A stretch of DNA of 64,000 nucleotides, taken from contig CAJFCJ010000043.1 of assembly GCA_904063045.1 (NCBI GenBank), forward strand, positions 65,581 to 129,580. Reading direction: 5' to 3'. Source of the stretch: Dimorphilus gyrociliatus. Taxonomy: Eukaryota; Animalia; Annelida. The position numbers were made by a program, and so were the translations under genes. Shown piece after piece: positions 1-64,000 of this stretch; positions within the stretch are counted from its first letter, which is position 1, and each line of letters starts with the position of its first letter. The notes below the pieces were generated by a model. The model was not told where the DNA came from. It searched no databases and saw only the letters and a list, made by a program, of their open reading frames with translations.

Positions 1-1104
1 CTCTAAATATGGCAGAATATCTATGATAGGATTGAGTTAAAAAGAAAATATGATGATCCTGCAAATCATTTACTTTCTTTAGATTTTTTTTTTCATACGA
101 ATAATTCAATAAAATATCTTGAATATTCTTTAATCTCTCTCTATGCTTTCTTAAAGGGATCTCTTCCTCATTTATCATTTCTACACCATCTTGTAGTTTG
201 TAGACAAATTTGTATAATTCAAAACCATTTCTCTTCTGTCTAAGGATCTTCTGTTGGAATTCATAAAGGGCATTGTGGAAGATTGGGCGAGTGTAGATGA
301 TGCTAATTATCATTGAGAGAAGAAGAAAAGCTGCAAAAGGGATTGGTATGGCGTACTTGAGTTCAATTTTAACAACATCAAATACATAGAGCAAAGTTAA
401 TGAACCAGATAAGACAAAAATTTCTTAGCGATTTTCTCAAAAGTTTTTCTTTTTCTCTTTTTGATAATGGATTTAATCTCCGAAGTTTCTTTTGTCCAAT
501 TACTGAAACATGCATTTGCTGATTTTTTATGATATCCTCTTTCTTGTCAATTCTTTTTAGTTCTTTATATTTGTGTGAAACATTTTCTATTTCAATCAAT
601 CCATTTTGATTAATTTCTATATTTGGTATTTTCTTACATCTATTAAAAATGTCTAGTGGTATTGTTTGTGTTAATCTAGCCATATTTTCTCTCTTTCAAA
701 CTCACTAGCTCTCTCTCTCTTTTCTATGAGTGTAAGCATTTATTTTCATTTTCAAACATAGGCTAACTGTTAAAATTTCATTGTTACTTTTTGGATATGT
801 GCCAAAAGGTTTAAATTCCCACCTATAAAGATGTCATGTGGTTTACCACCCTGCACACTTCAATTAGTTATAACCATCACTTTAGAAAATTTCATAAAAG
901 GCCTACAATTTCGATTGGAAAGTTTCAAAACTATTTTTAGATTGTTAGTATAAAGGCTGTACCTAACCAAATAGGGGTGAAACAGTACCCAGGTAAAACC
1001 GTACCCATTTTGGGTACCTACCTAACCTTTTCTATTATCTCCAACCCTTAAATGAGACCCTCCTCTTCCTCCTCCTTAGCTCTTTTCAATCCAAAACCTA
1101 GCAT

Positions 1105-1345
1105 TGAAAATTCTCATCACCAAAGTACTTACACAAATAGAACCTTAAAAATTTGTTGACAAAAAGTCCTAATAAATTTAATTTTGGTAGAAATGGATCA
1201 AGTATTTCGTCCAAAGAATATGTATTGAGTAAAATGAGCTTCTAGTTCTAAACAAGGTAGTTTAAACAACTAGGTGACAGTTAGAAAACTGAACTATCAA
1301 CTGTTAATTTCATAGGGTTTATATACTCTTTAAAGGGTTCATAGT
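1105..1345 (+). repeat. Dispersed repeat family A, reference copy (probably the interior of a non-autonomous element)
   Basis: Core 'gaatatgtattgagtaaaatgagcttctagttctaaacaag...gacagttagaaaactgaactatcaactgttaattt' recurs at 22510-22680 in the same orientation and as the reverse complement at 50480-50740, 51935-52170 and 57750-58000. The adjoining part recurs at 12905-13045, 22415-22505, 36325-36420 and 43410-43448. Confidence 0.85.
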
Positions 1346-1832
1346 TGACAAATTTCATATTCTAATTGTATTTAAGACTGTTTTTTATATTCTACTTTAA
1401 CAGTAATAATGAATTACTCTGTTTAATAAATATAGGATGAGTGTATGGAGAGGTAATATATATATATAAGTAATGGATATTAATAGTATTGTGTATTTTT
1501 TATTATTGTTTATCAGACAAATGGGCAAAATTTGAAAAGCATTTTAAAAGCACTCTTATTCCACTATTTTGAATAGTAGGATGTTGTGCAAGAATAGAGA
1601 AAATATACAGCTATTTAAGATTTTCAACAATGCTCCAGAGCTCCATCTTTGTCACACTGAATAAATATTATTTATAAAAATTCTGCCCTAATTCTAGCCC
1701 TATATGTTAGCTCTTGTATTTTCATTTTGAAAATCTGAGTGTCCGCCAGTCAGGGATGCTAGTTTCAGGGTACGATCGTCCCATTCTTCACGAGATGAAG
1801 AACAGTAGACTGGATATATAAATTTCAGAGTT

Positions 1833-2036
1833 TATTCTGAGTTTTAAATTGTGAAATTTTCTAGGTAAATAAGCCATAGCCTATCCTAAAAAATACATGC
1901 ATTAGTTTGTCCTCACACATTCCAGATAGAATGCCTGTTCCATTTTTTTTGACAAAAACTAACTTGCCATAACCTAAAAAGAGTTAATTCTGGAAATCTA
2001 TGACTTGTTAACATGCCAAGTTGTTTCGTTATAACC
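1833..2036. repeat. About 205-bp duplicated block, copy 1 (copy 2 at 10197-10400)
   Basis: Near-identical to 10197-10400, from 'ttattctga.ttttaaattgtgaaatttt' to 'gttataacc'. Copy 1 has one extra T in a T-run and a TGG>TAG change in the minus-strand frame that is open in copy 2. Confidence 0.9.
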
Positions 2037-2870
2037 TTCAAGTACATACATACATACTGCTGCCATCTGGTGAACAAATAATTTTAACCTTTTAGCATTC
2101 TGAAAATGAATAGAAATGTTTATATTATATATTTTATTATGAAATATGGAGTTGGAATTATTTAAAATTGTTCTGCTGGCAATAAAACTGTTAATATCAT
2201 ATCTAAAAACATACATTTAATTTGCATGATATTTATAAGAGAGAAGATATAAACTGTCATTAGCAGTATTTATAAAGACATATATTCACTCTAACCACAA
2301 TCTTCTTCATCATCAAGAAAGCAATCCTTAACTCCATTACAAATTTGTTGTATAGAAATACAATAATTGTCTCTATAGCAAAGATATTGTCCATAGGGAC
2401 AAGATGATCTGTTGCAAGGTGAAGTAATAGAAAATAAATTTGTGACACTCTGTCCAAGAGAGTTTTTAGTAAAAAAGCATAAATTATTGTGGTAAAACGT
2501 TTTGTTAAATTCTTCACTATCATCATTGCAGTCACTCTTTCCATCATACTTTAAGGAAAGAGGCTGACATTTCCTTCTTAAAGAGGAGTCACAGTAAAAC
2601 TGAAGATTTGGGTTGCAGCCTAAAAAAAGTAAAATATTTATTTAAATGATGCAATGACTTGGAAGAAATGGTGACTTTTGGTGTAATTTTGCATAATGCT
2701 TCTTTTATGAAAACAGATTTCACCACTTTCATCAAAACAATTCTTTTCATTGTTGCAAACTTGATTGAAATGAATGCATTGACTGTTATGGCAACTTCTA
2801 AAAATTTTTAACTTTTTAGAAATTTCAATTCACTGAATGTTTTATAAAGAATTAATAAGCTATATTTCTT
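2000..2870 (-). pseudogene. Fragment of an LDLa-LRR GPCR gene: LDL-receptor class A exons and an LRR-like remnant
   Basis: Minus-strand translations SCHNSQCIHFNQVCNNEKNCFDESGEIC and CPYGQYLCYRDNYCISIQQICNGVKDCFLDDEEDC are LDLa repeats. No 7TM exons follow. Confidence 0.75.
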
Positions 2871-2925
2871 ACTGTAAATTTGCTGGACACTTTCTTTGTA
2901 CTATAAATTAAAAAATAGATAAATA
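2295..2925. repeat. About 630-bp near-identical duplication, copy 1 (copy 2 at 23286-23915)
   Basis: Direct sequence match that includes an intron. Differences are a few substitutions and one extra CAT triplet in copy 2. ORF-track entries 2260..2547 and 23188..23541 are almost identical. Confidence 0.95.
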
Positions 2926-3920
2926 TAAAAATTTAGAATTATAGATATAGATAAATGTGTGCTTAGAAATACTTTAAGAATTTTCCTAGTCTTACTTAAA
3001 GAAAAATAATAAGCATTGTAATTTGTATTTGTTATTATTCTCTTAGTGAAAGATTTTTTTAAAAAAAAAAGTTAAATATCAGGTTTTTTGTTTTATAAAA
3101 GCATAAATATACTGGTGAGTTAGGGTTTTTGAAAATTAAAAAGTTTCTCCTCAAATGTTACGTAATGTCACATTAATTGTATTGTGCTTCAAACTATTTT
3201 AGGCTAAGTGAAATTTTGGATTTTGAAGTACTTAAGACAAACTTTCATTAAAGATAAGGATTATGTCTATTTAATTTTTACACCTTTTTACTTAAGACAA
3301 ATATAAACCAGGATACCATCTACTAATCAAAGAGTATACAACTCATCATGGCATTCCAATTATTATGTTACAAGAAAACTGCTACTATATATCTGTTTGT
3401 ATGGTAGTTTGGCTAATCTGGCTATAAATTGAACTTAAGCACCTTGAAGTTTCTTGAATGGAATAACAGCCTAACTTTAACTTTAATTAGAAAGATTAAA
3501 CAAGGAATAACCCTTCATAAGATTGAAGTATTAAAATTTTGATTTTTGAAGTCTGGCATCTATATTTTATCACTGATAAAAGTGTGATAGCTGTATCAAA
3601 AGTCAATGAGATGTACATAAAATATTGTAACATTAAAGTACACAACATACTAGTAAAGAAAAGTGAAATTAAGAAAAAAAAGTTTTATTACAATTTTTTG
3701 TTGACATTTTATAATTGTTTCACCTACTTAAACCCCATTATAAATGATAATGTGTATATTACACTGAATAAATTATATCAGCAAATTAGTGAAATTTTTT
3801 TCATGATGATTATTAATATTTTCACAAAATCTCTAAAATTGTTATTGTATGAATTTGGCAACTAAAGCTGAAATTTTTTGAATAAAGCTCTTTGTTTCAC
3901 ATAGTTATAATTAATATATA

Positions 3921-5394
3921 CAGTACAGGCGGTAAGTCACTGTTACACCTCAAAAAAAATAATATTTTCTTGATTTTTTCTCTTTCTGCGCCTAAAGAAT
4001 GAAAATGAAGGATATTATTTATATTTAATAATATTCTTCTTATCATTATAGAAAGAAAATATATGTTTTTAATTTAAAATCTCAGAAATATGATCACTTT
4101 AATGTGATAGGCCTATTTATGGAAAAGCACAAGCATCAGTTATGTTCAAAAAATTTACCCTGATCATTGAGTAGTGTCACTTTTAACCAGATTTTAAGGT
4201 CATTTATGTGTTTGCGCATGTGTAATCTAACAGTTGACAAATTTAAAATAAAAATGGTGAAAGCTATCTGAAGCAACAAGAATTTCTATCTCAAATTGTC
4301 TTCAAAGACCAGAAATGTCCATTCGAAAAGTGGCAAAGCTTTTTAAATGTAGTCCAACTACTGTACAAAATATAAAAAATAAATTTAAAGAGCTAAAAAT
4401 GATAAAAGATAAGCAAAGAAGTGGTAGACCAAAAAAAGTGACACTAAAGATGGAAAGGCAAATTACCAGGGCATCTAAATCAAACCCCAAGTGGATGGCC
4501 CATCAGGTATTATATAATTCTGGTATACCAATATCTCTTTCTCTAACAACAGTGAAGCAGGTACTATGAAAAAATAACTTAAATGGGAGAATTGCAGCCA
4601 AAAAACCTGCTTTATCTAAGAGGCAGATAATAAGTAGGAAAGAGTTCTGTAGAGAGAGAGAAAACTGGGGGATTGAAAATTGGAAAAAAGTAATTTTTTC
4701 TGATGAATCACAGGTTGAACTGCATCCTAGGAGAAGGGAGTTTGTTAGGAGGCCACCAGGTAAATGGAATGACCCCAAATATACCACAAAAACAGTAAAA
4801 TTTGGGGGAGGGAATATAATGGTGTTTGGCTACATTAAGTTCAATGGAGATAGGGGCCTAGCTTTAGTGTCTAATCACATGACAGCTTCGGATTATGTCA
4901 AAATTTTGAGCAGTCATGTTGTCCCAAATTATAGGAGAGGGAAATTTTCCAGCAGGATGGGGCTAGCTGTCATACAGCAGCCAGAACAAAAGCATAATTG
5001 GAAATTCAACTCTTATATGAGACAATGGAAAGAAGGCTTAGGGCAGTTGTAGAAGCTAACGGTATGCACACAAAATATTAAGGCATTAAAAAATATAATA
5101 TCCTATAAATAACAGTCAAAAATAAGAACAAAAAAATACTTTTAATATTCTTTTAGAGTAATTTTTGTGATTGTAACAAGTACTTATGCTCCCATAGAAA
5201 ATAGGCCTACCACATTAAAATATCAATAATTCAAAGATTTGAAATGAAAAACGTATATTTTCTCTCTATAATGATAAAAAGAATATTACTAAATATAATA
5301 ATATCCTTCATTTTCATTCTTTAAGTACGGAAAGAGAAAAAATCAAGAAAATATTATTTTTTTGAGGTGTAACAGTGACTTACCGCCGGTACTG
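3921..5394 (+). mobile_element. Tc1-family DNA transposon, both ends intact, defective transposase
   Basis: Ends are cagtacaggcggtaagtcactgttacacctc and gaggtgtaacagtgacttaccgccggtactg, with imperfect TIRs over 200 bp and flanking TA on both sides. The internal frame reads SIRKVAKLFKCSPTTV (HTH), RSGRPKK, VIFSDES, KFGGGNIMVFG, FQQDGASCHTA and RRLRAVVEANGMHTKY. Confidence 0.97.
4254..5081 (+). pseudogene. Tc1 transposase pseudogene
   Basis: Frameshift near the start, in-frame TGA at 4567-4569 and a frameshift near 4940. The segment normally carrying SPDLNPIE (third catalytic residue) is missing between TKA*LE and IQLLYETM. Confidence 0.9.
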
Positions 5395-6748
5395 TATATA
5401 TCATTGAAAAGCTTTTTGAAACAGTTTACTTCAACTGTGAGCAAATTATTCATGAGTGAATAGCTAAATAAATTTAAAATATTTGTCAATATGCTTTTAG
5501 AAATTAAATTGATTTTTACAGTTCCTCTAATGCTTTTTTCTTTGGAAGATGTGGCATTTCTGAGAAAACATACTGCCTTTTTTGCTCTATTGTCTGTTAC
5601 AGAATGTTTTTGATACATGAAAAAGTAAAATGGCAATATATAAATATATATATAGATGTTTATATTTAAAAATTATAAATTACAGTTGTTTGGATAGACA
5701 AACAAATAATGCTGTTTGAGTAGAGTTGATGATTTGAATTTTGTTTATCACAATAGAAAAAAGAAAATTATTAATTTATGCAAAAATTGACTAAATTGGT
5801 TAATTAACTAAAGTGTCAAATGATAAATATTCAAGAATAATTTTCACAAATTATCTAATACTTTTACAAAATGATTTTCATTTTTACTATTTTGCAACTT
5901 CATTATTCTTATTTTAAAAAATATAGAAAAATCAATAAAAACACCTCATTGATGAAAAGATATATTTTTCTTATCTAGTTTGTATTAAATACTGCTTTAA
6001 TAATTCTCAAGTAAAGGTAGATAATTTGTCTTCATTCTAATTTCTCATAAAAACATCTTGCTTAGGTCAAAGTTGAAAAAAAATTTAATTTTTATAAAGA
6101 AAAACGGCATTCAATGTTAGGCTATCGGTACTGTATATATGTATATATTGATATCAAACAGATGAATGAATATAAAGAGGTAATTTTGTAGTTATTCCAC
6201 TATTTGAAATATAAGTTTCTCTATATTTACTATTCTGTCTTCTCAAAATCACTATTTATATAAAAGAAACATGACTAAAATAATCATTTTTTTCAAAATA
6301 TTTTTCAGTAACCATGTCCTTTAATTCCTTTGGTTTGTAACTCAATATATTGTTTATAAGGATATAAAATAAAGTATATATGTGTTAAATAGGAAAGAAT
6401 AAATTTTTTGTTTAATGTAGGATAGTCTGATAAAGTTAGATTTTTTCTTTCACAGAATTTTTCAGCATTAATGACATTTTGTTCTTCTCTTAAATGATAA
6501 ATAGAATAACAAACATCATATATAATGGCAATATTTTCACCAACACATTCAGTATATTGCTAAGGTATATTTATCTATTATGTGCATATTTTAAAAATAA
6601 GAAATTACCAATTACAGCTCTATTTGAGCACTCTATAATGTATAAAAGATGTAAAACAAGATGGCCGAGTTTACTAATAAAACTATCATCTCTGTCATTT
6701 TTTTGTATTATCTATTGTTGGCTTTAAATTGCTCTAGATAACATATAT

Positions 6749-7078
6749 TTAATAATACCTTTTACCAAGTTTACAATGTGAAAGTAATGTAGCATTTCCT
6801 TCACATTTGAATGTCTTATGAAAAGTTGCATTTTCAATTTCATATTCAATAAGTTGTAAATCCACGTTCAATTTATGTTTTTCTTCATTCATTATTGTTC
6901 CATATTTAAAACCAAATGATTTGCATATTAATTGAGTTTCATAGGAAAGTAGATAACGTATACTATGCCAATTGGAATTTAATATTTGAAATTTTCCCCC
7001 AAACTTACCATATGTATGATTTTGACCATAATATAAGATTTTCTCTGGGCTATTATATAATCTATAGGCTATAGACAT
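6749..7078 (-). pseudogene. Orphan exon with a degenerate SRCR-like domain, of the type at the N-terminus of the LDLa-GPCR genes
   Basis: GKFQILNSNW...QLICKSFGFKYG...FKCEGNATLLSHC follows the SRCR pattern (CxxLGF...C.G.E..L..C). No downstream exons recognised. Confidence 0.55.
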
Positions 7079-7628
7079 AATGATAGTATTATCATTTGAT
7101 TAATCACTTTTTATAGAGGTCAATAAGTTTTACATGCTAATCCCACAGATAACTTTTCACAAATTGGCTGTGGATTGAAAATTTCTCTTTCAGAATTTTT
7201 TGTAAATAAATGACATTTGAAATTCTTTCCATAAAAAGTACAATTTCCAAAATGTGGGTTACTATTCTGAAAAGAAAAAAGCAATATATACAAAAAACAA
7301 TAAATTATTATTTCTTAAATCCCTTCAAAAAAAATTTCTCTCACAAAACAATATGTAAATCCTATTCTACTATATTTATTGTTATAAAAACACATGTAAA
7401 AGAATGTTAAATTCCTCTAAAATACTACTATTGTATATATTTATATAATTGTTGATTACAGGTAAAGAGTTTTGCAGATATTTCCTTGAGAAGCAATTAT
7501 ATAAGCTATAAGGTGGTGAGCTAGTTTTGTAATTTTTCAGACAAGTTTAAGAAACTTTCCATTCAACTACGTATGGACTATTGTTCACTTGCATATTTTG
7601 AAATAGTTTTTATTGTTAGAGACGGGGC

Positions 7629-7825
7629 CGACAGAAAACGTCCCCAAGTGAGTTTTTTGAAAGCAAGATTTCGGATTGAAAAATGGTTAGCAGGAGTAAA
7701 GTAGCTTTTGATTTGTAGTTAGGAGGGTTCCATCTAAGGGTTAGGGGTAATCAAAAAGGTTAGAGAGAGACAAGGGCTAGGTTAGGGTTAGGGTTAAACC
7801 ATGAATTTGGGGACATTTTCTGTCG
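7629..7825. mobile_element. MITE (197 bp) with 19-bp TIRs and an internal TTAGGG-like tract
   Basis: cgacagaaaacgtccccaa ... ttggggacattttctgtcg (1 mismatch), with internal 'ggttagggttagggtt'. Related copy at 60807-61006; decayed relatives near 960-1100, 7970-8160, 8600-8720, 44480-44640 and 48400-48560. Confidence 0.85.
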
Positions 7826-8199
7826 TATCCATTTAATTTTGCACAGTGCAACTGTACACATACCATTTTACAATTCTATAGATAATTATAAATATTTACA
7901 ATCTAATTTAAATGGTACCCAACTGCCAAGGGAGCGGGAAAACTTGTCCCCTTTTTGTAACTGCAGCCATGTGTGAAATAGTTCAAAGCTAGATTTCAGG
8001 ATAAGAACATGTCTAAGAGAAATAAAAAACCTTTTGATATATTCTAGGGTGGGTCACATCTAAGGATTAAGGACGTTCAAAAAGAATATGTAAAAAATTA
8101 GGACTAGGATAGGGTTAGGGTAAAATTATAGATTTATGAAAATTTTCCACAACATCTAAATTCTTCCCTAAACTAAAATTTTTCTAGCCATATTTTTTC

Positions 8200-8335
8200 T
8201 AATTTATGAAAGAAGGATTAGTCCTTTAGAAGTATGCAGCAGAAGGGAAAGACTTTTTTGAAAAAAGGCAAAATCTAGGTACATCTCTGTGAAAATAGGC
8301 CTCCTGTAGAAAATGAACCATATTTCTGAATTAAC
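8200..8335 (+). mobile_element. mariner-like transposase remnant
   Basis: Reverse-complement match to 47515-47640. Reads QQKGKTF...VHLCEN, resembling the NFL..I.T.DE.WVH.YEP region of mariner transposases. Confidence 0.45.
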
Positions 8336-9227
8336 ATAGGCATTCTTAACAATATCCACAAATTTATTATATTGTACTTTTTATGATTGTTATCAAGCTT
8401 TTACTTTAACATTAACTCTGACACTATTCTAACTGTCTTATTACCCTTTGAATCTATTTGTATAAATATTTCTTTTAACCTTGAGCCTTTATCAAAAAAT
8501 CATAATAAAAAAATGTTTTTGCCTGCATTAAATTCTGGAGTTTTTAGATTTTGAAGTTTCTCAGGCTAAATTTTATTTTTATCAATGCCATTTTTCGGGG
8601 TTGACAGAAAACATCCACAAATGAGAAATTTCAAGACAAAAATTGGGATTGAGAAATGGTTAGGAAGAAGAGAGCAACTGATTTGTACTTAGGTGGGTCT
8701 CCTCTAAGGGTTAAGCATTTTCTTGCATAGGTTTTAAGAGGTACAGGTATAAGTTACATGCCCACTGCTTGGAGAAAATGTCCAAGGGAGAAAATGTTCA
8801 TTGTAGAAATTTAATATACAGGAAATTTCTTTTTATATGGAGTTATTAGAATCATTGAAAAGGAAAAAACTGAATAAAGAGAATTGGAAATATTTGACTA
8901 TGATTTTATTGAGTAAGTCTAACTAGAATATGTTAGAAAACAGCCAGGATTGAAAACTATGCACATACATATATTCTACTAATTAAAAGTCTTTCAAAAG
9001 CTCCAGAATTATAATTTCTGTGAAGTAACACTTTTTCTAAACTTTCACCATTATAATTGCTATGAAATAAAAAAATCGAATTCTATTATATCTTAGGTCT
9101 AAATATCACTATATTATTATTTCTAAGTGAACACACATACACTCCATCAATTTGTAATCATTTGCACTTTAATAACACTACTGCTAATTTTTTGTTAAAT
9201 TTGTTATTTTCTCAATTGTTGGTAGTT

Positions 9228-10100
9228 TTAAATTGTCTTCTCCATCTTCAAACTGGTCTGTTTAACAAAGAAATAGTGTTTATTAAGTGGAGGGATGGGG
9301 AAGAGGAGAGAGTGAGGAAAATCAAATAATAATCACTTACCTCATTACCAAATGTTAGAGACTTTAAGTCGTAAATTGTATGTGTTATGACATATCCTTC
9401 ATTTTTGTACAGTTTGATAGCTATTGGATTTTCTTCATAAACAAACAAGGATATTTTCTAAGAAATGAAAATTGTTATTGTATTTTTCTTTTTAAAAAAA
9501 ATTGACTTGTACCTTAGACTTTCTCTGTTTAGCCATGCATTCAGCATGACGAAGTAGATTTTTCCCTATTCCTTGCTTTTTATAATTGTCATGAATGGTA
9601 AGTGATTCCACCACTTGTTCATCCTCAAGGATCAGGTCACATACTTTATCAAATGATGAAAAAGTCATGATAATCCAAAAAGCTGTTCTTATTGGTATTG
9701 TTTTGAGTATCTCAAAAAGCGAGAGTTTTTTTCCCAAGCTTGAAGAGAAAAGGATGATAAATGAAGAAAAATTAAATTTGAATTATCAAAAATTTATGTC
9801 TTACCTGTTCGAATCCTGTACTTTACAAATTCCAGCAATTTGTTTGTTATTTTTATCAACAGTAACAATTATGTTTTTTGTACTATTTTCATCATATCTG
9901 ATAGATTTTGTATAAAACTGCTCAAGACTGGGAAAGTCTTTCTTATTGCAAACGTACAACAATTCATTTGAAAAACCATGAACCAGGATTTTTGCAACTT
10001 GATCTTCTTCACCCTTTTCCATACACCTAATATGAATATTTTTCATTTGGGGAAACTTGATACCATCCTCCTGATTATTTTTGGCCTTACTATTCACCAT
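9228..10100 (-). CDS. GNAT-family N-acetyltransferase, 4 exons (about 10100-9805, 9738-9513, 9457-9341, 9257-9228)
   Basis: Three GT-AG introns (66, 55 and 83 bp) join into one frame. Motif A VESLTIHDNYKKQGIGKNLL, motif B LFVYEENPIAIKLYKNEGY, C-terminus SLKMEKTI*. The start codon is uncertain (10145, 10100 or 10046). Confidence 0.88.
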
Positions 10101-10196
10101 TTCGTTTCTTTGAATAGTGTAAAATGCTCTAACAATAACATTCATTGTACACTGAACTTGAGAGATACTTCATAAACCAACTGTTTATATGAGAAT

Positions 10197-10400
10197 TTAT
10201 TCTGACTTTTAAATTGTGAAATTTTCCAGGTAAATAAGACATAGCCTATCCTAAAAAATACATGCATTAGTTTGTCTGCACACATTCCAGATAGAATGCC
10301 TCTCCCATTTTTTTGACAAAAACTAACTTGCCATAACCTAAAAAGAGTTAATTCTGGAAATCTATGACTTGGTGACATGCCAAGTTTTTTAGTTATAACC
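10197..10400. repeat. About 205-bp duplicated block, copy 2
   Basis: Matches 1833-2036. Homology stops exactly at 10400, where the Cys-rich ORF begins. Confidence 0.9.
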
Positions 10401-10401
10401 A

Positions 10402-12697
10402 TTGCATTGTGAAGTGGTTAATAATATTGTTAAATGTTTAGGATCTCAATGCATAAATAATAGAAAATTCACTTTTCCAAAAAGAGATTGTTCAGAAATT
10501 ATTCCACCTTCAACAATATCAACTTTAACTTATTTCCAAACATTGAAACCTGGTTCAAATCAAGATGCTAAATTTACTACACCAAAAAATTGTCTCTTTT
10601 CAAATGTACCTAATTGTAGATCTGATAGTTTAATAGATGTAAACAACTTTTGTAGTTGTTCAAAATGTCTTGATAATTATATTTTATCAGAAGATAAAAG
10701 ACAATGTTTACATTGTTCAACTTTTACAACTCAGTGTGAAGTTTGCTCTCTGCTTAATTTATCACCAATTACAACTCAATGTTTAAAATGTCAAGTAGGA
10801 TATGATTTAATTCCAACTGGAAATGGAACTTGTATGAAATGCCAGGAAAATTGTCTTCAATGTTCAATGAATTTAGACAGTCCAGAAAGTAATAAATGTA
10901 CACAATGCTCTTATGGTTATGCTAAAAATTCAAATGGAAAATGTATTCAATGCCCAACCTATCCAATAAAATGTCTGGAGTGTAGAATTGATCCAAATAA
11001 TGATGAAAATACAATATGTTTACAATTTGGTTGTTCAAATTGTGCATCATTTAATGATCTAGATTTCACTTGTCAAAAATGCTCAATTAAAAATTGTCAA
11101 CTTTGTATTAGAGACCATTTGCTGAATGATAAATGTCTACTTTGCAATGAGTCATTTGTCATAGCAGATGATGGAAATTGTAAACAATGCACTTCTAATT
11201 GTAAAAAGTGTACAGATGAGTTTACATGTTTAGGAGATGGTTGTAACAAAGGATTTATTAAGGATAAACGCAATGGAAAATGTATTAGCTGTACCGGAAG
11301 TTCTGTTTTGTATTGTGAATATAAAAGTTTAAATTCAAATCAATTGATACCAAGAATATGTAAACAAGAATACGTACTCAATGTAACTGCAAATGTTTGT
11401 AGAGGTATAATGTTTTTTTATAATAAATCCAAAAAAATTAGGCATCTAATGAGTTAAATTATGTTTTTTTCTCTTTAGCATGTAGCAGAAACTGTCTGCA
11501 ATGTTCTGTAACAGGCGAAGGGAAATGTGATGATGGAAAGTGTAAATCTGGATATTTTATCTCTAATAGGCATTGTCATAAGATAATGATAAATTGTCAT
11601 CAGATGGATACGAGTTTTGAGAAATATTGCCTTAGATGTGTTGATGGGTATGCTTTGAATCATGGTCTTGATTATTGTCAAAAAATGCCCAGATGGTTGT
11701 AAAACTTGTCAAGGACATGCAGGTAATGAAGTTCTTAGCTGTCAACAAGAAGATTGTCTAGAAAATTACTATTTTTCTCCTAAATTATTACTATGTAGAA
11801 AATGTGAAACTTTTTGTAAGAAAATGCTCTGAATGCTTACCCAGCAGTGGTGTGATCACAGATAATGTAATTAAAAAATGTCGTCCCTGCTTAGATTTCA
11901 ATTGTTTAAATTGTCCATCACCTACACTTGATATCAGATTTGCAGTTTGTATTCAATGTAAAGATAGATACTATAAAACTGAAACAACTTGTGTAAAATG
12001 TCAACCAAATTGTTTACATTGTTCATCACATAGTGGAAGAGTAGTATACTGTAACAAATGTCTCCCAAATTATTATCTTTATAAACAGGAATGTCTTAAA
12101 TGTCCACCAACTGCTTTAGAATGTTCTTCTAATAAGATATGCACTAAATGCAAATCAACATATTCTCTTGGAAAGTATGGTTATTGTAAAATATGTTCAA
12201 GTGTTACATTTAATAATTGTCATACATGTACAGATTATATTTATAAACTGTCTGAATGTTTAACATGTAAACCATACTATGCTTTAAAAGGCGATAAATC
12301 GGGTTGTATTCATTGTCCAATTGATAATTGTCAAGTATGTACTTATGGGAAACAGTGTTTCAAATGTAAAAAAAATCATTATCTAATGAATTATAATACA
12401 AAATGTGGTAGGCATTGTTATAAGTGTAAGGGAGGGTTTTGTACAGACCATATTTACCTCTCAAAAGAAAAATCTAGTGTTAAATGTGGTTTTGGTGACT
12501 GTTGCTCAAGGAGAACAGCAGAAGATTATGAAAGAGGTTGTTCAAGAAGGCCATGCCCAAATAATACTCAAAATAGTTGTTTCGAGACTTGTGATTGGTT
12601 TAAATGTGAAAATTGCTGTAGAACTACAAAATGTAATATCAATCGTATAGATCATTATCCAAGAAATCTTGCTCATAAGTTATTAATTTTCTATTAA
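10402..12697 (+). CDS. Cysteine-rich CxxC-repeat (furin-like repeat) surface protein with a C-terminal Ly6/uPAR-like domain; 5'-truncated and frameshifted as written
   Basis: Dozens of CxxC...C..GY repeats. Intron 11405-11478 (gtataa...ctttag) joins in frame as R-A-C. One extra A in 'tgtaagaaaatgc' near 11820 shifts the frame. C-terminal CYKCKGGFC...CC..RT....ERGC...C...CC.TTKCN followed by a hydrophobic tail. No ATG or signal peptide at the 5' end. Confidence 0.8.
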
Positions 12698-13220
12698 TAT
12701 TTCACTTTTTTTTCTAGTATTTTCTTTTCATTTCTAATAATTTTTATATTTTAACTATTTACTGCTGAAATATATTGATAAATATTCATATAAGACTAAG
12801 ATTTTGTTAGATATTATGGCTCCATCTATTATAAATCAATATTATATTATTCAAATTTAATATTTTCCAATTGACAAAAAGTCATAAATTCCTGTACGCC
12901 AGTATAGAGATTTGTACTTTGTTGTAATGCAATTATAGGAATTTCTGCTTCTTCAGAACAAGAATTGTCTTTTCCAATGATTTATTAACTCACCAAGGTA
13001 CTCAAACAAATAGAACCTTTCAAGTTTGTCCACAAGTAGTCTTAAAAAATATAATTTTTTGTGATCAAAAGTCTTCCTTTAGTTCTAGACATTTCCATCC
13101 ATATTTTATATTTCTCAGGCAAGAATAAGATTTTTTATGCAAACATTCTGAAACTGCTACTTGTATTGTGATTGTATAAAAAGGGAGTTTGGTAAAGGTA
13201 AAGTTTTCATTTCTGTTTTT

Positions 13221-14390
13221 CTACAGAGAGATTTTAGAATAATTGATCAGTAAATTCTTTATCATTAAAATGTGTTCTTCATTCAAATCACAATTTCTAA
13301 CAGAGACATTCTTTAAAGTATCCAGTGATTTTGCAATTGCTATAAAAATATGATAAAGACCATTTCCAATGTTGCTATTCCAAGATAGATCAATTATTTC
13401 TAGTTTAGAACAATTTCTCAAAAGATTTCCTAAGTTTTTACAATGTTCTTCATTTAAATCACACCACTGTAACTCGAGATTTCTCAAATTATTTGAAGAT
13501 TTTTCAAGTCCTTGACAAATTTCAAAAAACCCATTTGCCATATTTTCATTGTTAGATAAAATTATTGTTTCTATTTTAGAGCAACTTTTCAGAAACTTTC
13601 CTATCTCTCTACTTTCTTTTTCATTTAAATTGCACAGTCTTAAATCAAGCATTTTTAAATTATTTGATGAATTTTTAAGACTTTGGCAAATATTAAACAA
13701 TTCATTTCCTATGCCACTATTTTCAGATATATCTAATGTTTCTATTTTAGAACAATTCTTAAGTAGATTTTCTATATCTCTGCATTGTCCTTCAGTTAAA
13801 TCACAATTGTAAAAATAAAGATGTTTTATAGTGTCTGAAGATGATTGAAGTCCAAGACAAATGTGAGAAAAACCATTTCCCATTTTACTACTGTTAGATA
13901 GATTTGTCACTTCTATTTTGGAGCAAGTCCTGATAAGATTTCCTAAATGTTTACATTGTTTTTCATTTAAATCACAAAATGACAAATTAATATATTTTAA
14001 TGTGTTTGATGATTGTTCAAGTCCTTCACAAATGTTCAAAAGACCATTTCCCATTTCATAATTTTCGGATAAATTGATTGCTTCTATTTTGGAACATTTT
14101 TTAAAAAGATTTCCCAAATTTATACATTGTTCTTCATTTAAATGACAATTTTTAAAATCAAGATTCTTTAAAGTATTTGAAGATATTTGAAGTCCTTGAC
14201 AAATATAAAAAAATCCAGTATCCATACTATAATTCCAAGATAGATCGATAGTTTCTAATTTAGGACAATTTCTGACCAGATATCCAATTTGTCTACTTGT
14301 TTTTTCATTCAAATGACATCTAATAAAACAAAGAGTACATAAAGAGTTTGATGATTTTTCAACCAATTTTAACATTTTATAGAAATCCAT
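13221..14390 (-). CDS. Intronless ribonuclease-inhibitor-type LRR protein (389 aa, six 57-aa units)
   Basis: Strictly alternating 29/28-aa repeats, e.g. IEAINLSENYEMGNGLLNICEGLEQSSNT / LKYINLSFCDLNEKQCKHLGNLIRTCSK. Paralogous to the LRR half of 44778-46406. Confidence 0.9.
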   Translation of the reverse strand: MDFYKMLKLVEKSSNSLCTLCFIRCHLNEKTSRQIGYLVRNCPKLETIDLSWNYSMDTGFFYICQGLQISSNTLKNLDFKNCHLNEEQCINLGNLFKKCSKIEAINLSENYEMGNGLLNICEGLEQSSNTLKYINLSFCDLNEKQCKHLGNLIRTCSKIEVTNLSNSSKMGNGFSHICLGLQSSSDTIKHLYFYNCDLTEGQCRDIENLLKNCSKIETLDISENSGIGNELFNICQSLKNSSNNLKMLDLRLCNLNEKESREIGKFLKSCSKIETIILSNNENMANGFFEICQGLEKSSNNLRNLELQWCDLNEEHCKNLGNLLRNCSKLEIIDLSWNSNIGNGLYHIFIAIAKSLDTLKNVSVRNCDLNEEHILMIKNLLINYSKISL

Positions 14391-15311
14391 TTGTTTTAGA
14401 TTTATTCTTTGTTAAATTCTTGATCTGTTCTTAAAAAACATTCCATTTTCAAAAAAAGAAGAAACTTAAGATAATAAATAATTACATTTTTATAAAAAAC
14501 CACTTTAGAATATAGTTTTCTCAAACAAAAATGTATTTAGTTTTCTTTTTCATAATTTATAACTAAAAACATGGCTGGCATCGGGTATTTCTAAAGTATG
14601 GACTTTTATCAGTTTTCATTATAGATATAGTCTATACAGACAAATTTTAGGTCTTACTAAAAGTGGCTTGTAAGTCTTTTTTTTAACCTGGGTCAAATAA
14701 TAAGATAAATGATCCTCTCCATTTGATTGTATTTCTTCTTTTCATTCCTTGTCCAATGTGTTAATGTATTTCTTTGCTTAGCTTTTAAGAGCTACTTGGT
14801 TCTTTCTGAAAACTGCATAAGTGGAATGAAAACTATAAAAAATTCTGGCCATTTTCAACCCACTTCTGGCTGTTTTCTATCATATTCAAATTAATATTAC
14901 AATGGACTTCTTAAGCCTACAAATTCTTTTAAAAACTTTTTTATTGATCTGCTCTCAAAAGATGGCGCTACTAGAAATAAATGTATAGTAGAGACTGAGA
15001 AAAATATTTGCACTCTATAAAAGTATTTACACCCAATGGTTATTTTGAATCTGCAACACGTTTACAAACAATGCATAGGCCTATATTTGTATTCAGTATG
15101 TTTGGCATTAATTAGGAAAATTGAATAGAAAAAATATTTTTATTGAGAAAGATATTATTTAAAAGATAATGGATTAGAACTATTATTAACCTGGAATTAA
15201 TAATATTGGAACGGATTAAGCATGCATAGAGATAAAGGATTTCACTAACAAATTGACATTTGTACAAACCAGGGTATTAACCCTAAACCTTTTCCATCTA
15301 ATTTGAATATA

Positions 15312-17066
15312 TTAATTTTTGACAAACTGAATAAATTTTGTTATTAGAAAATCTAAAAATTCAATAAGTGTTAAGACTGTTGCACCAAGAACTAATCCAA
15401 AAGCACCTCCAATATCTGATAAGAGTGCTAACCATGTATAGACTGGTCTGTCTGCGATCTCTTCCGAAAGCATTGACGAATAGAAAATATTTACAGCAAC
15501 CAGATCGTCGGGAATATATCCACTCAGATTAGTCATTCTCTTCACATTTTCCTTATAATTGTCCATAAATTTTGAGGAGGAGATTGTTGTATGAAATTGC
15601 AGATTATGACATTGACCTTCACAATGACATTGTGAAAATATTTCATCTCCGAAATAATGAATTGCATTCTCCTGAATGCATAGAAGATTGAAAGGTGAAC
15701 AGATGACAGACTTTTCGCTACCTTTCATACCAGGGGCTATACATTTACAAGTGTTTTCCATAAAATTTGTAAAGCATTGCCTTGAGCAATGGCTAAATCT
15801 ATAGTTAATATCCTCATTACAATTTCCATATGGATCACTTAGAAAGTTGGTCATTTTTAAAGTTGTTGATAGAAAATATTCATTACCATAAGTCACCTTG
15901 ACACTCTTCTCCAACATTTCTGGAGTATCCTTGGAATCATGAATTAAAATCTGTTTTTTATTATTCATTATTTGGCATTTTCTTTTTTTTATATATAAAC
16001 ATACTTACCCTAAATCCTGCTGACAATGAACTTGTTATTAAGTAATCCTTCTTTCTAGTGTTTAGTAAGACCTTTAAACCATTGGCAGCTCCTGCTGATT
16101 TTATAACCTTATCAGATTCTATAAACAATAAAAAAAAATTGTCAGTATTAGTTGTGTGTAGATGAAATCCTTGTCTGCCTAAAAGTGGCTGTCCTTTGAC
16201 ACTTAGAAACATATATTCATCAGGATGAAAGGTCCACGAATGATGGATTTTACCCCAAAAAGATTAAGTAACCGTTAAGAAATTCACCGGAATTGAATTG
16301 AAAACATCCACCCATATTCGTTTGAACCAGGGAGAAATTTCCTCCATTACAAGGTTGTTGTTTGAATGAACACTACTCACAAAAGAAAAAAACAAACTAT
16401 TAATTTTTCTTTTGATAAACAAAACGAAAATAAATATTTACATAGAAAATGGCGTTATCTATTTGTTGACCCAATTTTTTATACACTTGACCCCAATCCC
16501 AATACGAATTATTAGATAGAAATTTAGTTTCGTCACTAATTTCAAGTTTATTTTTTATCTTTTGTTCTCCATTGATAAATTTAGAAATCAGATTTTCCAT
16601 ATCTGTCAATAGGATATTGATTGAATAATTATTTTTTTATCATTTTCACTCTAACTCATGCCCCTCTCTCTCTCTTCCACATCTGTGGATTGAACTTACC
16701 TTTTGTTGTTGGATTTGGGCGGAAGTATCTATTTTCATTGCAAATAGTTATAGTTGGAAACTTAAGTTCTGAATTAGATATGATTTTAATTTCAGAAACT
16801 GTTTTATATTTTAAGAAGAAAGAGATACGATCGTGTAGTTGATAAATCATAAATCCAAATCCGAAAAGTACCAATAACAGCCAGATAAATCTCTTTAACA
16901 ATGAATTTTCATTGTTCCCTATATATTTTATTCCAATCATACTGATATTTTCGCAAAGATTTTTCCAATTCGTCTTCGAACCATAATGTATTTCTATCAC
17001 TTCCGGTGTTGTTATTTTACCTTTTTCATTGAATTCTTTAACTGTATTTGATAAATCACTTTCCAT
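15312..17066 (-). CDS. DEG/ENaC (ASIC-like) cation channel subunit, 5 exons
   Basis: TM1 KRFIWLLLVLFGFGFMIYQ, FPTITICN, CSFKQQPC...NF...TNMGGCFQFNSG, GLKVLLN, GFR|ILIH, Cys-rich thumb, TM2 LLSDIGGAFGLVLGATVLTLIEFLDF. Introns at 16699-16603, from 16441, near 16270-16210 and near 16005-15950. Confidence 0.95.
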
Positions 17067-19003
17067 TGTTTGTTTCTCTTTGAATAGTTGGCTATATGAT
17101 ATTTGTTAAAGGATGAGTAACATACGATAGCTATTCCACTTTGTAAGCCTATCATTGTTCTCTTTGTTGCAGGTGTTACGAGGTCACACTGTAGCTCGCA
17201 CAAGGTCAACTACTGGCAGTAACAAGCTAAAAAAAATAAAATAGAATCTTTATTTTTCAATCATCATTCTTTTCTCTGCATCAGTCTTTCTCTCTCTCTC
17301 CCTAATCGAGGGCAGACATAGTTGATAGTTCTCATACAGGAAGTAATAGTGTAAAGTCATTATGAAACTGCTAGAAAACGGCCAGTTTCCAACTTCTTAA
17401 AGAATATAGAATAAATATCTACATTTCTGTAACTTATGAGGAGTGTTATACTCTTTAAGATCATTGTAATTTTTCATGCATTTGGTTACACTCAGAATCA
17501 ATAATTTTATAGAAATTTGGTAAAATTTCCCCCATTTCAGCCTCTATCTAAAAACAGATGAGTTATCAAGGCTAATTTGCTTTCAATTCATCAAAACATT
17601 CCACCATTTTGTAATTATTATTTAATAGGGTTTATTCAGAAGAAATTAGTTTGAGTCAATTTTGAATAGTAAAATCATCTGTTAGCATATTTAAAATGAT
17701 ATATCAAGAATCTGGTGTAAAAATGAAACAATAGGAAGATGGCTTAGAGCAGTTATAGAAGCCAATGGCCTAGCCCTAACCCTAAAGTATTTCCTCCTAA
17801 ATGTTGGTTTGGGTTCAAAATTCTGTTGGTTAAATGACTCTTATCCTTGAATTATTCCACTGATATTATTTTCAATTTTCCACCTATTCAGCTATTTCTT
17901 GAAATGAATATTTTGTCCATAGGTATTACTAAACAGAGGATTGTGTGAGCAACATCAGTTGAGTTGTTTTCTATGCAAATTTCCTGTCTGTTTAGTACTA
18001 GGCGAGAATGAAATTTTAAGAGAAAAACATAAAAGACTATAGGTAAATTTCATACTTCAAAATTACTTACAATGAAAATGTATAAATGAAAAAAACTAGG
18101 CCTAAGAAATTTGATGCTAAACATTTTATAAAAACATAATTCAAATCTTAAAAGTTGATGTATTTTTCAGCAACAACCACTTTCTATTTATAGTTTTTAA
18201 GGCACATTGCAGTAAAAGAATTCATTCAAATCAAGTTTTTGAATGATAAGTGCCAATTTCAATATCTTTAAATGTCACAGTATTCTTCCTCTCATCTCAA
18301 TTAGCAAGTGTATCTTTATTTTATTGTTCATTCTACATCATTGATAGGTTGAATATGGCTCCAAAATTCCTAAATGGACAGGAGGTTCTGTTTGTTGGTT
18401 CTGCTCCATTTACTCTGGTTGAAGGGGTTGTCCATGATCCATGTGCAAGAAAATCGCATTGGGAGATTTTGTAAAGCAAATCTTTGATGAATACGAAATA
18501 ATACCGCAAGACTATTCGATCTGTAAAATTACAGTTGGAATATTGATGATCAGGGTAAGCTAACCCTTATCATTCTCTCCAGCTGAAACTAATCAATAAA
18601 AATGGCCAAATTGAATCACTATGTCTTTCTTAATATCTTATTAGAACAAACGATTTAAAATGGCGTCCAAAGAGAGTTAATCTATCTTGTTTGCTATGAA
18701 AGCATACCATATTGATCGATGTTGTTAAGGAAAAAATATGACAACGAATCAGTCTTCAATTCTTTAAGTTTCTACTAAACAGTAAAAATTACCATGAGGA
18801 TAAAACGTTAAAATATCTCAACGGTCTGTTTATTCTAAAAGAACAAACAAACAAAAGGGCAACTTCAATCGCAGTTCTGGGCGACTTCTGTTGATCCTAC
18901 TTAGAAGCATTGTATTATGTTGATGCATCAGTCACAGGAATAATTTAATTACATCAATTATAGATTAAAAGTTAGGGTTAACCCTGCCTAAGCTATTTAA
19001 AAA

Positions 19004-19939
19004 TTATGAAAAAAATCCAACTGCATTACTGCAATGATGTCCAAGATTGATTTTCTCTATTCTAGTACATCTTTTCAATAGATAATCGAATTCGCCACAG
19101 TACTGTTGATTATTAATATTGGAAAATTCAAAATTTAAACTTTTCAAACTATCTACGGATTGTAAAAGTCCATTGCAAACATGCAATAATCCACAACCAA
19201 TAGAATTATTATAAGAAATATTAATTATTTCAATTTTGAAGCAACTTTGTAAAAGAATACCCAAATTCTTACAGTTATTTTCCGTTAGATTACAACGTTC
19301 AAAATTCAAATTATTCAAAGTTTTCTTTGAATAGACAAGTCCTTTGAAAATATAATCCAATCCATTTTCAGTTTGGTAATTCTGTCCAAGATTTATTGAT
19401 TGAATATGAGAACAAACCTCTAAAAACTGTCCAATTTTCTGACAAATTTCTCTATTTAAATTATAGACTTTGAAATTCAGATGTTTTAAAGTGTTTGATG
19501 ATTTAACTAATCCGCATAAAATATTCTCTAATCCATGTTTTAAAAAGTTATTTCCGCCAAGACTGACAGATTCCAATTTAGAACAAAGTTTAAAAAATTG
19601 TTCAATCAATTCGTGACCTTCTTCAGAAATGTTACAATATAATAAATTGATATGCTTCAGAGTCTTAACCGATTCTGAAAGTCCATCAATAATATAGCAC
19701 AATCCAATTCCCAATCGATAATTCTTCGATAGATCAATTGATTCCAATTTTAGACAATTTTTAAAAAGATTCCCAATCTCTTTACAATGGTCTTTATTTA
19801 AATAACAATTGGGAAAATGTACTTTTCTTAGAGTACTTGAGAAATGACTAAGTTGTTTATAGAATTCTGATTGTTCTTTACCATATTTCTGATTTTTTTC
19901 CTTCAGAACAATTGCCTTCTCAGAAATGGATTTCAACAT
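19004..19939 (-). CDS. Intronless RI-type LRR ORF (311 aa), C-terminally truncated; possibly a decayed TRIM-LRR
   Basis: Same 29/28 alternating LRR. The ORF ends mid-repeat (IEKINLGHHCSNAVGFFS*) next to an 'agggttaaccctaac' repeat remnant. The N-terminal segment is coiled-coil-like. Confidence 0.8.
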   Translation of the reverse strand: MLKSISEKAIVLKEKNQKYGKEQSEFYKQLSHFSSTLRKVHFPNCYLNKDHCKEIGNLFKNCLKLESIDLSKNYRLGIGLCYIIDGLSESVKTLKHINLLYCNISEEGHELIEQFFKLCSKLESVSLGGNNFLKHGLENILCGLVKSSNTLKHLNFKVYNLNREICQKIGQFLEVCSHIQSINLGQNYQTENGLDYIFKGLVYSKKTLNNLNFERCNLTENNCKNLGILLQSCFKIEIINISYNNSIGCGLLHVCNGLLQSVDSLKSLNFEFSNINNQQYCGEFDYLLKRCTRIEKINLGHHCSNAVGFFS

Positions 19940-20980
19940 ATTTGTTATTATACCATATTAAAATACCATTCTAAAAAAGCATCTTTGCAAAATCTCCACC
20001 TGATTTTTCATTAGACAAACTTCATTTCACTTGTGACTTTAAACAAGGACTGATCTTTTTATGCCAGTCTGTTTTGCTTAAATACCTAACTATTAAGTAT
20101 TACATTATTACACCAGCATTCGTAATACACTTTTAGCTTTAACCATTTTAAAAACCATGAAATATATTTTGGTTAGAGACACCAAAAAAGAGACGAACTT
20201 TGTGGACAACAATAAGAGTTTATTTACATAAATATTATGTAACTATTGAACCTTTGCTAGTTGATTTTTAAGCTAAAAGTAAATATGCATACTTATTCAA
20301 CAATATTTCATCAAGGTAAAAAAGGCCTATTTAAAAATATTCTTGGAAGATTGTAATAAAAATGTTTTTTTGCGAAAACCAACAGGACAGGCCTCAACTT
20401 GATCTCAGATATAAAAATATCTTCCTTGACCACCATTCACATTATTAACAACACAACTGGTTGATTAGGCAAGGGAGAAAGGTGAAGGATTTAACTAGCT
20501 AAAATCAAATGGGAAATTGACTTGAATCTTGTAAATATAATATCAAGTAGAAATATGAATCAGTTCAGTGCATGTTCTAATCCCTTTTCAGTAGTTTTAG
20601 TTTTCAGAGTGTCCAACAGATGGCGTTGTAGATGTTTGTATACAAAGTTTTCAAATCAATTAATAACCTTTAAGCCCCTATAATTATCTTAACTATATAA
20701 ATTTTCTTTATTCTCTATATGGATATTTAACATTATTGGATATTATCCAACAATTTTTGTTGGATTTTTCAAAATACAAATACAAAATGAAATCAAATTA
20801 TTTATATAAATGAGTATAATCTACCCCTAGCGGTAATTTTTTTTGTTTAGTTTTTCTCTAGTTATCTCCTCTTCCAAAAAAACTTTTATTTTCCTAGAAC
20901 AAAAAAGATTTGAGTATATAAATATTCTATTTTTTTATTAGACAAAAGAATAATGTTGTGTCTTACTTGTAAATATATCA

Positions 20981-21229
20981 TTAGCCGAATAATGTAACTA
21001 GCATTGTAATTATAACAACTACTGGAACAATTACGGCTAATAAATTTATATGTTTCTTTACTAGTTTACACGGCTCTTTGTTCTGTTGATCAGAATGAGG
21101 AAGATGTACAACTTCAACTGGAGGAGAATCCTGATTAGCAACAGGCATGGGAACAGTATAAGCAGGAGGAGCACAATATGTAGAATTACATGCTTCACTA
21201 TATGAAGGTGGTGATCCCCTATCATTCAT
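20981..21229 (-). CDS. Small single-pass membrane protein with two PPxY motifs
   Basis: 82 aa: SPPSYSEA and APPAYTVP, Pro-rich linker, C-terminal hydrophobic helix LLAVIVPVVVIITMLVTLFG. Codon composition is more GC-rich than the flanks. Confidence 0.6.
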   Translation of the reverse strand: MNDRGSPPSYSEACNSTYCAPPAYTVPMPVANQDSPPVEVVHLPHSDQQNKEPCKLVKKHINLLAVIVPVVVIITMLVTLFG

Positions 21230-21544
21230 AACGGGATTTCTTTTGATTATATAATATCTTATATCTATTGTTCAAATAGAGCATTTGAAAACCAAAATGA
21301 CATTAGCATTTATTTATTTTTTATCTATATATAATAAAAATATTAAACATGGAAACTCTGAATAATAAATGTGTACCATAAATATCTTCAATAAAAAATT
21401 TATTATTTAACCATATTTTCTATAAAATTCAATATCTCTGATAATAAAATTCCACATAAGTCGTAAATGAATGATAATTATTCAAATGCTGCCTTTGCTT
21501 TAAATACTGTCATATTAAGTGTTTTTAATGTATGAAATATCTAA

Positions 21545-21720
21545 ATATGGTATGTGGATGGTACTTTTTAAAATTGACAATGATCCATTTCTCCATATGT
21601 TCTCAACTCATGGATGGATCGATGATGATTTATGCATTTAGGCTGTAAATGAATTAACTGGCCACATCTCTGTTCAAAAAATTGTTTTGGACTATGAGAA
21701 GGCCATTTGGAATTTCTACC
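21545..21720 (+). mobile_element. MULE (Mutator-like) transposase DDE-core remnant
   Basis: WYVDGTF(fs)KIDNDPFLHMFSTHG ... KIVLDYEKAIWN matches the MULE motifs W..DGTFK.P..F.QL.SIH and .DFE.A. One frameshift, one stop and an internal deletion. Confidence 0.75.
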
Positions 21721-22742
21721 TCTTCAGAACAGTATTCGTCCTTTCAAATCAACATTGACATGCATCTTTTCGACATTCTTGTTCCTTTGTTAATTTCATA
21801 GTGGCTCCATCTATTATGGACAAAGAATCTATTTCCTACAAAATAAAAGTGCAACTACTCTTCAAAATCATAGTAATAACTAATGCGCTGAAGTGCACAA
21901 TTCCTTAATAATGCTCTTTAGAAAACTTCACACTTAGCTCAATACTATTATATCTAAATGCTTTATAATGTGAGAACGCACCTGTTAGCAAATATTTCCA
22001 ACCCTGAAAACATTTTAGGAAAGGGTTAGTTTGAATATTTGAATGAATTTATTGTTAGAGGGACTCCAATGTGCTAATTTGAATATAAGTTGTTATATCA
22101 GAAGTGGGTGAGAAACTGTACCTCAGTTGTTATTCTTTATAATCAGACTTTAGATATAAAGGAAATGTAAAAGTTTTCTTTTTGTACGAATTAGAATGAG
22201 GGAACTTTAGAAAGACTTCTTTCTCTAGAGAGACTTTATTGGGCGTACCAGATATACAATGCTATTGTTAGGCTTTTATATTCAAAAGAGTTGAATTGAG
22301 TTGAGTTTGCAGAAGTGCACACTCTGAGACATTTACTCTATGGGATGTTTTTTCAATAAGATATTGATCCTTGTCCCTGATTAGGTAGGAAATGTCATAA
22401 AACTGAATAAACAATTTTATGGACAAACTTGAAATGTTCTGTTTGTGTGAGTACTTTGGTGAGTTGATAAATAATTGGAAAAGATGAATACTGTTCTAAA
22501 GAAGCATAAAATTTCAACAATTTTGGTAGAAATGAATCAACAAAACAAAAAAGTATTTTGCCCAAAGAATATGTATTGAATAAAATGAGTTTATAATTCT
22601 AAACAAGCAAGTTTAAAACAACTAGCTAACAGTTTGAAAACTAAACTATCAACTATTGATTTTGTATGGTTTAATATTCATATATCTATTAGTTAAAAGC
22701 TGTTAGAAATCTTCTTTAATTCTTTTTCATCATTATTAAAGG

Positions 22743-23915
22743 TCAATGTTGAATATCAAGGTATTGTAACATTTTTAATGAAGAATTCATCTTCAAAACA
22801 TATAAGTTGCTGGTTGTGTTGACAAGAGCTAAATGTATTAAATTTGGAAATAAATTTGTAGAAAATTGAAAATTGTGTTGTACATCTTCAATTCTCAAAA
22901 TTACTAAAGCTACTGATGAAGTTAAAATTGTTATTGGCATTGGGCCTACAATTTCTATTCTTTTCAAATGCTTAAACATTTCTATTGTTTCTTCACTGGT
23001 AACCTTTGATAGATATAGATTGTTCACACCTCTAAAGTTGCAAGTCATGGAATATCTGAAATATATTTTACATTCAGGTATATCAATATCATCATTTTTT
23101 ATTGAGCAAAGACGTTCATCATTCCCTTCTTCGCAGTCTATGATTCCATCACAAACACTTTCCAGTGATATTTATGTTTTTGAACATTTAAAATATCCTT
23201 TTGCAATAAAATTCTCTGGGAGAAAAGATTACAGTAATCAGAAAAGACCAAAGATCTACTCGATGTAGTTTCAATAGAATAAATACCACAATCTTCTTCA
23301 TCATCATCAAGAAAGCAATCCTTAACTCCATTACAAATTTGTTGTATAGAAATACAATAATTGTCTCTATAGCAAAGATATTGTCCATAGGGACAAGATG
23401 ATCTGTTGCAAGGTGAAGTAATAGAAAATAAATTTGTGACACTCTGTCCAAGAGAGTTTTTAGTAAAAAAGCATAAATTATTGTGGTAAAACGTTTTGTT
23501 AAATTCTTCACTATCATCATTGCAGTCACTCTTTCCATCATACTTTAAGGAAAGAGGCTGACATTTCCTTCTTAAAGAGGAGTCACAGTAAAACTGAAGA
23601 TTTGGGTTGCAGCCTAAAAAAAGTAAAATATTTATTTAAATGATGCAATGACTTGGAAGAAATGATGACTTTTGGTGTAATTTTGCATAATGCTTCTTTT
23701 ATGAAAACAGATTTCACCACTTTCATCAAAACAATTCTTTTCATTGTTGCAAACTTGATTGAAATGAATGCATTGACTGTTATGGCAACTTCTAAAAATT
23801 TTTAATTTTTCAGAAATTTCAATTCACTGAATGTTTTATAAAGAATTATTAAGGTATATTTCTTACTGAAAATTTTCTGGACACTTTCTTTGAACTGTAA
23901 ATTAAAAAATGAATA
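22743..23915 (-). pseudogene. LDLa-LRR GPCR pseudogene (LDLa exons plus the start of the LRR)
   Basis: Contains copy 2 of the 630-bp duplication, then a frameshifted KGYFKCSK...VCDGIIDCEEGNDERLC (cf. PKGFFMCSS...ICNGIVECLDGSDELLC at 54377-54700), then an LRR ending LQYLDIQH*. Confidence 0.8.
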
Positions 23916-24329
23916 AATATGTAAATATATAGTAGGTACATCTGAAAAAGATTATGACTATGATAGTATTTAGAGAAATAGTGGTGGATTGTGAAAACAT
24001 TCGATATATTATCTTATAGTCTACTCTAGAGGACAAAGGAAGGGCAGCAGGGGATAGTGTTGAACTATTGCATATATATCATTAAGCTTCAAATTATTTT
24101 TTTAAGGGCTAAATATAAATTTGACTAAAAACAAACTACTTTCTATGAAATTAATATTCAACTAGTTTTTTGTAAAATTCAAAGGTAGTATTTGTTGAGT
24201 TTGTGACGTCCTATTACTAAATCTAAAATTGAAATAAAACTGGGTAAGGTTAAACTCAGGTACAGATTTGCTCCATTTTGTATGTATGCATGTACAGTAC
24301 AGTATATGTTGGCTAAAAATATCATACAT

Positions 24330-24670
24330 TCTGAAATGACTTTTATAGCAAAATCAAAATCATTTTGGTACTACTCCTTTAGGATTTGCCACATCTGAAA
24401 ATATTGAAAAAAATTAGCATTACTTCTGTGTTGGAATCAGAGTAAAATACTTAATCCTATATTTCAAATTTTCCCAATACCTGATAAAGTAACAACATGC
24501 CAAATGGTAGTTACATAAATGTTACAAAATCCTTTGAATTTTCAAGTTACCACCTGAAATACTCTGGTTATTGTCATCTTGCCTATGAATGCAGTCATAA
24601 ACCCTTTCTTGTATACTTTAGATGAGTTTAAAAATCATATAAATGAAAAAACTAAATTAAACAAAAAGGA
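24330..24670 (+). pseudogene. Isolated TM6-TM7 fragment of an LGR-type 7TM domain
   Basis: VILPMNAVINPFLYTLDEFK is the LGR TM7 signature (LP.NS..NP.LY). Upstream ALLLCW is TM6-like, with stops. Confidence 0.65.
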
Positions 24671-25266
24671 AAATGTTAGTGAAATGTGTTTGTTGTACAA
24701 CAAAACATTTACAAGACTTTTATCCTCAAAAGTGTATGGGAAAAAATGTCTCCAGACAAAGTCTTTGTCAAAAAAGCTGTTCTCTGATCACTGGTGTCTG
24801 GGAGATAATATGAAGAAATATCTAAAAGAAAACTTCTATTCTGTTGGAAAATGACTGTTATGGCCAGTCTGGCAATGATTCTTCCCAAACAATTATTGAA
24901 ACAACAGTACTTGAAAATGAGTAATAAAGTCTATATTCAAATGCTATTTTCCAGTAGAATAATAGCTCTAATTAAAACAAATTGCAATTTTGTGAATGGG
25001 ATGGATGATAATTTTCTCTCATTTGATAAGAGAGCGTCAACTCTTTTGAACAAATATAAAACTAACTCTCTGGTTTTTAGTATTTTAAATGTTTATGAAA
25101 TTTCAAAAACTATTATGACAGCAATTTTGTTTTGTCATCAATTTGATATGTTTTGCAATAGGGATATATCATTCAATTCAATATTTAATAATATACAATG
25201 TACTATTCTGCTATTTTCTTCTTTTAAATAGCTATTATTGAGAAGGATAAAATTTTAGTACACTAG

Positions 25267-25460
25267 TGTACTGCTCTATTTATGCATTTGCAAGTTACAA
25301 GAACAGTGGTTCTACTCGAACGAGTAGATGGATGGCTTCGGTGGAGGTTGTTTCAAGGTTATCTTCCCAAGTCCTTGTGTCCAGATAGGAAGATGGTTAG
25401 AATGAAAATAGTGAGGATTTATATACTTCGAGGTTTGCCTCTGATATCCAATCATCACTG
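25267..25460 (-). repeat. Left inverted copy (deletion derivative) of the LTR-like repeat at 29105-29707
   Basis: Its reverse complement matches 29164-29295 and 29362-29500 (agtgatgattggat.tcagaggcaaacct...ccatccatctactc), joined directly to the match with 29643-29707 (gttcgagtagaacca...gagcagtaca). Confidence 0.88.
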
Positions 25461-25614
25461 ATGTTGAAATATTGATAAACAACTGTTGAAACCTTTCACG
25501 TTGCTTAGCGTGTCAAATGAAGTGAAAAGATTATCTATAGAAGGAAATTCTCTCTATCCAGATATATTCGAATCTAAAAAGTCTAACAATTTAAATATCA
25601 GCAAGAAAATCTTA

Positions 25615-28584
25615 TCAGTAGATAATAAGTTTTCTACGGCAAACATGACAAACAATTTTGTCTCTATCACACTTTTTTAAATAAGTCTTTATACATTTAA
25701 TGTGAAATGAATGAGAACATGTCAACTCGACGTAGTGCAAACCATTTTCAGCTCGAGAACAAATAGAACATTTCTGCTTAAAGTCTTCGAATACGTAGAT
25801 AATTCTATTGATCTTGGCTTTAAATATAGAAAATGAATGTTCAAAGTCCATTTTGAAAGTGTTTGAATATTTCTTTTCAAGAATCGTCTTAACTTTTTTG
25901 GATGGTTCGGAATCGTAAGAAATTGATTCATTATTCATTATTTCAATCATTTCGATTTCCGGTAAGCAAAACATGTTATATTGTTGAAAATATTGGTAGA
26001 GTAGTGCCAAATTTTCTTTAATATCTTTTCCAAATAGTATGGAATACGGTATACCGCAGCACAAACAGGAAGAGTCCATTTTATGGAGTTCTTCAAGCAG
26101 ACAACTCATACAAAAAAAATGTTTAAATTTCACTTCGACCGACCGATTCGGTAGAATCTTCTTACCGCAACAACACCGTTTATCCTCAACACCATTACCC
26201 GAATAAATTATTCTTTTAACAAAAACTTTAATATTTTCTTGAGGGAAATGTATACTATGCGCAGAATTATTTTCTATCATTTTCACAAATTCCAACGAAG
26301 GATTTGAAGAGTAATATAATCTTTCTAATTCCGAGATAGGATAACAATTTTCAATTAACACCATTGAATCATTCGATAAGCAATGTAATTTGAATTTTTT
26401 AAATATTTCGTAAAGTAAATATAATCCTTTTGAAAGTTTTGTTGAACAGATGATATCTGGTGGTATTACGCAACAGCAACAGGATCTATAGACGCCGGCT
26501 TCCGGTATCCACGGTAAACATGTTATGCAATAGTAATGGTTGAATGATAATTTAGCAGTTTCACTTGGTTTTAGTAGTTTATTGCAGAGAGTGCAACTGT
26601 TTCCCAGTGAACTAGATAGGTAAACTATCTTATGAATGTTAATAAATCTTTCATTTGGAAAAGAACCAACAGACCAGACCAATTCTGTATTTTCCTCTAA
26701 TCTTGACTTGAATTTATTAACACTGCTTGATTCGTTCAGAACAGAATTTATAAATTCAAGACCTAATTTAGAAGCAACATTTTCCATATGTTTTTCAGGT
26801 AAGTAATACATTTCGTAACGTTTAAATAATCCATACAAATTCTCCAAAATCTTTGAAAGCTTCCTTCTTCCAAAGATGACTTTGAGCGGCAAATTACAAC
26901 AATTACAACTCTCATCTATCTTCTTAGAATCTTCTTTTAAACACGTCAAACAATAGTAATGTTGAATTGCTAATTCAACTGAATGATTTGATTTGATATT
27001 GTTTCTGCATTTTGAACATTTATGACCTTTTGAACTTGTTTGAAGATAGATAAACTTTTTAACTGCAACTGCATATTTGGTTAGACCACTCTCTTCAAGT
27101 GTGACGTTAATCTGCGAATTCATCTCTGATAATATTTTCAACTGTTTAACATCTGTTTTGTGTTGATAACGAAATATTGAATTCAAAAGTTCAGTAGTGA
27201 TTTTGGAAGATATACTTTTTAATTTATTGTTGGGAAGACAAAACATCTTTTGACTATTAAATATAGTCTTCAAGACGAATGTCTTATAATCAATGTCATT
27301 TTCTTTCCGTTTTGAGGTCAAATATACAGCGAGAGTTACGTAGAGATAATGTTCACACGGTAAGAAATTTACTGAAAACTGACTCCATTTACGCTTAGAT
27401 CTTTTAAATTTAATTAGAGCAATAAATATATGTATTGCGTAATTTGCAATTTGAGCCAAAAACAATAGGATTGGATACCAGAAAATTGAATAGAGCAAAC
27501 CGGAAGTAAATATTATAAAGATAATCCAATTTAAAACACCATTAATATATAGGTCTTTATCAGTAAAGAATAGAATATAAATGAGTAATACAAAAATATC
27601 AGTATTAATCCAAATCATCATATCTGAACTATGGGAAAAATTCAAATGATAAGAGCTATTTCGAAATGTTGCCATATAAAATAGACATAGAAATATTATT
27701 AAAAAAGAAATATTTGATGAAAATTTGTCAAGAAAATCCAATTTTGTCATATCTATAAATGATGAATTTAAAATTGATAATAGGCTGAAGAGTAGTATCA
27801 AACAATAAAATGAATGTAACATAGGTTCTCCTTTTATGATGTATTGACTTCCTTCATTTGGAAAATATCTTTGCAGTTCAATCTCATCCAAATTTCCATC
27901 ATTTACATTTATTATTACGTAATCGTAATAAAATGGATTTATTCCTTTAAAATTGAATTTAACTTTCGAAATAGTTTCCTTAGAAATGTAGAATGATTTC
28001 GTACCAGTTTTTTTTAAAATATTAAAAAACTGGTCCTTCGTTCTAAGTTCAGAGTAATTCAATTTGAATAGAATAATATTTAGCCAATGTCTTAATGACA
28101 AAGTTGCATTCTTCATATAAGAATTAACGAATATTGGTCTCTGGCCTGTGAAATTTAAAAACACACCAATTTGCGGTTGTTTCAATTGTATTTTACTGCA
28201 AAAAATCGTATTGTACTCATCGTCTTGGCAATCCGCTTCTCTTAATTTATATTTTTCATTCATATCCATTGATATTAATTCTCTCCATTCATCTTCTAAA
28301 GAATTGTCCAGTTTTTCACCAAATTCAAATTTTACTATAACAATCGATTGGGCTTTTTCTAAAAACTCTTGATATTTCGAGTGGAAAGAATATTTTAAAC
28401 TAATTTTTGAAATGTAATTTTTCAAATCTGTAACAGAAATATCGCCACTGTCTTCTTCTTCTTCGTCAATCATTCCCAAATCTCTTTTAAATATCTTTTC
28501 TCTTGAAATTTTAACAGAACTCATATTAAAATACATTGCTGCTATTGAGTAAATGCCGAAAAATATTACTGCTTTCGTCGCCAT
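25615..28584 (-). CDS. Intronless 989-aa membrane protein: signal/anchor, luminal domain, about 5 TM helices, four tandem ~140-aa units each ending in a RING-like finger (putative E3 ubiquitin ligase)
   Basis: Uninterrupted 2970-bp ORF from AAAATGGCG. The last finger CSIC...CSHSFHIKCI...CHVC is a canonical RING-H2. Three earlier fingers (CSKC..HYYCLTC..CNCC; CTLC..HYYCITC..CCCC; CCCG..HFFCMSC..CLCC) share spacing and flanking motifs (LY..F..Y.MFCLP; K/RIIY). Confidence 0.9.
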   Translation of the reverse strand: MATKAVIFFGIYSIAAMYFNMSSVKISREKIFKRDLGMIDEEEEDSGDISVTDLKNYISKISLKYSFHSKYQEFLEKAQSIVIVKFEFGEKLDNSLEDEWRELISMDMNEKYKLREADCQDDEYNTIFCSKIQLKQPQIGVFLNFTGQRPIFVNSYMKNATLSLRHWLNIILFKLNYSELRTKDQFFNILKKTGTKSFYISKETISKVKFNFKGINPFYYDYVIINVNDGNLDEIELQRYFPNEGSQYIIKGEPMLHSFYCLILLFSLLSILNSSFIDMTKLDFLDKFSSNISFLIIFLCLFYMATFRNSSYHLNFSHSSDMMIWINTDIFVLLIYILFFTDKDLYINGVLNWIIFIIFTSGLLYSIFWYPILLFLAQIANYAIHIFIALIKFKRSKRKWSQFSVNFLPCEHYLYVTLAVYLTSKRKENDIDYKTFVLKTIFNSQKMFCLPNNKLKSISSKITTELLNSIFRYQHKTDVKQLKILSEMNSQINVTLEESGLTKYAVAVKKFIYLQTSSKGHKCSKCRNNIKSNHSVELAIQHYYCLTCLKEDSKKIDESCNCCNLPLKVIFGRRKLSKILENLYGLFKRYEMYYLPEKHMENVASKLGLEFINSVLNESSSVNKFKSRLEENTELVWSVGSFPNERFINIHKIVYLSSSLGNSCTLCNKLLKPSETAKLSFNHYYCITCLPWIPEAGVYRSCCCCVIPPDIICSTKLSKGLYLLYEIFKKFKLHCLSNDSMVLIENCYPISELERLYYSSNPSLEFVKMIENNSAHSIHFPQENIKVFVKRIIYSGNGVEDKRCCCGKKILPNRSVEVKFKHFFCMSCLLEELHKMDSSCLCCGIPYSILFGKDIKENLALLYQYFQQYNMFCLPEIEMIEIMNNESISYDSEPSKKVKTILEKKYSNTFKMDFEHSFSIFKAKINRIIYVFEDFKQKCSICSRAENGLHYVELTCSHSFHIKCIKTYLKKCDRDKIVCHVCRRKLIIY

Positions 28585-29104
28585 TTTTAACGCAGACCGA
28601 AATAGAAAATAGGAAATTAGCCACTGAAGATTTTTAGAACAAATAACCAGTCAAAGTGGTTATAATGTTTTTTTAAAAGAAATAGTGAACTATATGGGAC
28701 AGATGGAGCCACTGTCGAATATCATTTATATCTATTTGAATTGCAGCTAGGCAACATCTATGGCTTTTTCAATGATGGTTAATTCAAATAAATCCATATA
28801 ATCCTTATTTAATTGTTATTTTTTTCTCTATTCAATTAAATTTCAATGCTGATTGGTTAAAAATTATAAACTAGAAACTCTTGTTATTGTACAACTATGG
28901 TTATATTTTACATGCTTATTTATTATTATATATTTATCTATTATTTGATGCAACTTATACATGTACATCTTAAAACCTACACAAGAAAATGCTATAACAT
29001 TGGCCAAACATAAGTCTTATTAGTCAGCTTGAAGGCTCATCTTTAATCACCAATAAAGGTTTGGCCAAGTTATAATTCAATTAACCTTCCTAATTGTTCA
29101 ACCT

Positions 29105-29707
29105 TGTAACATCCTGTTACTAAAGATAAATATGAACTACACATTTTGGCAACTGTAAAGTGATGATTGGATGTCAGAGGCAAACCTCAAAGTCTATAAA
29201 TCCTCATTATTCTCATTTGGCATGCAGCTTCCATCTGGACCCAAGGACCTGGGAAAATCATCTGGAAACAACCTCCACTGGAACCATCCATCTACTCCTC
29301 AACATTGGAAGACGGTTTGGTAATTTGGCAACCTGCTATTACAAACTATTACAACAACTGTAAAGTGATGATTGGATGTCAGAGGCAAACCTAAAAGTCT
29401 ATAAATCCTCTTTATTCTCATTCTGCACATAGCTTCCATCTAGACCCAAGGACTTGAGAAGATAACCTGGAAACAACCTCAACTGGAACCATCCATCTAC
29501 TCCTCAACACTGGAAGACAGTTTGGTAATTTGGCAACCTGCTATTACAAACTATCTACTCTGCTATTAAACTCTCATATTGTTACTTGCTTAAGTATTAT
29601 TATTGCGAATAAACCATTTTATTTTAAACATTTGTTTAAAAGGTTCGAGTAGAACCAGTATTGTTATAACTTACAAATGCATAGATTTTGCCAGCAAGAG
29701 CAGTACA
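29105..29707 (+). mobile_element. LTR-like repeat with an internal 205-bp tandem duplication (29150-29354 / 29355-29553)
   Basis: The tandem duplication is directly visible. The region starts tgtaaca, carries tataaat and aataaa, and has ...aaaca at 29631. No TSD or PBS found, so the LTR call is tentative. Confidence 0.55.
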
Positions 29708-30820
29708 ATGATATTCTCATCAATATTTTGTATATCTTAAAAATTTTGTGTGAAAGTCTCCAGATAAATGGTTGTTGTTTTCAACTGTAGGCATAACTTC
29801 GTCAGCTTTATTCAACAACAAATAAAAAAATAGTTGCTACAGCCATAATGAAATAATTTTTAATATGACTGTTACATTGGAAGGATAGCAATAACATCAA
29901 ACAATTCTAAACATAGATTATAATACATTTTTCCTCACTTATACATACTTTTCAAATGGATATAAAATATAGTTAACAAAGCAGACATAAAATTCAATGA
30001 TCTAGTTATAAAAAAATTAATTAGGTCATACAACTTTTTTCCTAATTAGTCACATTTCATTATGTAATCTATTTGAATCAGTTCTTGGACATATTCAGTT
30101 TGAATAGGAACAAAAAAAAACAAACACAATACAATATTTTTAAGTTTGCATATAAAAAACAAACAAAAAACTCTAAAGTCTTTATTTTAAAAGGCATTCT
30201 TATTAACTTTTAACTGTTGTAATCTTTTTCTCAAAAGTAATCCAAATTCTAGAATATTTCTTCTATCTTGTTTTAATGATGTAACAATATCAAAACTGAA
30301 TGGCTTGAATGAATGCTGAAAATAATTTAGGTTTATTTTGCACAAAAAACAAATATAAAGCAAAAGTTTACTATTTTTAAGAGAACTGCATCAACACTGT
30401 CTTTAAAACATATCTCGTTTTCATGGTATTTCATTAATAGTTTACTTATGTATAGGCTGAATCCTAACAAATTCTCTATGCAATCTAGTTCTCTTCCATA
30501 GTATTTGCATAATGGAAGTTTTTCAAGAAAAATCTGACTTATTTCTTCAGTTTGTTCCATCATACAATGAAATGATTAGTTGATGGTGGTTGTTTAATTT
30601 ATTGAAAACAAACCTGGTACCACTTTCCTTTCAATTAATGCTAATTTCATATTTAATCTAGAAAGAGTACAAATTCATAACAATGATAAAATACAATAGC
30701 ATATTAATGTATCTGCATCTGCAAAATTCTGTGACAGTTCACAAAAAAACTGGCTAACTAATTAGGATAAACTGCCAAAAAATTCTTATCCAGACACTAA
30801 TTTATTATTTAAAATATATT

Positions 30821-33800
30821 CTACCTCCATTTTTGTTTTCTTCTAGAAATAAATGAAATTATTGATATATTTGAATGAAATGGTAAATTTAAAAATGAAA
30901 ATAATAGACAACAAACAACGGAAAATTGTTTATCAATATTTTGAAAAGTTTCAATAAAGTAAAAAGTTATAATAAAGACATGAAAAAAAACTACCATACA
31001 AAAGCTCTTCAATAATTCATAATTTGTTTCATAGTGACTATGATAGCCTTTAGTTGAGCTATTCACAGACTTTAACCTCAGTACTATTTGAAGGCCTAGA
31101 GAAGATATTGTGCAAACTGAACAAGAAAATAGAAACACATAATAAAAGTAATAATCATTATGATAGACATTCAGAGTGATTAAAGGATTGCAGAAAGGAA
31201 ACCAAAAGTAATTATCCTCTTTCTTTATTAAAAAGTAAGAAAAACAATTAAATTCTTTAATGAGATTAGATAACATTCTATTTACATAAAGAATTATAAA
31301 CTTGATTGTAAACCCTAACAAAACAGCCAATGAAAATGACTGGAAGAGAAGAAATTTTTCAATCATTTTCTCTTTTATCACCATTTGCCAAATGATTGAA
31401 AAGAATCTATGAAAAATATTAAAAATTAAAGAGATGTATAAGAAAACTGTAAATGTAAAACAATTCCAAATTGGTGAAAAATCATCTTTTTTGTAAAATT
31501 CATGAACAAAATTTTTCTTTTTAAATAGTCCTATTATTTTGAAAATGTATAAAAGTATAATCAGATCATTGGCAATTGCAAGTGAATATCTTAAATAGAA
31601 TGAAAATTTTGGTATTCTCCTCTCAATTATAAGCAATATGTATAAAAGTAAATATAAGAAAATAATAATTATATAGAATATAAATAATATTGAAACTTGA
31701 TATTCTAAACTTTTTCCATCTTCTTCAGTTAAACATAATTTTAAAATTGTTATGTTGTGTAAACAATTCAATTTTTTAAATTTTTTAAATAATTTCAACT
31801 GGCAACAAATAATATTGTCATCAACATACAATTCTGCCAAGTTTACCAGTTGATTTTTTGTTAGAAAAACTCTCCAATTTTCATTGGCAATAAATGCTTG
31901 GCGAAAATCCAAATATGTTAATAGACCAAAATATTTTGGAAAATGTAAATTTTTAATTTCACTAATTCTATTAAAACTTATATTGAGCTCTATCAGATTG
32001 TTCATATTTTCAAACATGTTAAAATCTATATAAGATAGTAAATTCTTTGAAAAGTCAATATATCTTAAATCTTTTAGAGTAGTTAGAGATTCTTTATTGA
32101 TTTCTCCTATAGAATTTCTTCTTAAAATCAAAGTTTGTAAATGAATTGGAAATGAAATATTTAATGAGCTTTTCTTATTCAATTTATCATATTCAAATTT
32201 GATATCAATCAATTTCAACACAATTAGATTGTTAAACAATTTTAAATAGATATTTTGAAAGTTACTGTCAATTCGTCCATTTTGAATAATTAGACTGGTT
32301 ACTGAATGCATTTTGTGTTGGTGGTTAGAAAATGCAAACTCATTCAAGCGTAGCAGAAATACTGATTTAAATGTTTGAATCTGAGTCAATTCGCTAAATG
32401 AAAATCTGGATTTTCTACAATGAATTTTATGGGAGAAGAGACAATTACAATCTGGTAGGCAGGTAACATTTGAACAATATAGTTCATCAATTCCATTTGG
32501 ACAGTTGTTAATACCATCACAAAGTTCAATGAGGTTGATGAATAATTTCTTTGGTTTACAAGAGAAAAATCCCTTAGGTTTAAAGCTATCTGTTTTGTTG
32601 TACAGCAAGAAGGCTTTAGCAATTTTTTCATTTGCAAAATGAAGGAAGGGAATAGAGTTTAAAATTTGAAACTATCCAAAATGTTATGTTTTTTAAAATA
32701 AAACCAATTCCCTTCCTTCCACACTTAGGCCTTCTATTTCTTACCACAATTCAGTTCATCATCTCCTAGTGGACAGTGTTTTAACTCATCACAAACCAAT
32801 CTGATATCAATGCAATATTGATATTCTTTACATCTGTATTGATTAAATAGACATTTCTTTTGAATATTACAATTTAGATGTCCTTCCTCATGTTTTAAAG
32901 GATAAGATACTAATCTTTCCATACTGTCATATTTTATCTCACATATTTCACTAAAAAATAAAAATCATTTTTGAAAGGATTTATCTTAGTGATAAGAAAA
33001 ATTTTAAACCTATTAATTTTACTAAAATCTTTAATATTCAAATCAATTTTGAATAATTTAAAATCACTAAATGATTCATTTTTGCATATTTGCCTTCTTT
33101 CATCACTGAAATCAATGCAATTTCTTTCATTATCGCAAAATTTCACTTCTGCAATACATTGATAATTTTCACATTGTCTACAAAAAGGGAATATTTTGGA
33201 ATTGTGGAAAAATTTCGGAATTTTTTGAGAAATTTTCAGAATTTATCACACCTTTCACCTTTGCTTTGATTACAAATTGGAAAATCTGGAAAAAATAATT
33301 GATTTTGTTTTGAAAACACTCATTGAGAATTTTTGGAAGAGTTTTACGGCAAAATTCTTCATCCGAATAATCGTTGCAATCATCAATAAAATCACAAACA
33401 AATGTTGAAGAGATGATTAGGGAATTTTTACAAATGAAATAATTAATATTTAAGCAATTTGTCTCATCAGAATTGTCTCCGCAATCATCGATTCCGTTGC
33501 ATATATATCTACTATTGATACAGATTGATAGATCTCTACAAAAGAAGCTATTGCGACTAGTGCATTCCATTATGATATTTAAAATTGGGTCATGTTGAAT
33601 TTTTATAAATTCATTTTCTAAGTGGAAAATTTTTAAGTATATTTTACCAAATATTTTGAATACAAACTGGTATATAATGATTTTTCACAAATAACATAAC
33701 TCATACCCAAAACATTATCACAAGGGCTGACAGTAAAAGTTACTAAATCATTATCACCCTCTTCCAATACCAGGCAGATGTAGTCATCATTGGTAAAATA

Positions 33801-36128
33801 TGAATATTTCCTTAAAAAATTTTATAAAAAATATATAGAGTTTTTGTAATTTAAAAACAGATAATTAAAAAGTAGCATTACAAATTTGGAAACTTTAAAA
33901 ATGGTATATTAAAGTCATTCAATGTTTTAATTTTGAATTGATGACCTAAATTCTTTTCAACTTTAAAAACTATGAAAGAAAATTAAAAAAAAAATAAACT
34001 AGTCAAAAATATGTAGCTTTTTGAACATACTTGAATTGTATATCTGATCACCTCTATTATATCTGACAGTAGGAAAGAGACTGACAATAACATTGACGTC
34101 ATCATTGCTCTTTAGAGCAAAATTAGTTAAATTTCTTTGCTGACAAAAATCTACTGTCTTGTTTAAAGTGTAAAAGAATTTTGAATGAAAACGATAATAG
34201 CAAAAAGAATGATATGATATTTGTACTATTGAATTTTCAAAAAGAGGGCAAACTGTTGAGAGAAAGAGAGTGAGTGTGAGCTTGAAGGGAAGATTATCAT
34301 CTACCTAATGCCTGTTCATTTCCACACATTAAATGAACACTTATTGTATAAGAAGTGTATGGCAGATCAGGTGCATTTAATAGTTCTGTTGTATGGCAGT
34401 CTGACAGTGTTTTTATATTTCTACCAGAACAATCAATTGCCAGTAAAGCATCTCTAATTTTTTCAACTCTTCCAAATTCAGGCAAAACCTGTCCACTTTT
34501 ATAACCAAATTCTTTGCAAAATAGCTATATTTTTTTTCAAAGTAATAAAAGTATTTACTTTTTTTTTCTATTTATTTATTTATTTTACATTTGCATTCAA
34601 TTTTGAAAAACTTTCACTGGAAATTAACCACCAATTATTTTCATGAAATACATCCAAAATACCAGATATTTTATCAAGGTCAATTGAATTTTTCCCCTCT
34701 TTGTCAATATTCCTTAATCTAAATTTAAAAGCTACAAAAAAATTGATTTTATTGATATTATTTTCAGGAATCTAACCCATAAAAAAGAATTTTGAAAATA
34801 TCTTACAATTTGTTTTGAATTTTTGAAAAAATTCACCAGATTTATCAGTAAAATTTACATAAATTAAACGATTTTTGTCAATAATTTCAATATCATCTTT
34901 ACATTTAATGAAATATATCCGTGATTTCACTAAATATCGACAAATGCGGAAACATTTCCTTTTTTTCTTGATCGATAAATCGGGATATTTCTCAATTTGG
35001 AAATATTCATGAATCCGATAGAATTTAAAATCCAATTCGTTGTCGGGAACTTTATTAAAACGCTTACATATTGAAGTGTACATCGAATTAAAATATTTTC
35101 CTGGATAAAGGATATTATTGATAACATTGATAAGATAAAGAAAGACAAGTACTTCTAATTATTTTATACAAAACATTGGGTAAGTAAAAATGTCCATATT
35201 TTTTACAAGCAATTTCCTTATCATTAAAATTATTTAAAGAGTTAAAGAAAAAATACGATAATGGCAATAATTTCAATTTAATTTTCCTTTGACAATTAAT
35301 ATAGCATTCCATCCATATCTCTTTTCTTCTTATCTCAATACTCTTATCTTTTGAAAGGAATGCAATATAGTTTGTATTATAGGATTGGAGTCTTTTGTAA
35401 TATTTCTTATTTAACATATAGACGTTACGACACAAAATTTTTTTTTCTTTATAATTTCCACTATTATTTAGGCAAACTCTGTAAGATTCGTGAAATATTC
35501 TCGCATAAATATGACTCTTCCTTACACTTTGAGAATAAAAATCTGGAAAAAAAAAATTCTAGAAAAAATTTTTTTTTTTCTTATTTTTTTTTTTTACATG
35601 TTTTATTTGTTTTCATACATAAAACAGTCATTGGACTATCTCCAATAATCGATTCCACAAGTTTGCAATCATCTTCTTTACAATTTAATGATAAACTACA
35701 GGTGATATTACTTGGCATAGAGGCTTAAATATAACAATCTTTTACTAATAACCTATATCATCATTCTTGTACTACTACTACTACTTACATAATAGATAAA
35801 TACTCAACAATGAATCATAGCCCATTTTCTTGCACAAATATTTACCATGAAATTTTGATTGCTTTTTCAATTTTCTATCATAACAAATGTTCATTTGGGA
35901 AATTTGAAGAAATCCATAACAATATTCCAATGTACATGTATGCTTTTGAGGATGAAAATTTATACTCATATTACTACTTTCAATATCATAACTAATCCTT
36001 CCATTCTCTATACGCAAGTTGCTCCTGAGTCTCCTATACCTACGAGATGATGATCTAAAAACAGTTCTATCAGTTTCACATAGTATAAACAAGAGAACAA
36101 GTCCAATTAAACTCTGATTGTACATCAT
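30821..36128 (-). CDS. LDLa-LRR-7TM receptor gene 1 (GRL101/LGR type C-like), multi-exon, with SRCR-like N-terminal modules and a very divergent 7TM
   Basis: Signal-peptide exon 36128; SRCR-like segments (CKKMGYDS; ACKKYGH; SGILDVFHENNWW); at least 5 LDLa repeats at 33570-32470 (e.g. [29 protein letters not shown]); LRRs; C-cap NIICCQL; seven hydrophobic segments in 30821-31720. The exon structure is only partly resolved. Confidence 0.82.
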
Positions 36129-37307
36129 CTTAATGATTCATCCATCCCTTAAAAATTTGGAGTGAATTTTGTCCTTTTTTTTTATAATAATGTTTCTATT
36201 TTAATTAAATGGCATGCATCTTTTTTCAATACTACTTCATTGTTCAAACATATGAAAAGATTGAGGTAGAGTATCGTCTGTATTATTAAAAAAATCAATT
36301 ATCAATCAATTTAGCCTAGATAGAAAATACTTTGAGTTGGTATACTTGGTTGTATTGTAATTGTAGGAGTTTCTGTTCCTTCAGAACAGTATTTATCCTT
36401 TCAAATCATTTACCAACTTATCAAAAAGGTTAGCCGTCATCTTTTACTGTCAAACAGTCTATTGTCCTACAAAATAGAATTCTTTCTAAAGTGCTAAAAG
36501 CTATCTCTACAAAAGAAGAGTACTTCTATAGTTGTTTTATATCTAAAGTCTACTAAATATGGATATGGTCATTATATCCAAATGCACAGTTTGCCAGTTC
36601 AATTACAGAATTACTCCTATAAACATCATTAGCAGTTTATGAATTAATAATTAAAAAAGTTTATTAAAAATCATATTTTATAGTTTTCTTTTAATGATGG
36701 TAATAAGCTGTTCAAAAATGTTCCAATTTTGAATACCATCTCTGACTTTTTAGCTCCTTTAATGTCAAAAAACACGCTATCCTTTAGAAGTTTGATGCCT
36801 ATCTTCTCTTTTCCGTCACCGAGATCCTTTAGAAAAATTGAAAAGATTAAGAGGAGGAACCTGCACAAAACATTCTACAAACATAGTAAAAGAATGAACT
36901 AGGACTAATGTCAATAATTGACAAATTCAATTCTTGTATCATATCCAATGCTCTAAATATACAGAAATTTGTCTCTAACAATTCAGAATTGTTCTTTGGA
37001 TAGAATCTTTTTGGTTTTATGTAATGTTTAAAGTACAATTCCAAAACATCAAACATTATACCAACTTCATAACATTTGTCATAAAATTGAACAACTATGA
37101 TGTAAAAGGGGGAAAAAAATTTCGTATTATATAGAAATGTAAAATAGGCCTACACTTTTTTTACATGACCTTAACCTTACTAGTGATTATTTATAATTAC
37201 TTTTAAATTTGTAATTTTTCATCAAACCCTCCTCAATTTTCTTGCTGGAGACGAAGAAAAGACGGTAAAAATTGATGTTAAATTGTATTTACTGCTGTTA
37301 ATATTTT

Positions 37308-40300
37308 TTACTTGTATTTGATCATTTTTATATTCCATAGATACTTAATATTCATTTGAGAATAGATTAAAGGATTAACAATAGAGTTTACTGATAAAAA
37401 GATAATAAATGCCCAAATATACGTATCGTGTGTCAAAATACTCTTTTCAAAACACGCCATAAGACCTTAATAAAATTTTGAAATAGTTTGACAAACAAAG
37501 ATTAAGGGATTAAAAGATTAAAAGATTAACAAACTAAAATAGGATAATGGAAACCAAGTAAAGAAATTTGACATGACAATTATTGCTCCAATTTTAATGA
37601 CTTTTTGAATTCTCTTATTCTGTTCAATTCCTGATAAAATGAAACTCTGTTTTTTGATAAAGTAAATAATATTGCAGTAAAAAAATGTAATTATTGCGCA
37701 ATTTATTGACGTGAAAACTGCAAAAATAAAAAATGAATATAACCATCCATCAGATTTTTCATTAGTTAAATTTAAAGTAAAACATATAGGATATCTTGCA
37801 TAGTATGACTGAAAAGATAAGAAGAGATTGTTGTCATTACTTTAAAGTTACTGTTTTAATGAGAATAGAGTACATTAAATGCAAAATAGGGTAATAATGA
37901 CAAAATGAATGCAATTAATATAGAAATAGCAATAATGATTATTGATTGGAGTTTTGTAAAATCAACAAACTTTAATCCATTTTTTACCATAGAAAACTTT
38001 TGATATGTAATTATGAAGACAGTGATTTGTGATAAAATTGATGAGAAACTGGCCAATAATCCAGCAATTGTACATAATCCGCTATTTTTCCATTCTTCTG
38101 CCCCTTCGATAAAACTACTGGAAATCAATCTATCCTTTACTCCTATTATTATGAAATAAATGCTAAAGGTAAGATCTGAAATATAGAGTAATAGTTGAAA
38201 TCTGTGAATGCTCTTCTTCAAACTCTTTATTGATGTTACTAGACAAAATGTATTCAAAAAGAGACTAATTATTGAAAAACTATTCGCAAAGACTGAAAAT
38301 GTTAATAGTAATTATACTTTTATTTTTTTTAAATTGGACATTTCCAATTGACCTACTTTTTAAAAAATTTGAATTAATTATCTCTCCACATGAATTTTGT
38401 TGCAATAATTTTGGTAAACATTCTTCTAATTGAAAATTATTGACAAAACAACAATATTTGAATTTATCAGATATTAATCTCTTTAGTGACAATACATTGC
38501 TAAACATTTTCCTGACAGGATCTTTCAATTTAAATTCAACATTCTTCATATGGAATTCTTGTAAATTTTCCAAATTTTTCAAACATTCTTCGCATAGTTC
38601 AAATATTTTCGAATTTGAAATATTTAAATATTTTAATTGAATTGAATTATTGAATAAAAGCCGAGAGACATTTTGAAAGTTATAAAATCTTATTGTTAAC
38701 CTTAAAAGTGAACTTTTAAAAACATTGCCAGTAATCTCAGATATTCTACTATCTATTAGAATGATATGTTGAAGAATATTTAAATTTTTAAAAGTGTTTG
38801 AATTTAGGGAGCGAATATTATTTTTAGTAAAATTAACAACAACAATATTTGAAAGAATTTTCACAAAATGAATATTTGTAATATTTCCATTAACAATAAC
38901 CAATTTAGTTGTATTGGCACTGAGTAATAGTTGAAGAGTTTGTAATGCTGAAAAATTGAATAGTTCTACTATTTTCCATGTATATTTTGTATTGTCTTTT
39001 ATAAAAGTATTGTTTATTGCTTTCCAACAGTAGATTTTTATAAATTGATTACAATAGCAATTTATAGGACAAACAATTTTTTCAATATTTTTATCTTTAT
39101 TATCCATTAGAGGGCAACTAATCATATTTCCAATCCATTCTAAACTGTCGAACATATTATAGAATCGACATTTAAACATATTCTTTGCAAAAAAAACATC
39201 TTTAAAATTTTTAATTTTGTTTTTTTTTTAAAAAAAAAGTTTGAATATACTCTAATATCTAATATACAAACATTTATCACAATTTTCTTCATCTTCACCA
39301 AATATACATTGCGTAATACCATCGCATACGAGGCTGCTGGGAATACAATACCCAAGTTCGCTTAAAGGCTTTTGCAGAATGATTAAGGCAAAAAATTAAA
39401 AAGAAAACAGTTATTTTATTATCATCTTTATTACATTTGTTCTGCATAAGAAAAGGTTTATTTTTTGATTGCATTTATTTTCACATAGAGATGGTTGGTA
39501 TCCATAATAAGAATTTTTATCTTTAAACATATGAAATGTATGGAAGTCATCACAAGCTGAGAAAAGGGAAGAAAATATTTAATTTATATTTTATTGCTCT
39601 ATCATTTATTTTATGGATATTTTTGTCACACCATTGTAAGAGTCTACTTGCGATTTTACTGAATCTGCAGCAATGGAAGAAAAACAAAACAATAGAATAA
39701 TAATGATAACTAGGATAGTAAAGTTTCATCTTCTTTCTGCAATACTTACATGGAACGATTACAGAGAAATAAGAATTTGATTGTGGAGGGCTCAATACCA
39801 ATTTAAGGGCATGTTTTCTCGATTCATCATCATTTTTATCCCGTAAATCCAAGATAGTCTTTTCATTTTTTGAAATTTCAGATTTACAATAGGTCAAATA
39901 ATCTCCTTTCTGCGTATCAACGCAAATTAAGCGTGCCTCCTCCTTTATAGTTGCATAGATATAATTTTCTATTTCAATAGATAAAATAATTGGAAAATGA
40001 ATGATAAAAAAATAGAGTTTTTTAAGCCTATATAACATATTTTACTTCTCTGTGCAAAATAATCACAATAATCCAGACACTGGTAACTCAAATGGTTAGT
40101 ACTATATATGACGCATTGACCACTTTGGCATCTCCTGAAAATGATAGAGAATTGGCAAAATTTTAAACCAATTTCTATACTTACTGTTCATTTTTTTTAC
40201 ACTTTTTGAAATCTATTTTTTGCAGTTTTTATAAATTTTTTCAAATTATTGATAATCCATTTAATATTGAAAAAAATTTGTTTTTTTCAAAACTTACTAC

Positions 40301-42813
40301 AATTATGCTCATCACTCTTATCAGGACAATCATTGCTATAATCACATACAAGATGCACGGCAATTTCTCTTGAACCGTCTAAACAAGAAAATTTGTCGGC
40401 CTCTCCAAATGTACAGTTGATCTCGTCACTTTTATCATGGCAATCATAGAATGTATCGCAGACATATTTAACATTTATACAATATCCATCGGAATGACAG
40501 TTAAAGACTGGATTGGTTTTGCATGGTTCTTTTTTACTATTGAATGTCAGATATTTCAGTTTATCAACCGATTTATCTATCACTTCTTATCGGTGAAAGA
40601 GTAGATGATATCAAAAATGATATTTCAAAAATTAACTAATTAACTACCATATTTAGCTTTGCAAACAAAATATTGAAATAGTTTTTCATCAAATTTACAA
40701 GGAAAAAATGAATAGACGTCAAAATAATTTGATTTTCTAAAATATCCGCAACCGTCTTTCATTAAACTGTACATTTCTGCATAACTGCAAAATTAGTGTC
40801 TTGTATATAAAAAATTATATAAATTATAATAAATAAAAAGAGAATATTCACTCTAATTGGTTATTATCTGTCAAACTGGGATTTAACATTCCAACGTATT
40901 CAAATGGAACACCATCGCTAGTCAGAAAATTCAAATACGTATCATTGTAGGAAAATCCTATTTTGTTATTGAATATATTGTTTTTTAAAAGTTTGTCAGT
41001 AAAACAACAAACAACAACCTATTGGTATTTTATATAGTGGCATTGGCCTACTAAGGTTATCAAGTCCCATTTCCCATGAATTGATTGCAAAATATATAAA
41101 CTTGGCTTCATCTCTGAATGACACACCCGATATATTTGTCTGGCAAATTGTACTAGCTTGAGTAAATGTTGACAAACTACTATCAACAGATTTGCAAATG
41201 TAATAACAATATTTTACGAAAATAAAAGCGTTTGAACATTCTGGAAACTTTTTTGGGCAGCCTGTTAAAAATAAAAAAAAGTTCAAAATGGAAAATATCT
41301 ACCAGTTTATATAATAATAAAAAAAAACAATCTTATAGTATGATCGTAACAAGTTATCCATAATTCATTGGGATTGATACGATTCAACCAACTTTCGAGG
41401 AAATGTTCAATTCTACACTGGCTTAAGGATGCTGAATTTTTGTTACACTTGATACTAAAATATACAAATGATTTCAATTGTTCAATCTTATTGGCAACCG
41501 TTTTCATTTCAAATTGTCCACTTTTAAAATTAAAATGTTTACATATCAATTGTATTTGATAATAGTTTGAATAAAGACTGGAAACTGGTAAAGAATAATT
41601 TCTATAATAGGCCTCTAGCCTTCCAGAAAATCTTGATTGGTTACTCTTAGAAACCAATTTAAAATTAACATTTGATAGCAAAAACTTGAAATCTAAATAA
41701 GAAAAAATGTCATTGGAAATGGCACAGAAGTTTGTTTTTTTCTAAATTGTTTGTTCAAAATACAACCATTAATACTGGAAAAGTTTGCCAAACTCTTTTT
41801 GTCAAAGCATTTCACACCAAACACTGTATGATCATTAAAATTTAGCCGTCTTTTTACAGTTAAACATTCAGTTATATGTTTAGCGTCGTTTTTACATCTA
41901 TAAACAGATTCTTTCTTCAATTCTCTATTACTCAAGTAGAAGAGAATTTGATACTGATATCTTTTAAATGGTAAACTTGAAGTTAATTCATTGGAGAATG
42001 TCCTTGACATTTTACATAATATTTTTTGAGTAATCAATTCTTCTTCGAATGAATGAAATTCAAATATTAATGGTATAAATCTGTGATTTTTAAAATATCC
42101 TGGAATTTGAAAATTGCTATCAGATTCTTTGTGATTTTCATCAGTAAAAAATAAATTGTTTTGTTTGAAGACAACTCCATGGAATGTTGTTTCAATTTTA
42201 AATTCAAAATTTTCACCAAAACATATTGAATCTGGGCAAAATTTTAGAGATGAGGTTAAATTTTCATCTTTTATCATTTCTAAATGATCAAATTCTATAA
42301 TATTTCCACAGCCTTTATGAGTTGTTTTCAACAGACAAAATGCAGTGTGATTGTTGTAAACTCTTTGATAAACAGTTTTCATATCAATTGTTAAGGAAAA
42401 ATAATCTGAAAGGATTGTTTGTCAATAGATATACTTTTTTCTCTCTCTCTCTCTCTCTCTCCTTCTCAATTATCATCCTTACATGTAAGACTTTTCATAA
42501 AACATTTAACCTTTGTTGCATATTTTGTTAGTAGATCTTGCAACTGAAAGTAACAAAGATTGTTCTCTTCTTCACAGGACATGAAATAAATTCTATTATG
42601 CCAATTCTGTGTAACTTCAATATGAGCTTCAACTCTATACTCATCAAATTCTGAGAATTCTGAACAAAACCTTTCAATATCTCTCCTCTTCTCCATAAAC
42701 AGTAAATATCTGTGAGTGTAATGTTTCAAGCTCGTACTAACATAGCCCATACAGTATTCTCTATTGCAGATTTCATCGGCAAAATCCAGTTCTAATTCAT
42801 CTAACATTAGCAA
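37308..42813 (-). CDS. LDLa-LRR-7TM receptor gene 2 with SRCR-like and C-type-lectin-like N-terminal modules
   Basis: SRCR-like SGRLEAYYRN...QLICKHFNF...C...SLSQC (41681-41330); lectin-like CYYI...TFTQASTICQ (41250-41000); LDLa CHSDGYCINVKYVCDTFYDCHDKSDEINC and others; LRRs 38280-39179 with FKYCCFV; TM2-4 37856-38257; TM5-6 ...SNFFTWFPL; TM7 LSVNSIVNPLIYS; stop at 37308. The 5' end is uncertain. Confidence 0.88.
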
Positions 42814-43569
42814 CTGTTAAGACAAAAAAATATGCTGGTTACTGTCTTTTTTATGGAAGATATCCCTCCCCCTCCTCCCTCTCCTTACATTTACATTTTG
42901 TATGGATTTCCTTAGTATACAACATAAGAAACAACTGACTATGCCTTTGTACTGAAACATTTGCACCATTCAAAAATCTCTCCTCAAACAATCAGTAATT
43001 TATAAGACTTTTCCAAATCATGCTTCAGATGATTAAATAGATGCTTTGTTCAATGAAAAAATATACCAAACTTTTGTCGAAAGAAACTTAAAGCTAGAGA
43101 AAAGGATTTAATTAATTTACTTTTGAAAGAGACTGCAAAATGAATCCAAATGAAATGCAACAACCAGATCTCTTGTTGAGTTAATTAAAAAATTAGATAA
43201 ACTTATGGCTGTGTAAACGTATTAGTTGGGTTTGGAAATATTTTTAACTAGTTTTAATACACTTAAACCAAGGCTTAGTAACCTCCAACTGGAAAATTAC
43301 ATGCTAACCTCTGCAAGATCTGACAAATGTGGTTTAGTTTACAGTCTTCCAGACATCTACCTCATCTAAGCCTACAAGGAAATTGAAATATGGGCTAAGA
43401 GAAGTACAATTTGAGTGTACTTTGTTGTATTGTAATTGTAGGAAATATCTTTTAGTGAACGCTAAATTCAAAAATGCTTTCAGGAAAAGATGTATTAAAT
43501 GCTAAACGAACTCAACACCAAAAGTATATCAAAAGGTGTAAGTATTTTCAGGTTTAGTAAGAAATATAA

Positions 43570-43850
43570 TTAAAAAATAATCACATTGTTAGAAATATGT
43601 TGACCGCTTTTTCCAGAAACATCATAGCAAATATCAGCTGTCTCTTTTGTTTTTTCAGTGAAAACCCTCTGCGAAACGTGGGGATCACCATTTCCTCCTG
43701 GAACTATATGTTTACGCGTTTTATGTTGTCTGGATATTAATAAAATAGACAAATGTCATTGATAAAAAATGACATTTTCCCACACTGAAATGTAGCCTTG
43801 ACATATTTCAGCTTTTACATTGGGATCACCATTGATCGCATCTGATAAAC
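43570..43850 (-). pseudogene. Fragment with an ITIH-C-terminal-like (GDPH...ICYDV.G) domain
   Basis: GGNGDPHVSQRVFTEKTKETADICYDVSGKSGQ, paralogous to ATGDPHFAQ...ICYDVTGQ at 49800-49910. Truncated. Confidence 0.6.
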
Positions 43851-44130
43851 TAATGAGACAATATCTGTCACTCAAACCTGTGCATGAAGAACACTTATCA
43901 TAAATCATATAAAAGTATATATATCCTCAGAATTGTTGTAACTTGCATATGCATAAATTGGCCAGGTAATATTGTCCGAGACATTTTTTCCCAACCACAA
44001 ATACAATGCTTATGTTTTCTTGATTGTTGGACTTGTCGTATTAAAATTGTTACATCTTATACAACTCTCCTATCCTTTGCCTATAAAAGGGGTTGATTCT
44101 GGCAGTTTGGAACCCTCTACCCCAAAAGGC

Positions 44131-44206
44131 AACATCTATTTCAACACTTCTACCATATAGTAAGTAATATTGTAAAATCTTTATTAACTATAGTTCATAA
44201 GTGTAC
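44131..44206 (+). repeat. About 76-bp direct repeat, left copy (right copy 47348-47424)
   Basis: aacatcta.ttcaacacttctaccatatagtaagta...tatagttcataa.tgtaca at both sites. Confidence 0.85.
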
Positions 44207-44639
44207 ACATATACTTAATGGAATCTTTGCTAAAGGGGAAGACACAACCATAGTAGGTCACCCATGCTTTGTAACTGTCTAAAAATTTAAATTTTGACTA
44301 GGCTGAAATCACTTACTGAAACATTGTTTCAAAATATGGATTTGTTGTAAAAGTTAATTTTAGAAATGATAAGTTAATTTGTAATAGAAATGAAGTAGTT
44401 AAAAACTAGAGAGAGTCATATAAATAAATTTTATTTACTACTCTGATAGAAAATATCCAAATACATTGTGATATGGATAAGCTACGTTTTTTACATATCT
44501 TCCAGGAAAAAGATTTAGGATTCTAATTTGTCATTAGATAGCTCTAAACAAAGGGTTAGTAACAACGAAGTGCTTATAAATTGGTCTAGGGATGGATTAG
44601 GGTTAGAGTTAGAGTAAAACCACAAAACTGTGGGCGTTT

Positions 44640-44777
44640 TCAACAACATCCAAGTAAGATGATTACAAAGTCAAAAAATTCAAAATGTGTTAAAATCGTT
44701 AAACCTAAAGTTAATCCAAAAGCTCCATCAATATCTGATAACAGTACTAACAATGTATGTGCTGGCTTCTCAGTTAT
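44640..44777 (-). pseudogene. DEG/ENaC TM2 remnant, in frame immediately after the TRIM-LRR stop codon
   Basis: ITEKPAHTLLVLLSDIDGAFGLTLGLTILTHFEFFDFVIILLGCC* aligns without gaps to IADRPVYTWLALLSDIGGAFGLVLGATVLTLIEFLDFLI of the channel at 15312. Confidence 0.9.
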
Positions 44778-46406
44778 TTACAAAAACACATTTTTGTTAT
44801 GAAACATTTTTTCCAATTGCTTTCTCTGTTTTCGTTTCAAATCGCATCCAATAAAAAGTATTTCTTCAAGAGTATTCGAAGATCTAAGAAGACCTTGACA
44901 TATATTGAAAAATCCAAATGTCATCTTTGAATTCCCTGATAAATCGATAATTTTAAATTTAGAGCAATTTTTTAAGAGATTCCCAAGACAAGAACTCTGG
45001 TATCCATCCAAATTACAATTTCGCATATAGATTTCTTTTAAACTATCTGCTGATGTGACAAGTCCAGAGCAAATACTTGATACTCCATTACCCATGTTCT
45101 CATTTTCAGAAATGTTGATTATTTCAATTTTAGGAAAATTCATGAGCATATGTCCTATATTGATACATTCATTTTCAGCTAAATCACAGCCAAGTAAATG
45201 AATTTCCTTTAAGGTGTTTGTTGAATTTAATAGTCCAAGAAATACACATGTTATTCTATTGGCTATTCGTAAATTTCCCGACAAATCTATATTTTCAATT
45301 GAATTACAACAATTCAACAAAATTCCAATGTTTTTTGTAGTAGATTTGTCCAAATCACAAAAGCTAAAATTTAATTCTTTTAAACTATTTGAAGAATTGA
45401 ACAGTCCATGAACAATTTTTGAAATTCCTGTTCCTTTATTTGAATTTTTTGAAATATTAATTTTTTCAATGTTTGAACAATTTGATATTAAATTTTCAAT
45501 GGCTTCCATATTATTTTCACTTAAATCGCAATTTGAACATTTCAATTCTTTTAGAACAGTTGAAGATTTATAAAGTTGCTGAAATATTTTTGAAAATTTA
45601 TCATCTCCCAATTTCTTATTACAAGATAAGTCAATACTTTCCACATCAGAATTGGAGTGTATCATTTCAATAGCATAATTAATTTCCTTATCAGTTTTGC
45701 ATTTTGCAGAAAATTGCAGTTTCCTTCCACCTTTTACAAAACGTTGTATATAATCCATATTTTCCAATGAATAGTTAAGTGAAAAATCATTTAACAATTC
45801 AAATTCAATTTTTTTATTTAAAAATTCTTTTAATTCATCACAATTTTTTTTCAAAGTAATATCTTGCTTAAAAAGATCATTTAAAATATTTATTCTTTTA
45901 TCGCTCACATCTTGAACTTTTTTTTTTAAAGCTGTAAAATTTTTCTCAACTTTTAATATCCATATCTTTTGAAGTTGATCAATTCTATTATAAATAGCTT
46001 TGTGATAACTTTTATCTTCATCTATGTATTTTTCTAACAAGTTTTCTTGTGTATTATTTTCACAGTTTAGATGACATTCCTCAAAACATTTTGTACACAA
46101 ATTTCCAATATTATGTACTTTACAGAATAACGACAATTCTTTTGAATGTTTCGGACATAATTTTACAGTTTTGACATCTTTAAGTATATTTTTTTCCAAG
46201 TTACAAATCTGATTTTTCGCCAATTGAGTTTTTTCATTGCAGAGACAAGTGATTTCTGAATTGGATATATTTAATTGTTGCAAACATTCCATACAGAAAT
46301 TAGAATGATGATGGGTAAGAATTGTTGCATCTCTTTCTAAGCAAAGTTTAGAACAAAGAGTGCAAGAAAGTGATTTTTCATTCAGCATAAAACCATTAAC
46401 AGCCAT
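44778..46406 (-). CDS. Intronless RING-like / B-box / coiled-coil / RI-type LRR protein (TRIM-like, 542 aa)
   Basis: CTLC...HHH..FCMEC...CLC (degenerate RING); CPKH..LSLFCKVH...CTKC..ECH (B-box); heptad-rich aa ~125-200; five 57-aa LRR units. Confidence 0.9.
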   Translation of the reverse strand: MAVNGFMLNEKSLSCTLCSKLCLERDATILTHHHSNFCMECLQQLNISNSEITCLCNEKTQLAKNQICNLEKNILKDVKTVKLCPKHSKELSLFCKVHNIGNLCTKCFEECHLNCENNTQENLLEKYIDEDKSYHKAIYNRIDQLQKIWILKVEKNFTALKKKVQDVSDKRINILNDLFKQDITLKKNCDELKEFLNKKIEFELLNDFSLNYSLENMDYIQRFVKGGRKLQFSAKCKTDKEINYAIEMIHSNSDVESIDLSCNKKLGDDKFSKIFQQLYKSSTVLKELKCSNCDLSENNMEAIENLISNCSNIEKINISKNSNKGTGISKIVHGLFNSSNSLKELNFSFCDLDKSTTKNIGILLNCCNSIENIDLSGNLRIANRITCVFLGLLNSTNTLKEIHLLGCDLAENECINIGHMLMNFPKIEIINISENENMGNGVSSICSGLVTSADSLKEIYMRNCNLDGYQSSCLGNLLKNCSKFKIIDLSGNSKMTFGFFNICQGLLRSSNTLEEILFIGCDLKRKQRKQLEKMFHNKNVFL

Positions 46407-46719
46407 ATTTTCTAGGGAATAAATTCTAAAGATTTAATTTATTACCATGACATTCTATATGTAAATATAAATACTATTGATAGATTAATCCAATCAATCA
46501 CTTTTTAAAGAATGTTTAAATCGTTTCCTTCGATTAAAACATTAATTATAATTTCTGTACATTCTACAAGAAACGAATGTTGTTCTAAACTGATTGCAGA
46601 GTCCAGTGTCCTTATTGACGGTGTCCATATTGGTACATAAATATGGCACACACAGTTAACAGGATTAGAATGGATAATATAGTTTCTGCCATTTTACAAT
46701 TTTCAATGTTTCTACTCGT

Positions 46720-46935
46720 AAAATCCAGGGTATCTATTATTACTCTGGCAGTGTGTGGGGTGCGTTATCCTGCTGCCAGATGAAGTTTTCTCCAAATTTT
46801 CCACTCAATATTAGGAAAACTGTTCCCACCAACTGGAAGCTTATCCCTACATAGCCTTAGCCTGTCATTGAGCTGCCAGGTTAACAGGTGATTGGGACCA
46901 TCCAGCAAAAACCTGGACTCATCAGTGTTTAAATT
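46720..46935 (-). mobile_element. Second Tc1-type transposase remnant
   Basis: TDESRFLLDGP ... GENFIWQQDNAPHT, with a large internal deletion and frameshifts. Confidence 0.75.
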
Positions 46936-47499
46936 TTCATCTGTTATAGGTCTAGTTAGGCAATATCATGAATGAGTTGAGATTGCAAAAATTGAACATT
47001 GTCAATTTATTTCTCTGTAAATCTACACCAGGTGGCTCTTGATAATACACACATATGAGTGTGCGTTAGCATTTGTGCGGGCTTGCCTCTTAAACTATAC
47101 ATTTTACATCGATAACACATACCTATCCTTTTTCTTTTTTAATCAACGTCAGTCTCTCTGCTACTGATTGTTACTTCTATCTGCTCTTTGGAAATGTAGC
47201 CCTATTGTCTAAAATTTTAATTAATTTGGCTAAAACCTGATTCTCTGTCTTTATTTGATGTTGTTATATCCTCCTAACCTCTAGATGCAATTCTCCCAAT
47301 TACAAACCAATGCCTGTCTACTCTTTCTAGCTATCTACCTCAGAAGTAACATCTACTTCAACACTTCTACCATATAGTAAGTATTATTTATAAAATATCT
47401 ATAAATTATAGTTCATAAATGTACAAAACCAAAATCAACATTTAAAATAACTTTCACTAGAAAAAGATTTTTCAAAAAATCTATCAATTCAAAAAGAAA

Positions 47500-47900
47500 T
47501 GCCTTTGTTAATATAGAAATATGACTCATTTTCCACAGAAGGCCTATTTTCATAGAGATGTACCTACACATTGACTCTAGTGACATTTTTTCTAAAAATT
47601 CTTTCCCTTCTGCTGTGTATTTCTGAAGGAGTTCACCCTTAAATCATTTCAGTACTGATTAAGGTCATAGCAGATCCATTTAGCACAAATCTTTCCCTAT
47701 CTAAGTTCTTTTGTCATTTATCCAATAGCTACATAACAAATTTTTTGAAGATTGCTCTCTGTAAAATAGTCTGATCTCCACTGTGGGGGCTATTTATTTC
47801 TTCTCAGTTTTGAAATTTTACAACTGTCTTTGGACAACCACATCTTGCAAATCATCAAAATTTTTTCTTTCTTTTTATAACATATACCTACCTTCTTATG
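47500..47900 (-). mobile_element. mariner-like transposase remnant
   Basis: GKICAKWICYDL resembles the mariner K..A.WVPH.L motif. It is followed by QQKGKNF and VHLYEN. Many stops. Confidence 0.55.
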
Positions 47901-48984
47901 AAACATTCACTCAAAATGTCATCCAAAAATAGCTTTTTGATCATCTGTAAAAGAACTTAGAAAAACTTTCTCAATCACTAAAAAAGCAATGAATTTTCAA
48001 CTGTGTTTACACAATAAAAGTTTTTTTATTTACTAAGAGTATTGGAGAGTATCAATGACATTAGTTGAGTTGTTTCAATAAGAAAAGCACAAAGTTTGAA
48101 ATAATTTGACCCAACCTTATATCTAACAAATATTGTTCATATTTTGTCCACTAAATATTATATCCAACAGAAGTTATTTGGAAGTAGCATTTGTACAGCA
48201 TTCATGTAACATTACAATTTTTACATTCAGACACATCTGTCACTACTTACAAACTGGGCATCATAGGCATCTTTCAAAATATCTAAAAAATTTGTTCACT
48301 ATAACCCTACTTTCAAAAATTAGAAAAGAAAATGACAAGAAGAATTTTAGTGTAGCAAAGACTTTACATGTGGTAGAAAATTTTGATAAGTTAATAATTT
48401 TACCTTAACCTTAACCTAATCATATTTTTTTACCTAACCTATTTGAATAAACTTAACCTTTGATAGAACCCAACCTAGTATTTATCAATAGTTTTAATAT
48501 TTTTCTTAGACATTTTCCCATGCTGAAATCTAGCCTTGAAATATTTCACATATGCCTGTCTTTATCAACAAAAACTATTTCAAAAATATCCAAGTAAATA
48601 ATATTTTACAGTTGAATGAAAAGTTTTTTAAATGTGTCTAAAGAGATACAACACAACTAGCCCACTACCATAGATCCTATATTAACCTTAACAATCTGAT
48701 CTGTTAATTCAAAAGATCTCCATAGACCTATAGAAATGTATTTGAAAATATTCTTAACCTCTTTAAAAATACCAATGAAAGAGTTTAAGTAGATGTTTTT
48801 GAAAAATTGTCACAAGACCTTTTGATGAGAAAACACCTATAAGAGAAAACACTTATAAGCAGGCACAATGGTAGCAGAGGTGTTAATAGAAATCATGAAG
48901 AGTTGTACAATATGTACTGTTTTTCTTCTTTTGAATTTAGATTGTATGATATTTAGATTTGTCTCAAATAAATTTTTATTATAT

Positions 48985-50095
48985 TTTAATCAACAGTTTT
49001 TGTGGTTCATTCACAACAATTTTCTGTATCTGTTGAAGTTCCAGCTATAATGTTGGAAGGTTTTGGACAATATCATGTAAATTTTAAACAACAGACTGGA
49101 AATCCTACATGCAGGTTTTTTTTGTACATTAATATTTGAATGAATAATTTTACAAATTTAATTTGTTTTAAAGCTTTACAGCTAAAAAACCAGATGAAAC
49201 TGTGGTAGCACAAGCTACCAAAGATTTAAATTCTATGTTTGAAAGCCACACCATTCAATATTTTACTTTATCATCATTCACTGAAGATTTTATCCTAACT
49301 TTTTCTTTCACTTGTGGTACTTCAGGGTCATCAATTAGTTTTGAATTCAGGACACATGTTTTTGCAGTTGAGACTATGTAATACTTTAAACAATATTCAA
49401 AATATATATAAAAAAATTTAAATATTTCATTTGCTTATGGTTCTACTTTTCTACCTGTGATGTATGGGGTTCAAATTGATGTATCAAGTGCGCAATCCTA
49501 ACCAACTATAGTTAAATTACTTAGACAACTTGGTGACGCTATTTGCAGGTAATTACTTCGGTGAAATTAAATCATTCATCATCATCTATATGATTATTTT
49601 TCGTTATCTCAGCTTAACTCAACCAGACTCTGCCATAGCCATAACAGATTATTCTGGATCAACTGATCTAAGAAATGATAACATGGAAATTACAGTTACT
49701 AAAACTGGTTCTCAGGAATCTCTTCTCATGCTTGCAAGCTGCTCATCTGGTGGAAAGACATTCAATACTGACATTCCAGTTTATTTTTCAGTTGGTGCTC
49801 CTTCACCATGGGCATCTGCAACAGGAGATCCACACTTTGCTCAAAATGTTATTGATAAATCATCAATGTCTACAAAACAAATATGTTATGATGTAACTGG
49901 CCAAATGGGAGATTTTATTTATATTGCTGGATTCTATCACAGTGGAATAAAAGTATTTGGCCAACTTAAAGATGATTAATACATGCATAAAATTATCATT
50001 CAGTCTCCATCAGCAAACATCACAGTATCATTAAATGAAATTCTTCTTGATAATATATATACAATGGAATGGAATGATAATTCAAAGGCAATGGC
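48985..50095 (+). pseudogene. Multi-exon gene remnant ending in an ITIH-C-terminal-like domain, truncated by an insertion
   Basis: Exon-like segments bounded by ag/gt (e.g. 49170-49378), then SPWASATGDPHFAQ...ICYDVTGQMG...IKVFGQLKDD*YMHKIII (premature TAA at 49977-49979). The frame runs into a TIR at about 50096. Confidence 0.7.
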
Positions 50096-50966
50096 TGTTG
50101 TACACATACATTCGTCAGCTATATTCTACAATAGAGAAGTAGTATTGAACCAGTATTGTACTATGCAGATAGTATTGTATACACAATACTGTTTGTCTTA
50201 ACATGCATTAATCAGATATACTTCCTCCTTATATGCTGATGCTAAATTTACTAACTCAATCAATTGAATATCATTATTAAGGTAGAATATAAAAATAGTC
50301 AAATATACAATCTACATGTTTTCTTGATTGTTGGACTTGTCCTACTAAAATTGTTATGTCTTATGCAACTCTCCAACCTGAGAAATTCAACTATTATTTA
50401 GAAGAGGAAAACAATAAAAACATGACCATATTTACAACTTTTCTTTGTCTTCAAATGTTACTTTTGTTTTTGTGAACATTGAAATTTGTCAACTATCAAC
50501 CCTTAAAAGAGTATATAAACCCTACAAAATTAACAGTTGACAGTTCACTTTTCTAACTGTCAGCTAGTTGTTTAATCTAGCTGGTTTAGAACTAGAAGCT
50601 CATTTTACTCAATACATATTCTTTGGACAAAATACTGGTGTTTTGTTGATTAATTTCTACCAAAATTGCCTTTGTTAGACTATTTGTGGACGAACTTTAA
50701 AGGTTCTATTTGTGTGAGTACTTTGGCAAGTTGGTAAATGATTGGAAAGGATGATTACAGTTGTGACGAACCAGAAATTCCTACAATTACAATACAACAA
50801 AGTACAAATTTAATAGGTTTTATAGCTGTGCAATGTATAGGCACTGCCCTCTGCGAAACTAGGTGAATACTGCTTATCTCTATCAGTGCTATCTGCATAG
50901 TACAATACTGGTTAAATACTACTTATCTATTATAGAGTATAGCTGACAAATGTATGTGTACAACTA
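50096..50966. mobile_element. Non-autonomous DNA element (about 870 bp) with ~80-bp TIRs, carrying repeat families A and B internally
   Basis: 50096-50176 (gttgtacacatacatt.gtcagctata...ccagtattgtactatgcagatag) is the reverse complement of 50885-50966. Superfamily not determined. Confidence 0.8.
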
Positions 50967-51009
50967 CACTAATCATTTCAGATTATCAATAAGAATTTAC
51001 AGATGTAAT

Positions 51010-51304
51010 TTCTTTTTTTAAATCGATACATCATTTAAAAGTACTCAATGTCAGTGGAACAGATATTTATGATATCCATTTTAGAATAATGTCAGAAAAT
51101 CTTGTCTTATTAGAAGAATTAAATATATCATCAAGAAGTATTAAGAAATTAAGGCCTATTCTCATGTTGAGTAATAAAAAATTGTTCAAAGAGATGTCAG
51201 ATATTGCTATTCAGTATGATGAATTTCAATATCTACTACATTTGGAATATCTAGAAATAGTTGAAATGTCTTTATGTGATTACAATATAGTATTTTATCA
51301 ATGA
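51010..51304 (+). pseudogene. Orphan LRR exon fragment (LGR-type)
   Basis: HLKVLNVSGTDIYDI...LLEELNISSRSIKKL...HLEYLEI, wedged between repeats. Confidence 0.55.
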
Positions 51305-52235
51305 ATGAAAATGTAACAATTTGAGCATAACTCTACCAAATGCCTGCATACATTGGTGAGTGTAGTGCATGATAAGAACCTAGATGTGTACGATTTAAAA
51401 ATTGAAAATCACCAAAATTTTGCATGAAATACTATATTGTAATAGTATTGAGCAGTGCTCTGCATACCCAAGATACAACTTTTAACTACTTCTAAAGTTA
51501 GTTGTAAATAGACTTTTACAACTTAACTTGAATATTTAACTAATTATCTTAAACATAATATATAATCAATATTAGTTGTTTTTATCATATTTTACCTATA
51601 TTTGGAAATTGTAGATTGTTGAATAGTAGCAAATACGCAATACTATTATAGATAACCAAATGCTTTGGTTTTTGCCATAAAATCTATTTTACACTACAAT
51701 ATCTCATTTTTGTGGTATATAAGAACAGCATTATGCTGATCTTTGTCTATTTTTGTGTGTTGGACACCATCCAAGTTCTACCAAAAATTGTTACATCTTA
51801 TGCAATTTTTGACCTACTCAAAATATAGAACAACAACTCTCCAGAATAAAGAAAAAGTACCAATTATGGTGGCATATTTGGACTTTTCCTATATCTTATA
51901 TGTTACTTTTGTTTGTCTGTATATTTGTGATCTGTGAACTGTCAACTATTGGAAAGGTATATAAACCCTGCAAATTTAACAGTAGACAGTTCAGTCTTAT
52001 CACTGTCAGCTTGTTGCTTAAACCAGCTTGTTTAGAACTAGAAACTTATTTACTCAATAAATATTCTTTGAATGAAATACTGATGTCTTATTGATTAAAT
52101 TTTTGCAAAATTTCATTTTTTGAGACTATCTTTGGACAAACTTGAATGGTTCTATTTGTTTGACTACTATGGTAAATTGGTAAATGATTGGAAAGGGCAA
52201 ATTTGATCTTGATGAATTCAATTACAATTCAACAA
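51303..52235. repeat. About 930-bp composite repeat, copy 1 (copy 2 at 57113-58072)
   Basis: 51425-52235 is colinear with 57215-58072. The first ~95 bp are present in both copies but inverted relative to each other. Confidence 0.9.
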
Positions 52236-52805
52236 AGTACATTTAGAAAATTATTATTATTTTTTAAGGGTATTTAACACTTTTGTCTCTTTTGTAGCAT
52301 CTTCCGTAAAATCATTCCTAAAGTATATATATCCTTCTTTTCTCCACAATTCTCCTTAATATACAACTCCTTTACAGATAAATATATCTTGAAATTATTG
52401 GGCTGAAAAGGATGATAATGTAAAATTTAATCTACTAATTTTCCATAGATTTTAAATACTCAACTTGGACAACAATATCCGTTATTGAAAATTGTCCATT
52501 TAGACAAAAGTTATGTCTATGAATTGAGGAAATTGAATGTAAAATTGTTGAAAAACATTTAAAATATTTATAATCTCTATAAAATTCATATGTTATATGA
52601 ATTCCAGAAAATTTGTTTGTCCTGAATAAAATTAGATGATAGTTTTCTTGATTTTTTAGGAAACTTAAAACTAGAAGAGAGGAAAACAAATATATTTAAA
52701 TAATGATTGAAAATGTTAATTCTTTTTTTTTATTTTACAATTCTGAAACCATTCATGTCTTGCATTTTTCAATAAATTCATCCTTTTCAAACAAAACAAA
52801 ATATT

Positions 52806-55800
52806 TTACTTAATAAGTAGAATGAAGACATGTAATTGAACAATTAACCTCTTTCTAGCAGATTTGACCTTAACTTCTGTAATGGTATTTGTTATCTCTT
52901 GAAAAGACAAGATATAGGGATTTATAATTGAACTTAGAGGTAAAATTGTAACCATTATCCATTCAAATTCATAAATTTCCACTGGAACTTTTGAAAATAG
53001 AATTAAAAATCCTAAATAACAAATAATTAATCATTTTCTATAAAGTTTTTTTATATGTGTTTTTTTTGACACCTAAAAGAGAGACAGTTGTCCAAGTTAA
53101 CATATGACTAACAGTGAAAATAACAACATTCATGTTAACACTTCTTTGATTAGACAACTTTCGAAATTTTTTAAATGACCCCTTTATTATACTGATAAAT
53201 TCACAAGTTAAATAAAACATAAAGATGCTTAACAAAGGCAAAATGATGCAAAATATGATAAATTGATAAATAAAATATACAGTTGAATTTTCCAAGTTGA
53301 GTATTGAGAAACATTTTCTGTCATTTTCCTGACAAAAAAACTCTTGAATATAAACAAAAATGTACCAAAAAAGTATTAGAAACTAATTACTTTGTGAAAA
53401 AAAAATGCAATCATTGATAAAACCAGACAGAATATGAATGAAATTGCAATAAATATGCATTTAAATATCCAAGATTTATGCTTCTCCATTGGGTACTTTA
53501 CCACTCTATTTCTTTCTACTGTTATGAATAGAATACCAGTAGAGGATAAGAGTAGGGAAGAGAAGAGTGTGATTTGCAAAACTTGACAGAAAACACTTTT
53601 GACCCAGGTGATATCATTTTCTAAGTATGAATTTCCATAATAGAGGTCAACAATGGAGATTGATATCATATAGAAAGATATGCACAAGTCAGAAAAACTT
53701 AGTAGTTGTTTAAAATGTTTGGAGGAACTTTTTGCCCTTAAAAGTAAAATTGTTGAAAGAATATTCCCTAAACAACCAAACACTCCATTAAGCCAATAAA
53801 AAACTATTTTACTTTTTGAATGAATAAGCCTTGTACATTGTGGATAGTTGAGTAGTTTGCCTGCTGAACAATTGACATTTTTACCAAGGTATTTTATAGA
53901 AAGACAGCAAATTTTTGAATTGCTTGTATAGATTTTAGGCACTTTAACCATATCTATAAAAACTCTTGCAATTTCAAAATGAGAGATAATTGTATAAGGA
54001 ATAATTAATTTTTTTATTTCAAGTAAATAGGTAAAACTTCCATCTTCTATTGAGTGAATAAAACAACCTTTTATAATGAATATTTGTAATTGTCTTATCA
54101 GATTAAGGTGTAATTTTGATAGTATTGTTATATTTGTATATGATATATCCAAATAATTCAAATGGCTACATTTTAAATGATATAGAAATGATAAAGATTG
54201 AATTGGATTATAGGAAATTATCAATTTTTGAAGTAGTTTTAATTTTTTTCTTAGAATTATATTATCATTTTCACCTACTAATCCATTTTCAGTTAATGAC
54301 AAACTTACTACATTTGGAATAGTAATATTCAAATTTTTAGTCAGGAATCTGTTACTTTTTCTGATAATTAAGATTGTTAAATGAGTAAAAGTTGTATGAA
54401 AAAGTTTGTTTTTTTTGGCAAATTCCCAGTAATATTTAATTTTCTTATACTTTCTATATGTTTAAATTTTAAACTGTTATTGTTTGGCTGTTGTTTCTCA
54501 ACTATTACATTATCCACAAATGCTTTGAAGTGACAATTGAATGAAAATGTGGAAATTTCAATACAACCAGGAAAATTTATTATTGGAATTTTACATAAAA
54601 GCTCATCACTTCCATCAAGACATTCAACAATTCCATTGCATATTTGATACATAGTCAAAAAACGTCTTTGACTTGAACACATAAAAAATCCTTTGGGTAA
54701 AAATTTCCTAAAAGTAAATGTAATTAGATCTATATAATATGTTGCTCTTTTTTCTTTTCTGTTTACCACAATCAACTTCATCATCACCTTGAGGACATTG
54801 GTTAAATCCATCACAAATAAGATCAAGAGAAATGCAATAAGCTTCTCTATAGCAAAGGTATTGGCCATAAGAACAAGATTTTTTAGAACAGGATTCTGAG
54901 AAATTTGGCTTTAATTCACTTAATACATATCCTAAGGATTATGTTGTAACAAAACATTTTGCTATTTTCCTATAAGGTGTATTTGACAATAATTTATTGC
55001 ATTGCAGAATTTCATATTGAAAATTTATATAAGGAACACAAAATGCAAAGCATTCTTTTTGAATATCATTTCGACAGGCTAAATCTTAAATGAAAAAAAA
55101 GGCATTGTAAAAAATTCATTTCTAATTTTTTTTTAAAACCATATTTATATTCTTTTAAAATTGAATTTGAGTTAAAGCATAACTCATCACTTTTATCAAA
55201 ACAGTCAACTTCATTATTGCAAACTTTGTCTTTATTAATGCATTGTCCATTTTTGCATTGTCTAAAAGAGATAAATTATCAGATACCATTCAATAAGTAA
55301 TTAAATCACTGTACACTTCATTTTCAGAACATTTGGGGAAAGCTGAGAAAGAATTTTTTCTATGGATTATAAGCCTTAGATTATAGGAAGAGAACAGAGA
55401 GACAGAGAGAGAGAGACAAAAATTCTTTGTTGGTTTCATCACATAATACTTGAAAGGTGAGATCATTCTTCACTTTTAATCTAACTAACACACCCACATC
55501 TTACTATGAGATGAAACAACTAAAAGACTGAAATCTTCTTAAACAGTCTGTCAGGGAATATGACTATCAACAAACCACAATATTCTTCATCTGAACCATC
55601 AGGACAATCTATCCAAAAGTTACAAACACTTAAATAACTAATAAATTTGTTTCCTGAATGGCATTTGAATATGTGTGTTAATTCAGTATGGCAATATTTT
55701 GAATATTCCTTATTTGTTCTACAATCAATGAGATTTTTGCACAAATGAATCTTATTCAAGAAAATATTAAAGTTTTCACATTTTACAAAATTTTCAGGAA

Positions 55801-58800
55801 ATTTTACATTCTCATTGTGTATAAATAATCTTTCTTGAAGTGTCTGTATGGCTGAAATCAATTAAAGAGTTTCATTTGCCCAAAAATTAAGAGCTAAACA
55901 TGCTTTTACTTACTTAAAATTTTTTGACAAGCAAACATTTTGAGAAGAGAAGTTTTACAAGATCTTTTCAGGGAGATTTTAACATTATCTTGTGTAACCT
56001 TCTGTAAAGTCTCAAAACATTCTTATTGATATTTTCTAGATTTAATTCTAATTACCAAGAAATAGCACTGATCTTCTACACTGTAAGATATTTTCTTGCC
56101 AATAAACTGATATTCTCTCAATTGTAATAACTAGATACAGATAGACGTAAGTGTCAACATGTGAAGGAAAAGTTATAACCTCTGATTCCAGATAGTGGTT
56201 TATAACTGGCAAATTTAAATCAAAATTTGTAGATGTTGTAAAAGTTCTTGAATTTACTCTAATATTCTCTTTAGAGTTGACTTCTGTAGGTAAAAAAACA
56301 CTAATGTCTTTTTGAATTTTTTTCAATGCGGTGACTGTTGAAAACACTCTTTTATAGATTCTCTGTGCTCTCAAAAGCCTCCCATATATTATCTGACATA
56401 CTCATGAAATGTCTATACATTTTAGAGTCAAGTACTTTTGACAAATATGCATTATATGCAATATCAAGCATGTGTAAAACAAAATACTTTTGATAGCTTT
56501 GATAATCAGGTGATGTCATATTTCTTTTATAGCAAAATTTATCAATTTCCAAAATATCCATTGCATGTTTTGGCCTGAAAATGGTGTAGCAAGTATCCAA
56601 GATAATTACTGTATTTTTGCCATAACATTTTTCACTTGAACGATTTGAACATTCAATTCTTAAAGCCTTTGATGAATATCTATAATTTTTATTAAATGTG
56701 TAAATGCTCTTAAAATATTTCAGAATTTTTCTATATCTTTGTAAAATGCTAATAATTTCCAAACTAAAACAATTTGTTCAACAAACTCAAAGTAAAATGA
56801 AAAGTTTAATTGTAATGCTGTCCCAATTTAACATTATATCCCAATAATGTATGCCTATTGCAAAACACCACAGCTAAGAGTTTGACTAATGCAGATGATG
56901 CAACAACCCCCCTCTATTTCATCTGTAGAAATAAGGTTACTGCATGTATCCACTCTTTACTTTCCTCTCTGGTGTACTATATGAAATCAATGAAGCAGAA
57001 ATTTTATGAAACTTTAATTTGCAGTCAATCTCTGATTAAAGAATAATCATTCAAATAGGTTCATAGATTTCTGGATACTCTAGACTACTCTAGAGTTCAT
57101 ATGTTTAACAATATACACATCTAGTTCGTTACTGTGCACTAAATGCTACACTCACCAACATTCACACACATTTGGTAGCATAAGCTCAAATTGTTACATT
57201 TTCATTAACTGATGAAATACTATATTATAATAGTATCGAGCAGTGCTCTGCATATGCAACATATACCTAATACTATTCTTTTAACTACTTCTAAAGTTAG
57301 TAAAATACACTTTTACAACTTAACTTGAATATTCACATTAAGGAATATACACATAACATTTATTTATCATTAGTTGTATGTTACACTAATTGACATATGT
57401 TTGGAAATTGTAGATTATTGAAGAGTTTGTATGCACAATACTATTTTAAATAACCAAATGCATGGTTTTTAACCAGTTAACTATTTTACACTAATATATC
57501 TTATTTTTCACAAACAAATGTTAATAATAATTTGTGGTACATAAGAGCATTATTCTGACCTTTGTCTATTTTTGTGTGTTGGACACCATCCAAGTTCTAC
57601 TAAAAATTGTTACATCTTGTGCAATTTTTGATCTACTCAAAATATGGAACAACAACTCTCCAGAATAGAAAAAACATAGCAATTAAGTAAGCATATTTGG
57701 ACTTTTCCTTTATCTTAAATGTTACTTTTGTTTGTCTGTATATTTGTGATCTGAACTGTCAACTATTGGAAAGGTATATAAACCCTGCAAATTTAACAGT
57801 GGACAGTTCAGTCTTATAACTGTCAGCTTGTTGCTTAAACCAGCTTGTTTAGAACTAGAAACTTATTTACTCAATAAATATTCTTCAAATGAAATACTAA
57901 TGTCTTATTGATTAAATTTTTGCAAAATTTCATTTTTTGAGACTATCTTTGGACAAACTTGAATGGTTCTATTTGTTTAACTACTATGGTAAATTGGTAA
58001 ATGATTGGAAAGGACAAAATTGATCCTTATGACCTAGAAGTTCCTACAATTACAATACAACAAAGTACAAACAGACAGTCTGAATAACAGGCTTACTCAA
58101 TCAGACAGATAAATTATGAAATTATTTAATAGCCAATGTGCACTAAGAAACTATAGAATAATAATTGTTGTGTATTTATAAGCATTTAAACAAGTAATCA
58201 GCTGTTCAAGACACAGTGAATGAGAAAAGTACAGCCATGCTATAAGAGCTAATAAACAGTACTCCAGCTCAGTAAATCTGTGCTTTGTTAACTATGGCAT
58301 TTTGATTAAAACATGTCAAAAAAGCTTGTATTGCATTGTATTGCATTGAAGTTTTTTAACTACTAACTGTAGCTGGCATTCTCTGTCATAATAGAAGTAA
58401 TAGTTTTTTACCTAATATAGTTTCTCTTTCCGACTTGGCAAAGTGTAAAGCTTGTTGAATTTTTTGGACAATGGAATGTTTCAAAATAATATTTTTTGGA
58501 AACTCTGAAGCTTGAATAACTGTTAATAAAGTAGTTGGAATAAACAATTGTCCCATAGTTCAAGCCAAAAAATGAACAGATCTTGATAACATCCTCATAA
58601 AGCAGAAAATGAAAATAGAACCAAAGTCTATTTATTAATATTTGAAAATATCCAGAAAATTTTAAAAAATTGTGTTGAAATTGTTCTACAGGATACAAAA
58701 AAATGTTTTCCTCTGAAAATAGTCTAAGTGCTTTAAGAAATTTAATGAATTTTAATATAGTGTAAAAAATGTCAAACAAATTTATACTGTGGTTTTTTAA

Positions 58801-61731
58801 TGGTAAAATACACTTTGGTGATAGGCTATATATTGAACTATGTGTCTGGATTCCACATATTTCACTTTCATGATCACTCAAAAAACATACTGAAAATGAT
58901 AGAATCTTCATTTTGGCAACAGGAGTTGAGCAGATTTGTTCATGATATTCCAATGAAATCTGTTTACAAATATATTCACAGATAGCATTGTTCTGCTGCT
59001 GATCAACAATAGGAAATAGGGAGCCATAAGTTTTTGATTCAAAAAAGATTTCACTGTGAATATTTTCTTCCAAATTCAACTCATAGGAGAGATTTCTCCC
59101 CTTTTCCAGGAATTTTACTTGAAGATCTAAATAAAAAAACAAGAGGGGGAAATATTTAATATTTTTTGGTGTAAAGTTGTCTTCAGAAAGGTAAACCTTG
59201 AATTTCTAAATATGAACAGTAAATTTCATTGAAGGAAGCATAATTGTTATTTTGTGAAGTGTTGAAAAAAACTCTCCTAAAAGTTTTTAGTAACTTGTAT
59301 GAATTTGGTAAGGAGAATTGGCATCTTGGGCAGAGACTTTTATTCTTTTCAGAATTTCCATAAATTTCAAATATTGAACCATTTTCTTTCAAGTACAATT
59401 TGTGTTTGTTCAATAGGTTGTCATGGGAAAATATATCTGTATAATTTGTAATAGACAAACATTTATAAATTTTTTCTGATTAGTTAGTCAGGATACAACA
59501 GAAACTTGTCTAAAAGACAATTCTTTCTGTTGATACTAAAAATAATAAGCTGTACAAACAAGAGGAATTTTTGTGAAAGCACTTAAGTAGAATACCCTCA
59601 GTACTATTTAAATTTCTTCCTACTCTTGAAAAAACATAAACTCAAAAAATGAATGGATTGTTTTATCAAGTTTTGAAGAATATAAATCTTACATTAATTG
59701 TAAAGTATAACTTTGAAAAGTTGCTGCTAAACTTTCAAATTGTATAGCAATATATTTTGAAAGAGAATGAATGTAATCAAATCCCATGATTCCACATATC
59801 TTATTACTCAGCCATTGGGGAATAACAGAAAATTCTAATGACCGAATAAATCTTTCATTATCCATTTGAATTTGAAGAATACCAGTAGAAAATTCTCTTG
59901 TTTTATTTATAGTACTAAGCTTAAATTTTACATTTTGAATATTGTAGAATCTTTTGGTAGCTGAATGAATAAGAAAAAGGGCATGAAGCAATTCAAAGCA
60001 TTTTCAATTTTCTTTCTCTTACTATTTTTCACATTTGGCATACAATTTGTATCAATAATTTGTGCAGACTTGTGTGACATTGTATTGTTATAATAGCAAT
60101 CAACAATGCTGTATAGCACTCTACGACAGCCAGCAATTATTGGTTGGCTCTGAAAACAGATAGATAGATAGTTAGATATGTTTGAATTTGAAACTTGAGT
60201 ATTAGCTATTTTTACCATATAGGTTAGAGAACTTTTACAAAATTTAACTCCAACAGTGTTAAACAATGTTAGACATATAAATAGGCAGGCATCTTCTTTT
60301 TTCACTTTTGTATCAAAGAGTAAATTGTGCTTTGCAAAGGACTTTGTTTCATATGAGAAATGATGAATATTGTGCCTAACATTTGATTGAAATATCTCCA
60401 TATCTATGATTACAGATAAAGATAAAAGAAATTGTAAGATTATTATCCTGTGAAAAGACAAACCACTCAATTCTTCATATGAGCAAGTCATTGTATTCAT
60501 ATTCAAGGATTTTGAAATCTTTTCTATTGTACCATTCTTATTAAGGAATATAATGAATTTTTTATCAGTAAAAAGTTTATTGAAAGAACTCTTAAATTGA
60601 TGGAAGGAGAAAAGAGTTTGTTTACATAATCTTTTCCTTGTCTCATTGTCACCATTTCCTAATTCATAGATAATATTATTCAATTTAAGATTTAGGTTAT
60701 AGGTTCTGATTTCGCTTTTAACTCCAAATACATCTATTTTTGATAAAGAAGAAAAAAGTATAGCAATCTAATCAAAAGATTATATGTGACAGTGTGAGTG
60801 GAGTAAACAGAAAATGTCCTCAAATGACTTTTTTCAGGGTTAAAATTTGGATTGGAATATGATTAGAGTGAATAAGACAGCTATTGATCTGTACTTAAGG
60901 GGGGAGGGGGTACCATCTAAGGGTAAGGAGTAATGAACATGGTTAGGAAGTGACCAGGGCTGGGTTAGGGTCAGGGTAAAATCATACATTTGAGGACATT
61001 TTCTGTGTGAGTTTGTGTTCATGCATGTGTATGTGTGGAAGTGATTGAATTGGTGTCAGGAGAAAATCTCCCCTCAACTAAAGATATTAATTGAAATATT
61101 TATGAAAGTGAATAGTATTATTAAATTAATTTTGAAAATAATTTTGAAAAATTGTTTTAAAAATAAAGAAAATAGTGGATGAAAATGACTGAAATGTATT
61201 GAGGAAGGCAAACAAATTAGATACCAGTTTGGAAATTATTTTCACTAACCTGATTCCAACATCATCCTCAGCTGAATTTATATATAATACTATTCATTTT
61301 AATAAACTTTTTATTAATATGTTAGGTTTTCTGGGGAGATTTTCTCCATAGTTTGATTAGATTTACCAACATGTAATGTTCTTCTTGAAACATTTTACTT
61401 CTGTTTTAAAGCAACCTATATGGGCTGACTTTTTGAATTTCAACTTCTTTTTATTTATATAAAATGTAAAACATTTAAAATTGCTCATGAATTCTCCAAC
61501 TCTTGTAAAGGTGTGAAAGCTATCATAGCCAAGTATATCACACAAACCTATTTTTGAATATTCAATATAGGCTTCATGACGAATAATAGTATTATTGTAA
61601 GTTAAATATCCTTTAACATAGCTATTGGATTCAAACTCAATTTTGATCTTAATGGATATTATCAATATCAACGTGGAAAGAATTATTATTACTCCAATTA
61701 ATCTCCTTTCACAATTAACCATATTTTTCAA
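52806..61731 (-). CDS. LDLa-LRR-7TM receptor gene 3; the SRCR-like exons at 58408-61731 are probably its 5' part
   Basis: LDLa CHSGNKFISYLSVCNFWIDCPDGSDEEYC, CKNGQCINKDKVCNNEVDCFDKSDELC and CSYGQYLCYREAYCISLDLICDGFNQCPQGDDEVDC; LRRs with KICCLSI; TM3 ITVERN; TM6 SHMLTW; TM7 ILPLSSIINPYILS; stop at 52806. Upstream exons carry LCDILGYDSF, ICGIMGFDY and ICSFFGLNYG...FHCPKNSTSFTLC. Joining across the 57-58 kb repeat is inferred. Confidence 0.78.
57113..58072. repeat. Composite repeat, copy 2
   Basis: Matches 51303-52235. Lies inside the inferred large intron of receptor gene 3. Confidence 0.9.
60807..61006. mobile_element. MITE (200 bp), perfect 20-bp TIRs, same family as 7629-7825
   Basis: acagaaaatgtcctcaaatg ... 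catttgaggacattttctgt, with internal ctaaggg...gggttagggtcagggt. Confidence 0.88.
61059..61347. mobile_element. MITE (289 bp) with perfect 15-bp TIRs
   Basis: ggagaaaatctcccc ... ggggagattttctcc, with an AT-rich interior. Confidence 0.75.
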
Positions 61732-61820
61732 GTTATTCGAAAATGTTTAAATTACCCAGTTAAAGGCATTCCCTTTATTTCTCAGTTTAATTTAAATACT
61801 TTGTTCAATAAGTAAACTTT

Positions 61821-61915
61821 TAATAAGATATATTTTCTTGTATTTCTTTAATAAGAAATGTTTTCTTGTATTTCTTTAATAAAAAATATTATCTCATATT
61901 TCTTTAATAAGAGTT
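61821..61915. repeat. Short tandem repeat, ~28-bp unit, about 3 copies
   Basis: aataaga...ttttcttgtatttcttt repeated. Confidence 0.7.
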
Positions 61916-62399
61916 ACAGTTTTTTAATTTAATTTTGATAAAATCAAAATTACGATAAAATAGTTTTTAAACTAAGTTACCACATTTCAAGAGAGCTAAG
62001 TTAAAACTTAGGTTAGTTTAGGCTCCAAAAATAAATTTTCAATAAAATTAGTTGAAAACTTTTTTTTGGAGAATTCTTTTGTTAAAAAAAAATAACTTTT
62101 CTCTGACTGCTATCTAAGTGTTAACTTGGGTCTCTTGAATTTTTTTTTTTGTATTTGATTTCCTATTTATATAATACCTGGGACTCTTCAGAGTCAGTTA
62201 CTGAAATGTGTTAAAGAGGTTTGAGAAACTTGTAAAGACAAGTATACTCTCTGAATATTTATTATTATTTTATAATATCATGGTATGCTTTGATATAGAT
62301 TTTTGTACTAAAAAGAAAAAATTGTTCTACCAAACTTATGTTTGATAAAACAATCTTCCAAGTATTCCAAGTTGGTAGTTATTTTATCCTGACTTGGGT

Positions 62400-63310
62400 G
62401 CCCATAAGCCTTAGGTCTTCGGGTTAGGGTTAGCTTATGTATTGTTGTAAATTCTTCAACCACAGTTGTTCTAGCCATTTGTAGTTTGGTCCTTTGTTTT
62501 CATTGTACACCAGGAGATTGCCTTTTTTAATAAGCTTCTATCCATTTAAAGTTGTCTTTGATAATAACATTATTCTACATTGTATCTCACTTAACATAAG
62601 TGTTTGTTTCTCAACTCTATGTTTCTTTGCTCCAAAGAAGTAGTGAGTGCCAAAGTTGATTCTTCTCTTTACCAAACACTTAAACACTTATATTGCTAAT
62701 TTATCAGCTTTAATTTCATAGATATTTGCCATTATTTTAGTCATTTGTTTTGTTTCAAATGTGCAAACTGGTTCATTAGCCAAATCAAATGATTGGTATA
62801 CCTGTTGTCCTTGACAGAATTGTACTGAAGGAAGCATTCTGACAGTGATGTTTGCTTTCGTTATTGATACATTTCCATTTTGTTCTTTATAGAAATTTAT
62901 CTCAACAGGTTTATTTTTTAATTTCATAACCTGTAATCTGTTTTCATTTCTGTCTTCATCATCATCATCTAAATTGTCATCCAGACAATCATCTAATTCT
63001 TCTAGGTCTTCATTGTCAATGTCAAAGCATTTAAGCATATCTTTTCTCTCAGCTAATTTGGGAGCTGTATTGCCATTCTGTTTTTCTCCATTTACTCTGT
63101 CTCTGAGTAAATTTCTAAAATCAATTACTTTATCAGTCTCTCCATTTCTTGATACCCAATCTGCTCAGTTAGATTATTTCAAAATCCACATCTATAAGGG
63201 CCATAACCCATTTTATAGTACTTGAATTTAGTTTGCTTTTTACATAAGTTTGTACTAGATTTTGATGATCAGTGTAGAGAAAAAATTTCGGTATTTCTGT
63301 ACCCATACTG
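62400..63310 (-). mobile_element. Ty3/gypsy pol remnant (RNase H C-terminal part and integrase Zn-finger-like traces)
   Basis: KFFLYTDHQNLV...KWVMALIDVDFEII matches the gypsy RNase H F.LYTDH..L...W...L.DYDFEI. Downstream HYFFGAKK...WCTQ*K resembles HHCC (weak). Acidic insert in between. Confidence 0.65.
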
Positions 63311-63315
63311 AGTGA

Positions 63316-64000
63316 AGGGTAAAGGACAGTTGACCCCTGGACAGTTGACCCCCATCCAGACAGTTGACCCCCGGACAGTTGACCCCCTTCCAGAAAGAAT
63401 TTGGAAATTTCTCTTAATACATCATCAGCTGTTTTATTGGCATTTGCAAATTCTTCCCAAACTAAACATATTTTACCTTGCAATTCCATGTATTTCACTT
63501 TCTGTATCCTACATATCTTTTTCTCTGACAACAACCTTTGATTCATGATTTAACTTCAAAATTAAATTGTAAAAATTAATGCTTTGTCCACAGTGACTGT
63601 TTAGTCTATGATGCCAGGATTCTACATCAATGTTGGTTCTGATGGTCACTTGGTAGATTGACCAATTATTTATTTTCCAAATATTATTTCTAATAAAAAT
63701 TCTTTCAAAATAATCCAAAAAATCCAGAAATAAATTTTTCTCAACAAGTTCTCCTTTAATAGTTTTGAATTGTCTTTTAATGATGTTAGCAGGTAAGAAT
63801 GGTAAAGACATTATTTTTCAAAGCATTTCACCTCCATAATTTTTTTCTTTATAATCTTTTACATATCCAAGATGCTTCAATAAATAAAAAACTTTTGTAA
63901 TTCTCAAATGACTATTTATACAATGAATACTTGTATTTTCTCAAAAACTGCATTTTTAAAATGATAAACACATCCTTGAATTGTTGTTGTTGGAAACATT
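63316..64000 (-). mobile_element. MULE (Mutator/Phantom-like) element end: defective transposase 3' half plus a terminal repeat array; continues beyond the window
   Basis: FPTTTIQGCVYHFKNAVFEKIQ|HLGY...SLPFLP...FLDYFERIFI...RTNIDVESWHHRLN...IWEE-like tail. 56-bp GT-AG intron at 63875-63930. Four ggacagttgacccc repeats at 63323-63387. One stop and one frameshift. Confidence 0.9.

Follow-up and report, generated by a model that had tools for sequence, protein, structure and literature searches.

An unannotated gene of Dimorphilus gyrociliatus for a putative RNF103-like membrane RING ubiquitin ligase with four tandem finger modules

The window analysed here, a stretch of 64,000 nucleotides from contig CAJFCJ010000043.1 of the annelid Dimorphilus gyrociliatus, a tiny marine worm, contains an unannotated gene of this animal at positions 25615-28584 on the minus strand. 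Judged from its sequence, the encoded protein is best read as a membrane RING E3. We hold it for somewhat more probable than all other readings taken together that this is a real D. gyrociliatus gene, probably transcribed, whose product is a RING-H2 ubiquitin ligase of RNF103/Kf-1 type that passes the membrane several times and has an amplified module. What looks new is an RNF103-like membrane E3 carrying a four-fold finger module of which only the last copy is apparently ligase-competent. The protein belongs to a fast-evolving family that is seen only in D. gyrociliatus and one relative; this genome has some 10-15 of its loci.

The coding sequence (989 amino acids plus stop, 25615..28584, minus strand) is complete and intronless. 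A single intact open reading frame of 989 codons starts from an ATG, has no internal stops and stays open across the entire match. Because it extends over 989 aa in DNA of 29% GC, a chance origin of the open frame is ruled out. The ORF was identical in all four sequencing runs compared, without any differences. In runs X3 and X4, contigs were found to span 25399-28478 only, with empty unique flanks, and the depth drops from 3' to 5' along the gene. These contigs resemble a transcript and the gene is probably transcribed; as both runs carry the label 'DNA?', transcription is read solely from the coverage pattern.

The gene lies in a neighbourhood of LRR and TRIM-LRR ORFs, adjacent to a LYAR gene, and is bordered on both flanks by high-copy repeats. 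That the gene and these repeats form a mobile unit of the family, a cassette between inverted repeats, was considered and rejected, the arms being copies of a high-copy interspersed repeat; the flanking repeat was absent next to those paralogues that were fetched. The exact full-length protein was not found in the public protein collection searched, from which four full-length paralogues are also missing and in which two further family loci are present as fragments only. This points to an incomplete annotation of the small repeat-rich contigs of D. gyrociliatus.

The overall anatomy described in the earlier note, namely a luminal domain of about 235 aa, about five transmembrane helices and four repeats of about 140 aa, was recovered by Kyte-Doolittle hydropathy, by the AF2 model and by four HMM domains. 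A hydrophobic segment at aa 5-20 (28525..28572, minus strand), visible in the sequence and modelled as a helix by AF2, may be a signal peptide or a signal anchor. Five hydrophobic helices occupy aa ~256-396 (27397..27819, minus strand); in addition to the stretch at aa 5-20, the Kyte-Doolittle profile places them at ~258-278, 290-308, 322-342, 349-369 and 370-392, and the helices of the AF2 model coincide with these positions.

Between the N-terminal segment and the helices lies a luminal domain of ~235 aa with a core at aa 77-177 (28054..28356, minus strand), modelled by AF2 with a pLDDT of 70-78 and the order beta-alpha-beta-alpha-beta-beta-alpha. Beyond aa 77-177 the N-terminal model is weak (mean pLDDT 47.9), and the remaining luminal region, aa 178-255 (27820..28053, minus strand), has a pLDDT mostly below 50 and is, at low confidence, a possible second beta-alpha-beta unit. 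When compared by VIA-align, many thioredoxins matched the core with Z scores of 6-7.9 across 85-97 residues, and a shape search of the ESM Atlas with the luminal region returned Trx-fold families only. Residues 1-442 were nearest by features to OST3/OST6 and MagT1/TUSC3 clusters (0.81, a lead-level score only), and the luminal neighbours are ER-resident, including PDI, DNAJC10/16, OST3/6 and RNF103. The luminal domain is thus predicted, from these models, to adopt a thioredoxin-like fold without CxxC, as in ER-resident proteins. The CxxC active site is not present at the start of helix 2, where the pair C119...C129 (C-x9-C) is found instead, and this cysteine pair is kept across the family alignment as C-x6-9-C. 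At the sequence level, a profile of the N-terminal half had no match among PDB sequences, and Pfam identified no domain in the N-terminal half of any family member.

Charge and glycosylation features give a self-consistent topology, in which the N-terminal domain would be luminal and the fingers cytosolic. The loop 309-321 has no K/R and carries two N-glycosylation sequons, and a K/R-rich stretch directly past the last helix (five K/R in 393-415) marks the tail as cytosolic; the number of helices, five, likewise puts the fingers on the cytosolic side. The protein presumably resides in the ER.

The tail is built of four modules, all on the minus strand. Module 1 spans aa 443-580 (26845..27258) and combines three helices and a beta hairpin with internal finger 1 (aa 523-563, nt 26896-27018); it was delimited by HMM, zinc ligands, AF2 and Foldseek. 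HMM and ligands define module 2 (aa 587-721, 26422..26826) with finger 2 (aa 664-705, nt 26470-26595) and module 3 (aa 729-862, 25999..26400) with finger 3 (aa 804-843, nt 26056-26175). Module 4 (aa 866-989, 25618..25989), supported by Pfam, HMM and ligands, contains the RING-H2 finger at aa 939-982 (nt 25639-25770). An HMM built from the modules of the paralogues, with the 989-aa protein itself left out, found exactly four domains at 443-575 (1.2e-25), 587-715 (2.5e-22), 729-858 (4.6e-21) and 866-986 (2.6e-12). The fingers start at C523, C664, C805 and C939, with a period of 141 aa. Pairwise identity among the four modules is 20-30%, and BLASTP of the protein against itself detected no internal repeat, from which it follows that the repeats are old and diverged.

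As the earlier note had read from the letters, the full C3H2C3 set is confined to the last finger, whose ligands are complete from C939 to C982 (C939-x2-C942-x13-C956-x-H958-x2-H961-x2-C964-x14-C979-x2-C982). The eight-ligand order C-x2-C-x(9-39)-C-x(1-3)-H-x(2-3)-H-x2-C-x(4-48)-C-x2-C occurs in finger 4 only. In this finger, Ile941 lies between C1 and C2, and the linchpin position is taken by Arg983. Its match to zf-RING_2 reaches 22.5 bits, under the Pfam gathering cut-off of 27.3. When finger 4 (aa 920-989) was modelled together with a UBE2D-like E2 whose intronless gene lies in the same genome (L055:1471-1923:-), the complex score was 0.00, which gives no answer either way.

The hydrophobic third ligand and the CxCC end that had been noted in fingers 1-3 were likewise found, as I540, F681 and F820 on the one hand and C-N-C-C, C-C-C-C and C-L-C-C on the other. 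Ligand 5 is a cysteine in these fingers, and the first pair of finger 3 is irregular, with CCC at 804-806 and not C-x2-C. Between C1 and C2, fingers 1-3 have a Lys, a Leu and the irregular pair, respectively. The residue past the last Cys is N, V or G, hence no positive linchpin, and where active RING-H2 fingers have Trp or another aromatic residue in the helix, fingers 1-3 have D, I or E. Full E2-contact features, that is the hydrophobic contact together with the linchpin, are confined to terminal fingers.

A sequence profile made from 14 modules, of which 11 carry internal-type fingers, matched 123 PDB sequences at E <1, all of them RING domains, the best being RMR1 (1.6e-6) followed by the EHV-1 RING, Arkadia, RNF165, AMFR, RNF13 and HRD1. 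In the AF2 model of module 1 the pLDDT is 80-90 across the finger, with the strand-strand-helix order seen in RING. The top Foldseek matches of this model were nearly all RINGs, but with E values of 0.07-0.4, and VIA gave the internal finger a Z of at most 4, C1 domains scoring about equal to RINGs.

The derived internal pattern reads C-x2-C ... hydrophobic-x-H-x2-C-x2-C ... C-x-C-C-x-[IV]-P. The 10 complete internal fingers, drawn from four paralogues, all retain H4, C5, C6, C7, the extra Cys and C8 at an overall identity of ~25%, and the two fingers without H4 are also without CxCC. By this alignment, the internal fingers form a conserved type and are not the product of decay. RINGs that lack E2-contact features are typically inactive, and the importance of these features has been described (PMC11992055). 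The internal fingers, whose shared type lacks E2-contact residues, are in consequence probably pseudo-RINGs, and the proposal that fingers 1-3 act as non-catalytic binding units fits their sequence, since the E2-contact residue and the linchpin are lost. A tree of the modules with the finger columns removed gave no resolution, which leaves unsupported the idea that the internal finger type arose once. A tentative and rather doubtful extension would be that the internal fingers are an undescribed RING subtype, in which the lost Cys3 of zinc site 2 is replaced by an extra Cys beside ligand 8 (H + CxCC), and that three to five pseudo-RINGs pack on the one active RING as an intramolecular assembly at the cytosolic face of a membrane ligase and govern its E2 choice, chain type or oligomer state. 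Such an arrangement, if true, would be the equivalent within one chain of the Pex2/10/12 RING tower or of the BRCA1-BARD1 pairing.

Paralogues with the same N-terminal/TM block were found on contigs C206, C77, C97, C45 (two) and C19 (profile E 1e-65 to 1e-139). Some of them, of 550-580 aa, are single-finger proteins in which a thioredoxin-like domain in the lumen is followed by TM helices, a helical linker and the C-terminal RING-H2. At least five modules occur in one paralogue, the C97 paralogue has lost its terminal RING, and broken family copies lie on C94, C57 and C35. The Pfam RING cut-off is passed by the C19 single-finger paralogue (35.7 bits) and by DgyrCDS11817 (29.6 bits), a distant family member. 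Identity to the relative is 37% for the family, whereas LYAR next to it reaches 82%. When the full protein, the C19 paralogue and DgyrCDS11817 were used in word-based protein searches, each returned only the query itself. An exhaustive profile search of 1.84 billion representatives gave 26 matches at E <1e-3, among which P0001, P0002, P0003 and P0024 are family members; the others matched the finger part of the profile only, and the four that were read are ordinary RING-finger proteins. HMMER found no relatives beyond dinophilids. A cluster of 500-aa ORFs on C5 and several matches of the module profile were set aside as N-terminal-RING, TRIM-like proteins that are not part of the family.

The earlier note had known of no family with such a layout. 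This has to be revised, as the single-finger paralogues share the build and a link to RNF103/Kf-1 emerged via DgyrCDS11817. The family profile aligned with this protein by hhalign (95.6%, E 1e-8) and by tblastn (E 1e-11). In the ESM Atlas, the RNF103 cluster is the nearest to DgyrCDS11817 for features (0.93, 190/256 shared) as well as for structure (TM 0.50 over 321 aa). The link runs via DgyrCDS11817 and a language-model and structure neighbour list, not via a direct RNF103 alignment, and no RNF103 orthologue was retrieved by HMMER and word searches. RNF103/Kf-1 is an E3 of the ER and binds Derlin-1 and VCP (PMC4021871).

We infer both the E3 activity of the protein and the roles of its internal fingers. 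An N-terminal signal or anchor would be followed by a lumen-facing thioredoxin-like domain without CxxC, five TM helices and a cytosolic tail. The ancestral tail may have been one module (a RING-H2 joined to three helices and a beta hairpin), of the kind that survives in the 550-580-aa paralogues, and in the subgroup of the 989-aa protein the helix-plus-finger module would have been copied in tandem, here to four copies. Finger 4, with its full ligands, C1-C2 hydrophobic residue and linchpin Arg, would recruit and activate E2~ubiquitin. In the internal fingers, zinc site 1 appears intact and the extra Cys of CxCC may stand in for the Cys3 lost from site 2; the internal fingers would serve as scaffold, pairing or docking units of RING fold that are non-catalytic.

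Several other explanations bear on the same observations. All four fingers could be working RINGs, with CxCC restoring zinc site 2, so that each recruits its own E2 in a multivalent ligase that builds chains processively. The joint retention or loss of H4 and CxCC speaks for a site 2 that still holds zinc, and both the confident model of an internal finger with RING topology and the Leu at the E2-contact position of finger 2 go in the same direction. However, none of fingers 1-3 has a positive linchpin (N, V, G), finger 1 has a Lys at the hydrophobic E2-contact position, the aromatic helix position is D, I, E, and RINGs without such features are typically inactive (PMC11992055), which makes this explanation unlikely. 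It is very unlikely that the fingers have nothing to do with ubiquitin and serve to bind lipids or proteins as zinc modules of cross-brace or treble-clef type, such as C1-like domains. C1 domains do occur among the structure matches at Z 3.2-3.7, near the RING scores, but at E <1 the sequence profile matched RING domains only (123 PDB sequences, best 1.6e-6), ligand order and spacing are of RING type and not of C1 type, and the terminal copy is a textbook RING-H2.

The earlier note had proposed a receptor-like E3 with a luminal sensor that drives ubiquitination; in the version weighed here, such a protein would sit at the cell surface, and its extracellular domain would sense a ligand and switch on ubiquitination. 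Very fast evolution (37% identity in a relative versus 82% for LYAR), local expansion and the LRR and TRIM-LRR surroundings are traits common in recognition genes; nevertheless, the predicted luminal fold is thioredoxin-like without CxxC and its nearest neighbours are ER-resident, no sign of surface location or ligand binding was seen, and nothing supports a luminal sensor. This receptor is improbable. The gene could also be a decaying or functionless lineage-specific duplicate, its ORF in repeat-rich DNA still open by luck. This would agree with the absence of the full-length protein from the public protein collection and from the matches of two sequence searches, with the high-copy repeats at the flanks, with the broken copies on C94, C57 and C35 and with the C97 paralogue devoid of a terminal RING. 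Against such a decay, 989 codons are free of stops at 29% GC, every ligand position of the derived pattern is intact, the ORF is unchanged in four runs and the X3/X4 coverage is transcript-like, so that we regard it as quite improbable.

If the reading as an RNF103-like membrane ligase holds, tandem duplication has united an active RING and inactive partner RINGs in one membrane protein. It would also mean that the poorly studied ER ligases of RNF103/Kf-1 type can expand and diversify fast in one animal lineage, and such rapid expansion is usually tied to recognition or conflict. The variant finger has a defined, conserved signature that is open to testing for zinc content and pairing.

Among known systems, OST3/OST6 and MagT1/TUSC3 also place a thioredoxin domain in the lumen ahead of four TM helices, but they have no RING and carry the CxxC active site that is absent from the worm protein. 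PA-TM-RING proteins (RNF13, plant RMR1) likewise combine a domain in the lumen with a membrane anchor and a RING-H2 on the cytosolic side. However, they rely on a PA domain and one TM helix, in contrast to the thioredoxin-like domain and five helices found here, and Pfam detected no PA domain match in the worm protein. Mind bomb (MIB1/MIB2) resembles it by several C-terminal RING fingers in series, the last of which carries the ligase activity. Yet Mind bomb is a soluble protein unrelated in sequence to the worm protein, and its RINGs have full ligand sets and lie outside any 140-aa helix-plus-finger repeats.

As regards the internal fingers, BARD1, MDMX, PCGF/BMI1 and the TRIM pseudoligases are likewise RING folds without E2-activating features, and in Pex12 it is a zinc site that has been lost (PMC11992055). 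Such inactive partner RINGs support or regulate an active RING by pairing (PMC11992055). By analogy, a partner-RING role is the most likely one for fingers 1-3. The known inactive partner RINGs are separate polypeptides, whereas the worm family has three to five in the same chain as the active finger, with their own ligand pattern (Cys3 lost, His5 replaced by Cys, CxCC-x-[IV]-P).

The closest likeness in build is to RNF103/Kf-1, in which an N-terminal hydrophobic anchor, a luminal thioredoxin-like region, membrane helices, a cytosolic linker and a C-terminal RING-H2 come in the same order, and which has a conserved Cys pair in place of CxxC in its luminal region. It differs in having one RING versus four RING-like modules in the worm protein, and the worm family, unlike RNF103/Kf-1, is as far as visible restricted to dinophilids and evolves much faster than the adjacent gene.

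The gene at window:25615-28584 on the reverse strand consists of a single open reading frame of 989 codons running from ATG through stop. Since AT-rich sequence has frequent stop codons and the DNA around the gene contains 29% G+C, a frame of this length is no chance event. Hydropathy analysis places an N-terminal hydrophobic segment at residues 5-20 and five hydrophobic helices at about residues 256-396, with which the helices in the AF2 model coincide. Five lysine or arginine residues lie in the stretch behind the fifth helix, and the loop 309-321 contains none of these residues and two N-x-S/T sequons, a placement that fits a predicted luminal N-terminal domain and 590 presumably cytosolic C-terminal residues. 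The protein also contains four modules, numbered from the N-terminal side, whose fingers begin at C523, C664, C805 and C939 with a period of 141 residues. These modules are alignable over their entire length at 20-30% identity and share motifs beyond the finger, such as LYxxFxxYxMxxLP, as well as I-x-Y immediately before it. The internal repeats were not detected by BLASTP self-comparison of the protein; an HMM search, with a model made from paralogue modules only, found exactly four domains (E 1e-25, 3e-22, 5e-21 and 3e-12). The anatomy proposed in the earlier note, an N-terminal domain followed by about five transmembrane helices and four repeats, is thus upheld by the reading frame, the hydropathy, the AF2 helices and the HMM.

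Its account of the finger ligands is also correct: finger 4 has the complete C3H2C3 set, and in fingers 1-3 a hydrophobic residue replaces ligand 3 and the finger terminates in CxCC. In addition, ligand 5 of fingers 1-3 is Cys instead of His, and their CxCC is followed by x-[IV/L]-P. In the 10 complete internal fingers, found in four paralogues, H4, C5, C6, C7, the extra Cys and C8 are retained, and both fingers without H4 have lost CxCC as well. This co-variation suggests that the histidine and CxCC still form a zinc site.

Searched against PDB sequences, a profile built from 14 modules (internal-type fingers in 11) matched RING domains, most strongly the RMR1 RING-H2 (1.6e-6), then EHV-1 RING, Arkadia/RNF165, TRIM5, gp78, RNF13 and HRD1; we take the internal fingers to be RING-derived on this sequence evidence. 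The AF2 model of module 1, built with the 14-module alignment, shows three helices, a beta hairpin and the finger at pLDDT 80-90, with two short strands and a helix positioned as in a RING. Its top Foldseek matches were almost all RINGs with weak E-values (0.07-0.4), and in exhaustive structural comparison neither RINGs nor C1 domains exceeded Z 4. The internal fingers are accordingly regarded, with moderate confidence, as RING-like in fold.

Model quality for the N-terminal half was low overall (mean pLDDT 47.9) but reached 70-78 at residues 77-177. For this segment, structural alignments of 85-97 residues with dozens of thioredoxins score Z 6-7.9, the ER-luminal domains of ERdj5 and ERp46 among them, and the language-model and shape neighbours all belong to thioredoxin-fold families (OST3/6, PDI, DNAJC10/16). 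The CxxC motif is absent from this luminal domain; two Cys separated by 6-9 residues are conserved in the family where CxxC would sit.

Family members were sought in the 77.9-Mb genome of the annelid D. gyrociliatus, the species under which database proteins that match parts of two paralogues exactly are recorded. Other multi-finger genes were found on contig C206 (at least five modules, cut short where the contig stops), C77 (a RING-H2 besides three internal fingers) and C97 (terminal RING lost). Genes with one finger (553-577 aa) occur on C45, as a tandem pair, and on C19, and there are fragments and broken copies as well. All members have the N-terminal domain and helix block in common (profile E 1e-65 to 1e-139). 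The earlier note knew of no family with this layout, a statement contradicted by the single-finger paralogues of the same genome; as these share the block, the four-finger layout elaborates on a one-finger form that persists. The closest paralogue is represented at C94:72112-72746 (L002, L004) by a pseudogene fragment with three stop codons, which shares 66-68% identity with the protein's first 171 aa. By lookup, neither the exact 989-aa sequence nor four other full-length members were found in the public protein collection, and the former was also missing among the hits of two sequence searches; two further loci are represented in it by fragments only (311 and 256 aa). At G000:C5:2533448-2596914 lies a dense array of at least 12 intronless, TRIM-like ORFs, each about 500 aa long and with its RING at the N-terminus; these matched the module profile in its finger region alone and are unrelated to the family. 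The genome also contains an intronless 150-aa UBE2D-like E2 at G000:C7:829446-829856 (L055:1471-1923, reverse strand), which retains the RING-contact motifs F62 and S-P-A and may be a retrocopy, and a UBE2L3-like intronless ORF at C6:1065839-1066252.

One distant member, DgyrCDS11817 (P0024; 496 aa, main scaffold; E 8e-4), emerged from an exhaustive profile search. Hhalign pairs it with the family luminal domain (95.6%, E 1e-8), and in tblastn it aligns with the C19 member over 159 aa (26%, E 1e-11) and again in the RING. Its nearest ESM Atlas cluster is 'E3 ubiquitin-protein ligase RNF103', whether ranked by features (0.93, 190/256 shared) or by predicted structure (TM 0.50 over 321 residues). 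Some sequence motifs of human RNF103 may resemble DgyrCDS11817, a likeness that serves as a lead only. The best available placement goes from the gene through the single-finger paralogues and DgyrCDS11817 to RNF103, the last step being indirect. DgyrCDS11817, with one 47-nt intron, lies in a tandem cluster of RNF103-like genes adjoining a LYAR gene (G000:C19:2163984-2175252; L032, L047, L050, L051, L054, L071). Beside it in the cluster are the single-finger member of 577 aa, a C-terminal piece broken by stops, an open frame of 487 aa and one more copy, encoded on the opposite strand.

In a relative (Logan assemblies SRR23372216, SRR23372228 and SRR23372229), a single-finger member adjoins LYAR as on C19, and run SRR23372229 shows this neighbourhood conserved. 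Between the two species LYAR is 82% identical and family members only 37%, so the family evolves fast, which explains why sequence searches find nothing more distant. A tree built from 18 modules separates the six terminal RING-H2 copies from the twelve internal ones (support 90/94). Without the finger columns the branching between them lacks support, so that one origin of the internal finger type is only compatible with the sequence data.

The gene is flanked by inverted copies of a very abundant interspersed repeat (window 25278-25459 and 28831-29815), within which a 205-nt tandem duplication lies at 29150-29554; hundreds of contigs stack on these copies in every run. Next to the paralogues that were fetched no copy of the repeat was found, and it is therefore counted as background of a repeat-rich contig, outside the gene proper. 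The window looks gene-poor and repeat-rich for a compact genome such as this one. Neighbouring ORFs are animal-like: an amiloride-sensitive sodium channel exon-like ORF at 15312-15968 on the reverse strand (PF00858, E 1e-39) and three LRR ORFs at 30821-32608, 38280-39179 and 53376-54332. Four sequencing runs (X1-X4) reported zero differences within the gene's ORF. The flanks are covered in X1 and X2, as expected of genomic DNA; in X3 and X4 contigs span 25399-28478 only, with none in the unique flanks on either side, and depth declines from the gene's 3' end to its 5' end. This pattern resembles poly(A)-primed RNA and makes transcription probable, and only probable because both runs are labelled 'DNA?'.

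In finger 4, C1 and C2 enclose an Ile, the helix bears an aromatic residue and the last Cys is followed by Arg; through such features active RING-H2 fingers hold and activate E2~Ub. In fingers 1-3 the linchpin position is N, V and G, and the hydrophobic contact of finger 1 is Lys; RINGs altered in this way are usually inactive (PMC11992055). We lean towards an ER-type membrane E3 in which finger 4 would be catalytic and the internal fingers would act as RING-fold scaffold, pairing or docking units. The earlier interpretation is partly supported: the RING-type membrane ligase remains the likeliest reading, and the layout without kin gives way to a family with single-finger paralogues and an indirect link to RNF103. 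RNF103/Kf-1 is a RING-H2 ligase of the ER membrane that binds Derlin-1 and VCP (PMC4021871). The gene appears to encode an RNF103-like membrane RING-H2 ligase with a putative mechanism; what is new here is that such a ligase carries a tandem array of conserved, probable pseudo-RING modules.
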